Positions 1 through 64,000 of a stretch of 64,000 nucleotides of DNA are shown here, in pieces; the first letter of the stretch is position 1; each line of letters starts with the position of its first letter. The stretch covers positions 79,856,001 through 79,920,000 of the forward strand of contig NC_042997.1 in NCBI RefSeq assembly GCF_006345805.1, read 5' to 3'. The notes under the pieces are model-generated. The model had not been told where the DNA came from. It worked only from the letters and a program-made list of their open reading frames with translations, and searched no databases. Origin of the DNA: Octopus sinensis. Lineage: Eukaryota. The position numbers and the translations under genes are program-made.

Positions 1-2144
1 TATTTTTAGCAGGTTGAACAAGTTATGTAGAACCTCTCTTGTTCGGTCAAAGAAAAGCAAGAAATCATAAAGCACAAACTCACTGTAAGAAAACATGTTA
101 ACTCGAACTATTCAGTGCATTTTATTCTATTTGTTCAACCATGTGAATAAGTCATTGGTGCAACAGGCTTTTGTAAGGAAGCTACTATTCGTGATGCTTC
201 TATTATTGACAGGCATTCCTATTCTGTTTGACAAATATTGTTAAAAAAAACTTTTAAAAAGAACTCTCTCATTCGCTCTTTTTCTCTTCTCTTTCACCAC
301 CCTCTTTTTTTAATTTACTCAGTTGACACTTTCTTCTATGTCATTCATGAAAATAAACATTTTTTCAAGAAATAAATAGGCATATTTGAACCCATTATGT
401 TACTGCAGTTTTTTTTTAAATGCCATCTCTTTAAAATAAAAGAATTCTAAAGATGCACAGCTACTGCAGCTAGGAAAATAATCTAGAAATGTATAGAACA
501 CACATTGGTATTTTAGAGGAAACATCATGCAGGCTAAAATATGCAGCAGAGTTAAATTAATAATTTTATAGCACAATTCAAACGTGTCTTTTGATGAAAA
601 GCCAGCTTGTTCAAGTTAATAATTTAACAAATTTTGCAAGCTGCTATCTAAATGCCTGTTTAAATGAAACATTCTATTGATTATAAACAGGTCATACTAT
701 TTCATAGACAAGTCAGTAGGCAAGCTGCAAGGGTCAGAGGTTTGGATCATAGCATGAATGGCGGGAAAGATATTTGAATTCAAGAAAAAGGTCACAGAAA
801 AAAAGAAATGCAGCAAGAAAGCCATTGGTAAAACGCTATGTGCGGCTACAAGAACACCTTCATAACTTTGTGTTGTTTGGTGGGAGAAACACAAAACTGT
901 GGCAGAGTTTCTTCATGGAATATTCATCTTAGTTATCAACATTAAAAATTCTGCATATACATGTAATGCCATAATGCTATGTAAGGTATTTTCAATCTGT
1001 ACATGAGATTTTTTGCTTCATTGTCTTATTTTGTTTAAGAAATTGAATAAAAGCTTTTTGCTTCACATATGTGTAATGCCATCATATATAAATTGTGTAC
1101 AAGTCATGTATTGTCAGTTAAAATATTTTTGTTTCATTACTTTAATTGTTTATAGTATTTAAATAAAATGTGACTTTTTTACAGACACCAGATATTTAAC
1201 TCTCAAAAACTGAGTTGTCTTAAGAATTCAGTTCCCAACTGGATGTAGTAACAATACTGTAGAATTAACAAATATTTTAGTGGTTTGTGTTTTATTTATT
1301 TAACTAATTATTTATTAGTTCAGCTTTTCCTGTGTGTAAAGCTACTTGCATCACTCAAGGGAGGAATCTTATTTCTCACCCTTTTAACAGTACAGAACCA
1401 AAGTTCAATATGGCCCCATTAGATCTTTGCTGTTTGGAGCAAATTAGATTTGATTGTTAATGATAATGACTTTTCAACTGAACAGAAATTGGAAGAATGA
1501 AAGCCAAAGTCGATGTGGATGGATTTCAAACTCAAAACATAAGAAATACTTCTGAATACTACAAAGCATTTTGTTCAACACTCTACTGTTTCTGCCAATC
1601 TATAACAGAAGATGACCTTGTGTTATGTAAAATATCAACACACATACTCCAATATCTTGATTTATTTTCATGCCTCATTTCGCTTACATTATATTGAATT
1701 ATATCTCTGTTATTCAATATTGTATTGAAGCCTAACTTCAGTTCATGTTAGCTACAGGAGTATATTAACCAACATTTTTCAAATATTATTCTTACTGGTG
1801 CCAGTGGATATTTTTATATGCATGAGAAACAAATTGGTGTCCAGGGGATATATTACATGGCTGTATGAGTTATTAATCAGGAAGAAACCACCCTTACATT
1901 TTGGGGCAAAACAGGAGTAAAACCTGTGCAAAACAAAATGAAAAATTCAAAAAGAAAAAGCAAAATAATTAAGAAATTCACTGAAGGATAATTGTCGACT
2001 TAATAATTACTTAAAATTCTTAATAAACAGCCTTCTTAAAATCTATCCCACTTAATTTTTCTTCCAAAGAATAGTGGTGTTGGCGTTCAAGTTCTCCAAG
2101 TTTGTCAGATTGATCATGGTTATGGTAAATTGGTAGAACATATA

Positions 2145-2365
2145 TTTATTTGTTTCAGTCATTTGACTGCAGCCATGCTGGGGAACCACATTGAAGGGTT
2201 TTAGTTGAACAGATTGACTGCAGGACTTATTTCTTTAAGCCTAGTACTAATCCTATCAGGTCTCTTTTGTCAAATCACTAAGTTACAGGGATGTAAACAC
2301 ACCAACACCAGTTGTCAAGTGGTGGTTGGGAACAGACACAAAGACACACACACATATATATATGT
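2145..2365 (-). mobile_element. SINE 3' portion (same family as 41142-41645)
   Basis: Reverse complement matches the 3' part of the SINEs at 9180-9400 and 41408-41645 (gacaactggtgttggtgtgtttacatccctgtaacttag...cagcatggctgcagtcaaatgactgaaac). Confidence 0.75.
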
Positions 2366-2451
2366 GTAAGTTGTCTAAGAGTCCCCATGCCAGGAAAAAG
2401 TGCACTTGTATATCTGTTAATCGAGTGGGTATATTATCCAAAGTGTATAGT

Positions 2452-3460
2452 ATTTCAGGGTGGGGAAGTAAAACTTGCAAAATTGCTGTAACATTTGAAA
2501 TTCTCTCACTGTGCAATCAATAGGTTTAGTAATTCAAAAATAGGTTAATAACATTCACATATAATTACAAAATGAATAATTTATTCTATGTGGATTCCAT
2601 TGTTTACAATTACAGCCTCCACACAGCCCCAGAACCCTGCACAATCCTTCACCACAAAGTCACTGGACATCATGGCCCACTCCTCATTGATGGCAGCCTT
2701 CAAAAAGTTGATGTTGGGGCGGGAGGTTTTGTTCGAAATGCTCCACATGGGTTGAAATGCTCCAGAGGGTTGAGATCCAGGCTGGAAGAGGGCCAGAAGT
2801 CTGCAGACCAGAAAGTAGCAAAGTTAGATTTGCAGAAATTCTGTACCTTCTTGGCAGTATGGCTGGGAACACTATCCTGGGTTTACATATAGTTACCCTC
2901 TAAGTAGTTGACCTTAAACCATGGCAAGACATGGTACCTCAGCGTCTTGTAATAGTTGTCTACACCCTCCTTTTCTCTGGGCTTGTAAAAGTACATGGGC
3001 ATTTTTTTTCTGTTAGAGGACACAATACCAAAGGCCATAACCTGGGCTAGATGTTTTGTTCTGAAGATGCCCCTGACATGAGCTGTTGACTACACAATGT
3101 ACCAACCATTTCTGTGGTTCACAATGGCATCTACTGTGAAGATCTTCTCAGCAGTGGACCTGTTCTTCTTGAGGTATGTGAGAACCTTTTTTGCACCTGT
3201 CCAGTTTCCTGGCCTTCATAAGTTCTGTTGGTAGGTGTCTTGATGTCCTGGTGTAGTACATGGTGTCCAAGTCATCATTCACAGCTGTTCAGATGGTCTT
3301 AGGGTCCACTTCAAGCTCAGAGGCCAGCTTCCTCATGGATGTAGTTGGGTCCATTAAAATTTTGGATTTGAAGGTGTTGATGAAGTCTGGATTCTGCTTC
3401 TTGTTGGCTCCACTGCTGCCAGACTTCCTCTGGATGCTATTGCCCATTATAAAGTGTGCA
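2452..3460 (-). mobile_element. Tc1/mariner DD37D (maT-type) transposase remnant
   Basis: Minus strand gives an HTH-like segment PTTSMRKLASELEVDPKTI and catalytic region QDSVPSHTAK...FWPSSSLDLNPL, with 37 residues between the 2nd Asp and the 3rd acidic position; frameshifted. Its 5' end is interrupted by the PLE fragment. Confidence 0.8.
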
Positions 3461-3474
3461 TAAGGATACAACTA

Positions 3475-4085
3475 TACAGTTCTATATTTAAGAGATGAGG
3501 AATTATGTACATTATTTACATTTGATATACCCTCCAATCTTCATCAGATGTCTTGGGGAAATTTCGAACCTGGATTCTCATTCCTAAGATATTTTTCGAT
3601 GTTATTATTATTATTATTCAGGTCACTGCCTGGAATCGAACATAGAATCTTGGTGTTAGTAGCCAGTGCTCTTAACAACTATGCTATATCAGTGAATTTT
3701 AGGGCTTATAAATCTAATATTTTCCTATCCTTCCTTAATACCGGTTCCCATATGCTACTCATATCTGCACTGGGTCTGCTTAGGAGGTTGTTGTGTCCTA
3801 GCATATGTGCTGCTTCTTTTAGTTTTTGTATTTTCCAGTGGTGTTCTCTGTCTTTTATTTTAACTTCATCCCACAGGGGGAGGTGGTCTCCATTTTTCCA
3901 TACATGATCAGCTATACCTGATTTATCAATATCTCTTCGTGTCACAGCTTTGCGATGTTCATCTACCCTTATTTTGAGGGGGCGGCATGTTTCGCCTTTG
4001 TATAACCTACGACAGCTGCATGGGCTGGAGTACATGCAGTTTTTAGTCATATTCTCTTCTATTGGTGGTTTTACTTGAAGGAGAT
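3475..4085 (-). mobile_element. 5'-truncated Penelope-like element (Penelope/Poseidon-type GIY-YIG plus 3' UTR)
   Basis: ORF 3706-4050: CMYSSPCSCRRLYKGETCRPLKIRVDEH...SGIADH...KLKEA, a GIY-YIG with the CCHH pattern. The 3' UTR has a tRNA-like segment and a half hammerhead (CTGATGA at 3541-3547, minus). Confidence 0.85.
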
Positions 4086-4419
4086 ATTTGCAATCTTTCT
4101 TTTTTATCTTTAATGTAATGATGTTTTATTGATTTCCAGGGATGAAAAACCAAACTTGGTCACTCTTTAGTAAAGTTGATCAACACTATACTGGTCACTT
4201 TACTCTAGTGCATGTTCTGTTCTTGTTCAAATTGTATATGCTAAACACGTGCTAACAGCTTAACCAATGCATCAAATATGCAAGATGTAACAAGCAAAAA
4301 GACAGGCTACAAAGTAAAACACCTTAGGATTGTTCATAGCAGTTAGATTTTGATTTCTGTATCAGTTCCAAAAAAATTGTAGCAAATATAGAATGCTTTA
4401 TCTAAAAAAAAAGTGCCAA

Positions 4420-5400
4420 ATTTTTAGATAAAGACAAAGGTGACGATAATAATAAAAATTAAGCATAACTCACACAACTTCCAAAATTATCACCAGTGAT
4501 GATCAGGATATCACAAAAAATGTCTTGAGTCTCTACAGACACAGGCTCTAAATCAACCAATTTTGCCACAATATAAATTAAAGAAATTTGTGGAGGAGTC
4601 TAATTTGAGAGATTCCAATGGTGAATAGTTTAAACTTTATCCTTGACATTGATAAATGTCAAGCTTCATGCTGTAAAATATTTGTGCATAAAAAAACTTT
4701 TACTTTTCAAAGCTGGAAGGGCAAATTGACTGATAAAGCATGCAAAAAGTGCTTGTCATCATTTGGTGAAGTGGATTGGATAGACCATCAAGAGAATTCA
4801 GAACACAATACATCAGTACTAGGTCAAGTAAATACTATATACAAACAACAAGTAGTGTGAAACTGGGAGTACTTGGAAACTGTTGTTGAAACTCTTGTTT
4901 ACTGCCCAACAAATTGTAGTTCAATGAGGTCATACAGAGGACAGCAGTGACTGTAGTAATATTTTTAGAACTGCTACTTCTTCAGTTGAATGAATTCTTG
5001 GCTAAGAGAAAAACCAAAAGCTCAGTGAGATGCATATACGCAGTAGACACCATCTATTGTCCAAAACTAAAATTTTTAATATGAGTACAATATAGAAAAT
5101 GACGTGCAAAAGTGTTCTGGCTATTCCATTATCATTGAGGAGGCACCAGACATCTGCAGGGTTGAGCAAATTGTGACATGCCTCATCTTTCACCAAGAGT
5201 GAAAACAGGTTTCATTGGATTTTTTTTTTTTTTTTCAATGCATTTTACTGAAGAAAGGTATTCTCTAGAAGGTGGTCACAAATGAACAAGAAACCGGGGC
5301 TGAAAATTGATGTTATGGTGCAGCAAATATGAACAATTCAGCAACAAGAATAAAAAAGTCTACTCTACTTGTTATCTATGTCCATTACAATGTGTGTCTT
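4420..5400 (+). mobile_element. hAT transposase remnant (ZMYM1/DUF4371-like)
   Basis: About 5122-5180 translates to YSIIIEEAPDICRVEQIVTC, matching the hAT catalytic motif FSIxxDExxDxSxxEQ; heavily decayed. Confidence 0.55.
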
Positions 5401-6099
5401 CTGGGGTGGTGAATTGGCAGATTCATTGAATGCCAGATAGAAAGTCTTCCGACTCTCTATGCTGTGCACACGCATGCACACACATACAAACATACACTAA
5501 TCCTTGACGGTATGGGAGGTTATGTGTGCATGCGTGCACACACACACACATGCACATCCTTTGGAAACAGAGTAACTCAAAACAGACCAGCTATATATAA
5601 CATGTAAATATTGAACTAAAAGAAAAAGCCTTGAATAGTTGAAGGCTGTCTGTGGAACAAGAATCCTTCAAATTTCTCTCTCCATTTTAAAATCTTTATT
5701 CTTTTTAGTGAGAATTATACATTATCAATATCATAACAATTTGTCAATTTTGAGAGAACATAAAATTATTTTTGCTTTGAAATGGTGAAACTCGAAGCAG
5801 ATAAAGCTATAAATAACAGCATGTAAATGTTGGGCTAAACAAAAATTTGGATAGAAAAAAGTCAAAGGCTGCTTGTTGGTCATGAATCTACAGCTGTAAA
5901 CATGATAGACATTCTACCACTGAACCAAAGCAATCGACCATCTCTATTTAAAGGAATTTTTTCCACTCAATATTAACGCACTATTATTTATAATTTCATC
6001 TGTTTTAAGTTTCACTGTGCCAAAAGAAGAATTAATTTATGTTCTTTTGAAGCTTAGAAATATCTATGATATCAATATTATATGACATCAACATTATGC

Positions 6100-6158
<59 letters not shown>

Positions 6159-6169
6159 AGTATATGTGT

Positions 6170-6360
6170 AAAGACAGCTGTATGCAGAAGTGTCTGTCAC
6201 TGAAAGTGGATGGTACTTGTGGAAGAGGGAGACCCAGGAAGACATGGGATGAAGTAGTGAGGATCAATCTCAGGATGTTAGGGCTCACAGAGGAAATGAC
6301 GATGGACTGAGATGTCTGGCAATATGAGGTTGTAGAGAAGACCCACCCACGTCAGTGAAG
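6170..6360 (+). mobile_element. RTE-clade LINE 3' end fragment
   Basis: CLSLKVDGTCGRGRPRKTWDEVVR..LGLTEEMTMD is the typical RTE C-terminal GRPxxxW motif. Confidence 0.75.
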
Positions 6361-7230
6361 CTGAGTACTAGAAGCTTTGTGTCCCACCCACATGTAATAA
6401 TAAACTTTTCACACACGCTACACCAAGAAACCAAACTACATTGCCTCTTCTAAACTGCATCTTCTTTACATTTCCTCTTCATACACTATGATTGCCTCCT
6501 ACTCCCCTTCCCTGCTGACTGTATTGCTGCTTTCCCCCACCCCATCTTAAGACCCAAGTTTTCACCAGTCACTGCAATCCCCACTCCCTACTCACACCCT
6601 GGCAATACCTGGCCATGTATATTATGACCTCCATACCTTGAGCATGCCCTGGCAATTGCCACTATTTATCTCACTTTCTTACTCTACCATCCCATTATGC
6701 TCTGATCCTTGTTACTTGTGAGTATACCCTCGCACTTCACCACCATCTCTCTCCTGCTCTCTCTTGCACTTTTGTTGTTTCCCACTCTCTCTATCTCTCT
6801 TTCCCTTGCTCTTCCCACTGGCTGGGTACCCATGTATCTCCTCTACAGCAGCACAGCTGTTTCTGCCCTCATTTTTGATCACTTTCTTTCCCTCCTTCTC
6901 TTGCTTTTTCCTCTGGCTAAGTAACTAAGCACTCCTTTACATCAGCATACCTGTTTTTGTCCTCTTTCTTGTACCTCTCTATCTGCCTCCTCTCTCTACA
7001 TCTCACTCTCTTTTCTCTTTCTATCTCTCTGGCCAGGTAACCATGCACCTCCTCTACAGCAAGATAATTGTTTCTATCTCTCTGTCACACTCTAAGCTTT
7101 CATCATCTTTCACAAGATTCCCTCCTCAAGATTCCCTCTCTCAAAATTCCTTGTCTTGCAAGTTACTTTGTAACCCAGCCAATGTTGGTGCCACATAAAA
7201 AGCACCCAGTTCACACTGTAAAGATGATGA

Positions 7231-7274
<44 letters not shown>

Positions 7275-7275
<1 letters not shown>

Positions 7276-8415
7276 TAGCAAAGGTACCCGGCATTACCCA
7301 GGAATAAAATTATTCCTTATATATTGGAGGAAAAAAGCAAAATATATTGTATAGAAATTTGTTATTCTAAATTCAATTTATTTTTCAATTGGGAAATCAA
7401 TTCTGAATTCATAATACAAAAAAATTAATAATAATAATAAAAAACAAAAATCCAAAATTTACCACTTTTCTGAAGGGAGATAAATTCTATCATATATCCT
7501 TAAAATCCTTAAAAATGTTTTAGCTCGAAGGCCGCGGCCATATATGTTGAAGGAAATTACGTAAGAGCTTCCGGGTAAACAACATTCTTTGTTTTCTGGT
7601 TTGGAGCATTCACAAATAAGTTTTGCAAACTACCAACCTTGGAGCAATCAACATAAGGTTGACCATGAAAATAACAAGGCTCAACTAAGTGCAACCCAGT
7701 AGGTTTCAAAGTCTGACCTTGAGTTTTATAAATAGACATTGCGAAGCAAAGTTGCACTGGGAAATGTGTTCATTTGAACTCAAATGGCATGTCTGTTGGT
7801 TTGATTGGAATTCTTGGAATGAAAACATCTCCCTCAAGGCACATCCAGTGATGGTGGTAGCTTCTATCACATTAGGTGTTAATGTCGTCACAATCAACCT
7901 TGTTCCACTGCATAATATAGGAGGATCTAAATTTCTTAGAAGCATTATTAGGACTCCTACCTTCAGAAAAAGTTTATGTGGAGGAGTTCCAGGTGGCTCA
8001 AGGGAATTAAGGAACTCTGATTTTCATCAAGGACTGAATCAACTGATTTGCACTTCTTAATGGCTGTTGGAATCTTATTCATTAATTCATGGTTAATCCT
8101 TGCTACTGTCTCATCTTTTGGAGCAAGAATTGCCCTTTCACACAACCATTTATGCGAATTAAAATTATTACTTAAGTCTGGCAATACCCTGTTCTTCAAT
8201 TCAGCTGGGTAATTCACCACAATAGCAATATGAGCAAAACTGATATCACCATTCCCATCAAATGGTAGTTTCCCATTTCCTAATTGGAGGAGCCAGGTTG
8301 AAAACTGCTCTGCACATCAGTCCCCCATGTAATAAAGCTTGCATGTTAGTATTGAAGGAGAATTTCTGTACTTTATTCCACAGGTGTGAAGACTTAATGC
8401 ATGCTTTTATTTCCC
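7275..8415 (-). mobile_element. Helitron 3' part with decayed PIF1-like helicase
   Basis: Minus-strand fragments [33 protein letters not shown] and [13 protein letters not shown]...FHGQPYVDCSKV...TKNVVYPEAL. The 3' terminus ...cctgggtaatgccgggtacctttgCTAG|T (hairpin + CTAG) is at 7275. Confidence 0.9.
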
Positions 8416-9024
8416 TTGCCTCTTGTGACTCATTGGCCCTACATACAACAGCTCTCTTTCGGTCATTGTGCAGGGGTCTCCTGTGACCTTATTCTGGCTA
8501 CCTGTACTCATCTTTGCTTCACTGTAGAATACCGATTATCTATATCTCCCCTGTCTCCTCTTGTAGAGAGTGAGAACATTTTTCTAAGAAACTTTTTCGT
8601 AAATGAAAATGGGGATTAAATGAAAAGACTGAGTGAAAGTTACATGAATATCTTCACATGAGTGGTTGAAATAAATGGCAATAGTGGAACGCTGCATGCA
8701 CACACACACACACATACGTATGGTATCAAACATCAGTGTCTCTTTCTCACCTGCTTTTCCCCTCTCTTTGTGCCACCTTTTTTCTTTCACCTTCACCTAT
8801 AAAACATACATACAGTATCAAACATCAGCATCTCTCTATCTCCTGTTATCCTTCTCTTGTTCAACTTCTCTTATAGAAATTTGTTTTCTCTTTGTTTCTT
8901 TCTCTCTTCTCTGTATTTTTCTCATTCTGTGTTTCTCTCACTCACATATTTTCTCTCACCCTCTATAATAGTTACTCTCTTCTAGTCTATGTCTGTTTCT
9001 TTCACTCTCTCTCTCTCTCTCCTT

Positions 9025-9400
9025 CTAAGAACTTGCTTCCCAACCACATGGTTCCAGATTCTGTCTCACTGAATGGCACCTTGGGCAAGTGTCTTCATCT
9101 ATAGCCTCAAGCTGATCAAAGCCTTGTGGGTGGAAACTGAAATAAGCTCGTCATATATATGTATATATTATATATATATATCTAAGTGTGTGTGTCTGTG
9201 TGTTTACCCTCCCCACTGCCCACTTCACAATCAGTGTTGGTGTGTTTATGTCCCTGTTACTTAGCAATTCAGCAAAAGAGACCAATAGAATAAGTACCAG
9301 ACTTTAAAAAATAAGTACTGTGGTCGATACATTTGACTAAAAATTCTTCAAAGCAGTGGCCCAACATGTCCATAATCTAATGACAGAAACCAGTAAAAGA
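9025..9400 (+). mobile_element. tRNA-derived CORE-type SINE
   Basis: Contains ttgcttcccaaccacatggttc...caccttgggcaagtgtcttc, an internal (TA)/(TG) tract and a 3' part shared with 41142-41645. Confidence 0.75.
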
Positions 9401-10952
9401 TATATATGTATGTGGGTGTGTATGAGAAAATATTAATAAAAAGCAGAAATTATGCTTTTTCTGTTACATAGCAGTTAATTAATTCAATCAAACCATTTCA
9501 AAATGCAATAATATATGCTGAAAAAGAGATTATCACTATTAAATTATTTTAAAATACATTATTACATATTCCAAAATACCATATTGTATACGAAATACAT
9601 TACTACAATTAAATCATTTTAAGATTACATATTCCAAAGTACATTTTCACATTCAAATCATTTCAAAATACATCATTAAACACGCCAATGAATATAATTA
9701 CAAAAATACATAAATATTCCAAAGCACATAATTACAAACTAGTTTCACTTCTTATAGATGATTTGCATTGCAATATACATATGTAGTGGCTTGCTGGTAC
9801 CCTTCATTTAATATATAGTGTGTCTGCTGCAAGTAGTCTTGTTATAGACTCTCTGGGTAAGAGAAGTAATATTATATACATTTGTAGATCTAAGTTAAGT
9901 GGTGGTGTGAAATTTTATACTTTTAACTATTCAGAAATATGTGGGGAAATATATTTTATAATTATTGATAAATGAACTGAAAATAAGTATCAGTAATTGG
10001 TTAACAACTTAAACAATAAAAAGTTGCGCGTTTTCTTCTTTTTATTATTTTTCTATATCTTCTGGATCGCGTAGGATATTTTAAACATATCATTAGTTCC
10101 TGTCAAGCCATCTAAATCATGTCAGCATGGAAAACAGACATTAAATGTTGTTGCTGTTGTTGATGATGATGATGATGACAACGACGATGATGATGGTGAG
10201 TGAGTGAGTGTGTGTGTGTGTGTGTGTGTAATTTGGTGTTATCTCTGCCATCCAGATTTCCTAGTCGTTTAACAATAAACTAAACTAGCTGTTAGTACCT
10301 ATACACAGTGATTTGGAGACAGTCCTTTAAGAATTACACATCATGGCCATTAAGACAATATACAGCACTGATGCTGAGATGTGAGCCTTCAATTCAGTAG
10401 TCTGACAGTCCAAAGATACAACTAACAGCAATGGAATTTGCAGATATGAAAATGTATTTAGTAAAATTGTTAACGTATTTCAATTATATAGTGCAGTTAG
10501 AGGAAAGATATAATCAATGAAATACAATATTACAATATTCAACACAATAGATCATGAGAACCATTTAAAAGATGATTGTAAAAGGGAAAGTATCTCACAC
10601 CGCGTATATTTAATGGAAAAAGGGAGGGTTTCTTTTTTTATGGAAGATTCACTGAAATACAAGAGGGTAACAACAACAACAGTGGCAACAACAAGTTGAT
10701 AAATAAAATGCATACACAATTTAAGAGCAAAAATGTTTGTTTGAAAAATATTAATAGAAAGGTGAATATGACCAAATCAATAATTGAGATTATAAATTAA
10801 AATGGCAAAGAGTAATCTTATTTCTTGGAATATCGAAATACTAAGAATACTTATTAAACACCTCATATTCAGTTTGTGGCAAATGATTTAGGCATCGAAC
10901 AATTTATCACAAATTATTACAAGACTATCTACATTCCATATATGTGTGTGTG

Positions 10953-11286
10953 TAGGCATACCTCAGCTTACGTCAGCAATTGGTTCCAAAACATGCGACT
11001 TAATTTCAAAAACAATGTAACATGAAATAACATTTATAAAATTTATTAGCTTATATGTTTTAATAAACAGTTTGTATATATTTTCACATGTATTTCAATT
11101 GATTTTCCATTTCAAGTAATGGTTTTAGATGATTTGTTCTTTTTTAATTTTTATATTTTTAAATATGTTCGGTGGGACTGATGTAAAATTGATTGAATTT
11201 GAAGTTTATTTTTTACATTAATTTCTTTAAAAAAAACGTAGTCAAAAATGATGTAACCTGAAGCAGCAGAAGTTGAGGTATGCCTT
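10953..11286. mobile_element. Tigger/pogo-like MITE
   Basis: Terminal inverted repeats aggcatacctcagctt / aagttgaggtatgcct, resembling Tigger-type CAGGCATACCTC ends; AT-rich interior. Confidence 0.7.
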
Positions 11287-12063
11287 TATGTGCATGTGTG
11301 TGTGTATAACATGAAGAATTCTGATAGGAATGATTGTGTATGCAACAAATACATTCTCACAATATTGAACAACTCTTAGGTAATCCACAAGTTACTCATA
11401 CCAATATTGGAGCCACTTCATGGTAGCTCTATCTGCTATAAGTATCAGGCACACCATTTTCAAATTACACCATTTTGTCTTAAAAAATAAAGAATGGCAC
11501 ATTTGATATATGATGTCTGCAATAACAATAATAATCCTTTCTAATTTAGACACCATAATAATAATGATTTCAATTTTTGACACAAGGCCAGCAATTTTGG
11601 GGGAGAGGATAAGTCAATTACATTTCCCACAGCCAGGGCCAGCTTTAGAAGGTGCAGGGCCCGATTGGGAGCAATTTTGGTGGGCCTCAGGTTTCCAGTG
11701 AACTTGCACCAAGGTCTATAGAATCATAAGAATCCAGCCATTGAAACTATGCTACCATGCAGTGCCACATAAAAGCACTCAGTCCACGCTGTAAAGTGGT
11801 GGTGTTAGGAAGGACATCCAGCCGTTAAAATCATGCTCCCATGCTGTTCCACATAAAAATACTCAGTCCACACAGTAAAGTGATAACGTTAGGAAGAGCA
11901 TCCAGCCACAAAAAAACACGCCAAACCAGGCGGGTGCCAGATGTAGCTCCTAGTTTGTTGGCCCCTGTCAAACCGTCCAACCCATGCCAGCATGGAAAAT
12001 GGATGTTAAATAATGATGATGATGATGATATGCATATATATACATACACATATTATGTGTATA

Positions 12064-12822
12064 GGATCTTTTCCTTTTGAACGGCACTTTGTAACATAAT
12101 CTCTAGGTAACTAAATAGTTTTAAACTTCATATACTGGTAGAATGTATTTATAAAACGTCATTTTCTCTTGGCTTTATTGAGAAAATTCTATAGTTTGTA
12201 AGATATTTCGTCTGAAATTTCGAGCATTTCGGTAATTTTAACCAATCGATTACCTCCATTTAGGTAAATAACATTCTGTGCATAATGAATATGTACCTCG
12301 TTTAAGAAACCCCTAACCCTAACTAACCCTAAATCTAAAATAGATTGAAATGCAATAGATCGATACTAGGGCCAGAATTATGGGTGACATTTTCATTTGA
12401 CACCACTAGAAAAAAATCCCATTTTCCGTAGCGGTGTCGTATGAAATTGTCACCCATAATTATAACCCCAGTATCGATCTATTGCATTTCAATCTATTTT
12501 AGATTTAGGGTGAGTTAGGGTTAGAGTTAGGGGAAGGGTATCTTTTTTCTTCACAAATGTAAATAAACCCAATCTGTTTCTTAAACGAGGGACATATTCA
12601 TACAGCACGGAATGTTGTTTACGTCAATGGAGGTAATCGATTGGTTAAAATTGCCGAAATGCTCGAAATTTCAGACGAAATATCTTACAAACTATAGAAT
12701 TTTCTCAATAAAGCCAAGAGAAAATGATGTTTTATAAACACATTCTACCAGTATACGAAGTTTAAAACTTTTTAGTTACCTAGAAATTATGTTACAAGGT
12801 GCCGTTCAAAAGGAAAAGATCC
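12064..12822. mobile_element. Foldback MITE, Merlin-like (GG...CC ends, 8-bp TSD TGTGTATA)
   Basis: Ends are ggatcttttccttttgaacggcac / gtgccgttcaaaaggaaaagatcc, with about 350-bp imperfect inverted arms. The identical 8-mer tgtgtata lies at 12056-12063 and 12823-12830. Confidence 0.85.
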
Positions 12823-13021
12823 TGTGTATATATATATATTTGGTTTGCAAGATTCTTTATGTGAGTTTGTGTGTTGAAGCATATTCTGTTGTGTCTGGGG
12901 AGAGTAATTTTCTTTTTGTGTCTTATAATTTAACACACTCACCAGTAAAATTTCCACTTATTTCACTCCTTGAGTAGCCGAAGCACCAGTTTGACAGGAA
13001 TATCTATCCTAAGATGTGTAA

Positions 13022-14785
13022 TTAACACATAAAGCATGACAGGCCACGATTGTGGTCGTCAGGTACAGGTCACGATCATGGCCCAGATAGATGCATTTAA
13101 TTTATGGGTGTTTGTTGGGGTCTAATGTCACTCAAACACTCCGACACACCCCAAAATGCAAGAAAACTAATCAGAGCATATGTTTCAAACAATAATTTAG
13201 TCACTTCATTATTTTATCAATTGAAGAAAGCACCTGGTTGGTCAAAGGGAAAGTCTTAATGGAGAATCGATTTGAACATGATACCATCGGTTTGGTCATT
13301 TAAATTTCACTTCTAGGTCTTTAATCAACTGATAGTTGAGGTTTTATGAATGCGGTGAAATCTAAATATTAATTTTACATGAAATGATAAGTAATAACAT
13401 ATTTTTGGATGTTTTTTGTAATTCTGAATGTACAAACACACATGGTAATTTCCGAAGAGATTCGAATTTGCATGTTGTCATCATTAGCGTGCGTGTGGCA
13501 GTGGTTTGCGTGGGTAAATATACAGTGTGTTTTCAAGCGCATGCAGATTAAGCATCTGTCATGAGTTTATATTCTGTGATGTGCTTGCTTCTATGATCTC
13601 CAAAGCCCGATATCTTCAGCTTATTTTGCATTTGAGTGATACTATGGATCCTGACATTGACTCTGACAGTGATTATGGCAACAAAAGCGCTGTTTCAGAC
13701 GTGTATATGCCGTCAGAGATTGACATTTGGTGAATTCTGACATAGAAAATAGCGATGATGGAGGTGAATTACGTGAACACGACAATGAGAACAGTAGTAG
13801 CGATGAAGGTGAAGGGCAAGGTGTCGGTCCCTGGTTGGGGATTGTTAATCACGATGTTGACGAGGCTCCTGTCAACCATTGCTTCAGAGGACAAAACACA
13901 GTGCTAGCTGATGCTTCTCCGCAAACTCGCCCACTTGACTTCTTTCGACTTTTTAACAGTCGAATTTCTGGAGACTCTCACTGATTGACTTCACGAAAAA
14001 GACAACGGACAAGATGGTGGAGCAACACTAATTTCGAGGCCAGAGTGATGGGCTTTCGCCACGGAGCGGGTTCAGACAGTGGCCAAAGCTGTCCTCTCAG
14101 CTGACAATAACCTTGATCCTGACCTTTTTTGGACTATTTTTGAACATGGGTCTCATTCAGTAGTCAAACCTGAATGATTATTGGAACATCAAGGACTGGA
14201 GCCAGCGAACTCCAGCTTTCCCAGAGACAATGTCAAGGGACAAGTTCATGTTACTTTTGAAGCTCCTGCAGTTCTATGATGTGGATGATGACAATAATCC
14301 AGGGGACTCAGGGAGGAAGATGCGTCTTATACTTTCTCACTGAGCAAGAAAAAAATTGGTAATGAGAAGTGTGACATATACAACATAAAATATTTGTATA
14401 AAAAAAGTATGGAAGATATAAACTTAAACTTTTTAGAACATAATCCTCATACTATTTCTATTATCCCCTGAAGAAATGAAGAGAAATGATAATACCACCA
14501 CAAAGTTAACACAAGAAAAACACTCTCCACAGACATGGGAGTCAACAACAGTGCCCCTCTTTTGTTACAGTAGTCGGGTATCAAATTGCAACACATGACC
14601 TTGAATGTCTGTCAAGAGAAAGTTCAACTAATGACTTTTCCGATGATGTAAAACTTACCACCATTATATATTAAGAAGATATTTTAACTTTTTTTTTTAT
14701 GTGTGCATAGTAGTCTCATTTTCATAAAATGTGCTCAGCAGTCCGTGCTATGTAAGTGCAAATCAAAGCGCTTTATGGGTTTTAA
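13022..14785 (+). mobile_element. piggyBac element, internally deleted and decayed
   Basis: Ends are TTAA-cacataaagc...gctttatggg-(tt)TTAA with subterminal repeats acaggccacgat/acaggtcacgat. Coding remnants: acidic N-terminus (MDPDIDSDSD...), PLDFFRLF, FFGLFLNMGL, DYW, PETMSRDKF (DDE_Tnp_1_7-type). Confidence 0.8.
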
Positions 14786-15781
14786 ACATTTTGTGTAATA
14801 TATTTGTTAAACAATAAAAGTGCTATTTAGTTTGTTTATTTTATTATTGTCTTTAACGGCAAAATTGATAATTTTTGGTAGAAAGTGAATTCCTGTTAAA
14901 TGAAAAACTTGACGTGATAGAATATTTCTGATGGAATTTCTGAACCCAATACCATAAAATTAGGTAAGACTAATTGTAAAAAGCAAGACAATTAAAAATA
15001 TTTTCGAAAATGTTCCCCAGTATTATCAATAAAATAATAAAAGCAAGTGATCAGCCCTATTACTTACAGACAAACAAAACAATAAGCTGTAGAAAATTGA
15101 CATGATAGAAGAAAACTAACTGTAGTTTGGAAATCAGCATGTCAATTTTAGCCTAAATCAAGTGAAAAAGCAATAATGCTCAAAATTTTACCCCTGTGTA
15201 ATAGTTAATTGATTGAAAAGTAAACTGTGTGTTCCGATGTAGGAATTACATGTGCTCCAGGCGAGACTTTAGGTTTATACATCCGATTGCATTCTGTAAG
15301 ATTCATCTGTTTGTCCACCATTCTGTCTACAAACAAGCTTTTCTGCACCTATTGATCTATCCATTCATGTATGATAAGTATTTGCATGCTGTACTAAGTA
15401 TGATTTGCATTAATGTGACAGAAAGTAGCACAATCTTTATAAAAACTGCGTTACTTTCTGACTCATCCTCGTATTAGATAACTCACTAGAATGCAAGAGC
15501 ACAGCAATATAACATTGTAATACAATAAACTTTCATCATCCTCCATTCTTTGTCTTCGTGATCTGACTTGGCCTCATTATCAAATTCATTGGCACTGGAG
15601 CCGTTAATATGTTCTATAAATTACGATTCTAAGAAGTAGCAAATAGCAGTCATTACAAAATAAAGGTCGCCAAAAATTATTTGTTTTCCCTTCGCTGCAT
15701 CAAACATTTCCATACATTAATTTAAATTTAGTAAAATTATGACAAACTTACAGATTTGATCTGTGTTCATTGTTGGTTGTA

Positions 15782-16554
15782 GAATCTTTTCCTTTTGAAC
15801 GGCAGACAATTTCTAGTTAACTAAACACTTTAAAACTTCGTATACTGGTAGAATGTGTCAAAATAAAACATTTTTTTCTCTTGGCTTTCTTGAGAGAATT
15901 GTAATTTGTTTGTTTAACATAGTTTAATTTTTCGAATTTTAACCAATCCTATGCTCTCTTTTGAGCTAAAATCATTTGCTGCGTCTAAAACTGAGACAAC
16001 TACCCCTCAACCTAACCCTAACCCTAATTTTTTTTCTTAATTGTTAAATTAATTTAATTGTTACGCGTGTAAAAAAACCCGAAAGCAATGAAAAATGATT
16101 TAAACAATCAACAAACAAAATAATTCTATAATTTTATACACACGCTTTCCGTATACGTACGGAAAGCGTGTGTATAAAATTATAGAATTATTTTTTTGTT
16201 AATTGTTTAAATCATTTTTCATTGCTTTCGGGTTTTTTTACACGCGTAACAATTAAATTAATTTAACAATTAAGAAAAAAAAATTAGGGTTGGGGGAGGT
16301 TTAGGGTTAGTTACAGGATGTTGTCTCAGTTTTAGACGCAGCAAATGATTTTAGTTGAATGGAGGTAATCGATTGGTTAAAATTGCCGAAATGCTCGGAT
16401 TTTCAGACGAAATATCTTACAAAGTATAGAATTTTCTCAATAAAGCCAAGAAAAAATGATGTTTTATAAACACATTCTACCAGTATACGAAGTTTAAAAG
16501 TGTTTAGTTAACTAGAAATTGTGTTGACATCTGCCGTTCAAAAGGAAAAGATCC
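15782..16554. mobile_element. Second Merlin-like foldback MITE (related subfamily)
   Basis: Same TIR (gaatcttttccttttgaacggcag / ctgccgttcaaaaggaaaagatcc) and a palindromic centre near 16155 (cacgctttccgta..tacggaaagcgtg). It has CCCTAA/TTAGGG blocks; the TSD is not clean. Confidence 0.8.
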
Positions 16555-18567
16555 GTCGTATGTAAGATTAAATTCAGAAAAAATCCTCATGCCGATTGCG
16601 ACAGTAACTTTGAATATTTAAACATTAGGTACAGAGTATAACTGGAAATATTCAATAGCATCCTTAGAAAAATTCTTTGTTACAATTTTTCCTGCACTGG
16701 CTTTCAACCCATCTGTCAATTCTAATGCATTAATGCTCGCTGTATTCTGAAACGGAAGCTAGTTTCCGAGCACCTTGCATGGTTCAAACGTGGTTGAATT
16801 TAACAATATCATACATAGAGTATTTTCTTTTCGGTATGTGCGTAAGAGACTGAGTGTTTTAGTTTTAAGAGTTTGAAATTTCACTATACCTAGAATTCTG
16901 TTGCATTCCTTCCGAATCAGACGAATTTTCAGGAAAATGCAGGTTACACTGGGAAAAAATTTTTTTCAGAATAAGGCGAACGTTCCACAAGTAAGCGATT
17001 TGACTAGCTGAAAACAGCCAATAAAAAACAAAAGTCTTGTACTTTTTTTGTCGGAGTTACGCTCATGCAGCCGGTTAAGCTAACAGAAAATATTCTGCAT
17101 CAAAATCTAATATGACATGACCGAGAAATATTTTTTAAAAAAAGAGTGCATTAAAATCAAAGTTGTTTTAGCAACTGAACCAAAGTACAGTAATTGCTTG
17201 TATGCGAATCGTTCATATGTGTATGAGTGTGTATCTGTGTGTTTGTGTGTGTGTGTGAAAGAGAGAGAGAGAGAAATAGCTATACCATGCAATATACATC
17301 CTTGATTTATTAAATTATTTCCGTCACAATTACCAATGGCAATAATGACCCGCTCTATATGAGGAGGAGAAATAATCACTTGAATGATGACTGAAATTGA
17401 CATGCTATTAAGGAAAAGGACACTTATTGCCTGGAGATGACATTAAGAGTTTCTGCCTCAATAGGTCTCATAGGCACGACAATTGTCGAACCTTATCACC
17501 AGTTGCCAAGGGACTTAGGCATATACAAAAAGTGTATTGCACGTTATGCTCTACGTAATTAGCATATATATGTGATAAGGTTCGACAATTGTCGTGCCTA
17601 TGAGACCTATTGAGGCAGAAACTCTTAATGTCATCTCCAGGCAATAAGTGTCCTTTTCCTTAATAGCATGTCAATTTCAGTCATCATTCAAGTGATTATT
17701 TCTCCTCCTCATATAGAGCGGGTCATTATTGCCATTGGTAATTGTGACGGAAATAATTTAATAAATCAAGGATGTATATTGCATGGTATAGCTATTTCTC
17801 TCTCTCTCTCTTTCACACACACACACAAACACACAGATACACACTCATACACATATGAACGATTCGCATACAAGCAATTACTGTACTTTGGTTCAGTTGC
17901 TAAAACAACTTTGATTTTAATGCACTCTTTTTTTAAAAAATATTTCTCGGTCATGTCATATTAGATTTTGATGCAGAATATTTTCTGTTAGCTTAACCGG
18001 CTGCATGAGCGTAACTCCGACAAAAAAGTACAAGACTTTTGTTTTTTATTGGCTGTTTTCAGCTAGTCAAATCGCTTACTTGTGGAACGTTCGCCTTATT
18101 CTGAAAAAAATTTTTTCCCAGTGTAACCTGCATTTTCCTGAAAATTCGTCTGATTCGGAAGGAATGCAACAGAATTCTAGGTATAGTGAAATTTCAAACT
18201 CTTAAAACTAAAACACTCAGTCTCTTACGCACATACCGAAAAGAAAATACTCTATGTATGATATTGTTAAATTCAACCACGTTTGAACCATGCAAGGTGC
18301 TCGGAAACTAGCTTCCGTTTCAGAATACAGCGAGCATTAATGCATTAGAATTGACAGATGGGTTGAAAGCCAGTGCAGGAAAAATTGTAACAAAGAATTT
18401 TTCTAAGGATGCTATTGAATATTTCCAGTTATACTCTGTACCTAATGTTTAAATATTCAAAGTTACTGTCGCAATCGGCATGAGGATTTTTTCTGAATTT
18501 AATCTTACATACGACGGATCTTTTCCTTTTGAACGGCAGATGTCAACACAATTTCTAGTTAACTAAA
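16503..18567. repeat. Near-perfect ~1 kb inverted repeat (arms 16503-17499 and 17572-18567, 72-bp spacer)
   Basis: Mirror-identical ORFs 17107-17403(-) and 17668-17964(+). By eye the arms differ only by a 1-bp homopolymer indel (T7 at ~17043 vs A6 at ~18022). Confidence 0.95.
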
Positions 18568-18704
18568 ACTACCTCGAACACACAAGTGCAAACAAGGGAG
18601 TCAGAGAAAGGCAGAATACCACTTAAATCTGAACACTACTATAGAAATATTCTTTTAAAAAAACTTTTCTTCTAATTTTTCTAAATTTAATTATTTAATC
18701 GTTA

Positions 18705-18742
18705 CAGTTGAAAAGGTCTCAAAATGACCGAAACCGGTACTG
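18705..18742 (+). ncRNA. Minimal type I hammerhead ribozyme, U3-A8 core variant
   Basis: cag-TTGAAAA-ggtc(tcaaaat)gacc-GAAA-CCGG-TA-ctg: stem I cag/ctg, stem II ggtc/gacc, palindromic stem III ACCGGT, GUA cleavage triplet. Confidence 0.65.
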
Positions 18743-18791
18743 AAATGTTCACTATAAAATTATTTTAGCATTTTCTATTTTTTACTTGTTT

Positions 18792-18795
<4 letters not shown>

Positions 18796-18885
<90 letters not shown>
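18796..18885. repeat. (TA)n microsatellite
   Basis: Direct reading; it separates the HHR-bearing fragments. Confidence 0.95.
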
Positions 18886-18887
<2 letters not shown>

Positions 18888-18888
18888 C

Positions 18889-18939
18889 AGCTTCCTGATG
18901 ATTTCTTTTGAATGAAACAGTTCTAGTCCTGTAGAAGCT
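18889..18939 (+). ncRNA. Type I hammerhead ribozyme, canonical core
   Basis: agcttc-CTGATGA-t ttc(tttt)gaa t-GAAA-cag(ttctagtc)ctg-TA-gaagct: 6-bp stem I, short stem II with a U-U closing mismatch, closed stem III. Confidence 0.75.
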
Positions 18940-19035
18940 CCTTCTATAAAATAAATAAATAAATAAATATACATATATATATATATATACAGGAATAAAA
19001 AATGGAGTTAACGCAGGTTTAAACAAGTATTTTTT

Positions 19036-19120
19036 CTTTCTACATATGTTTCAAAAATTCCACTGATACTTATTCAAAAGAATAAAAGGTATAAACAATG
19101 CAATCTTCTCTTCGGGAAAG
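19036..19120 (-). ncRNA. Hammerhead ribozyme of the PLE (inverted copy)
   Basis: Reverse complement of 23738-23822. Confidence 0.7.
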
Positions 19121-20874
19121 GGAAAAAACGAAACTTGTCAATACGACATTTTAGCAAAAAATGATGGATTCGTATAGCGATAGACAGAACGCTATTAATA
19201 TTGTTTAAAAAAACGTTATATGATATAACGTCATAAGTAGCTAACAGAAAGAGTAGGGATATTAATAGTGAATGTTAAATATAAAGGAAATTAAAGTCTA
19301 AACTATATATAATGATAGAGACTACTTATATGCACTAAAAGTATGTTTTTGCCAATGCTTACATCTGTATGCTCGTTCTATAACCGTGTTTACTAGAGTA
19401 TTTTTAGAAAAAATAATGAAAAATAGCTCAGAATTGCAGAGAAGACAGAATTTCTTGCCTTTGTCATATGGTATCGAAATTGAGAGGATCAACCATTCCA
19501 AATGAAATTGTTCATTGTGGTCTTTTAAATTCCAAATCAGTTTGCTGAGACCGGTACTATTCCGTTTATTTCTATCCCTAAATGTTGAGTAATGGATAGA
19601 AATTCTCTTAGATAACTCTAACGATGTGCTTCCAATGTAAAATTGTACTTTATTACGAGTACTGATTATACACTGGTATATAGAATTTTTAATCTTAGAG
19701 TTACTTGACATAAATTTAATTCTATTGGGATTGACTTCAGATACAATAACCTTGTTATTAATATTTCTAGAGGGTTGGATGGTAGTAGCTAAATTAATGT
19801 TAGTATTAGTAAATGTATTAATATTTAACAGTTTTTTAAGCCATTCTACTGAAAAAATTAACTAAACTGTTCTTAACTTTTTGTACCTTTTGGTTAGAAA
19901 CATTTTGGAGGTAAAGTAAACAATCATCACGATATAGACCTCCATAAATGTTAGGGAACTCTTCAGCCATTTCAAAAAGAATATATATACAGACCAAATC
20001 AGCTATCTGTGCTGAATCAGAACTTCCCATAGGTATATCGAAACTATCTGGTGTGTCTTTACGGACCCACAACTTATCATCAAATTTAATAATAGATCTT
20101 CTGGCTGCCAACACAACATTAATTTCTTCTCGGGTGAGACCAGCTTTGTTATGAGCAAGCCAAAGTGCCTTATTAAGTACTATTGGATTAATAGACGAAT
20201 AAAAATTGGAAATATCAAACTGGATAAACTTCGTACTCACCTTACTGTTAATAGACCTAAACCAGTCAACTACGTCAAATGAATTAGTCCATAAACTAAG
20301 TTTTAATGTTTTGATTAGATTAGGAATATATTTATCTAGTATATTTTTACTAAGGATACCGATGTCAGAGCTAAGAGAATTATCTAAGAGAATTTCTATC
20401 CATTACTCAACATTTAGGGATAGAAATAAACGGAATAGTACCGGTCTCAGCAAACTGATTTGGAATTTAAAAGACCACAATGAACAATTTCATTTGGAAT
20501 GGTTGATTCTCTCAATTTCGATACCATATGACAAAGGCAAGAAATTCTGTCTTCTCTGCAATTCTGAGCTATTTTTCATTATTTTTTCTAAAAATACTCT
20601 AGTAAACACGGTTATAGAACGAGCATACAGATGTAAGCATTGGCAAAAACATACTTTTAGTGCATATAAGTAGTCTCTATCATTATATATAGTTTAGACT
20701 TTAATTTCCTTTATATTTAACATTCACTATTAATATCCCTACTCTTTCTGTTAGCTACTTATGACGTTATATCATATAACGTTTTTTTAAACAATATTAA
20801 TAGCGTTCTGTCTATTGCTATACGAATCCATCATTTTTTGCTAAAATGTCGTATTGACAAGTTTCGTTTTTTCC

Positions 20875-20959
20875 CTTTCCCGAAGAGAAGATTGCATTGT
20901 TTATACCTTTTATTCTTTTGAATAAGTATCAGTGGAATTTTTGAAACATATGTAGAAAG
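20875..20959 (+). ncRNA. Hammerhead ribozyme of the PLE (5' pseudo-LTR copy)
   Basis: Identical to 23738-23822; lies 250 nt upstream of the ORF ATG. Confidence 0.7.
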
Positions 20960-21134
20960 AAAAAATACTTGTTTAAACCTGCGTTAACTCCATTTTTTAT
21001 TCCTATTATTCAAATATTCAACGTAAACACGAAGTTTCAACCTTTATAAACAAGGAGTTACAACATCTTTACTTGTGAGATTTTTGCTGTCCTGGTAACT
21101 ATTCATTCATTTATCCGTGTTAAATGTTAACAAG

Positions 21135-21205
21135 GTAAAATACACTCATCTATTTATAATACTTTAATCAGGTTTATTAATAACCTGCTAACTGAATAGT
21201 TACAG
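21135..21205 (+). other. Candidate 71-nt spliceosomal intron in the PLE 5' leader
   Basis: AAG|GTAAAA donor, TGCTAAC branch site at 21186-21192, and TTACAG| acceptor 3 nt before ATG 21209. Confidence 0.5.
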
Positions 21206-21208
21206 CAT

Positions 21209-23536
21209 ATGGAGTTATTGAATATTAACGCATCTCTTAAGGACATTCCTATTCCACCTAAGAATGTTTTCCTTAAACAACTTGTCAATAAGATTAATTC
21301 ATTCATCAACCGAATAAGATGGCTTACCTTTTTCTTTGACAAAAATGACACTCAACAACACACTAATGATAAAACATCTGAGTTCAGCAAGTTATTTAAA
21401 TCTAAAAATAGTCCGCCGCCTAACCCAAGGTTGAAGCAATTTGAAGATGATCTCTGGTCCATTGTGAGAAATGTAAAATTTCAACGGTCACCACTAAGAA
21501 ATAAACATCTGAGGTATCTTCGCAACATCACCAAAGAAATCAATTCTATGGATACTATGTTGGTTCAATCTGATAAGACTGGAAATCTGTACAAACTTTA
21601 TAAAGACTATTATTTGGAATTACTTGAAAAAGAAATTCAGAAAAAGTATAAAATTGCTGATAAAAGAATACTTAAGAAAGCCAACATCGAGGCTATGAAA
21701 ATCATGGAGAAATATAACCTACAAATGAAGACAGAACCACTTGTTCCTAAACAACCTAGGTTTATTTTGAAGGATCACAAACCAAATTTTTTTACTAACC
21801 CATCATTAAGGCTTATCTGCCCTTCTAGCTCTGACATCGGTATCCTTAGTAAAAATATACTAGATAAATATATTCCTAATCTAATCAAAACATTAAAACT
21901 TAGTTTATGGACTAATTCATTTGACGTAGTTGACTGGTTTAGGTCTATTAACAGTAAGGTGAGTACGAAGTTTATCCAGTTTGATATTTCCAATTTTTAT
22001 TCGTCTATTAATCCAATAGTACTTAATAAGGCACTTTGGCTTGCTCATAACAAAGCTGGTCTCACCCGAGAAGAAATTAATGTTGTGTTGGCAGCCAGAA
22101 GATCTATTATTAAATTTGATGATAAGTTGTGGGTCCGTAAAGACACACCAGATAGTTTCGATATACCTATGGGAAGTTCTGATTCAGCACAGATAGCTGA
22201 TTTGGTCTGTATATATATTCTTTTTGAAATGGCTGAAGAGTTCCCTAACATTTATGGAGGTCTATATCGTGATGATTGTTTACTTTACCTCCAAAATGTT
22301 TCTAACCAAAAGGTACAAAAAGTTAAGAACAGTTTAGTTAATTTTTTCAGTAGAATGGGCTTAAAAATCGTTTTTGATGACGATCTGACGAAGGCCAACT
22401 TTTTAGATATTACGCTTAATTTACACAGTGATTCTTACTTCCCATATCATAAACCGTTGACCAATCTTAAGTACATTAGCAAATTTAGTAATCATCCTGG
22501 AGCAATTACTAAGAATTTAGTTAAGAATATTTCATTTAGATTATCTAAATTATCTGCTAATGTTGATATTTTCAATAATAACGCTGAATTCTATAACTCT
22601 GCCTTAATCAAAGCAGGTTATACAGAAAAAATTTTCTACATTGATTCTGCTCAGTCTAATTGTAAATTCAATAATGTAGATAAGATTTCTAGTCGTAAAA
22701 GAATTATTGATAACAAACATAACTTACGCACCGATACAAAGCGAATGAAGGCAGATAACCCTTATTTATTCCCCTATTACCGATCTAAAAGTAAATATAA
22801 CACCTTCAAAAGTAATTACGCTATGAATACTAGTAAAAATATTTGGTTAATAATTCCTTACGGGAGACAAATTAAATCTAATCTCCCACTGCTGTTTCGT
22901 CAAGCTATTGCTAGGAATTTTCCAAATAATTCTAGATATTACTCTATAATTAATTCACATAAAGTTAGGATAGGTTTTTCAAACACAAAAAATCTCTTGC
23001 AAATTATATCTTCTCATAATAACAAACTGTTAAATATTAATACATTTACTAATACTAACATTAATTTAGCTACTACCATCCAACCATCTAGAAATATTAA
23101 TAACAAGGTTATTGTATCTGAAGTCAATCCCAATAGAATTAAATTTATGTCAAGTAACTCTAAGATTAAAAATTCTATATACCAGTGTATAATCAGTACT
23201 CGTAATAAAGTACAATTTTACATTGGAAGCACATCGTTAGAGTTATCTAAGAGAATTTCTATCCATTACTCAACATTTAGGGATAGAAATAAACGGAATA
23301 GTACCGGTCTCAGCAAACTGATTTGGAATTTAAAAGACCACAATGAACAATTTCATTTGGAATGGTTGATCCTCTCAATTTCGATACCATATGACAAAGG
23401 CAAGAAATTCTGTCTTCTCTGCAATTCTGAGCTATTTTTCATTATTTTTTCTAAAAATACTCTAGTAAACACGGTTATAGAACGAGCATACAGATGTAAG
23501 CATTGGCAAAAACATACTTTTAGTGCATATAAGTAG
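21209..23536 (+). CDS. PLE polyprotein, 775 aa: reverse transcriptase + C-terminal GIY-YIG endonuclease (probably Hydra clade)
   Basis: Uninterrupted ORF with N-terminal SLKDIPIP...FINRIRW. RT motifs: FDISNFYSSI (A), MGSSDSAQIADL (B'), GLYRDDCL (C), NFLDITLNL (E), SNHP. EN: SIY...FYIGST...KRISIH...LSKLIWNLK...CLLCNSE...RCKH. Confidence 0.95.
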   Translation: MELLNINASLKDIPIPPKNVFLKQLVNKINSFINRIRWLTFFFDKNDTQQHTNDKTSEFSKLFKSKNSPPPNPRLKQFEDDLWSIVRNVKFQRSPLRNKHLRYLRNITKEINSMDTMLVQSDKTGNLYKLYKDYYLELLEKEIQKKYKIADKRILKKANIEAMKIMEKYNLQMKTEPLVPKQPRFILKDHKPNFFTNPSLRLICPSSSDIGILSKNILDKYIPNLIKTLKLSLWTNSFDVVDWFRSINSKVSTKFIQFDISNFYSSINPIVLNKALWLAHNKAGLTREEINVVLAARRSIIKFDDKLWVRKDTPDSFDIPMGSSDSAQIADLVCIYILFEMAEEFPNIYGGLYRDDCLLYLQNVSNQKVQKVKNSLVNFFSRMGLKIVFDDDLTKANFLDITLNLHSDSYFPYHKPLTNLKYISKFSNHPGAITKNLVKNISFRLSKLSANVDIFNNNAEFYNSALIKAGYTEKIFYIDSAQSNCKFNNVDKISSRKRIIDNKHNLRTDTKRMKADNPYLFPYYRSKSKYNTFKSNYAMNTSKNIWLIIPYGRQIKSNLPLLFRQAIARNFPNNSRYYSIINSHKVRIGFSNTKNLLQIISSHNNKLLNINTFTNTNINLATTIQPSRNINNKVIVSEVNPNRIKFMSSNSKIKNSIYQCIISTRNKVQFYIGSTSLELSKRISIHYSTFRDRNKRNSTGLSKLIWNLKDHNEQFHLEWLILSISIPYDKGKKFCLLCNSELFFIIFSKNTLVNTVIERAYRCKHWQKHTFSAYK

Positions 23537-23737
23537 TCTCTATCATTATATATAGTTTAGACTTTAATTTCCTTTATATTTAACATTCACTATTAATATC
23601 CCTACTCTTTCTGTTAGCTACTTATGACGTTATATCATATAACGTTTTTTTAAACAATATTAATAGCGTTCTGTCTATCGCTATACGAATCCATCATTTT
23701 TTGCTAAAATGTCGTATTGACAAGTTTCGTTTTTTCC

Positions 23738-23822
23738 CTTTCCCGAAGAGAAGATTGCATTGTTTATACCTTTTATTCTTTTGAATAAGTATCAGTGGAA
23801 TTTTTGAAACATATGTAGAAAG
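23738..23822 (+). ncRNA. Hammerhead ribozyme of the PLE (3' pseudo-LTR copy), CCGAAGA core
   Basis: ctttc-CCGAAGA-[56-nt extended stem II]-GAAA-CATATG-TA-gaaag, with perfect stem I and palindromic stem III ACATATGT. Confidence 0.7.
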
Positions 23823-24010
23823 AAAAAATACTTGTTTAAACCTGCGTTAACTCCATTTTTTATTCCTATTATTCAAATATTCAACGTAAACACGAAGTTT
23901 CAACCTTTATAAACAAGGAGTTACAACATCTTTACTTGTGAGATTTTTGCTGTCCTGGTAACTATTCATTCATTTATCCGTGTTAAATGTTAACAAGGTA
24001 AAATACACTC

Positions 24011-24049
<39 letters not shown>

Positions 24050-24252
24050 TGAGGCAGCTAGTTAGCAGAGTTTCACCTAAAAAGAAAACAATAAATATGT
24101 CTGAGGATGTTAGAACACCTACGCTGCTAGAAATAAGAGATAAATGGCTCTACTGCTTCTGTCAGCGCACATATAATTCTAGACATATATACATACACAT
24201 GCCAGCAGCGACCGTAGATGGCCGATCCATAAAAAGTTTTTGGGAGTATACA

Positions 24253-24677
24253 TGTAACGATTAGTTCTTCGTTTTAGTTGAGGGTCACCAATCGTAACGG
24301 TTATGGTTAAGGTGTTGGTCGCCAGTGTAACGGTTTGCATTATGATCTATGTTGGAGTTGACAGTTAGTGATTGCATCGTGTGTTGCTATTGCAGATGTG
24401 CAAGATAGAAGAACAGTGATCGAAGTTGTAAAGAAAGATATATAGTTACTGTAACTTTATATAATGCCATGCCTCGATGGACAGGTAATATATTCGTAAA
24501 GATGCGAAGCAAAGATAGTTGTCGTAGATTTTCCTTATATAGTTTGTGTTTGTGTTCTCGTCATAGTGTAGTAGTAAACTACAGATAGAGATGTAGTAAA
24601 GTTCTAGAGAAAAGAAAGTGAGCTAGTGACAGTGAGAGAGTCGAGGGAAGTTGTGTCTCATAGTCGTTGATTGTAAC
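24253..24677 (-). mobile_element. Possible solo LTR
   Basis: Minus strand runs (T)GTTACAATC...TCGTTACA over ~425 bp, with a TATATAAG box near 24533-24540. It is CpG-richer than the flanks; the TSD was not verified. Confidence 0.4.
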
Positions 24678-27600
24678 TTTCTTTTTCCTTCTGGCCGTTT
24701 GATCTCAAGTGGCTGCCTGCTTGTGGCCATGACTCTAGTTGTCCGTTCACTAACTTCTTTTATTCGGCACACAGGCCATGACACAAAGGGAACAGCACAT
24801 TGCTCGTGACCTCGCTCCAGTTTTTCTCCATCTGGAGATCTGGTCCAAACCAGACCACAAGCAATTTAACCGGGCCCTCCGTCCAACGACGCTGTTGGGA
24901 GGCATCGCCTTCCCGATTCCAGGTGCCGAGTTGCAAGCCGACTGATTTTTCCTGGTTAATTTTTGCTCCTGCTACCGCTTCGTATCCTTTGATGGCGTCT
25001 TATACACGAGGTAGCTGCTTTCATCAGACACGATGATGGTGACATCATCCCAATATACAGCCGCTCTCCTACCGTAACATAGATCAGGCGGGTCACCCCC
25101 ACCCCGTGTACTCCAACCTCCGCAGCAATGGCTCAAGAGCCAAAACATACAGAAGAGGGGACAGGGGGAAGCCCTGGTGAACTGAACGTTCGCTCGCGAA
25201 CAGCCTCGAGAAGAAACTGTTTATCCGGCCGATTGAATCGATGTCGCTATACATAGCATTGATCCATCCACGGAAAGTCGGGCCCAGTCCGACCGCCGCC
25301 AGATACCGATGGTTAACTCTATCGAATGCTTTAGACTGGTCTAAATTCACCAGTGCCCCACCTTTGCCAGAAATTTTACCCACCCGCTCTATAGTGTAGC
25401 GTATGAGGTGAAGGTTGTCGTGTATTGTCCTGCCTGGAATGGCACATGTCTGTGCCTCTCTCACCAGGACGCCCACGACAAGCCTCACTCTCTTGGCTAA
25501 CACCTTGGCCAAAATCTTTAACTCTGTTTAGCAGAATTATGGGCCTAAAGTTATTAGTGTTATTCCCCTTGTTCGGGTCCTTCCTGATCAGTGTCACTAC
25601 TCCCCGACTCACAGATTTGGGAATTCTCCTGTTCTGCTGCCGGTTTACGTATACACCGGCCAGTATGTTCCCGAACAATTCGTAAGGAAGACCATTCAAT
25701 CCCGGCGACTTGTCCCCGGGGCAGTCGGAAAGCACTTCTATGACCTCCACAGCTGTGATCATCCCTTCATAGCGCTCCGCCTCGCGTGCCGAGAGACATG
25801 GGCCGTCGGCCAGAAAATCCCGAAGGGCATCCCCATGGTCCAGCGTCCCGCTCCTCCCGAACAACGCAGTGAAATGCTCCTGAAAGGCCTTCTTGTCCGT
25901 CGATCTCCTGTCCTTGTTCATTTACCACAGACCTCATCGTAGCATCTACGCCACGTTGAGTTTCTACAGAGCGAGCCCACCCGGTAACGTTGATACCTTC
26001 GCGACCCAATGCACGTACTTCAGCCCGGACCCTGCAACTTTCGTGTTTGGAATTGAGGTGTCGGTCGAAGGCCGATCTCGCCGCCAAAACTTGAGGTGCA
26101 GAGCCCACTCTCAACGCCTCTTCTAACGCCTTAACTAGAGACTCTTCTACTCTAGCCTGCACTATACTTAACTGTTTGCTAAATCTAATAGACTCAAGTC
26201 GAATAGCTCTTTTGAGGCTACCCCACCACCGGTTATTCAACACGGTACCAGTGAGTGCCCTCATGACTAATTCCTTAATCTGGTTACGGTATGTTTCGCA
26301 AGCCAAAAGGGTCTTGTTCAACTTCTAGTAACCAGATCCCTGTCTATGGACTCGGATTCTCGAGTCTGAATCGATCTGCCAGCCTATATCACTTCAGCAG
26401 ATCGATGAGGCGTGAGTTACTTTTCCTATCGGTCGGGCCAACGCTTTCCAGGCGTGCATCCAGAACAGCGTTAAAGTCTCCTAACATTACTATCGTCCTT
26501 GGCGTCACAAGAAAATCCTCCAGGCATCGATAGAACTCATTCCGTTTGCCCTTTGTGCAAGGCGCGTAAATACCTACCAACCTGAAGGTCTTACCACTGA
26601 AAGTCAGATCCAGAATGACCGAATCACCTTCTGGGTCGACAAAGACTGCGAGTGTCTGTAGAGCCAAGCCTTTTCGGATCAAAACCTCAACGCCACTCCC
26701 TCCCCCTGTCCAACTAGGAGATATGATTTTCTCATAGTCTTTCAGGAGGTTTTTGAGAAGGCCTGCAGCTTGTCCAACTTGGTCTCTGTAGCAACCATAT
26801 CAATTTTAAGTGACCTGAGGTCGTCGAGGAAACAGGCTTGCTTCCACTTCGAACTCAGGCCACGCACATTTAGACAACCTACACGTAGCGTAGCCATGAC
26901 AAAAACAGGAACAGAAGGAAATCTACTTACATTTTAGCCTAGGGGAAATCATCCTCAGCACTGGTGCGGCTAGGATTTTCCCCTTTATTTCTTCCATGGG
27001 CGGTTTTTCCGGTAGGTCGAACACTTTTGGTAAGTCTTTTAGCTCGATAATTTCTTTAGGAAATCTGTTCTTCAAGTCCTTGTAAAGTACTTTAGGGATC
27101 GTCGCAATGCTGTTCGGATTTTTACTGTTACTCGTTAGGTATATTTTGCTTTGTAAATGGGGTTTAATTACCCCCGTCATTGAGTTTACCACTGTGGTCA
27201 TTTCTTTTTTGGGCTTGGGTTTGTATATTTTTATCGATATAAATGTTTTCTCTTTGTGTTTTTTTTTTCCTTCCGGGTTATTTTTTTTTCTTTCTTTGGT
27301 TTTCGGAGCCGCCTCTTAAGTAGGCGACTCCACTGCTTTTTTTTATTTTTCGCGACACTGTCTCGAAGTCCATTCCTTCTGCTGACGGTGTCACTTCGAC
27401 TGGTTTTACGATTTGTTCTGATTCAGTGGCTGCCCTCTGCATAACAGCCTCCGTGACTGAGGGCACCTCCTCTTCTACATTTTCTTCTTGTTCCTTCTCC
27501 TGTGCTTGTTCCTTCTGCTGTGCTTTTTCCTGTTGGGGGCAATTCGACCTCAGGTGCCCCATTTTTCTGCATTTGAAGCACCTGGGCTTCCTCCCCTCTA

Positions 27601-28333
27601 CATGCACAGCTAATATGGTGTCTTTGCCAATGCATATCTTTTCTGGGGTTTTTTTCCAGGTCCATTGTTGTTGCCTGGGCCAAGATCTCCAGAGTTTGCC
27701 CTCGCCAGTTTTGTGGGGCGTCTCTAGAGACCTGTATTATATTTATTTTCTCCTCCCTCCCGTATAGTAGGGTGGCAATTATCCACGCAATCTCAGTCCC
27801 CGGTGAGATATTTTAAATCTTAATCCGGAACGTTCTACGTCCCAGATATAGTGGTAGCAACATAATGCTACCACTTTGCAAGGTTCGAGTTCTTTTGCCT
27901 TCTCGGCTGATTGAAATCTCGCTTCTACAGTCGCAAATTTAGTAAGTACCTCGGGTCAGGTATTATATCCGGCCTAACACTGGCCCGAGGGACTTTTCTA
28001 CGGTACTTTCTTCGAAGTATTCAAATTTATTGTTCTCACAATCGTATGTTTTATAAATAATTGTGCTTTCCTTTGTGCGATTCAAAATCACGCTAGGGGG
28101 CGTAATTCGGCTTTCGCCATTTTCTTCCTATATCATCCCGTACAAGGCCTGTATTTCCTCTTTTTTGAAGGTTATATTTTCTTTTCCCTCCACAACGGAG
28201 GCGAAATTTCTTCAACTGAAGACATTTTCACTCTTTTTTTTAAACACACAATATTGTTGCGAAAACAATGGCAAAGCTCGTTCCAAATGGAACAAACACA
28301 GTTCGTAAATAATACAAACAATTCCTTCCTCCG
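24678..28333 (-). mobile_element. Tx1/L1-clade LINE, near full-length 5' part, frameshifted, 3' part of ORF2 deleted
   Basis: ORF1 has zinc knuckle PRCFKCRKMGHLRSNCP (27278-27607). ORF2 starts MATLRVGCLNVRGL at 26897, with APE motifs (GIYAP, LGDFNAVLD) and RT motifs KSPGLNGLPYE, NFRPIILLN, QTCAIPGRTIHDN, LDQSKAFDRVNH, QGFPLSPLLY and YWDDVTI. The 3' end is A-rich near 24678. Confidence 0.9.
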
Positions 28334-28334
28334 T

Positions 28335-28510
28335 GGGGGAAGGGTATCTTTTTTTTTCTTCACAAATGTAAATAAACCCAATCTGTTTCTTAAACGAGGG
28401 ATATATTCATACGGCACAGAATGTTGTTTACCTCAATGGACGTTAGTGATTGGTTGAAATTGCAGAAATTGAAGAAAAAAACAACAAATATCTTACAAAC
28501 TATAGAATTT
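28335..28510 (+). mobile_element. Fragment of Merlin-like MITE arm
   Basis: Matches 12531-12705 (gaagggtatctttttt..cacaaatgtaaataaacccaatctg...tatcttacaaactatagaatttt). A more diverged piece lies at ~28935-29122. Confidence 0.75.
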
Positions 28511-29999
28511 TACTTGCAGCCAGTCATATACCCGGACGAGAATCCGTTGTCTCTGATATAGGTAAAAGCGAAAATTGGGAAAAAGATGAAAAGGCCGAAA
28601 TGTATCTGGGGTTCTCGCTGGCTGTTGCTGCTGGGACAAATTTTCTTCTCCCTTCGATATCTATTGTTTTTAATTGATCACATCCATAAGAGATGCTATC
28701 ATAGGATAAATTCCTCAATAACTGGATAACTGTCCTATCGACAGTGTGTATACATTAAAAATGAAAAATGAAGCGCGAACGATTACGGTGGTGCCATGAA
28801 GTAAACATGCTTCAGATACACTCGTTTATTCATACAAACGTAACTGAGATGAAATATGTCATAAATAACAGTGACAAACGAAATATACACCGCCGGAACT
28901 TGTTGACAAACAACAGCAGCAATTTTATTTAGTTGAATACACGTCATTGATTGGTTGAAATTACCGAAATACAACTTTAACAAGAAATAACTTCCAAAAT
29001 ACTGAATTTTTTCAACAACGCCAAGAGTAAAAGATGTTTTATGTGACACATTCTACAAGTATACGAAGTTTGAAAGTGTTTAGTTACAAAAAATTATTTA
29101 AAACAAATCTGTCGGTCAAAAGCTTTATATGTTCATCTGGTGTTCTAGCTAGCGGCTGCTAGGACAACTTTTCCTGTATCCCTGATATTTATTGTATTTT
29201 TAACACAGCATGTCTATGAGATGTTATCTCGGGACATATACTGCAGTAACTAGCCATATTCCTCGTATGTATACACGAGGTATGATACATTGCTCTTTCC
29301 TTCCTTCTCTCTCTTAGCCATCGGACATCCAAGACTTCGAAGTCATTATCAACTCTATTCTTGTAAAAGAAGTGTGTGTGTTGTAAAGTCGAGTATGTGC
29401 GTAAACAATGGCCTCTTGTATAAGACAGAAAGGATTACATAGAAACAACGCGCTACATTCGCCATATTACATAGTTGACTTCTCAGTCAATTAACTGAAT
29501 TAATTACCGTTCTGTAGCGTATTTTACAGACAAAACAACGCACCTTAGAATTTTTATTGATATTCATAAAGACCAGCATGCTTCACCATCATTCTTTTTT
29601 TTTTTAATGAAGGTCATTGCTTGCGTGCACACTCGACAGCTCTACCTCTATATGTATGTATATCTGTATGCACCTATGTATCTATATATGCACAAAGACA
29701 GACACACACACGTATAATACGATACAACACACGGCATATACTAGGTATGATTCAGTATCACAATGTTTTTGGGAGTTCAGTAAAACATAAAAAAATATAA
29801 TTTTATCAGATGCCCTGCGGTCAAAAATGTTTACGCTGGGTTCCAAGTATTTTAAAAATAGTAAAGGACCATTTATTCCCAAACAAACCCGATCAATGAA
29901 TGATAGTTAGTTTAGAAATAGGTGTGGAGAAGTTTGATGCTCATGGCTTGTTTATTCTTTAAAAAATAGAAGCCTTCGGTTTTCTTTTGTTGTTTGCTA

Positions 30000-31520
30000 T
30001 TTTCATGAAATACCAATCAGTCTTCATTGGAAGAAGAAAATACATCAGATCACCGGAAAGCACTAGAAAGGCCTAGTGCCCATGTAAAGCAGAAATTTAA
30101 AAAAAAATTGCGACTGCTTCATCCAATGATAAGAAAACTTTAAAAAAAAATTAGGAATCGTTAACATTAGAATTTCAAGCTCAAATTGCATCAGTAACAA
30201 AAATGATGAAACGTTCTCAATACAATCCTTCATTGCATAATTTTTTCAGTAACTCAAACCCTTACATTGCATGCTCAAGGAAATCTATAGAAAGGAAGAA
30301 GAGAACAATTTTTTATTATTATTAAGATTGTAATGCTATTTCTGACCAGGACATAGCATAACAACAGCGTGGAAAAGAAACCTGGTAAAATATATTTATT
30401 TCCATTAGTGCAGAATTAATGTATTTTATACAGTTCGCCAGAAATTGCTATAGAACATTCATAAAACCACCTATTTTGGCCTTTTGTTTGATTCTACTTC
30501 AGATTAAGCACGTCGAGAGCAAATGGCAGAAACAATTTTTATAAAATACTCTTAGACTTCTCGAACTAAAACGAAATTATGCTCAAAGCATAATGAAAAG
30601 TAATTTGGGGACAATTTATATAAGACGAAATGTCATTAGAAAACTGTTCTCAATGCAATAACTATGTTGCAGTTAGGGACTGGTTATAAAAGAGGTGTTC
30701 AAAAGAGGATTAAAGAAAAAATTACGAGCTATTTTTTGTTAACTGCGTTAATCATTCTCTCAATTTGGTTGGAGTGCGCGCTGTTAACGACAATGTGTTG
30801 ATGGTAATATTTTCCGGGGCAATTCACTCGCTTTTTCTTTCTTTTTTCCTGCTCAACTATCCGTTAATAAAGGCTGAAAGATGATACCAAAGGTGTTAAA
30901 AGTGAAACTGATACTCAATGGAAATCCAGAACAGATTATAACCCAGTTCATGAATAATAGCTTTCACAGGAGAACTTTCGCAAAGCAACAAAAGGCGATG
31001 CAAAGCTGATGAATAAATTTTAACCTTTAATTTCTTTATTTTGGATAGTTAGAATACTGAAAGCGAAAGATACCCATTAAGAAAGAAGACAAATGCCTAC
31101 TGAAGAAGCCAAGGGTTAACAGAGGAAATTATAAGAAAATCGAAATAGACTATTAAACTATTAATGGTCTCCATAAATGGAAGAAACATTTGTCCGTCCC
31201 CATGACTTGTATTAAGAATTTGGATTTCTGTCAAAAGCGAGAGGATTACTGTTTGATTGGGGAAGTTGCTTCAACTTTGAACAATTTTATAGTACTGATA
31301 GATTTGAGCTTTTTTTGTTCAGCGTGGAAATTCATTTTTTTTCCATATCCAAGAATAGCTATTGAGAAAATGCACACTATTGCAATTTCTATTATCAGCT
31401 GTGAGCGATCTTTTAGCAAGTTGAAATTCATCATTACATTTGAGAGCTTCAGTGAACTTAAAAGATCTTTCGGCTTTAATGTTGGAAAATACAAATGTTG
31501 ATGATATTATCAATGTGTTT
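30000..31520 (+). mobile_element. hAT transposase remnant
   Basis: FVNCVNHSLNLVG (CxxHxLNL) near 30735-30775 and dimerisation-domain motif TIAISIISCERSFSKLKFI in ORF 31190-31501. Confidence 0.8.
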
Positions 31521-32161
31521 GCATTGTTGAACGCTAAAAATTATATGTATAGTTTAAAACTATATTCAAAATTATTCATGAAAAAGAGGTGGAATCAGGG
31601 CATTTCTTTGTAAGATGAATATATAATTAGAAAATGATTTCATTTCAATAAATGTTCACATTTTTGTATTGTTTTACTTGTACTAATAATTTCGGGGTTG
31701 TAATTGTTTGACAAGTCACTCGATCTGAGACCATGAATGAAAAGAAGCAATTATGCAGTGGGAGAACCCCCTTAGTCATCTAACAATAAAAAACTGTTAC
31801 ATTAACTTTATTTCCTGAGGTATTATGCAATAAATGAAAAGTGAAGATAAGTTTTTGTGTGCATTAATAATTGTGTTGTGTGTATGTTTTATATATAACT
31901 ACTTTTCTTTTAATCATAAAATAGTCTTGGTATAGATATATTTGTTATTCTAAATAACAAGTTATTACTGGTTTTATAGGCGTCATTTATTGATTTACCC
32001 TCTGTAGAGGTGTGTTCCTGTGTAGAAGTGGTGCAAGTAATTCCTAACAGAATATTTTTACCTTCTATAATGTGGTTTGCTTGTTTTATTGTGTGTAATG
32101 GTTGATTGTATTTGATGTTCTTTGGTGTCAGTGAATTTAGTTGGCACTACTTTTAGTTTTA

Positions 32162-32432
32162 CAGTGGTGGACTGGTCACGTTGCCAGCTTACCCGATGTC
32201 AAGTTGACTCCTACGCCATTAGAATCCGTATATGGGGGCCCATCTCCTCAAGTTTGAGAATTTTAAAATTCACTTTTGGAAGAATGCATTAATTATTTCA
32301 ACCTGGTTGTGTTTGTAGACAGTTGAAAAGAATACTTATAACAAAAAGAAAAATTAAATCATAGTATTGTAGTTGTGGGTGGGTCCCCTTAATCTCCTGG
32401 CGACCAGTATTTTGAGATCCAATCCGCCACTG
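32162..32432. mobile_element. Possible hAT-type MITE or element end
   Basis: cagtggtggactgg ... ccaatccgccactg form 14-bp imperfect TIRs; no TSD seen. Confidence 0.4.
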
Positions 32433-34664
32433 GGCATGTAGGTGGTTGATGTAAGGTTTCGAGTATGTATTAATATGTTGCGAAAATAATGAACTTATGT
32501 CTTTATGAATATAGTTATGAAAGAAGTATGAACATTTTAATACTTTCTTGGACTCTTAATATATGAATTCTTTCTTTTTGTAAACTCATGAGAAGCTGCA
32601 ACATTTTCAATTTTCTCAAGAACATAAGCATCGTGAGAAAAAGGAATTGACTTCAACCGGTTTTTGCTCGCCATATTTTCAAAATAAGTAATCCTTCTGG
32701 CTGAGTATAAAGCCAATAAAGGACAGGTACAACTGACTGAATTGATCCAATATTTTGGATACTTAGTATTGATACTACAGCTAGACTTTCTGCCTAATCT
32801 ACATCTTGAAGCAGTAATGGAAGATTTCAAGATTAGAGTCCTTCTTGAATGGAGAAAATTTAGTTCCCATGATGTTTGAGGAAAAGAAAAGATGTATCAG
32901 GAAGAGTATGTTTTGAGGAAATCCGAAGGTGAGAATGACCGACTTGAAGCCTCATAATCTAAATATTTATTTTGTTGGTAGTCACTCGATGTTGATTGAA
33001 ACATGACTAAGAACTTGATATTATGTACTCGGTGCAATCACAGGTCTAATGGCATTTGAAGTAAGTAAACATAGATTGCGGAAAGACTTAAAATAAATAA
33101 AGTGGGGTTGGGGGTACAAAAGGAAGTTTTGCCTAGATTACTTAAGCATGACTGAAGATTTTAATCTACCTTGATTATTCGTGGGGGATAATACACACAC
33201 ACACACACACTCTCTCTATTTCCTAGATGGTCTCATTTATTTACTGGATAATCGACTAAAAGTATGTCCATAATTGTTGCTCCCCCCACCACCACCACTG
33301 TCAATCCTGATCGATCAGACCAATTATCTAAAGTATTCCAGCCGTAACTGCTCCGTCTCATTTTAAAGGTATGTAGGACGATAGAATCTGTGTTCTGTCC
33401 TATATAAAAAGGAAGAGTATGGCTTGAGGGAGATTTGGCTGATATTTCAAGCAGGTCAAGCGAGCATGTAGAGTCGTTTGGTCTAAGTTGGTGGAATTTT
33501 GTTTTTGTTTGCGACAAGAAATATACTTGTGCGATACTCGTATCAGAAATGAAATCAGGATTGTGAAAAAAGAACGGAAGAATATAATAGTTGGAAATAA
33601 AAGTTAACTTTAAAGGTATAAAATGAAGTGAGCAACTAAGTGACTACTCTAGGAGAATGAACATGTGGATGCCGCACAGAGAAAAAGAAAAAAAAGCCTT
33701 TGTTTAATACTTCTACTTTCATATTGTCATTGGGACAATTGAATTTCCCCTCGTAATTTCCTCGACATAGAAACAGAAATAGTTTAAAATATCAATCGAA
33801 ATGTTTATTTTTTTTTTATGAAACAGGTGAGTATTATACAACTGAAAGAAGTTGTTTATTATAAATTTAATAAACAACGCAAGGTACCCTCCTTTCCTCT
33901 CATTCAGTCTGTCTATGTATGTATGTATATATGCATGCATGCATGTATGTATATGCATGTTTCTCCGGAAGTTCGTTGACCAAGTAGGACACAGCTCTCA
34001 CTGTCTTTACCCCTTCTTTTGAAAGTACTATTTAGTTTCTTTATTTTTATCATGACCCAGTGGAACATATTTTCAGTCTGAATTAAAATAAACTTCTTTT
34101 TTTGTAAAGTTAATCGTAATATGTTACAAAAAATTATTATTATAGGACTCGGATAAGTAGATAAAGGAATATTTGCATTTATTTATCCTTTCCTACGAAC
34201 TTTTTGACGAACCTCCAAGTGATATTCTTGCTGGCAGCCTAATGCTGAGAGCGTTAAAGCTATTCCGAAGCAGTCAGTCAGTTATTTAGCCCGAGGTGTT
34301 TACATTTGTTATTTCTAGTAGCTTAGTCGGGGATTACAATACGCTGAACAGGTAGTAGTAAACGTACTGTGACATAGCTAACTGATTATTTCCGCATCCA
34401 AACGGACAGGTGAACCTCAATAACTTGTGTGTGGCCTGCTTACACAATGACAGCCACATGCTTCATTTAGAGAGCAACTGCGCAAGTTAAGGATTGTTTT
34501 AAAACATCAAATGACTTCTATGTTTTAGAAAGACAAGCCCTCTTCGATCAGGTACGTGCCTATATAACTAACACTAATAAGAGAGAAATAAAAAGCAAGA
34601 TATTTGAAAAGGAAAATTGACGTTAGACACTTTGAAATGGTTGTTTGTTAGTAAAAGTATCTAT

Positions 34665-34698
<34 letters not shown>

Positions 34699-37282
34699 TC
34701 TGTTTGCTGTTGAAAAAGAGTTTCTCACAAAAATATTTTTGGCTCTTTTAGTCAGATACAATATAAACTGAGAGTTAACGATATATTGATTTTCCATTTT
34801 TTATTCGTTCATATTGTTTTACTACTTGCATGCGAGTTAAATACCCCTCTTTACCATGGACTAGGGCCGTCATTAAAGACCAGTGTATAACATTCGGTTA
34901 GTGTCAAACTTTTCAGAGACTGATGTTCACAACTTATTTTCGTGGAATAGGGTCATTTTCATAGACATTAGATTTCTCACAATATTATTATTATTCACTA
35001 TGTAAACAAAAAGAAAAAGTATTCAAGTCCTACAAACCAACACTCGCTACTCAAGGAGAATTACAGTACCAGGATTTACTGCCAGTTCGGAGAGTTAGTA
35101 GGGTGTAACCTGACTACATAAAAGTCAGCATAGCGAAGATCAGTTTTATGCTTCCCTGTTGAAAGGATGTGATGTCCTGAGAACAGTCTGGTATTGGCAT
35201 AATTATGATTCTTTTTGTTGAAGCTCAAGCAGTCATCTAAAGAAAGAATGTTGGGATAATTGTAGGTGGAGTTATTCATAAATGGATTAAGGCTCTCAAT
35301 ATTTTGCCATGCTCTGGCAGATACCAAATTCTATTCAGACCAACAAAAGTGTGTCTTCTCTAATCTTTTGTAAAAGACAAAGCTTTAATGCAAATATCTC
35401 TGATAATGCAGTAAATTCCTCAAATGAACGTTTCAATGCCTAAAAGTTAGAGCTGTGATGGAATTAATGATTGTTACCAAACATATTCAAATGTTTCTCT
35501 TTTTCCCACCAAGGAATTTCTAAAGATCAAAAACAACATAATATTGTTATCAGAATTGAAGGCAACTGGAATATGGAAAATTAAATGTCCTGCTTATTCA
35601 CTTATTTCTATTTGTTGGAAACATATTCTCTAATAAGAATAATAACGATAAGAATGCTTATTATTTAATCCTATGGCAGATAGAAAACCTAAATATAAGA
35701 AATAATATAATTCTCTATATTGGCTGCAGATGTATAGGAAGAGAAACATCAATTTGACGTCCTTTTTTCTAAGGCATTAACCATCTGAGTTTTACTTGAT
35801 TATTTAAAACCACACTTCACTTTACAGTGAAATGCTGATGATATACTCTACATGGAATACACACACAGACATTATTTAAAACAGTTTGATTCGGCTTCAT
35901 GCGACTTAAAGTTTCGAGCCAAATCAAACTGTTTTAAAAAATACATATATAACCTGTTGAGTGCTTTTTTCTTTCGTTTGTCCACTCACTTGTGTGTGTG
36001 TGTACATAATTGTGACAGTCGTGTGCAGCCCAACCCTGGGCGTAACTGGGGTAAGCCATTTTACTCAGCATTTTGATTTCCATGTTAGATAGTATTTGAA
36101 CCACATAAAATATATTTTAATATTTTACGATTCTTACATCACGATATATATATATGACTTTGTTTTTGGACCACACCTTGAATTTCCGGGCTCTGGACAT
36201 TTGAACTAGCCATCTCTTCCCCTCTCATAGGCCCTGTTTATATCACACACGCACAAATTGATATCCGTCGTTCGACTCCTAGGATTCAGTTTTTCGGTGA
36301 ACCTAACCACCTGCTCTTGAATTAACTTTTTAGTAGCTGAGTATTCCCATATGTACGACCTTCATGTAACTCTCAAGGCTAGACCTTTTGAATTCTACAC
36401 CAGGTTATTAGCATTACAGTGCCGAAGTGATGTATGTGTGTCTAGGTGTAGTTGTAAACAAGTGGTGCTATTTGTTTCCACTTTTCTGTGAAAACAGGTC
36501 TGGCTTCAAGGAAGCAGTTAAGGGTTGGGACATAAAGAGCATCCAGCCACAGAAAATCTGCCTCAATAAATTCTCATAGCATAGAAAAGTAGACATTAAA
36601 ATGATGATAGTGATATATATATATATGCTTGTGTGTGTTTACATATGTGCATGCATACACTTGTACACATGCATATGTGTGTGTGTGTGGGTGGGTGGTT
36701 ACCTCAACTAGAGTAACCATGTATCTTACCACACAGCAAGACACCTGTTCCTGTCCTTTAACCTCATAACACGTGGCATAAAGTCACTTCCCCACAATAC
36801 TATATGTATATTCTCTGAACATGTTGCAAGCGACACCCATCTTTGCCACATTTGTGTAAAAGAGTGTAGATCCCTTGTATGAATGAAATGCCACATCTGT
36901 ACTGCTGATTTTAAGAGAACAATCATGCAATGCATTACTTGAAGTCAGATTACTATCAGCTAACACACACTCTTACATACACACAATTTTTAAAAATTAG
37001 GGATCAAGAGAGAGGGAGCAGGATGCAGACATATAAAGGAATGTGGAATGGGAAGAGATCAGGAGATAAAGGAGGTGGAATCTGTGAGATGACCATATCA
37101 TTGGAAAAATGGAGGGTTTAAGGAAACACAATGGGAAGAGACATATAGCAGCACAATGAGAAGATCTATAAAGTTCTAGGAGTATGAGGGTAGATGAAAC
37201 CTACCCAGTGTCTTAGTATGGATTTTCTCTTGTGTATGCCTGTATCTTAATGTCAAGATGGAGATCTTGACATTAAGATACA

Positions 37283-37580
37283 AGTTGCTTAGAATTATAC
37301 ATTTTTCTCTGTTCTGCAGCCCTTGCATCTCTTGGTAGCATTCCTGTACGGTCTAGATTTTTGTTGATTTTCCAGCTGTCAAAATCTGTATCATTTTCTT
37401 TAATTGCCAGATATAGCTTGCAAATTACCTCATTTTCCTTTTTACAGTGTTTATGAATGAGGCAATGTGATTGAGTTATCTTTGCTTAAAGGGTTTTTGA
37501 GTCAATCTAGTATGTTGTTCTAGGATGATGCTTTGATTATTATTTCTAGATTTACCTCTACTTCATAACTAATGACATAC
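37283..37580 (-). mobile_element. Decayed PLE GIY-YIG fragment related to the 775-aa element
   Basis: Minus strand reads LTQKPFKQR*LNHIASF...ASYIWQLK...SWKI...PYRNATKRCKGCRTEK, collinear with FYIGST..KRISIH..IWNLK..CLLCNSE of the intact ORF. Confidence 0.65.
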
Positions 37581-37809
37581 ATCATTCAGTGGGCATGCTG
37601 TTGAATTCTTACATGAGCATGTAACTTCAATATTAGGTGTATGTTTCTATAAACAATCCTGATGCTAAGGTGTTGAAATTGTTTTGACCTTCAAACGACA
37701 GCTGATGAGGGGAGAGTTGTGTCTAGGTTTATACTTTTCCATGTCTTGTTCTTTTAACATATTGGCTATGCTTGTGTTTTCTTTCTTTCTCTTTCAGTTT
37801 CTCTCCCTA

Positions 37810-38500
37810 TACAGGGTGTGGTGAATAAACGGTTGTCTAAATTATGCAAAAATGAAAATAACACTGACGTTTCATTTTAACAGATATATTTTCCAAAATT
37901 ACATTAGAATATCTTGAAATACTATAGAGTAAATTTATTCAATAAAATCACCATTAGCTTCAACCACAGCCTTCAGATGACTTCAAAATCTGCAATTCTT
38001 CTGGACAGTCTCCTTGTTTAAGTTGGTGAATGCTGCCATAATTTTTGCCTTCAGTCATCTTCGGTGTTACAAGGAGTTGCTCAACTGCACCCCACACATA
38101 ATAATCAAGGCGGTTGCAGTCTGGGGAGTTAGGTGACCAGATGTTAGGGGTGATGTGGTCAGAGAATTTGTCTGACAGCCATGACTGGGTTCTTCTGCTT
38201 GCGTGGCATGGTCTGTTGCCAGACATAAGTTCTTCCAGCAGCCACCCTCTTGACCCAGGGCAGCACTACCTCCTCCAGGTACTTGATATAGGCCTCCGTG
38301 TTGAGTCTGAGGTCAAGTGGGAAGATGAATGGAGGCATAATGTCGCCATCACTAGTGACCATACCAAACACCATGAAGTTGACTAAATGTTTTGATTTTT
38401 ATCACTCTCAGTACATGTCCTCAGATTAACACCCAAAGACTCTGAAATGTTCATATTAGAGCTTCCAGTGTGAATGCCAAGCAGTACAGCATGTTGTCAT
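37810..38500 (-). mobile_element. Tc1/mariner DD37D (maT-type) 3' part
   Basis: MVFGMVTSDGDIMPPFIF...YLEEVVLPW...YVWQQ and PCHASRRTQSWL...WSPNSPDCNRLDYYVWG; TA-cagggtgt terminus near 37810. Confidence 0.85.
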
Positions 38501-38503
38501 ACA

Positions 38504-39710
38504 TGCACATCCTGCAGAGCTTGCTAACTTCATTTCTTTCTAGTTTTTGCATATAATCTGCATTTGTGGCCCATGTTTCGCTATCCTGTAGTAGTGTTGT
38601 TCATACACATATATCATACAATTTTCCTTTTTCTTTAAGAGAGGCCTTTTGTTTACCAACAGAGGTAATAGTGCTCTGAAGTATTGCTATTTTCAGAACA
38701 TCTTCCTCCACTGCTAATTAGATCACCTAGGTAACAAACTGTCTGAGCATTCAAGAAAATCTATTATCCATGTGTTCTTAATGTTTATTTCTCCTGTGCA
38801 TCTGCTACAAAGTCTGTTAGTCTTTCAATGATTCTACTGCATTCTTGTATCCATAATTTTTATTAGCAATACCATTTGGAATTACTGTCCACACCTTTTT
38901 TTTACATGTCAAACAGAGCTATTTTCCTACTTACTAGGACTTTGATCTCTTCTAAGTTAACTTCAAGAACCTTTGATTCTATGTTTTGCTTCCACACCTG
39001 AAATTTCTTTTCTTATTTTGCTAACAAGGTCGTTAACATAAAGGAGTTCTCACAGACAGCTTGTCTTAAGCTCCTCTGTTATAGCCAAGAGAAAAATGAT
39101 AAATTGGATGGGTTTGAGAGCTGAGCCCCATTGAACTCCTACCTGCACACTAAATTTGTCACTTTATTTATTATTAACTTTCACCTTACTGATAGCATCC
39201 CTGTATATGTCTTGGATGGCTCTTAGTCTACTCCCAGCTTCAGTAGCAATCCCCAAATCAAAGAGCCAGGGGCCCTGTTAAAGACTTTATCCAGGTCAGT
39301 GACAGCTAAATACTTCTCCTGCAATTGCTTAACTAGGAAGAGAGCATCTGTGGTACTCCTTCCTCATTCAAATATAAAGCAAAACTGCATTTTATCTTGT
39401 CTAACCATCTTCCTAATTAGTTGTGATATAATTTTTTCTGTAATTTTTAAGACCTGGCATAACAGTTTTATACATCTATAATTACTTCTCTCTAAGACAT
39501 CTCCTTTTCTCTTATATCAATTGACTGTAGTGCTGCTATACCAGTCATTAGGCATATCTTTCTGTACAACCTGATCAACTATACAGGTAACTAGATCATA
39601 TCCAACTCTGCCAGATATTTTAAGCATCTAATTGGTAATTCCTGATGGACCAGCTGCTTTCTCTTACTTTATGACTTTTGTTGCATTATTTGTCATACTA
39701 TTATCAATTT
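38504..39710 (-). mobile_element. RTE-clade LINE RT remnant
   Basis: Minus-strand fragments KAAGPSGIT and CYLGDLISSGG...KGKLYDICV..LLQDSETWA...KLERNE. Confidence 0.75.
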
Positions 39711-39825
39711 GAATCTTATGTATATATTTATATATATATACATATTCTTGTGTATGTGTACTTTGTTTCATATTTATATTTGCATTTTATACCTTCATTT
39801 TATATCTTCATAATTGTACTTTATA

Positions 39826-39951
39826 ATCTCTGACGAGGCCTTGAGATATATATATAAGTAACTCATTTTTAACTGCATATTACCTCAATACATCTGACTA
39901 ATATAGGCATAATGAGATACCCTTATCTACAGGCTGAAACAGCTGTAAGAT
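39826..39951 (+). ncRNA. Hammerhead ribozyme with ~90-nt insert in stem II
   Basis: atct-CTGACGA-ggcct...aggct-GAAA-CAGCTG-TA-agat, in an AT-rich ~570-bp piece bounded by (TA)n at ~39725 and ~40310. Confidence 0.7.
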
Positions 39952-40319
39952 CCATTTTATATGTATTATTTTAATTTATTATCTTATTTATTGATGTATA
40001 TTGTTTTATTCTGTTTTACTCTGTTGGATTTGGATGTTCCTATTTAATTAGTTAATAAATTATATGAATTGGTATTATCTGTAAGTTGATGATTGTAAGA
40101 AATCTATTCCTCCATTTTCTTATTTTGTATTAGGAATTTGAGGTAAAACATTTTACCTTTGCCCATATAATACAATAAATGAACTAATTGCATTGCAATT
40201 GTAAGCATTTAGGTATTAGCCTTTTGGGTACTTCACTGGCAGTATATTGGATAAATGATATCCCATAGTGGGTTACACTCATAACCCCTATCTCATTTTG
40301 TACTTATATATATATATGC

Positions 40320-41125
40320 ATAATCAAGAGTCACAATGAAGAGAGGAGCCAGAGGATTATCTTGTAAAACTCCAGTGTTCACCTTGGAAGAATTAGTTTC
40401 ACCTTCAGGAGTAACCACTATAGATGAAATATTGACATATGTTTGATGGCTTCAGTGATGAAATTTGAAACGCTATAAGCACTTAAGATCCTGAGCATAA
40501 TACTCCTGTCAATGAAGTCAAATGCTTTACAGAAGTTGATGAAGACAATCACTGTTTCTTTGCTATGATTTTGAATCTCCTTAATTATCCTTCACAAGGT
40601 TAAGATTTGCAGAGATGTTGATCTGTCCTGACAGAAACCATTTTGATTTGGTCAGAGAAGAGGGTCAAGGACAGCGCAAATGATTCAATAAAAGATGACT
40701 GCATATTTTTGCAGCAACCTGGGAGAGAGAGAAATTCCTTGGTAGTTATCGGGTATAGTCAGGCAGGCCTTAGGAATGGGAATGATGCCAGATGCACCCA
40801 CTCTGGAAGTTAGATAGTAACCATACCTGTCTCTTGCATACTGCTCTTAAAATCTCTTGGCAGTCACATACAGCTAACAAGATCTTATATGGGCATCTTC
40901 CGAAGATTTCAACTGTCATAAGAACGTGTCATGTACATTTGAGACACATTGAAGCTGCTGTGAGAGTTCTGTTATGGTCCCCTGATGTCACTTGTAGACA
41001 TTGCTGCCTGAACCAGACACTCAAGAAAATCATTGAAGAAGACATTGGATTTCATGAGTGTTTTGATGAATGTGATACTAGATCACAATGCATGAAGGAA
41101 CCTCATAGTGTTACTAATTGATGTT
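40320..41125. mobile_element. LINE (RTE/RTEX-like) with 5' inversion
   Basis: 40320-40790 on minus gives NYQGISL, QNGFCQDRST, FINFCKAFDFIDR and GVLQDNPLAPL. 40792-41121 on plus gives C-terminal ALKISWQSHTANKILYGHLPKIS...VLLWSP. Confidence 0.7.
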
Positions 41126-41141
41126 GGATGATATAAATATT

Positions 41142-41365
41142 TAGGTGCAGGATTGGCTGTGCGGTAAGAAGCTTGCTTTCCAACCACATGGTTCTGGGTT
41201 CAGTTCCACTGCATCACACTTTGGGCAAGTGTCTTCTACTATAGCTTCAAGCTGACCAAAGCCTTGTGAGTGAATTTTGTAGACGGAAACTGAAAGAAAC
41301 CTGTCACATATATGTACATACATACATATATATAATCTGAGATACTTGTTTTTGTTTTCCTTTTC

Positions 41366-41410
<45 letters not shown>

Positions 41411-41645
41411 GTGTGCATGTGTGCCTTTATATCTGTGTTAGTCCTCGCCACCACCGCTTGACAACTGGTGCTAGTGTATTTACATCCCTGTAACTTAGTA
41501 GTTTGCAAAAGAGACTAATACAATAAGTACCAGGCTTTAAAAAAATAAGTACTGGGTTGATACATTTGACTAAAAATTCTTCTAGGCGGTGTCCCAGCAT
41601 GGCCACAGTCTAATGATTGAAACAAGTAAAAGATAAAAGATAAAT
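41142..41645 (+). mobile_element. Full-length tRNA-derived CORE-type SINE
   Basis: A-box-like tggctgtgcggt, B-box-like ggttcagttcc, ttgggcaagtgtcttc core, internal (TA)n and an (aaagat) tail. Related copies lie at ~42560, 44820(-), 48070(-), 59438 and 62480(-). Confidence 0.8.
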
Positions 41646-42702
41646 ATATATATATATAGCAAGATGTTTTAAAGTCTACTTTTCCATGCTTGCATGGGTT
41701 GAATGTATGTTGGGGCAGAGTTTTCTATAGTTTGATGCCCTTTCTGTTGCCAAATTGTGTCCAAGCATGGTAATAATTTTCCAGTCTATTGAATAACAAA
41801 AAACAGCTTAGACATACATGTTTACCTCAAAGAACTGGAAACGAAAGACACTTCATGAAGTGGTAATTTGTTTATAAAGATATTGCCACATGTCAAGACA
41901 TGTCAAAAGCCTGGTCATGATTTTGTAATGGACTGCATGCAAATAACACTGTCTGAAAGCTAATACTTATGTGTGAGGAACGTATGTGAAGATAAGAGAA
42001 ATATGAATTCATACAAATACATAAACATACAGATACACAAGGAAATAAGACGATTGAAGACAACATGACCGAAGAGACAGGAGAGATGATAGAGACCTTG
42101 AAGGGGTGAGAGAAAAGGAAAAGAGTGTTAAGAGAGCAAAGCAGGTTGGGAGAATTAAGTTTGCACATTTTGGACACTTGGTCTAATGTAACTTCCTATA
42201 TGTAGGCTTAGAGGTGAGCAGGTGTGCTCAATATTCTGAGATACATACATACAGTAAAGGCAGTGTGACCCAGGATGTATGGGAGAAAAAGCACAGTTAT
42301 TAGATAGGAGTGACAGGTGGTACAGGAGGGGAAGGTGAAGGTAGAGTCTACTGGGTACAACAGATTTAAAGACGAGTATAATGGCAGAATGAAGTGAGGA
42401 AATGGAGGGTAGTATAGAAAGGAAGGAAAGTGACATCTGCTGGGCACAATTAGTCCAAAGGAAGTGCAAGCAGGTTATCAAGAATCATCAGATTCAGTTA
42501 AGTCCTGAGTATTTGTGTTTGTAAATATGTGGTTCCAAAACTCTTGTATTTTCTTGCTTCCTGATCATGTAATTTCAGGTTCAGTTCTACTGTGCAGCAC
42601 TCTGGGCAAGTGTCTTGACCAAAGCATTGTGAATGGTTTTGGTTGACAAACTGGAAAAAACCCATCATCTATACAAATATAGTAAATATACATTTACATA
42701 TA

Positions 42703-44250
42703 TATTAGGTCGTCAAGTAAAAAATTTGTAGAAAAGAAAATAAAGTTTGCTAATGTTTTATAAATACAAGGAATAGTTGCACATCCTGCAGAGCCTGCTA
42801 ACTTCATTTCTTTCTAGTTTTTGCATATAATCTGCATTTGTGGCCCATGTTTCGCTATCCTGTAGTAGTGTTGTTCATACACATATATCATACAATTTTC
42901 CTTTTTCTTTGAGAGAGGCCTTTTGTTTACCAACAGAGGTAATAGTGCTCTGAAGTATTGCTATTTTCAGAACATCTTCCTCCACTGCTAATTAGATCAC
43001 CTAGGTAACAAACTGTCTGAGCATTCCTCATATGCTTACCTCATATTCCTTTTTACAGTGTTTATGAATGAGGCAATGTGATTGAGTTATCTTTGCTTAA
43101 AGGGTTTTTGAGTCAAGGTATGCACCCATATCGTCAATACACTTTTGCCATTTCAGAGGCTGCTTGTCCAGCCCGGAACTGTAAAAGCCTGGTAATCTAG
43201 AGTCAATAAAATCTTGGAAGGCCTGTTTTACAGCATCATCAGAATTAAATTTTTTTCCTATCAATAAGTTATCCAAATTTTGGAAGTGGTGGTCAGTGGA
43301 TGCAAGATATATGAGTATGGTGGATGATGGAAAACTTCCAACTTCAACTCCTGTAGTTTCACCAGTGTCATTTTTGCGATGTGTGGTCTGGCATTGTCTT
43401 GCAGTAAAATAGGAGTGAATCTGGTGACTAATCTAGGCTGGTTTTTTTTGTAAGTTTCTGCATCATTTGCTCCATTTGGCTGCAGTATACTTCAGCTGTG
43501 ATTGATGAGCCAGGTTTAATGAAATCATAATGGATCACATCTGTGCCAGACCACCAAACACACACCATCAGTTTCTTTTGATGAATTTTGCTTTTTGGAC
43601 TGTGTTTTGGTGGCTTGTCTTTGTCCAGCCATTGTGCTGAACATTTACGGTTGTTGTATTGGATTCATTTTTCATCACGTTACTTTTTGATTAAAAAATT
43701 ATCTATTTTTGTGACCAGAAAGTAGCATAATGCAGGCTTCCAAACATTGTTGTTTCTGATATTCATTGAGTTCATGTAGAACCCACTTATCCAACTTTTT
43801 CACTTCACCAATTTGAACTAGGTGGGTCAGTATTGTTTGTTTGCTAACAACAACGATAATTCACAGGCACTTTGAGATGGATCTGACTCGATGGTGGCTT
43901 TCAGTTTGTCATCATTCACCTCTGTTTCTGGTTGACCGTGTTACTCATTTGTGAAGTCAAAGTTACCAGAACAAAATTTTGCAAACCAATTTGATATTGT
44001 CTGCTGTGTAATACCAATGGAATGAAATACTTCATTAATATTCCGAGCTGTTTCTGATGCTGTATTTCCAAGAACTGAACAAATTTCCGACTTATCCATC
44101 TCTAAACAAAAATAGAAAAAGGTGATTTAGCACTACTTTATAAAGTGCAAAATGAGTTAAAGAAAAGAAATAGATGTATCAGCTTTCTAACAAAAAATAA
44201 AGATTGTCAAAATATAATAATGGCGCAAAAATGTCAAAGTTTACCATACA
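42703..44250 (-). mobile_element. Mariner (DD34D, Hsmar-like) element, decayed, with a templated insertion at 42778-43116
   Basis: ATG at 44099: MDKSEI...ASETARNINEVF...TISNWFAKFCSGNFDFTNE, then QDNARPH, HPPYS and LKWQKCIDDMGAY; TA-ttaggtcg TIR at ~42703. Confidence 0.85.
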
Positions 44251-45290
44251 TATATCTTACTATATATTTCATACTTGATGAAGTGAAAGTTGTAAATGAG
44301 AATCCCCATCATAAAAGTGATGTTTTTCATTTCTAGTTTTCCATGAAAAACAAGTCTGACCATGGGAAAATATTATACTGTGTAGAAGCAGGTGAGGGTT
44401 GGCACCAGGAATGGCATCCAGCTGTAGAAAATCTGCTTCAACAAATTCTGTCTAAGCTACACAAGCATGGTAAAATGGGTATTAAAATGATGATGATGAT
44501 ATTTATATATATGATGTGTATGTGTATAAATATTTATATATGATCATTGTTTTAACATCCACTTTTCCACCCTTGCATAGGTCAGACAGAGCTTGTTAAG
44601 GCAGATTTTCTGCGATTGGAAGCCTTCTCTGTCACTAAATTTTAGTTGTTTCCAAACAAACAAAATTTTCCCCATGAGTGAACTTATTGTGATGGTAGAC
44701 TGGAAAGATGGCACACTACTTGTATAATAGTGATACTCATTCATAACCATAATGTGATGGTGAAATAAGGATGTACAAACACACACACACATATGAATAC
44801 ACACGTAAGTATTACATATGTGACAAGTTTCTTTTAGTTTCCATCTACAAAATCTACTCACATGTCTTTGGCTGGCCTGGTGCTATAGTAACAAACTCTT
44901 GCTTAAGGTGCATGCAACAGGACTGAATCCAAAATAACATGGAGGGAAGCAAACTTCTTAACAGCACAGTCATGTGTGCATGCATGTGTCTGTTTGTCTA
45001 TCTATATTGATCTATTTTTATAGGTAGATAGATAAATATGTGTGTGTATGTATATATGTTTATGCATGCGTGTATGTATAAATGTGTATATGCATGTGTA
45101 AATGTAAGTGCATGTAGTGTGTGTGTGTATTTTTTGATTAATGGGAAAGATGGAATATATGAGAATATTTATTGATCACTACAATTATTTCGACCCATCT
45201 TTCATTGATCCTTTGCAGGTGGATACTGAACAACTGGTTTTAGGAGTATCCATCAGTGTAGATGTGTCTCTATATATGTGTGTATATATT

Positions 45291-45321
<31 letters not shown>

Positions 45322-45691
45322 TGAAAGATGTGTATATATGTGTGTAAATGTGTGTGCGTGTATTTCTTATTAATGACCCATGCATGGAAAAGGGGATTTT
45401 AAAATGATATATAAATATTAATACACACATACATGCGCATGCACACTCACATACATATATATATAAATATCTTCATCATCATCATCATAATGCCCATTTT
45501 ACCATGCTTGTGTAGATTAAACAGAATATATATGAAGCAAAGTAGCTAGTTAGAAAATTTTTATATGAGATGAAAGTAGTAACTATACTGAGAAGTAATG
45601 TGTGTATATATGTATGTAGATATGTATATATATATATATTTATATATATATGTATGTATGTATATATATATGTATGTATGTATATATGTAC

Positions 45692-45738
<47 letters not shown>

Positions 45739-46901
45739 CTAGCAGAGATACCTGGTGTTGCCCGTGTTACATGCAACTGAAGAATTAGACTTTTCTGTTA
45801 TATTTTCTCTAATGAACTGGACTACCTATGATTCGAATTTCATCAAAATTGCAGATGAGGGTTCTTTCCCTCTTTACACACCCTAAAAAAATTCTAATCA
45901 CGACACATGTATCCCATACTACTGATCTTTATGTACAGATTCCAAAATTCCAGTCTTATGGAACCTGTTAAAAGGATTTTGCTCCTGAAGAATTGAGGTC
46001 ATTGAGCTCTAAAATGTGGGAGTTAAGGCCCCTATTGGGGGTGGGTGTCTTAATGTCAACCAGAGAAGTTGAATTGTTGAGAATCTTTTTAAGTTGGTTA
46101 TATCTATTGTTTGAATTTCTTTGAAATAGGAAATATATGTATGTTCACTGGGTTTGTAAAAGAGAGCAAAGCTACAGGAAACCAAAAGACGAATGATCAC
46201 AATAAGCAGTCAGCTAGCCTACCCTAGTCGTTACCACTGCCAATGTAGGATTCCTCACCATACAGGTGACAGGCACAGCCATAAGATGCATTACGGATCT
46301 ATAGCAATTGGAAGGGCATGACTCATGACATGAGGGCTAAGGAGAGATGAAAGTGTCACCTCTGGAGTTTGCAAATGACCACTATACCGATAGGTAACTG
46401 GACAAAATAAATTTACAATCTATAAATGTCTTTGAATAACCAGTCACTCATCTGGGAAGGCCTTGAAATCAATGTTATCATCTGGGGACTATGTATGACC
46501 CAGTGATAATAAAAAGACTCAAAGGAGGTCTGCAACCAGATAACTTTACTGAACACTTTTCTACTGAATCAGTGGAGACAAAGATGCCTCTCATTTACTT
46601 GACAATTTATGCACCACATTGCAGAAATCACAATCTAATCTCAAAGCAATCCCTTTAAGCCATCTAAAATTCAAACCAAACATTGCATTATACCAGCCCT
46701 TATGCATTGAATGTAAATTCCAAATATTATAAGGATCCATTCAGTAATTTTGGTCAATGAAATTGTATGAAGCACACAGCATTACCCTTCTCCCTAGGCT
46801 TGGATTTTGTGTTCCAAATTTCATTAGGATCAGTGCAGTAGTTTTCGATTGTATAGGTAGCATATGAACACACATAAAGACATTGATTTTTATATAATAG
46901 A
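45739..46901 (-). mobile_element. Non-autonomous Helitron A
   Basis: On the minus strand it begins TCTATTATATAAAAA at 46901 and ends ...cacgggcaacaccaggtatctctgCTAG|T at 45739. Confidence 0.65.
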
Positions 46902-47289
46902 CTAGCTATTTTGACCCATGCTTCGCTTGGGTTTTGGTGATGGTGTTATTTTGTGCATGTTGTCTCTTTTCCCTTTCATCTTTTGTTCGTCTTCTTTGCC
47001 TGGTTCTTTTTATTGCCCTCTTCTTTTTCTTATTTTTTAACTTTTTCTTTGTCTTTATCTTCTTTAAAACTCAATTTTTCCCATATTTCTCACCATGGCA
47101 ACCACACTGTAGTCCCAAGTGACTTGCAGCCCTCCTCACACCATTGCCCACCCCATTTTACCCCCCCAGTGTAAATTTTGGCGCCAATCCGACCCCATCT
47201 ACCGCCCCTTAAACTGTTCCCATTCCAAAATGAGGCAAGTAACCAAGAAATCAAACAGCTTTTTTGCATTTCAGCTTTATAGATATTGA
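46902..47289 (-). mobile_element. Non-autonomous Helitron B, head-to-tail with A
   Basis: 5' end A|TCAATATCTATAAAGCTG at 47289 and 3' end ...cccaagcgaagccatgggtcaaaatagCTAG at 46902. Its 5' ~120 bp recur at ~47780-47899. Confidence 0.6.
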
Positions 47290-47342
47290 TTATATATATA
47301 CACATATATATGTATACACATTATATATATATATATTTATAT

Positions 47343-47373
<31 letters not shown>

Positions 47374-47924
47374 AATTAACACAATATATCTGTTATGATT
47401 GTGTGGTGATGGTGGGTGATAATAATTCACCGTTCTAAAAGACCTGTGGCGGGAATATTTAAACTTTTGCAGCTGTCAACACTTTCTCTCTATAGATACA
47501 GACAGATGTACAGTGAGAGAGGTGGTGGGAGAAAGAGTGACAGAGAGATAGCGAAGGCAGAGAGGGAATGAGAGTGGAAGTTGTCAAACATCGTTATAGA
47601 GAGAACTTGGAGGGAAGGAAGGAAAAAGAGAGATTGAGGAAGACAGGGTGATATCCGAAAGAGAGAAAGGACAAACTCTTGTCAAAGTCTGGGTTTTGTT
47701 GCCCTGGTAATCACAGCTTTTGAGATAGGGGCTTCTAACCTAGTCCAGTCACTTCCTCGCCTCTTTTTACATGTCCCTATAAATTTTGGTGTCAATCTGA
47801 CCGCCATCTACCGCCCCTTAAACCGTTCCCATCCCAAAATGGGACAAACAACCAAGAAATCAAACAACTTTTTCGCATTTCAGCTTTATAGATATTGATA
47901 TGAAAATGCACATATACATACATG

Positions 47925-47993
<69 letters not shown>

Positions 47994-61800: not shown

Positions 61801-64000
61801 CATCAATATTTCTGATTGGAAGAAAAACAATGTAATTTGAAATGGTGGAACATGTATAAATTGAAAATTATATATGATACAAGAAACCTAATAGATCTTA
61901 AGAAAATTAAGCATTGTATGAATAAAGTTCTCATTGAGGACCTACTAAGTAAGTAATGAAATATGTTTATATACTAAATAAGCTTGTATACCATTATATA
62001 TTCAACTTATTAACTGTGGTAACTTTGGAACCTAATCATTTACCAGACCATAGAGAAAGTCAAAAAACAGAAATTCATTCCAAATGGAAGTCTCTTGGTG
62101 AACATATTTTTACCATCTCAGTCTACATGTATGTACTGATGTTTTATCAAAGTTACAAGAAAGCTTAGAATAAGAAATAATGCAACTAAGGCTTTCAAAC
62201 AGAATTTTTGTTTGTGTAATTCATTTTTCCATGCTAGTATGGATTAAATGAATATGTTATCAAGGTATTGTTTTACAGCCAGACACCTTTTCTATCTCTA
62301 ACCCTTACCAATTTTTCAAGTAAGAGATCTTTTATTTTACATATCTTTGAAGGCACAAAGCCAATGAATGCTTTATTGCCTGGAGAAAGAGACAAAAACT
62401 TTGCTGCATTTATTGTGTGATATTATGCAAATGTAAACACAGACAAACATGTATGTATGTGAACATGCATACATACACACATGAGTTTCTTTGAGTTTCT
62501 GCCTACCAAATCCACTCACTGGGCTTTGGTTAGCCTGGGACACTCAAAAGATGAAAACACTCCAAGTGAAGAACAATGGTGCTGAACCTGAAACCACACA
62601 GTTGGGAAAAGAACTTCTTAATTGTACAACCATGCTTGCTCCTAATGTAAAGTCTAAAACAAATTCAAAACAAGTTGGATCATAGGAATTGTAGGATCAT
62701 GGAGTGGTGGATTTAAGAGGTACAACTTTTATTATTTAATAAAAATGGTATACTTGGTAAAAGTGTCAAATCTTGTTATTACCAATGAGGTTTGTTAGCT
62801 TCATCATATATGAAAGTAATGTTGGCATGGAAAAATATGGTATCATATGTGAGTATTCATAGTATTTAGAGGCAATCACCTCTAAATATTATCAGTATAT
62901 TTATCATCATCTTCATATGTCTATTTTCCATGCTGGCTCTGGCTGGATTATTTATTACAGGTCAAGCTACATTTGATCAGAGTTACTGCTCTGCTAGACA
63001 TGGTTGAGAGACCACATCTCTCTCACTCTCTCACTCTCTCACTCTCTCATTAGTATGTTTTCTATGGTTGGATGCCCTTCCTAACATTAACCAGTTTAGA
63101 GAGTATACTAGTGAATTTGTCTTGTCAAGGACAAGACAAACTGATGAACCCCCTGTATCCTACATCTCTGCTGAATGCATTTATGTTTTTATTTATCATC
63201 ATCATTCAATATCCATTTCTTATGTTGGCATTGGTTGGTCAGCTTGGCAGGAACTAGCAAGGCCAGGAGCCGCACCAGGTTCTGTAGTCTGTTTTGGCTT
63301 GGTTTCTACAGATGGATGCCCTTCCTAATCAATTCAGTTATGGTATACATGTCTTCTTGAGTATAGCAATATGTCACATATTTTGGTCCTTTTCTTAAGA
63401 CTCAGTGAGATACCATGCTAATCAAAACTTGTGTATTTTGTTTTTACTTTGATCAAAATTTTACTTTCTAAGATTATATTATAGAAAGGAATAGAATTTT
63501 ATATATAAATTTTCAAATATTTTATGATTATAGTCGATTAATTTATATTCCTATATGAAGTAATAAGAGATCTCCTTTTGTGAAGAAAAGCTGTATTTTC
63601 ATCTGTAATTTTTAGTTTTGATTATTTGTGAGAGATAGTTCTGCTGCTCTAACCATTAAAATGAAAAGTAGCTTCATTAGTTTATTAAATATTTAACAAT
63701 ATATGGCCAATTGTTAATAACAATGTCAGCAAATGCCAGCCTTTTCTATTATCTTTACTAATTATTGATTAATTCTAATTTTGTGTCACTTGATGATATT
63801 TTATAATGCAATTAACACTTGTAAGAAGAATGTTCAAATGTCTTGAGACATAATTCCATTGCAATTCTATATGGGTTATCATCTTTCTAAATCCTCTTCA
63901 ACCCAAATTGATCATAAATAGATATTTATTAACTGATAATGATTGCTGAGTAATTTAGTCTCTCAACAATTCTAGTTTTCTATGTCACCTAGTGTTCATC

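What the first reader, a model, noticed from the sequence alone, without database searches (positions are those of the whole stretch)
17572..24043. A (TA)n landing pad loaded with five hammerheads of three types plus an intact PLE
Seen, in order: short TA run, inverted flank copy, HHR fragment (U3-A8), (TA)n, HHR micro-element, (TA)n, inverted PLE pieces, pseudo-LTR, intact ORF, pseudo-LTR, (TA)n. The other HHR motifs at 39826, 48576 and 52720 also lie in TA-bounded pieces. Inference: this looks like a system in which one TA-targeting RT/GIY-YIG protein mobilises itself and unrelated small ribozyme RNAs (retrozyme-like) in trans. It may stitch several templates, including flanking DNA, into one site and expand TA tracts.
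Basis: partly seen in the sequence, partly recalled or inferred. Interest (0 to 1): 0.75.

Follow-up and report, generated by a model that had tools for sequence, protein, structure and literature searches.

The report
Three Penelope families share TA tract
Pieces of three different Penelope-type jumping genes, each with its own protein-coding parent and hammerhead RNA motif, sit side by side in one TA repeat next to a backwards 1-kb copy of neighbouring DNA, likely from successive insertions, and the intact one belongs to a young family that at two other sites carries spliced host messenger RNA, likely copied when its enzyme switched templates.

Summary
The anatomy is real: five type I hammerhead motifs of three sequence families, four TA runs, an intact 774-aa RT/GIY-YIG ORF and a 996-bp inverted flank copy whose junction is in short-read contigs. 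The two 'mini-ribozymes' are not retrozymes. A (18567-18797) is the 3' end of a coding Neptune-type PLE, B (18888-18968) that of a second coding Hydra-type PLE. Each ends at its own family's 3' end on TA, outside the self-contained two-armed insertion H (18991-24013). All three target TA (191 of 197 3' ends). Best reading: serial insertions in one TA tract (0.7); about 0.07 such triples are expected per genome, so one concerted event is not excluded. Stitching does occur in this genome: flank copies sit at other junctions, and 2 of 79 H loci hold spliced host mRNA (7 exons of a USP7-like gene; 2 exons of a PKD-domain gene). H lacks the zinc linker found in 108 of 110 homologs yet targets TA. 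The scan noted flank copies and spliced-mRNA scraps in PLEs before, on other genomes.

The parts
16503..17499 (+). Host flank that is the source of the inverted copy (its left end lies in a 15784-16552 inverted-repeat element)
17564..17571 (.). Short TA run at the left edge of the insertion, after a 64-base uncopied spacer (17500-17563)
   Evidence: sequence
17572..18567 (-). Inverted copy of 16503-17499; no microhomology at the left junction, 1 base shared with fragment A at the right
   Evidence: junction in contig of run X1
18567..18797 (+). Fragment A: 5'-truncated 3' end of a Neptune-type coding PLE; minimal hammerhead 18705-18742 with U3-A8 and palindromic stem III
   Evidence: 1 mismatch in 227 to each of 29 copies; parent ORF L138 with RVT_1 and GIY-YIG
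18797..18885 (.). (TA)n, 89 bases, at the 3' end of A
18888..18968 (+). Fragment B: 3' end of a second, Hydra-type coding PLE, cut at the 5' edge of its hammerhead (18889-18939, core CTGATGA), ending in (TAAA)n
18969..18990 (.). Interrupted TA run between B and the short 3' end of H
18991..19838 (-). Inverted arm of H from its short 3' end; hammerhead 19037-19120
19833..20373 (-). Inverted internal RT piece of H (copy of 21826-22367)
20376..21161 (+). Upstream pseudo-LTR with tail; hammerhead 20875-20958
21212..23536 (+). Intact 774-aa ORF of H: RWL, DKT, RT (YRDD), GIY-YIG, CxxC/CxH; no CCHH; CxCX5C linker absent
23738..23821 (+). H hammerhead: core CCGAAGA (C4), 55-base stem II insert, palindromic stem III
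23537..24013 (+). Downstream pseudo-LTR and tail (long 3' end)
24014..24043 (.). (TA)n at the long 3' end of H; beyond it an older repeat family (74-86% copies)

Best explanation
The site holds ends of three separate protein-coding Penelope-like families that each insert at TA repeats, and it likely arose by successive insertions into one TA tract, with the inverted flank likely copied while the 5' end of fragment A was being joined. Shown: three families with their own ORFs, TA at their 3' ends, H bounded by its own two 3' ends, the flank copy joined directly to truncated A. Inferred: each element's GIY-YIG cuts TA and its own RT primes there; H's two arms come from priming on both sides of the break at two fixed RNA start sites (as shown in vitro for an Anolis PLE); A's cDNA end invaded the left flank about 1.07 kb upstream, copied 1 kb back towards the break, stopped 72 bases short (possibly at a resected end) and was end-joined. 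Each insertion leaves TA on both sides, so the tract stays a target. The hammerheads are passengers of the pseudo-LTRs.
For: A extends 5' into an RT + CxxC + GIY-YIG/CCHH ORF. B extends 5' and is linked to a Hydra-type ORF in L133, L136, L137, L122, L127; B and H proteins are 34% identical. In position-ordered samples of 40 insertions each, 3' ends abut TA in 69 of 72 (H), 54 of 55 (A) and 68 of 70 (B). Short B copies cut at the same hammerhead edge are common. Young B neighbours within 350 bases occur in 2 of 80 A/H insertions (L219, L244) and 1 of 39 long H loci (L010). Captured templates in H lie at internal seams or 5' junctions without canonical ends (L141, L181, L150), unlike A and B. 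The same flank-TA-inverted flank-truncated PLE layout occurs at L161, L162 (H) and L049 (A). In runs X3 and X5 one contig runs through 17499 unbroken, whereas X1 and X15 break there, so the inversion is absent from two other samples.
Against: A triple is rare: from 2/80, about 1040 A, 3290 B and 350 H insertions I estimate about 0.07 per genome (wide interval); 0 of 40 position-ordered H loci, 0 of 29 best A loci and 0 of 58 best B loci had a young neighbour of another family. All pieces are equally young (A 1/227, B 0/75, H 5 mismatches in 2712 to its nearest copy), so age gives no order. No empty or intermediate allele could be read. In the position-ordered sample inverted flank copies near PLE ends (2 of 80 within 35 bases) are not clearly above background (12 inverted repeats in 550 kb).
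Confidence: 0.7

Rival explanations
1. One unrepaired TA break was extended in a single episode by RNPs of several co-expressed PLE families, each RT copying its own RNA, with TA re-exposed or added between them.
For: All pieces are near-identical to family copies; low expected count of triples (about 0.07); L141 likewise has B next to a multi-template H junction; two-transcript insertions are known for L1 (PMC11702581 section 7).
Against: H is complete between its own two 3' ends; B neighbours also occur beside simple A insertions (L219, L244); many PLE families and many windows were available for such a pile-up to be picked.
Confidence: 0.2
2. The H protein mobilised A and B RNAs in trans as retrozyme-like passengers.
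For: H insertions do hold foreign RNA-derived sequence (L141, L181), so promiscuous copying is likely possible; B and H are related.
Against: A and B have coding parents and outnumber H (1428 and 5758 against 637 motif matches); they end at family-specific 3' ends on TA; they are single truncated ends, not tandem monomers as in retrozymes; known captures lack canonical ends and TA spacers.
Confidence: 0.07
3. The inverted flank copy is a long-read fold-back or assembly artefact.
For: Arms are identical; no single record spans the whole insertion.
Against: Short-read contigs of X1 span the 17571/17572 junction, and X1 and X15 contigs break at 17499 as a duplication requires. The other junctions were not spanned individually.
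Confidence: 0.03

Closest known systems
Hydra clade of C-terminal EN+ PLEs (Craig et al. 2021, PMC8557442; passages and section 11 read; supplements not read)
   Same: Under 3 kb, single ORF, DKT, RW motif, no CCHH, CxxC/CxH round E and N, hammerhead, (TA)n insertion, partial tandem and inverted arms with a one-sided tail.
   Different: H has lost all four cysteines of the CxCX5C linker that the paper ties to microsatellite targeting, yet targets TA; its tail is about 140 bases rather than 30-40; its hammerhead has C4 and a long stem II.
[quoted passage not shown]
   Same: A's parent has the CxxC linker and CCHH-type EN; U3-A8 core and short palindromic helix III are described there; most motifs are single ends of truncated PLEs.
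   Different: Nothing essential; clade assignment of A is by motifs, not by a reference tree.
PAc of Anolis, in vitro (Frangieh et al. 2024, PMC11167929; parts 1-2 of 4)
   Same: Two RT start sites give short and tailed 3' ends; both strands cut and extended; hammerhead cleavage not needed for insertion.
   Different: Poseidon clade, AT-rich rather than (TA)n target; template switching not in the parts read.
Non-canonical L1 insertions (PMC11702581; passages and section 7)
   Same: Inversions of flank at the reciprocal end, locally templated patches, two-transcript chimeras.
   Different: L1 ORF2p in human cells; here inherited PLE insertions.
Penelope-mediated host gene capture in Adineta vaga (PMC3846280; passages)
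   Same: Host sequence between pLTRs; template jumps and self-priming proposed.
   Different: There the cargo keeps its introns; in L141 and L181 it is spliced.
Metazoan non-LTR retrozymes (bioRxiv 10.64898/2026.07.22.740005, part 1 of 5; PMC7229834 listing only)
   Same: Type I hammerhead, proposed PLE origin and PLE-driven mobility.
   Different: Retrozymes are non-coding tandem monomers; A and B are ends of coding elements.

Membership tests
EN+ Penelope-like element (H) | Single ORF with RT and C-terminal GIY-YIG | tested here: met
   774 aa; RVT_1 E 1.8e-5, GIY-YIG E 3.8e-4, both below curated cut-offs; YRDD and FYIG in sequence
EN+ Penelope-like element (H) | pLTRs, inverted 5'-truncated arm, one-sided tail | tested here: met
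EN+ Penelope-like element (H) | Hammerhead in pLTR | tested here: met
   motif in all three pLTR copies; C4 in 23 of 30 scored copies; cleavage untested
Hydra clade (H) | DKT motif and RWK motif | tested here: inconclusive
   SDKT present; RIRWL instead of RWK
Hydra clade (H) | CCHH absent; CxxC and CxH flanking E and N | tested here: met
   CLLC..E..N..CKH
Hydra clade (H) | CxCX5C linker | tested here: not met
   absent in H, present in 108 of 110 homologs with an EN end; H is therefore called Hydra-like
Hydra clade (H) | Insertion into (TA)n | tested here: met
   69 of 72 3' ends
Hydra clade (H) | Placement with named reference elements | not testable with these tools
   no Repbase set; H nests among unnamed linker-bearing RWK/DKT homologs (FastTree 0.987, 30 of 120 homologs used)
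Hydra clade (parent of B) | CxCX5C linker, GIY-YIG, no CCHH, TA target | tested here: met
   CNCPDKTTC in L122; EN frame in L133; 68 of 70 ends at TA
Neptune clade (parent of A) | CX2-5CxxC linker and CCHH-type GIY-YIG | tested here: met
   CGRPNCGIC, CSGC, H..H in L138; Pfam RVT_1 and GIY-YIG below cut-off; no reference tree
Non-LTR retrozyme (A, B) | No coding parent contiguous with the unit | tested here: not met
Non-LTR retrozyme (A, B) | Tandem monomers each with a hammerhead | tested here: not met
   copies are single or head-to-head truncated ends
Non-LTR retrozyme (A, B) | Circular RNA and self-cleavage | not tested
   no RNA runs were examined

The most novel reading that the evidence does not exclude
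The H family is a TA-targeting Penelope-like element that has shed the zinc linker thought to guide targeting and whose RT routinely jumps onto other RNAs, making spliced host-gene retrocopies (up to 1.9 kb, one fused in frame to its own ORF) in a few percent of insertions; the window would then be one multi-template event at a single break, and PLEs a real source of intron-less retrocopies and chimeric ORFs in genomes where they are abundant.
Probability: 0.25. Interest if true: 0.65.

Novelty: new variant of a known kind. Interest (0 to 1): 0.38.

Why it matters
The locus itself is a pile-up of known kinds of element. Two by-products matter more. First, a young family with intact copies holds spliced host mRNA at insertion seams in 2 of 79 loci; the passages read on PLE gene capture describe intron-retaining cargo, so this would add a template-switch route to retrocopies and makes it testable with a purifiable protein. 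Second, H targets TA without the CxCX5C linker, a natural test of the proposed link between that linker and microsatellite targeting.

Tried and rejected
Rfam scan: no hammerhead above gathering score; miRNA rows are TA-repeat noise. Whole-protein Pfam scan of H: nothing. Reading the empty allele: contigs stop at TA runs, repeats are skipped, and raw-read run X21 laid 0 reads, X16 only short spurious pieces; the order of insertions and TA expansion stay open. L035 and L052, A copies that start at the same point as the window's, were examined; L035 has a diverged low-complexity inversion, not counted. Two non-TA 5' flanks (L153, L215) were searched as possible captured sequence: both single-copy, so true flank. 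L152 and L175 look like H copies split by later LINE insertions. Inverted repeats near PLE ends were not shown to exceed background in the position-ordered sample. The apparent LINE RNA piece in L141 is a direct copy of flank 1.9 kb away, not a third RNA. Paper searches for PLE-made spliced retrocopies and for octopus PLE hammerheads listed no direct report; only listings and the passages named were seen, and supplements of PMC8557442 (family tables, alignments) were not read and may list linker-less families.
Full report
Setting. The window is G000:C1:79856001-79920000 of a 2.72-Gb, TA-rich animal genome. An earlier scan note calls the genome octopus and one protein hit is from Argonauta; I did not establish the species.

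Observation. 17572-18567 is an inverted copy of 16503-17499, identical over 996 bases but for one homopolymer T. Five hammerhead motifs are present, all type I: A (U3-A8 core, palindromic stem III), B (canonical core, 4-bp stem III, a U-U pair where stem II normally closes) and three copies of H (C4 core, 55-base stem II insert). Rfam barely sees one and folding z-scores are not significant, so the call rests on core and stem pattern and on conservation across copies: A core GTTGAAAA in 54 of 56, B core in 31 of 33. Short-read contigs of run X1 span the fold-back junction; in X1 and X15 contigs break at 17499 as a duplication requires, while in X3 and X5 a single contig runs through it, so those two samples lack the inversion. 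X1 and X15 may be the source individual and are not independent support for frequency.

What the pieces are. A differs by 1 base in 227 from each of 29 fetched copies, extends 5' into an ORF with RT, CxxC linker and GIY-YIG, and its motif has 1428 exact matches: a Neptune-type PLE. B matches many copies at 96-100%, extends 5' and 3', has 5758 exact motif matches and is linked to a Hydra-type ORF in five loci. In 40 position-ordered B insertions, short copies cut at the 5' edge of the hammerhead, as in the window, are common. H has 637 motif matches and several near-full copies at 95-100%.

TA targeting and neighbours. In the first insertions along C1 (40 each; H completed with three from C2 and omitting three already fetched), 3' ends abut TA in 69 of 72 (H), 54 of 55 (A) and 68 of 70 (B). 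All families show a short and a tailed 3' end and two-armed insertions, as explained in vitro for PAc (PMC11167929). Young B lies within 350 bases in 2 of 80 A/H insertions, both beside A, and in 1 of 39 long H loci; 0 of 29 best A and 0 of 58 best B loci had a young neighbour; one B has an 85% A relative at 177 bases. From these rates and about 1040 A, 3290 B and 350 H insertions I estimate about 0.07 A+B+H triples per genome, with a very wide interval, and more if any of the genome's other PLE families counts. H is closed by its own two 3' ends at 18991 and 24013, and A and B each end at their own family's short 3' end on TA. This favours serial insertion by cognate enzymes (inference); equal youth of all pieces leaves a single episode open.

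The inverted flank. It joins truncated A directly (1 shared base) and the short TA run with no homology. The same layout occurs at L161 (121 bases, 99%), L162 and, for family A, L049; direct flank copies occur at L146, L150 and L141. These came from sets chosen for length or identity; in the position-ordered sample only 2 of 80 had an inverted copy within 35 bases against 12 inverted repeats in 550 kb, so enrichment is not shown there. Such patches are described for L1 (PMC11702581 section 7) and were noted by the scan for PLEs in other genomes.

Spliced mRNA in H insertions. L181 has 1.87 kb between two truncated H arms; its first 696 bases match seven exons on C5 at 100% with GT/AG boundaries, the rest the 3' UTR at 98.7%, encoding USP7_C2 (E 1e-54). 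L141 has 171 bases matching two exons on C4 (100% and 99%; K319L-like PKD, E 7.7e-6), joined to H by 4 shared bases and to a flank copy by 6, in one 854-codon open frame. In both the mRNA is in sense with the H arm on its 3' side, without TA spacer or long poly(A). That is 2 of 79 H loci viewed (three of them share flanks); only four junctions were searched genome-wide, two negative. Template switching by the H RT is the likely cause; LINE RT or repair patching is not excluded. The scan noted single such scraps in shark PLEs. The passages read on rotifer Penelope describe intron-retaining capture (PMC3846280).

H protein and ribozyme. H has DKT, RWL, no CCHH and terminal CxxC/CxH, but none of the four cysteines of the CxCX5C linker, present in 108 of 110 homologs with an EN end; it nests among linker-bearing homologs, and an older 66-70% relative in L114 also lacks it. 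Craig et al. tie this linker to TA targeting. The copies closest to the window carry C4 (23), the more diverged ones mostly CTGAGGA (6; 87-94%), which fits the in vitro result that cleavage is dispensable for insertion; activity is untested.

Verdict. Real anatomy, mostly ordinary cause; moderate interest from the H family's by-products.

Noticed in passing
L181:3730-5596 (G000:C1:81369729-81371595): 1.87 kb of spliced USP7-like mRNA (7 exons plus 3' UTR; gene on C5) at the seam of a two-armed H insertion.
   Followed up: yes
L141:2565-2812 (G000:C20): H 5' junction joined to a spliced two-exon PKD-domain piece and then to a flank copy, forming an 854-codon open frame; a B palindrome lies next to it.
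   Followed up: yes
window 21212-23536; L114:1898-2947: H lineage lacks the CxCX5C zinc linker but targets TA.
   Followed up: partly
window 23743; L166-L205: Hammerhead core U4 to C change marks the younger H copies.
   Followed up: partly
L254-L293; L062-L090: B two-armed stubs join repeatedly at the 5' edge of hammerhead stem I, often through a short CAG/CTG hairpin.
   Followed up: partly
window 39820-39945 and 48570-48710: Two related (68%) long-stem-II hammerheads with canonical core, from a further family whose parent was not sought.
   Followed up: partly
window 52620-52950: Two-armed palindromic stub of an H relative (75%) with only the 3' half of a hammerhead, inside a 2.8-kb TA-rich array.
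   Followed up: partly
window 24044-24200: Older repeat family (74-86% copies) that often begins at a TA run and contains an internal palindrome in several copies.
   Followed up: partly
window 15784-16552, 12063-12829: Inverted-repeat (MITE-like) elements; Logan contig depth there indicates a very abundant family.
   Followed up: no
L166-L245: Twelve near-perfect local inverted duplications in 550 kb, several far from A, B or H ends (e.g. L184, L224, L227): fold-back patches may be common in this genome.
   Followed up: partly
window 25376-27736 (-) and 49462-51023 (+): Broken LINE ORFs (zinc-knuckle and RT motifs recognised from recall).
   Followed up: no

What the first reader, a model, noticed from the sequence alone, without database searches (positions are those of the whole stretch)
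20875..23822. Non-canonical PLE hammerhead (CCGAAGA core, 56-nt stem II) flanking a 2863-nt unit
Seen: identical HHRs lie 2863 bp apart, with a third inverted copy. U4 of CUGANGA is C. Stem II is extended (gaagatt/aattttt, cattg/cagtg, atac/gtat, ttattc/gaataa around a UUUU loop), and stem III is the palindrome ACATATGT. Inference: dimeric cleavage after GUA (20954 and 23817) would release a unit-length 2863-nt RNA holding the whole ORF, possibly circularisable. The U4C change could be family-specific tuning or a loss of function.
Basis: partly seen in the sequence, partly recalled or inferred. Interest (0 to 1): 0.7.

Follow-up and report, generated by a model that had tools for sequence, protein, structure and literature searches.

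The report
Weakening hammerhead in active Penelope retrotransposon
This is a young, intact jumping gene (Penelope-like retrotransposon) whose self-cutting RNA motif lost a conserved core letter partway through the family's history and likely cuts only weakly now, yet the family kept spreading, so its old and new versions would allow a direct test of whether such elements need their ribozyme.

Summary
In detail: three identical type I hammerhead motifs (CCGAAGA core, 56-nt helix II, ACAUAUGU helix III), two of them 2863 bp apart. They sit in the terminal repeats of an intact Hydra-type Penelope-like element (775-aa ORF) inserted in (TA)n. C4 is not fixed: exact patterns give 452 C4 and 383 U4 copies, and a sister family has 440 U4 against 9 C4. 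U4 is ancestral. C4 marks one younger branch that went on amplifying through further core changes (C17A, C11.1U) while its ORF stayed under purifying selection (dN/dS 0.14). No insertion arm ends at the predicted cut (0 of 119). Arms end 52 or 204 nt downstream, so the copied RNA is uncut or re-ligated, not a linear 2863-nt unit. A second, unrelated motif family in this genome also carries C4 (1087 vs 108). Best reading: a likely attenuated ribozyme that does not set insertion ends. Cleavage and circles are untested. PLE hammerheads, dimer cleavage, the circle model and a viroid U4C variant are published; the scan noted this reading before on other DNA of this genome (e1-10346284). New variant of a known kind.

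The parts
18991..20373 (-). Inverted, 5'-truncated arm of the same element, internally deleted (copies 21826-22367 joined to 23020-23867); ends at the 'short' 3' end, next to (TA)n
19034..19122 (-). Third hammerhead copy, identical to the other two; C4 at 19114
20376..21158 (+). Upstream pseudo-LTR (partial tandem unit; starts inside the endonuclease coding end); 3 differences from the downstream copy in 783 nt, none in the hammerhead
20875..20959 (+). Upstream hammerhead: helix I 20875-79/20955-59, core CCGAAGA 20880-86 (C4 = 20881), helix II 20887-20942, GAA 20943-45, helix III ACATATGT 20946-53, predicted cut after 20954
21209..23536 (+). Intact 775-aa ORF, RT plus C-terminal GIY-YIG-type endonuclease with Hydra-clade motifs (RWL37, DKT122, YRDD353, IYQC657/YIG671, CLLC735, CKH763); CxCX5C linker absent
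   Evidence: motif list from PMC8557442 section 11
23239..24021 (+). Downstream pseudo-LTR including the tail; ends at (TA)n
23738..23822 (+). Downstream hammerhead; derived positions versus older copies: 23744 (U4C), 23805 (C11.1U), 23813 (perfects the palindrome), 23817 (C17A), 23737 and 23823 (sixth helix I pair lost), 23771 and 23787 (upper helix II)
23870..24021 (+). 152-nt tail between the two recurrent insertion ends (about 23869 and 24021), inferred to be the two reverse-transcription start sites
   Evidence: PMC11167929

Best explanation
This is an intact, very recently inserted Hydra-type Penelope-like retrotransposon whose terminal-repeat hammerhead carries a derived U4C core change and is likely a weak, partner- or protein-dependent cutter that does not set the ends of new insertions. 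Shown: the ancestral motif was canonical (CUGANGA, G10.1-C11.1, GUC); U4C, then C17A, then C11.1U became fixed in successive source elements, each of which left copies; and insertion arms end 52 or 204 nt past the cut site. Inferred: the RT starts internally at those two sites on an uncut longer-than-unit transcript and inserts a long and a short arm back to back into nicked (TA)n; the hammerhead cuts only a minority of transcripts, so mutations that weaken it without destroying it are tolerated.
For: Polarity: the sister family (about 70% aa identity) has U4 in 440 and C4 in 9 exact matches; all 26 Hydra rows of File S2 in PMC8557442 start ctga. With the core sites masked, 30 of 31 C4 arms form one branch (96/94) holding only 3 U4 arms; one of these is the twin arm of a C4 arm in the same insertion (L043), as expected from later CpG decay. 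U4 copies are not mere CpG decay: 115 versus 7 for the G5A control. The oldest group (U4/A7) has 3.5-3.7% private divergence, the youngest (C4/U11.1/A17) 0.9%, and the latter's 3' half has 227 exact matches. ORF dN/dS along the trunk is 0.14 (33/336 synonymous, 19/1341 non-synonymous); the hammerhead region changed at the synonymous rate (8/89 vs 9.8%), whereas between family and sister the core did not change (0 of 16 sites, N7 excluded, vs 25 of 72 outside). Ends: 0 of 119 arms at the cut; 36 of 37 two-armed loci pair a long with a short end. Literature: U4C lowers in vitro activity considerably but leaves a viroid infectious (PMC3088659 passage); single mutants in the CUGA turn have low activity (PMC9901934 passage); hammerhead mutants do not affect insertion by the anole PLE in vitro, and its hammerhead needs the protein (PMC11167929). 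Not dead: all 3 core changes fall on tolerant positions and none on the 10 strict ones (P about 0.05, post hoc); A17 occurs in 12 of 26 and G.U at 10.1-11.1 in published Hydra rows; a second motif family has C4 in 1087 vs U4 in 108 matches.
Against: No cleavage was measured and no run on record as RNA was available. Insertion ends cannot tell an uncut precursor from a re-ligated circle. The excess of change in the hammerhead over other non-coding parts is not significant (8/89 vs 19/396, P 0.13), and zero hits on strict sites is compatible with neutrality (P 0.36). Folding predictions run against simple weakening: the active fold is more accessible in C4 groups (1.6-3.0 vs 4.6-6.1 kcal/mol above the ensemble with 25-40 nt flanks; U4C alone about 0.8), the dimer helix improved from -6 to -7 kcal/mol, and helix II gained a pair. 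The middle age classes are not separated by divergence (1.6-2.1%); their order rests on the tree, and one C4 arm (L076) falls outside the C4 branch.
Confidence: 0.55

Rival explanations
1. The C4 hammerhead is fully functional in vivo and required: paired motifs cut the transcript at 20954 and 23817, a ligase closes the 2863-nt unit into a circle, and the RT copies the circle from the two internal start sites, sometimes beyond one lap. U4C and the later changes are tuning that trades chemistry for better folding.
For: Longer-than-unit arms cross the upstream cut site in this window (to 20376), L077, L055 and sister L112, as a circle allows. Changes avoid strict sites, the palindrome became perfect and the predicted competing hairpin that pairs U4 was relieved. 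C4 dominates a second family. The model was proposed in PMC4209133, and circles are shown for metazoan retrozymes (PMC7229834 passages).
Against: Read-through of a tandem source gives the same arms. The region evolves at the synonymous rate and the youngest subgroup lost a helix I pair. PLE minimal hammerheads cut poorly even as dimers (PMC4209133), and unprocessed RNA was the dominant substrate in vitro, with no reads at the cut site (PMC11167929).
Confidence: 0.22
2. U4C killed the ribozyme and everything after it is neutral drift of a dispensable passenger.
For: Rate equals the synonymous rate; three core changes in a short time after long stasis; CUGA-turn mutants have low activity; hammerhead-less PLE clades are reported to proliferate (PMC8557442 passages).
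Against: None of the 10 strict sites changed in any later source element; the same position is the one changed in an unrelated family and in a viable viroid; helices II and III were kept or improved.
Confidence: 0.18
3. The 56-nt helix II has become a protein-binding or RT-positioning element, and selection now acts on the hairpin, not on catalysis.
For: The long hairpin is kept in family and sister, mostly through one-sided pair-preserving changes (86% of cells paired vs 31-47% for slid controls); it lies 64 nt upstream of the short end.
Against: Covariation is not above the shuffle control (1 pair with a two-sided change; 449 of 500 shuffles as high); the middle of the hairpin is not shared with the sister; in the anole PLE the binding region lies downstream of the hammerhead.
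Confidence: 0.05

Closest known systems
Hydra-clade Penelope-like elements and their hammerheads, including Hydra-1_Obim (Craig et al. 2021, PMC8557442; seen: passages, section 11, supplement part 2 with Files S1/S2, supplement searches)
   Same: Unit under 3 kb, single RT plus C-terminal endonuclease ORF, DKT, RW, CxxC and CxH motifs, (TA)n target, type I hammerhead near the 3' end with palindromic helix III.
   Different: C4 core (0 of 26 listed Hydra rows); helix II plus loop 56 nt against at most 24 nt in those rows; CxCX5C linker absent; RWL instead of RWK. The hammerhead differs from that of Hydra-1_oBim, and two motifs of this family were not found in the supplement text.
Minimal and palindromic PLE hammerheads (Cervera and De la Pena 2014, PMC4209133; parts 1-2 of 4 read, supplements not seen)
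   Same: Motifs in both pLTRs about 3 kb apart, nearby inverted copies, short helix I, longer-than-usual helix II, dimer requirement, proposed cut-and-circularise model.
   Different: Their helix II is 6-8 bp and G10.1-C11.1 is highly conserved; the core variant they report in the text is U3-A8, not C4.
Natural U4C hammerhead of a viroid (Ambros and Flores 1998, paper not held; known here only from the passage in PMC3088659)
   Same: Same core substitution, reported as much less active in vitro yet viable in vivo.
   Different: Viroid context with obligatory cleavage; here a genomic retrotransposon with datable U4 ancestors beside C4 descendants.
PAc Poseidon element of Anolis (Frangieh et al. 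2024, PMC11167929; parts 1-2 of 4 read)
   Same: Two insertion ends downstream of the hammerhead that define a tail; AT-rich targets.
   Different: Different clade; there the start sites lie inside the ORF about 30-40 nt apart by the tail definition, here in the untranslated part 152 nt apart; its core is canonical at position 4 as far as the text shows.
PLE-X1 hammerheads of Selaginella (File S2 of PMC8557442)
   Same: Long helix II region (53 nt in PLE-X1_sMoe), flagged as deviating.
   Different: Plant, endonuclease-less, rDNA-targeted elements with ctga cores.

Membership tests
Penelope-like element (EN+) | Single ORF with RT and C-terminal GIY-YIG endonuclease | tested here: met
   Motifs and alignment to 12 full-length homologues; Pfam and PDB searches gave no match, so the assignment rests on motifs and the Hydra alignments seen
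Penelope-like element (EN+) | Partial-tandem pLTRs, inverted truncated arm, optional tail | tested here: met
Hydra clade | DKT motif; RWK motif | tested here: met
   DKT122 present; RWL37 (RW kept, third residue L; homologues have K or R)
Hydra clade | CxxC and CxH around the endonuclease E and N residues | tested here: met
   CLLC735, CKH763
Hydra clade | CxCX5C linker | tested here: not met
   Absent here, in 25 of 25 family arms translated and in the sister; present in 12 of 12 aligned and 42 of 51 homologues. Filed as Hydra-type with a lost linker, not as a typical member
Hydra clade | Insertion into (TA)n | tested here: met
   TA-rich next 14 nt at 64 of 66 short and 46 of 49 long ends
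Hydra clade | Placement in the clade on an RT tree with named references | not tested
Type I hammerhead ribozyme | Strict core C3, G5, A6, G8, A9, G12-A14, A15.1-U16.1, H17 and three helices | tested here: met
   helix III has 2 bp as a monomer and 8 bp (-7 kcal/mol) as a dimer
Type I hammerhead ribozyme | U4 and G10.1-C11.1 | tested here: not met
   C4 and G.U in this copy; both canonical in older copies and the sister
Type I hammerhead ribozyme | Self-cleavage after H17 | not testable with these tools
   Needs an in vitro assay or raw RNA reads
Non-LTR retrozyme | Non-coding 150-1000 nt tandem unit | tested here: not met
   The unit is 2863 nt and encodes an intact ORF

The most novel reading that the evidence does not exclude
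U4C is a recurrent dimmer mutation of retroelement hammerheads: Penelope-like elements are selected to turn their ribozyme down, not off, because the RT needs RNA that is intact across the cut site. This genome would hold at least two independent fixations, and in this family a dated series of natural alleles from canonical to triple-variant, each transposition-competent.
Probability: 0.25. Interest if true: 0.65.

Novelty: new variant of a known kind. Interest (0 to 1): 0.4.

Why it matters
Why PLEs carry hammerheads is an open question: processing into circles was proposed in 2014, an in vitro study found the ribozyme dispensable for insertion, and one paper suggests hammerheads may simply parasitise PLEs. 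This family offers an intact young ORF and a natural allelic series in which the core changed three times while transposition went on, so activity can be measured per allele and set against copy output. Practical point: CUGANGA descriptors with short helix II, and Rfam, miss this motif.

Tried and rejected
Rfam: no match. Pfam on the ORF and on 13 aligned proteins: none. PDB sequence search: nothing meaningful. Protein atlas: no result for this sequence. Sequencing runs: no RNA holder listed; 7 of 19 listed runs were laid, all contigs, which cannot show ends, strand or level, so they are no evidence on expression or cleavage. 'U4 copies are CpG decay of C4' rejected (115 vs 7). My first count (442 C4 to 115 U4) was misleading because the pattern fixed N7 = A; a 3'-half pattern (660 matches) exposed a U4/G7 group (28 of 46 arms; 268 matches). 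'GUA and G.U are signs of decay' weakened, since both occur in published Hydra hammerheads. Covariation as proof of the long helix: not above shuffle. First pattern for the second C4 family was at chance level (15 vs 23 control) and a DNA search was swamped by TA repeats; no ORF was found beside that family in the loci fetched. Lunse et al. 2017 and Ambros and Flores 1998 are not held; the former, and the unseen supplements of PMC4209133, may already list C4 PLE variants. Paper searches for U4C, for CCGANGA-type strings and for hammerhead loss in PLE subfamilies showed no report of C4 in a PLE; only listings were seen.

Full report
Observation. The three motifs are identical over 89 nt, and the predicted cuts at 20954 and 23817 are 2863 nt apart. 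A relaxed descriptor finds only these three sites, and none in 20 shuffled windows. Rfam finds nothing. The motif also has G10.1.U11.1 and a 5-bp helix I.

The element. From left to right: (TA)n; an inverted, internally deleted arm (18991-20373); a partial upstream repeat (20376-21158); a 775-aa ORF (21209-23536); the downstream repeat to 24021; (TA)n. The two repeats differ at 3 of 783 sites, so the insertion is very young. The protein has 51 unnamed homologues, 27-40% identical in their best local alignment. It carries the motifs that PMC8557442 section 11 lists for the Hydra clade (DKT, RW, CxxC, CxH) but lacks the CxCX5C linker found in 42 of 51 homologues. The sister family lacks it too, yet both ends are TA-rich in 110 of 115 cases. 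The host is a 2.7-Gb animal genome; earlier scan notes call it octopus, which I did not test.

Is C4 fixed? No. Exact 20-nt patterns give C4/A7 442 (557 minus 115), U4/A7 115, U4/G7 268 and C4/G7 10; these are arms, not insertions, and miss decayed copies. The G5A control gives 7, so U4 copies are not CpG decay. A sister family, about 70% identical in protein, has CUGAUGA, G-C and GUC with its own long helix II: 440 U4 against 9 C4. All 26 Hydra rows in File S2 of PMC8557442 begin ctga. U4 is therefore ancestral.

History. I read 80 loci chosen from the first pattern (40 U4, 40 C4; 78 aligned) and 40 from the 3'-half pattern. In a tree of 62 arms long enough to use, with five diagnostic sites masked, 30 of 31 C4 arms form one branch (96/94) that also holds 3 U4 arms, likely reversions; L076 lies outside (the sister did not align over this stretch, so rooting rests on its character states and on ages). 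Inside the branch the order is U4C, C17A with perfection of the palindrome, C11.1U, then loss of the sixth helix I pair in the subgroup of this copy. Private divergence is 3.5-3.7% for U4/A7 and 0.9% for the youngest group; the middle groups (1.6-2.1%, U4/G7 1.7% with a selection bias downward) are not separated. Along this trunk the ORF shows dN/dS 0.14, so the source elements were functional. The hammerhead region changed at 8 of 89 sites, like synonymous sites (9.8%) and more than other non-coding parts (19 of 396; P 0.13). Between family and sister, by contrast, 0 of 16 core sites differ against 25 of 72 others: the core was long constrained and then began to move.

What the insertions say about cutting. 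Of 119 arms, 66 end at 23855-23890, 49 at 24000-24021, 4 elsewhere and none at 23805-23830; 1 starts at 23810-23825. Of 37 two-armed loci, 36 pair a long with a short end. This is the published PLE tail, which PMC11167929 traces to two internal RT start sites. On a linear cut unit those sites would lie 52 and 204 nt from the 5' end and yield only stubs ending at the cut, which do not pile up. The template is thus uncut or circular. Arms longer than a unit cross the upstream cut site in both U4 and C4 lineages (this copy, L077, L055), which fits both.

Weak, tuned or dead? For weak: U4C considerably lowers activity in vitro in a viroid that stays infectious (PMC3088659 passage), CUGA-turn mutants are low in a deep scan (PMC9901934 passage), and PLE motifs cut poorly even when canonical (PMC4209133). 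Against dead: no strict site changed, all three core changes hit tolerant sites (P about 0.05, post hoc), and A17 and G.U occur in published Hydra motifs. Following earlier scan notes, I confirmed a second motif family with a 3-bp helix II and GGAA loop and no similarity to this one at the motif: 1087 C4, 108 U4, 59 G5A; I did not link it to an ORF. For tuning: in U4 copies a predicted hairpin pairs position 4 (P about 0.7 with longer flanks) and the active fold is 4.6-6.1 kcal/mol above the ensemble, against 1.6-3.0 in C4 groups; the swap alone is worth about 0.8. These are monomer predictions. The long helix II is kept mostly by one-sided changes, with covariation not above shuffle; a 53-nt precedent exists in Selaginella.

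Verdict. The best-supported mechanism is a standard Hydra-type PLE cycle on uncut RNA with a weakened, probably still leaky hammerhead (0.55); required cutting plus circle 0.22; dead 0.18; hairpin repurposed 0.05. The components are known. What is new relative to the papers I could see is a C4 core fixed in an active PLE lineage beside its U4 ancestors. I reached this reading before seeing scan note e1-10346284, which says the same of what is probably this family; that is not independent support. Interest 0.4.

Noticed in passing
window 23107-23170 (about aa 634-654 of the ORF); sister loci L121, L136, L139: The CxCX5C zinc-finger linker proposed to go with (TA)n targeting is absent in this family and its sister, yet insertions are still in (TA)n. 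This argues that the linker is not needed for that targeting.
   Followed up: partly
L112, L116, L111-L140 (own genome): Sister Hydra-type family, about 70% aa identity, canonical CUGAUGA hammerhead with a different long helix II and the same spacing of about 335 nt from motif to start codon; 440 exact U4 matches.
   Followed up: yes
L220-L237 (own genome): Second, unrelated short-helix hammerhead family with CCGACGA core in (TA)n fold-backs: 1087 C4 vs 108 U4 and 59 G5A matches; parent ORF not found in the loci fetched.
   Followed up: partly
window 21136-21172: GT...AG stretch of 37 nt upstream of the ORF that spans the long end (21158); could be a 5'-UTR intron as in other PLEs. No splice joint was seen in the contigs laid.
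   Followed up: no
run X4 laid on window 23699-23822: In one run of another organism label (RNA status only guessed, contigs only), very deep contigs cover just the hammerhead part, carry U4 and C11.1, and stop near 23822; an inverted joint 23699/23875 appears in X6. Probably one truncated U4 insertion in an abundant sequence; contig depth is no measure of expression. C4-type contigs occur in the same organism label (X4 record 9, X6 record 19).
   Followed up: partly
window 16503-18567: Near-perfect fold-back of about 1 kb per arm (100% complementary, 72-nt spacer), no hammerhead by my descriptor; may be a very recent inverted duplication or an assembly feature. Another 257-nt inverted pair lies at 12054-12832.
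   Followed up: no
window 25093-26321 (-): Broken reverse transcriptase ORFs (RVT_1, E 4e-12 at 25096-25512), likely a LINE fragment unrelated to the PLE.
   Followed up: partly
window 38499-38752 and 42773-43026: 254-nt direct repeat, 98% identical, 4274 nt apart; nature not examined.
   Followed up: no
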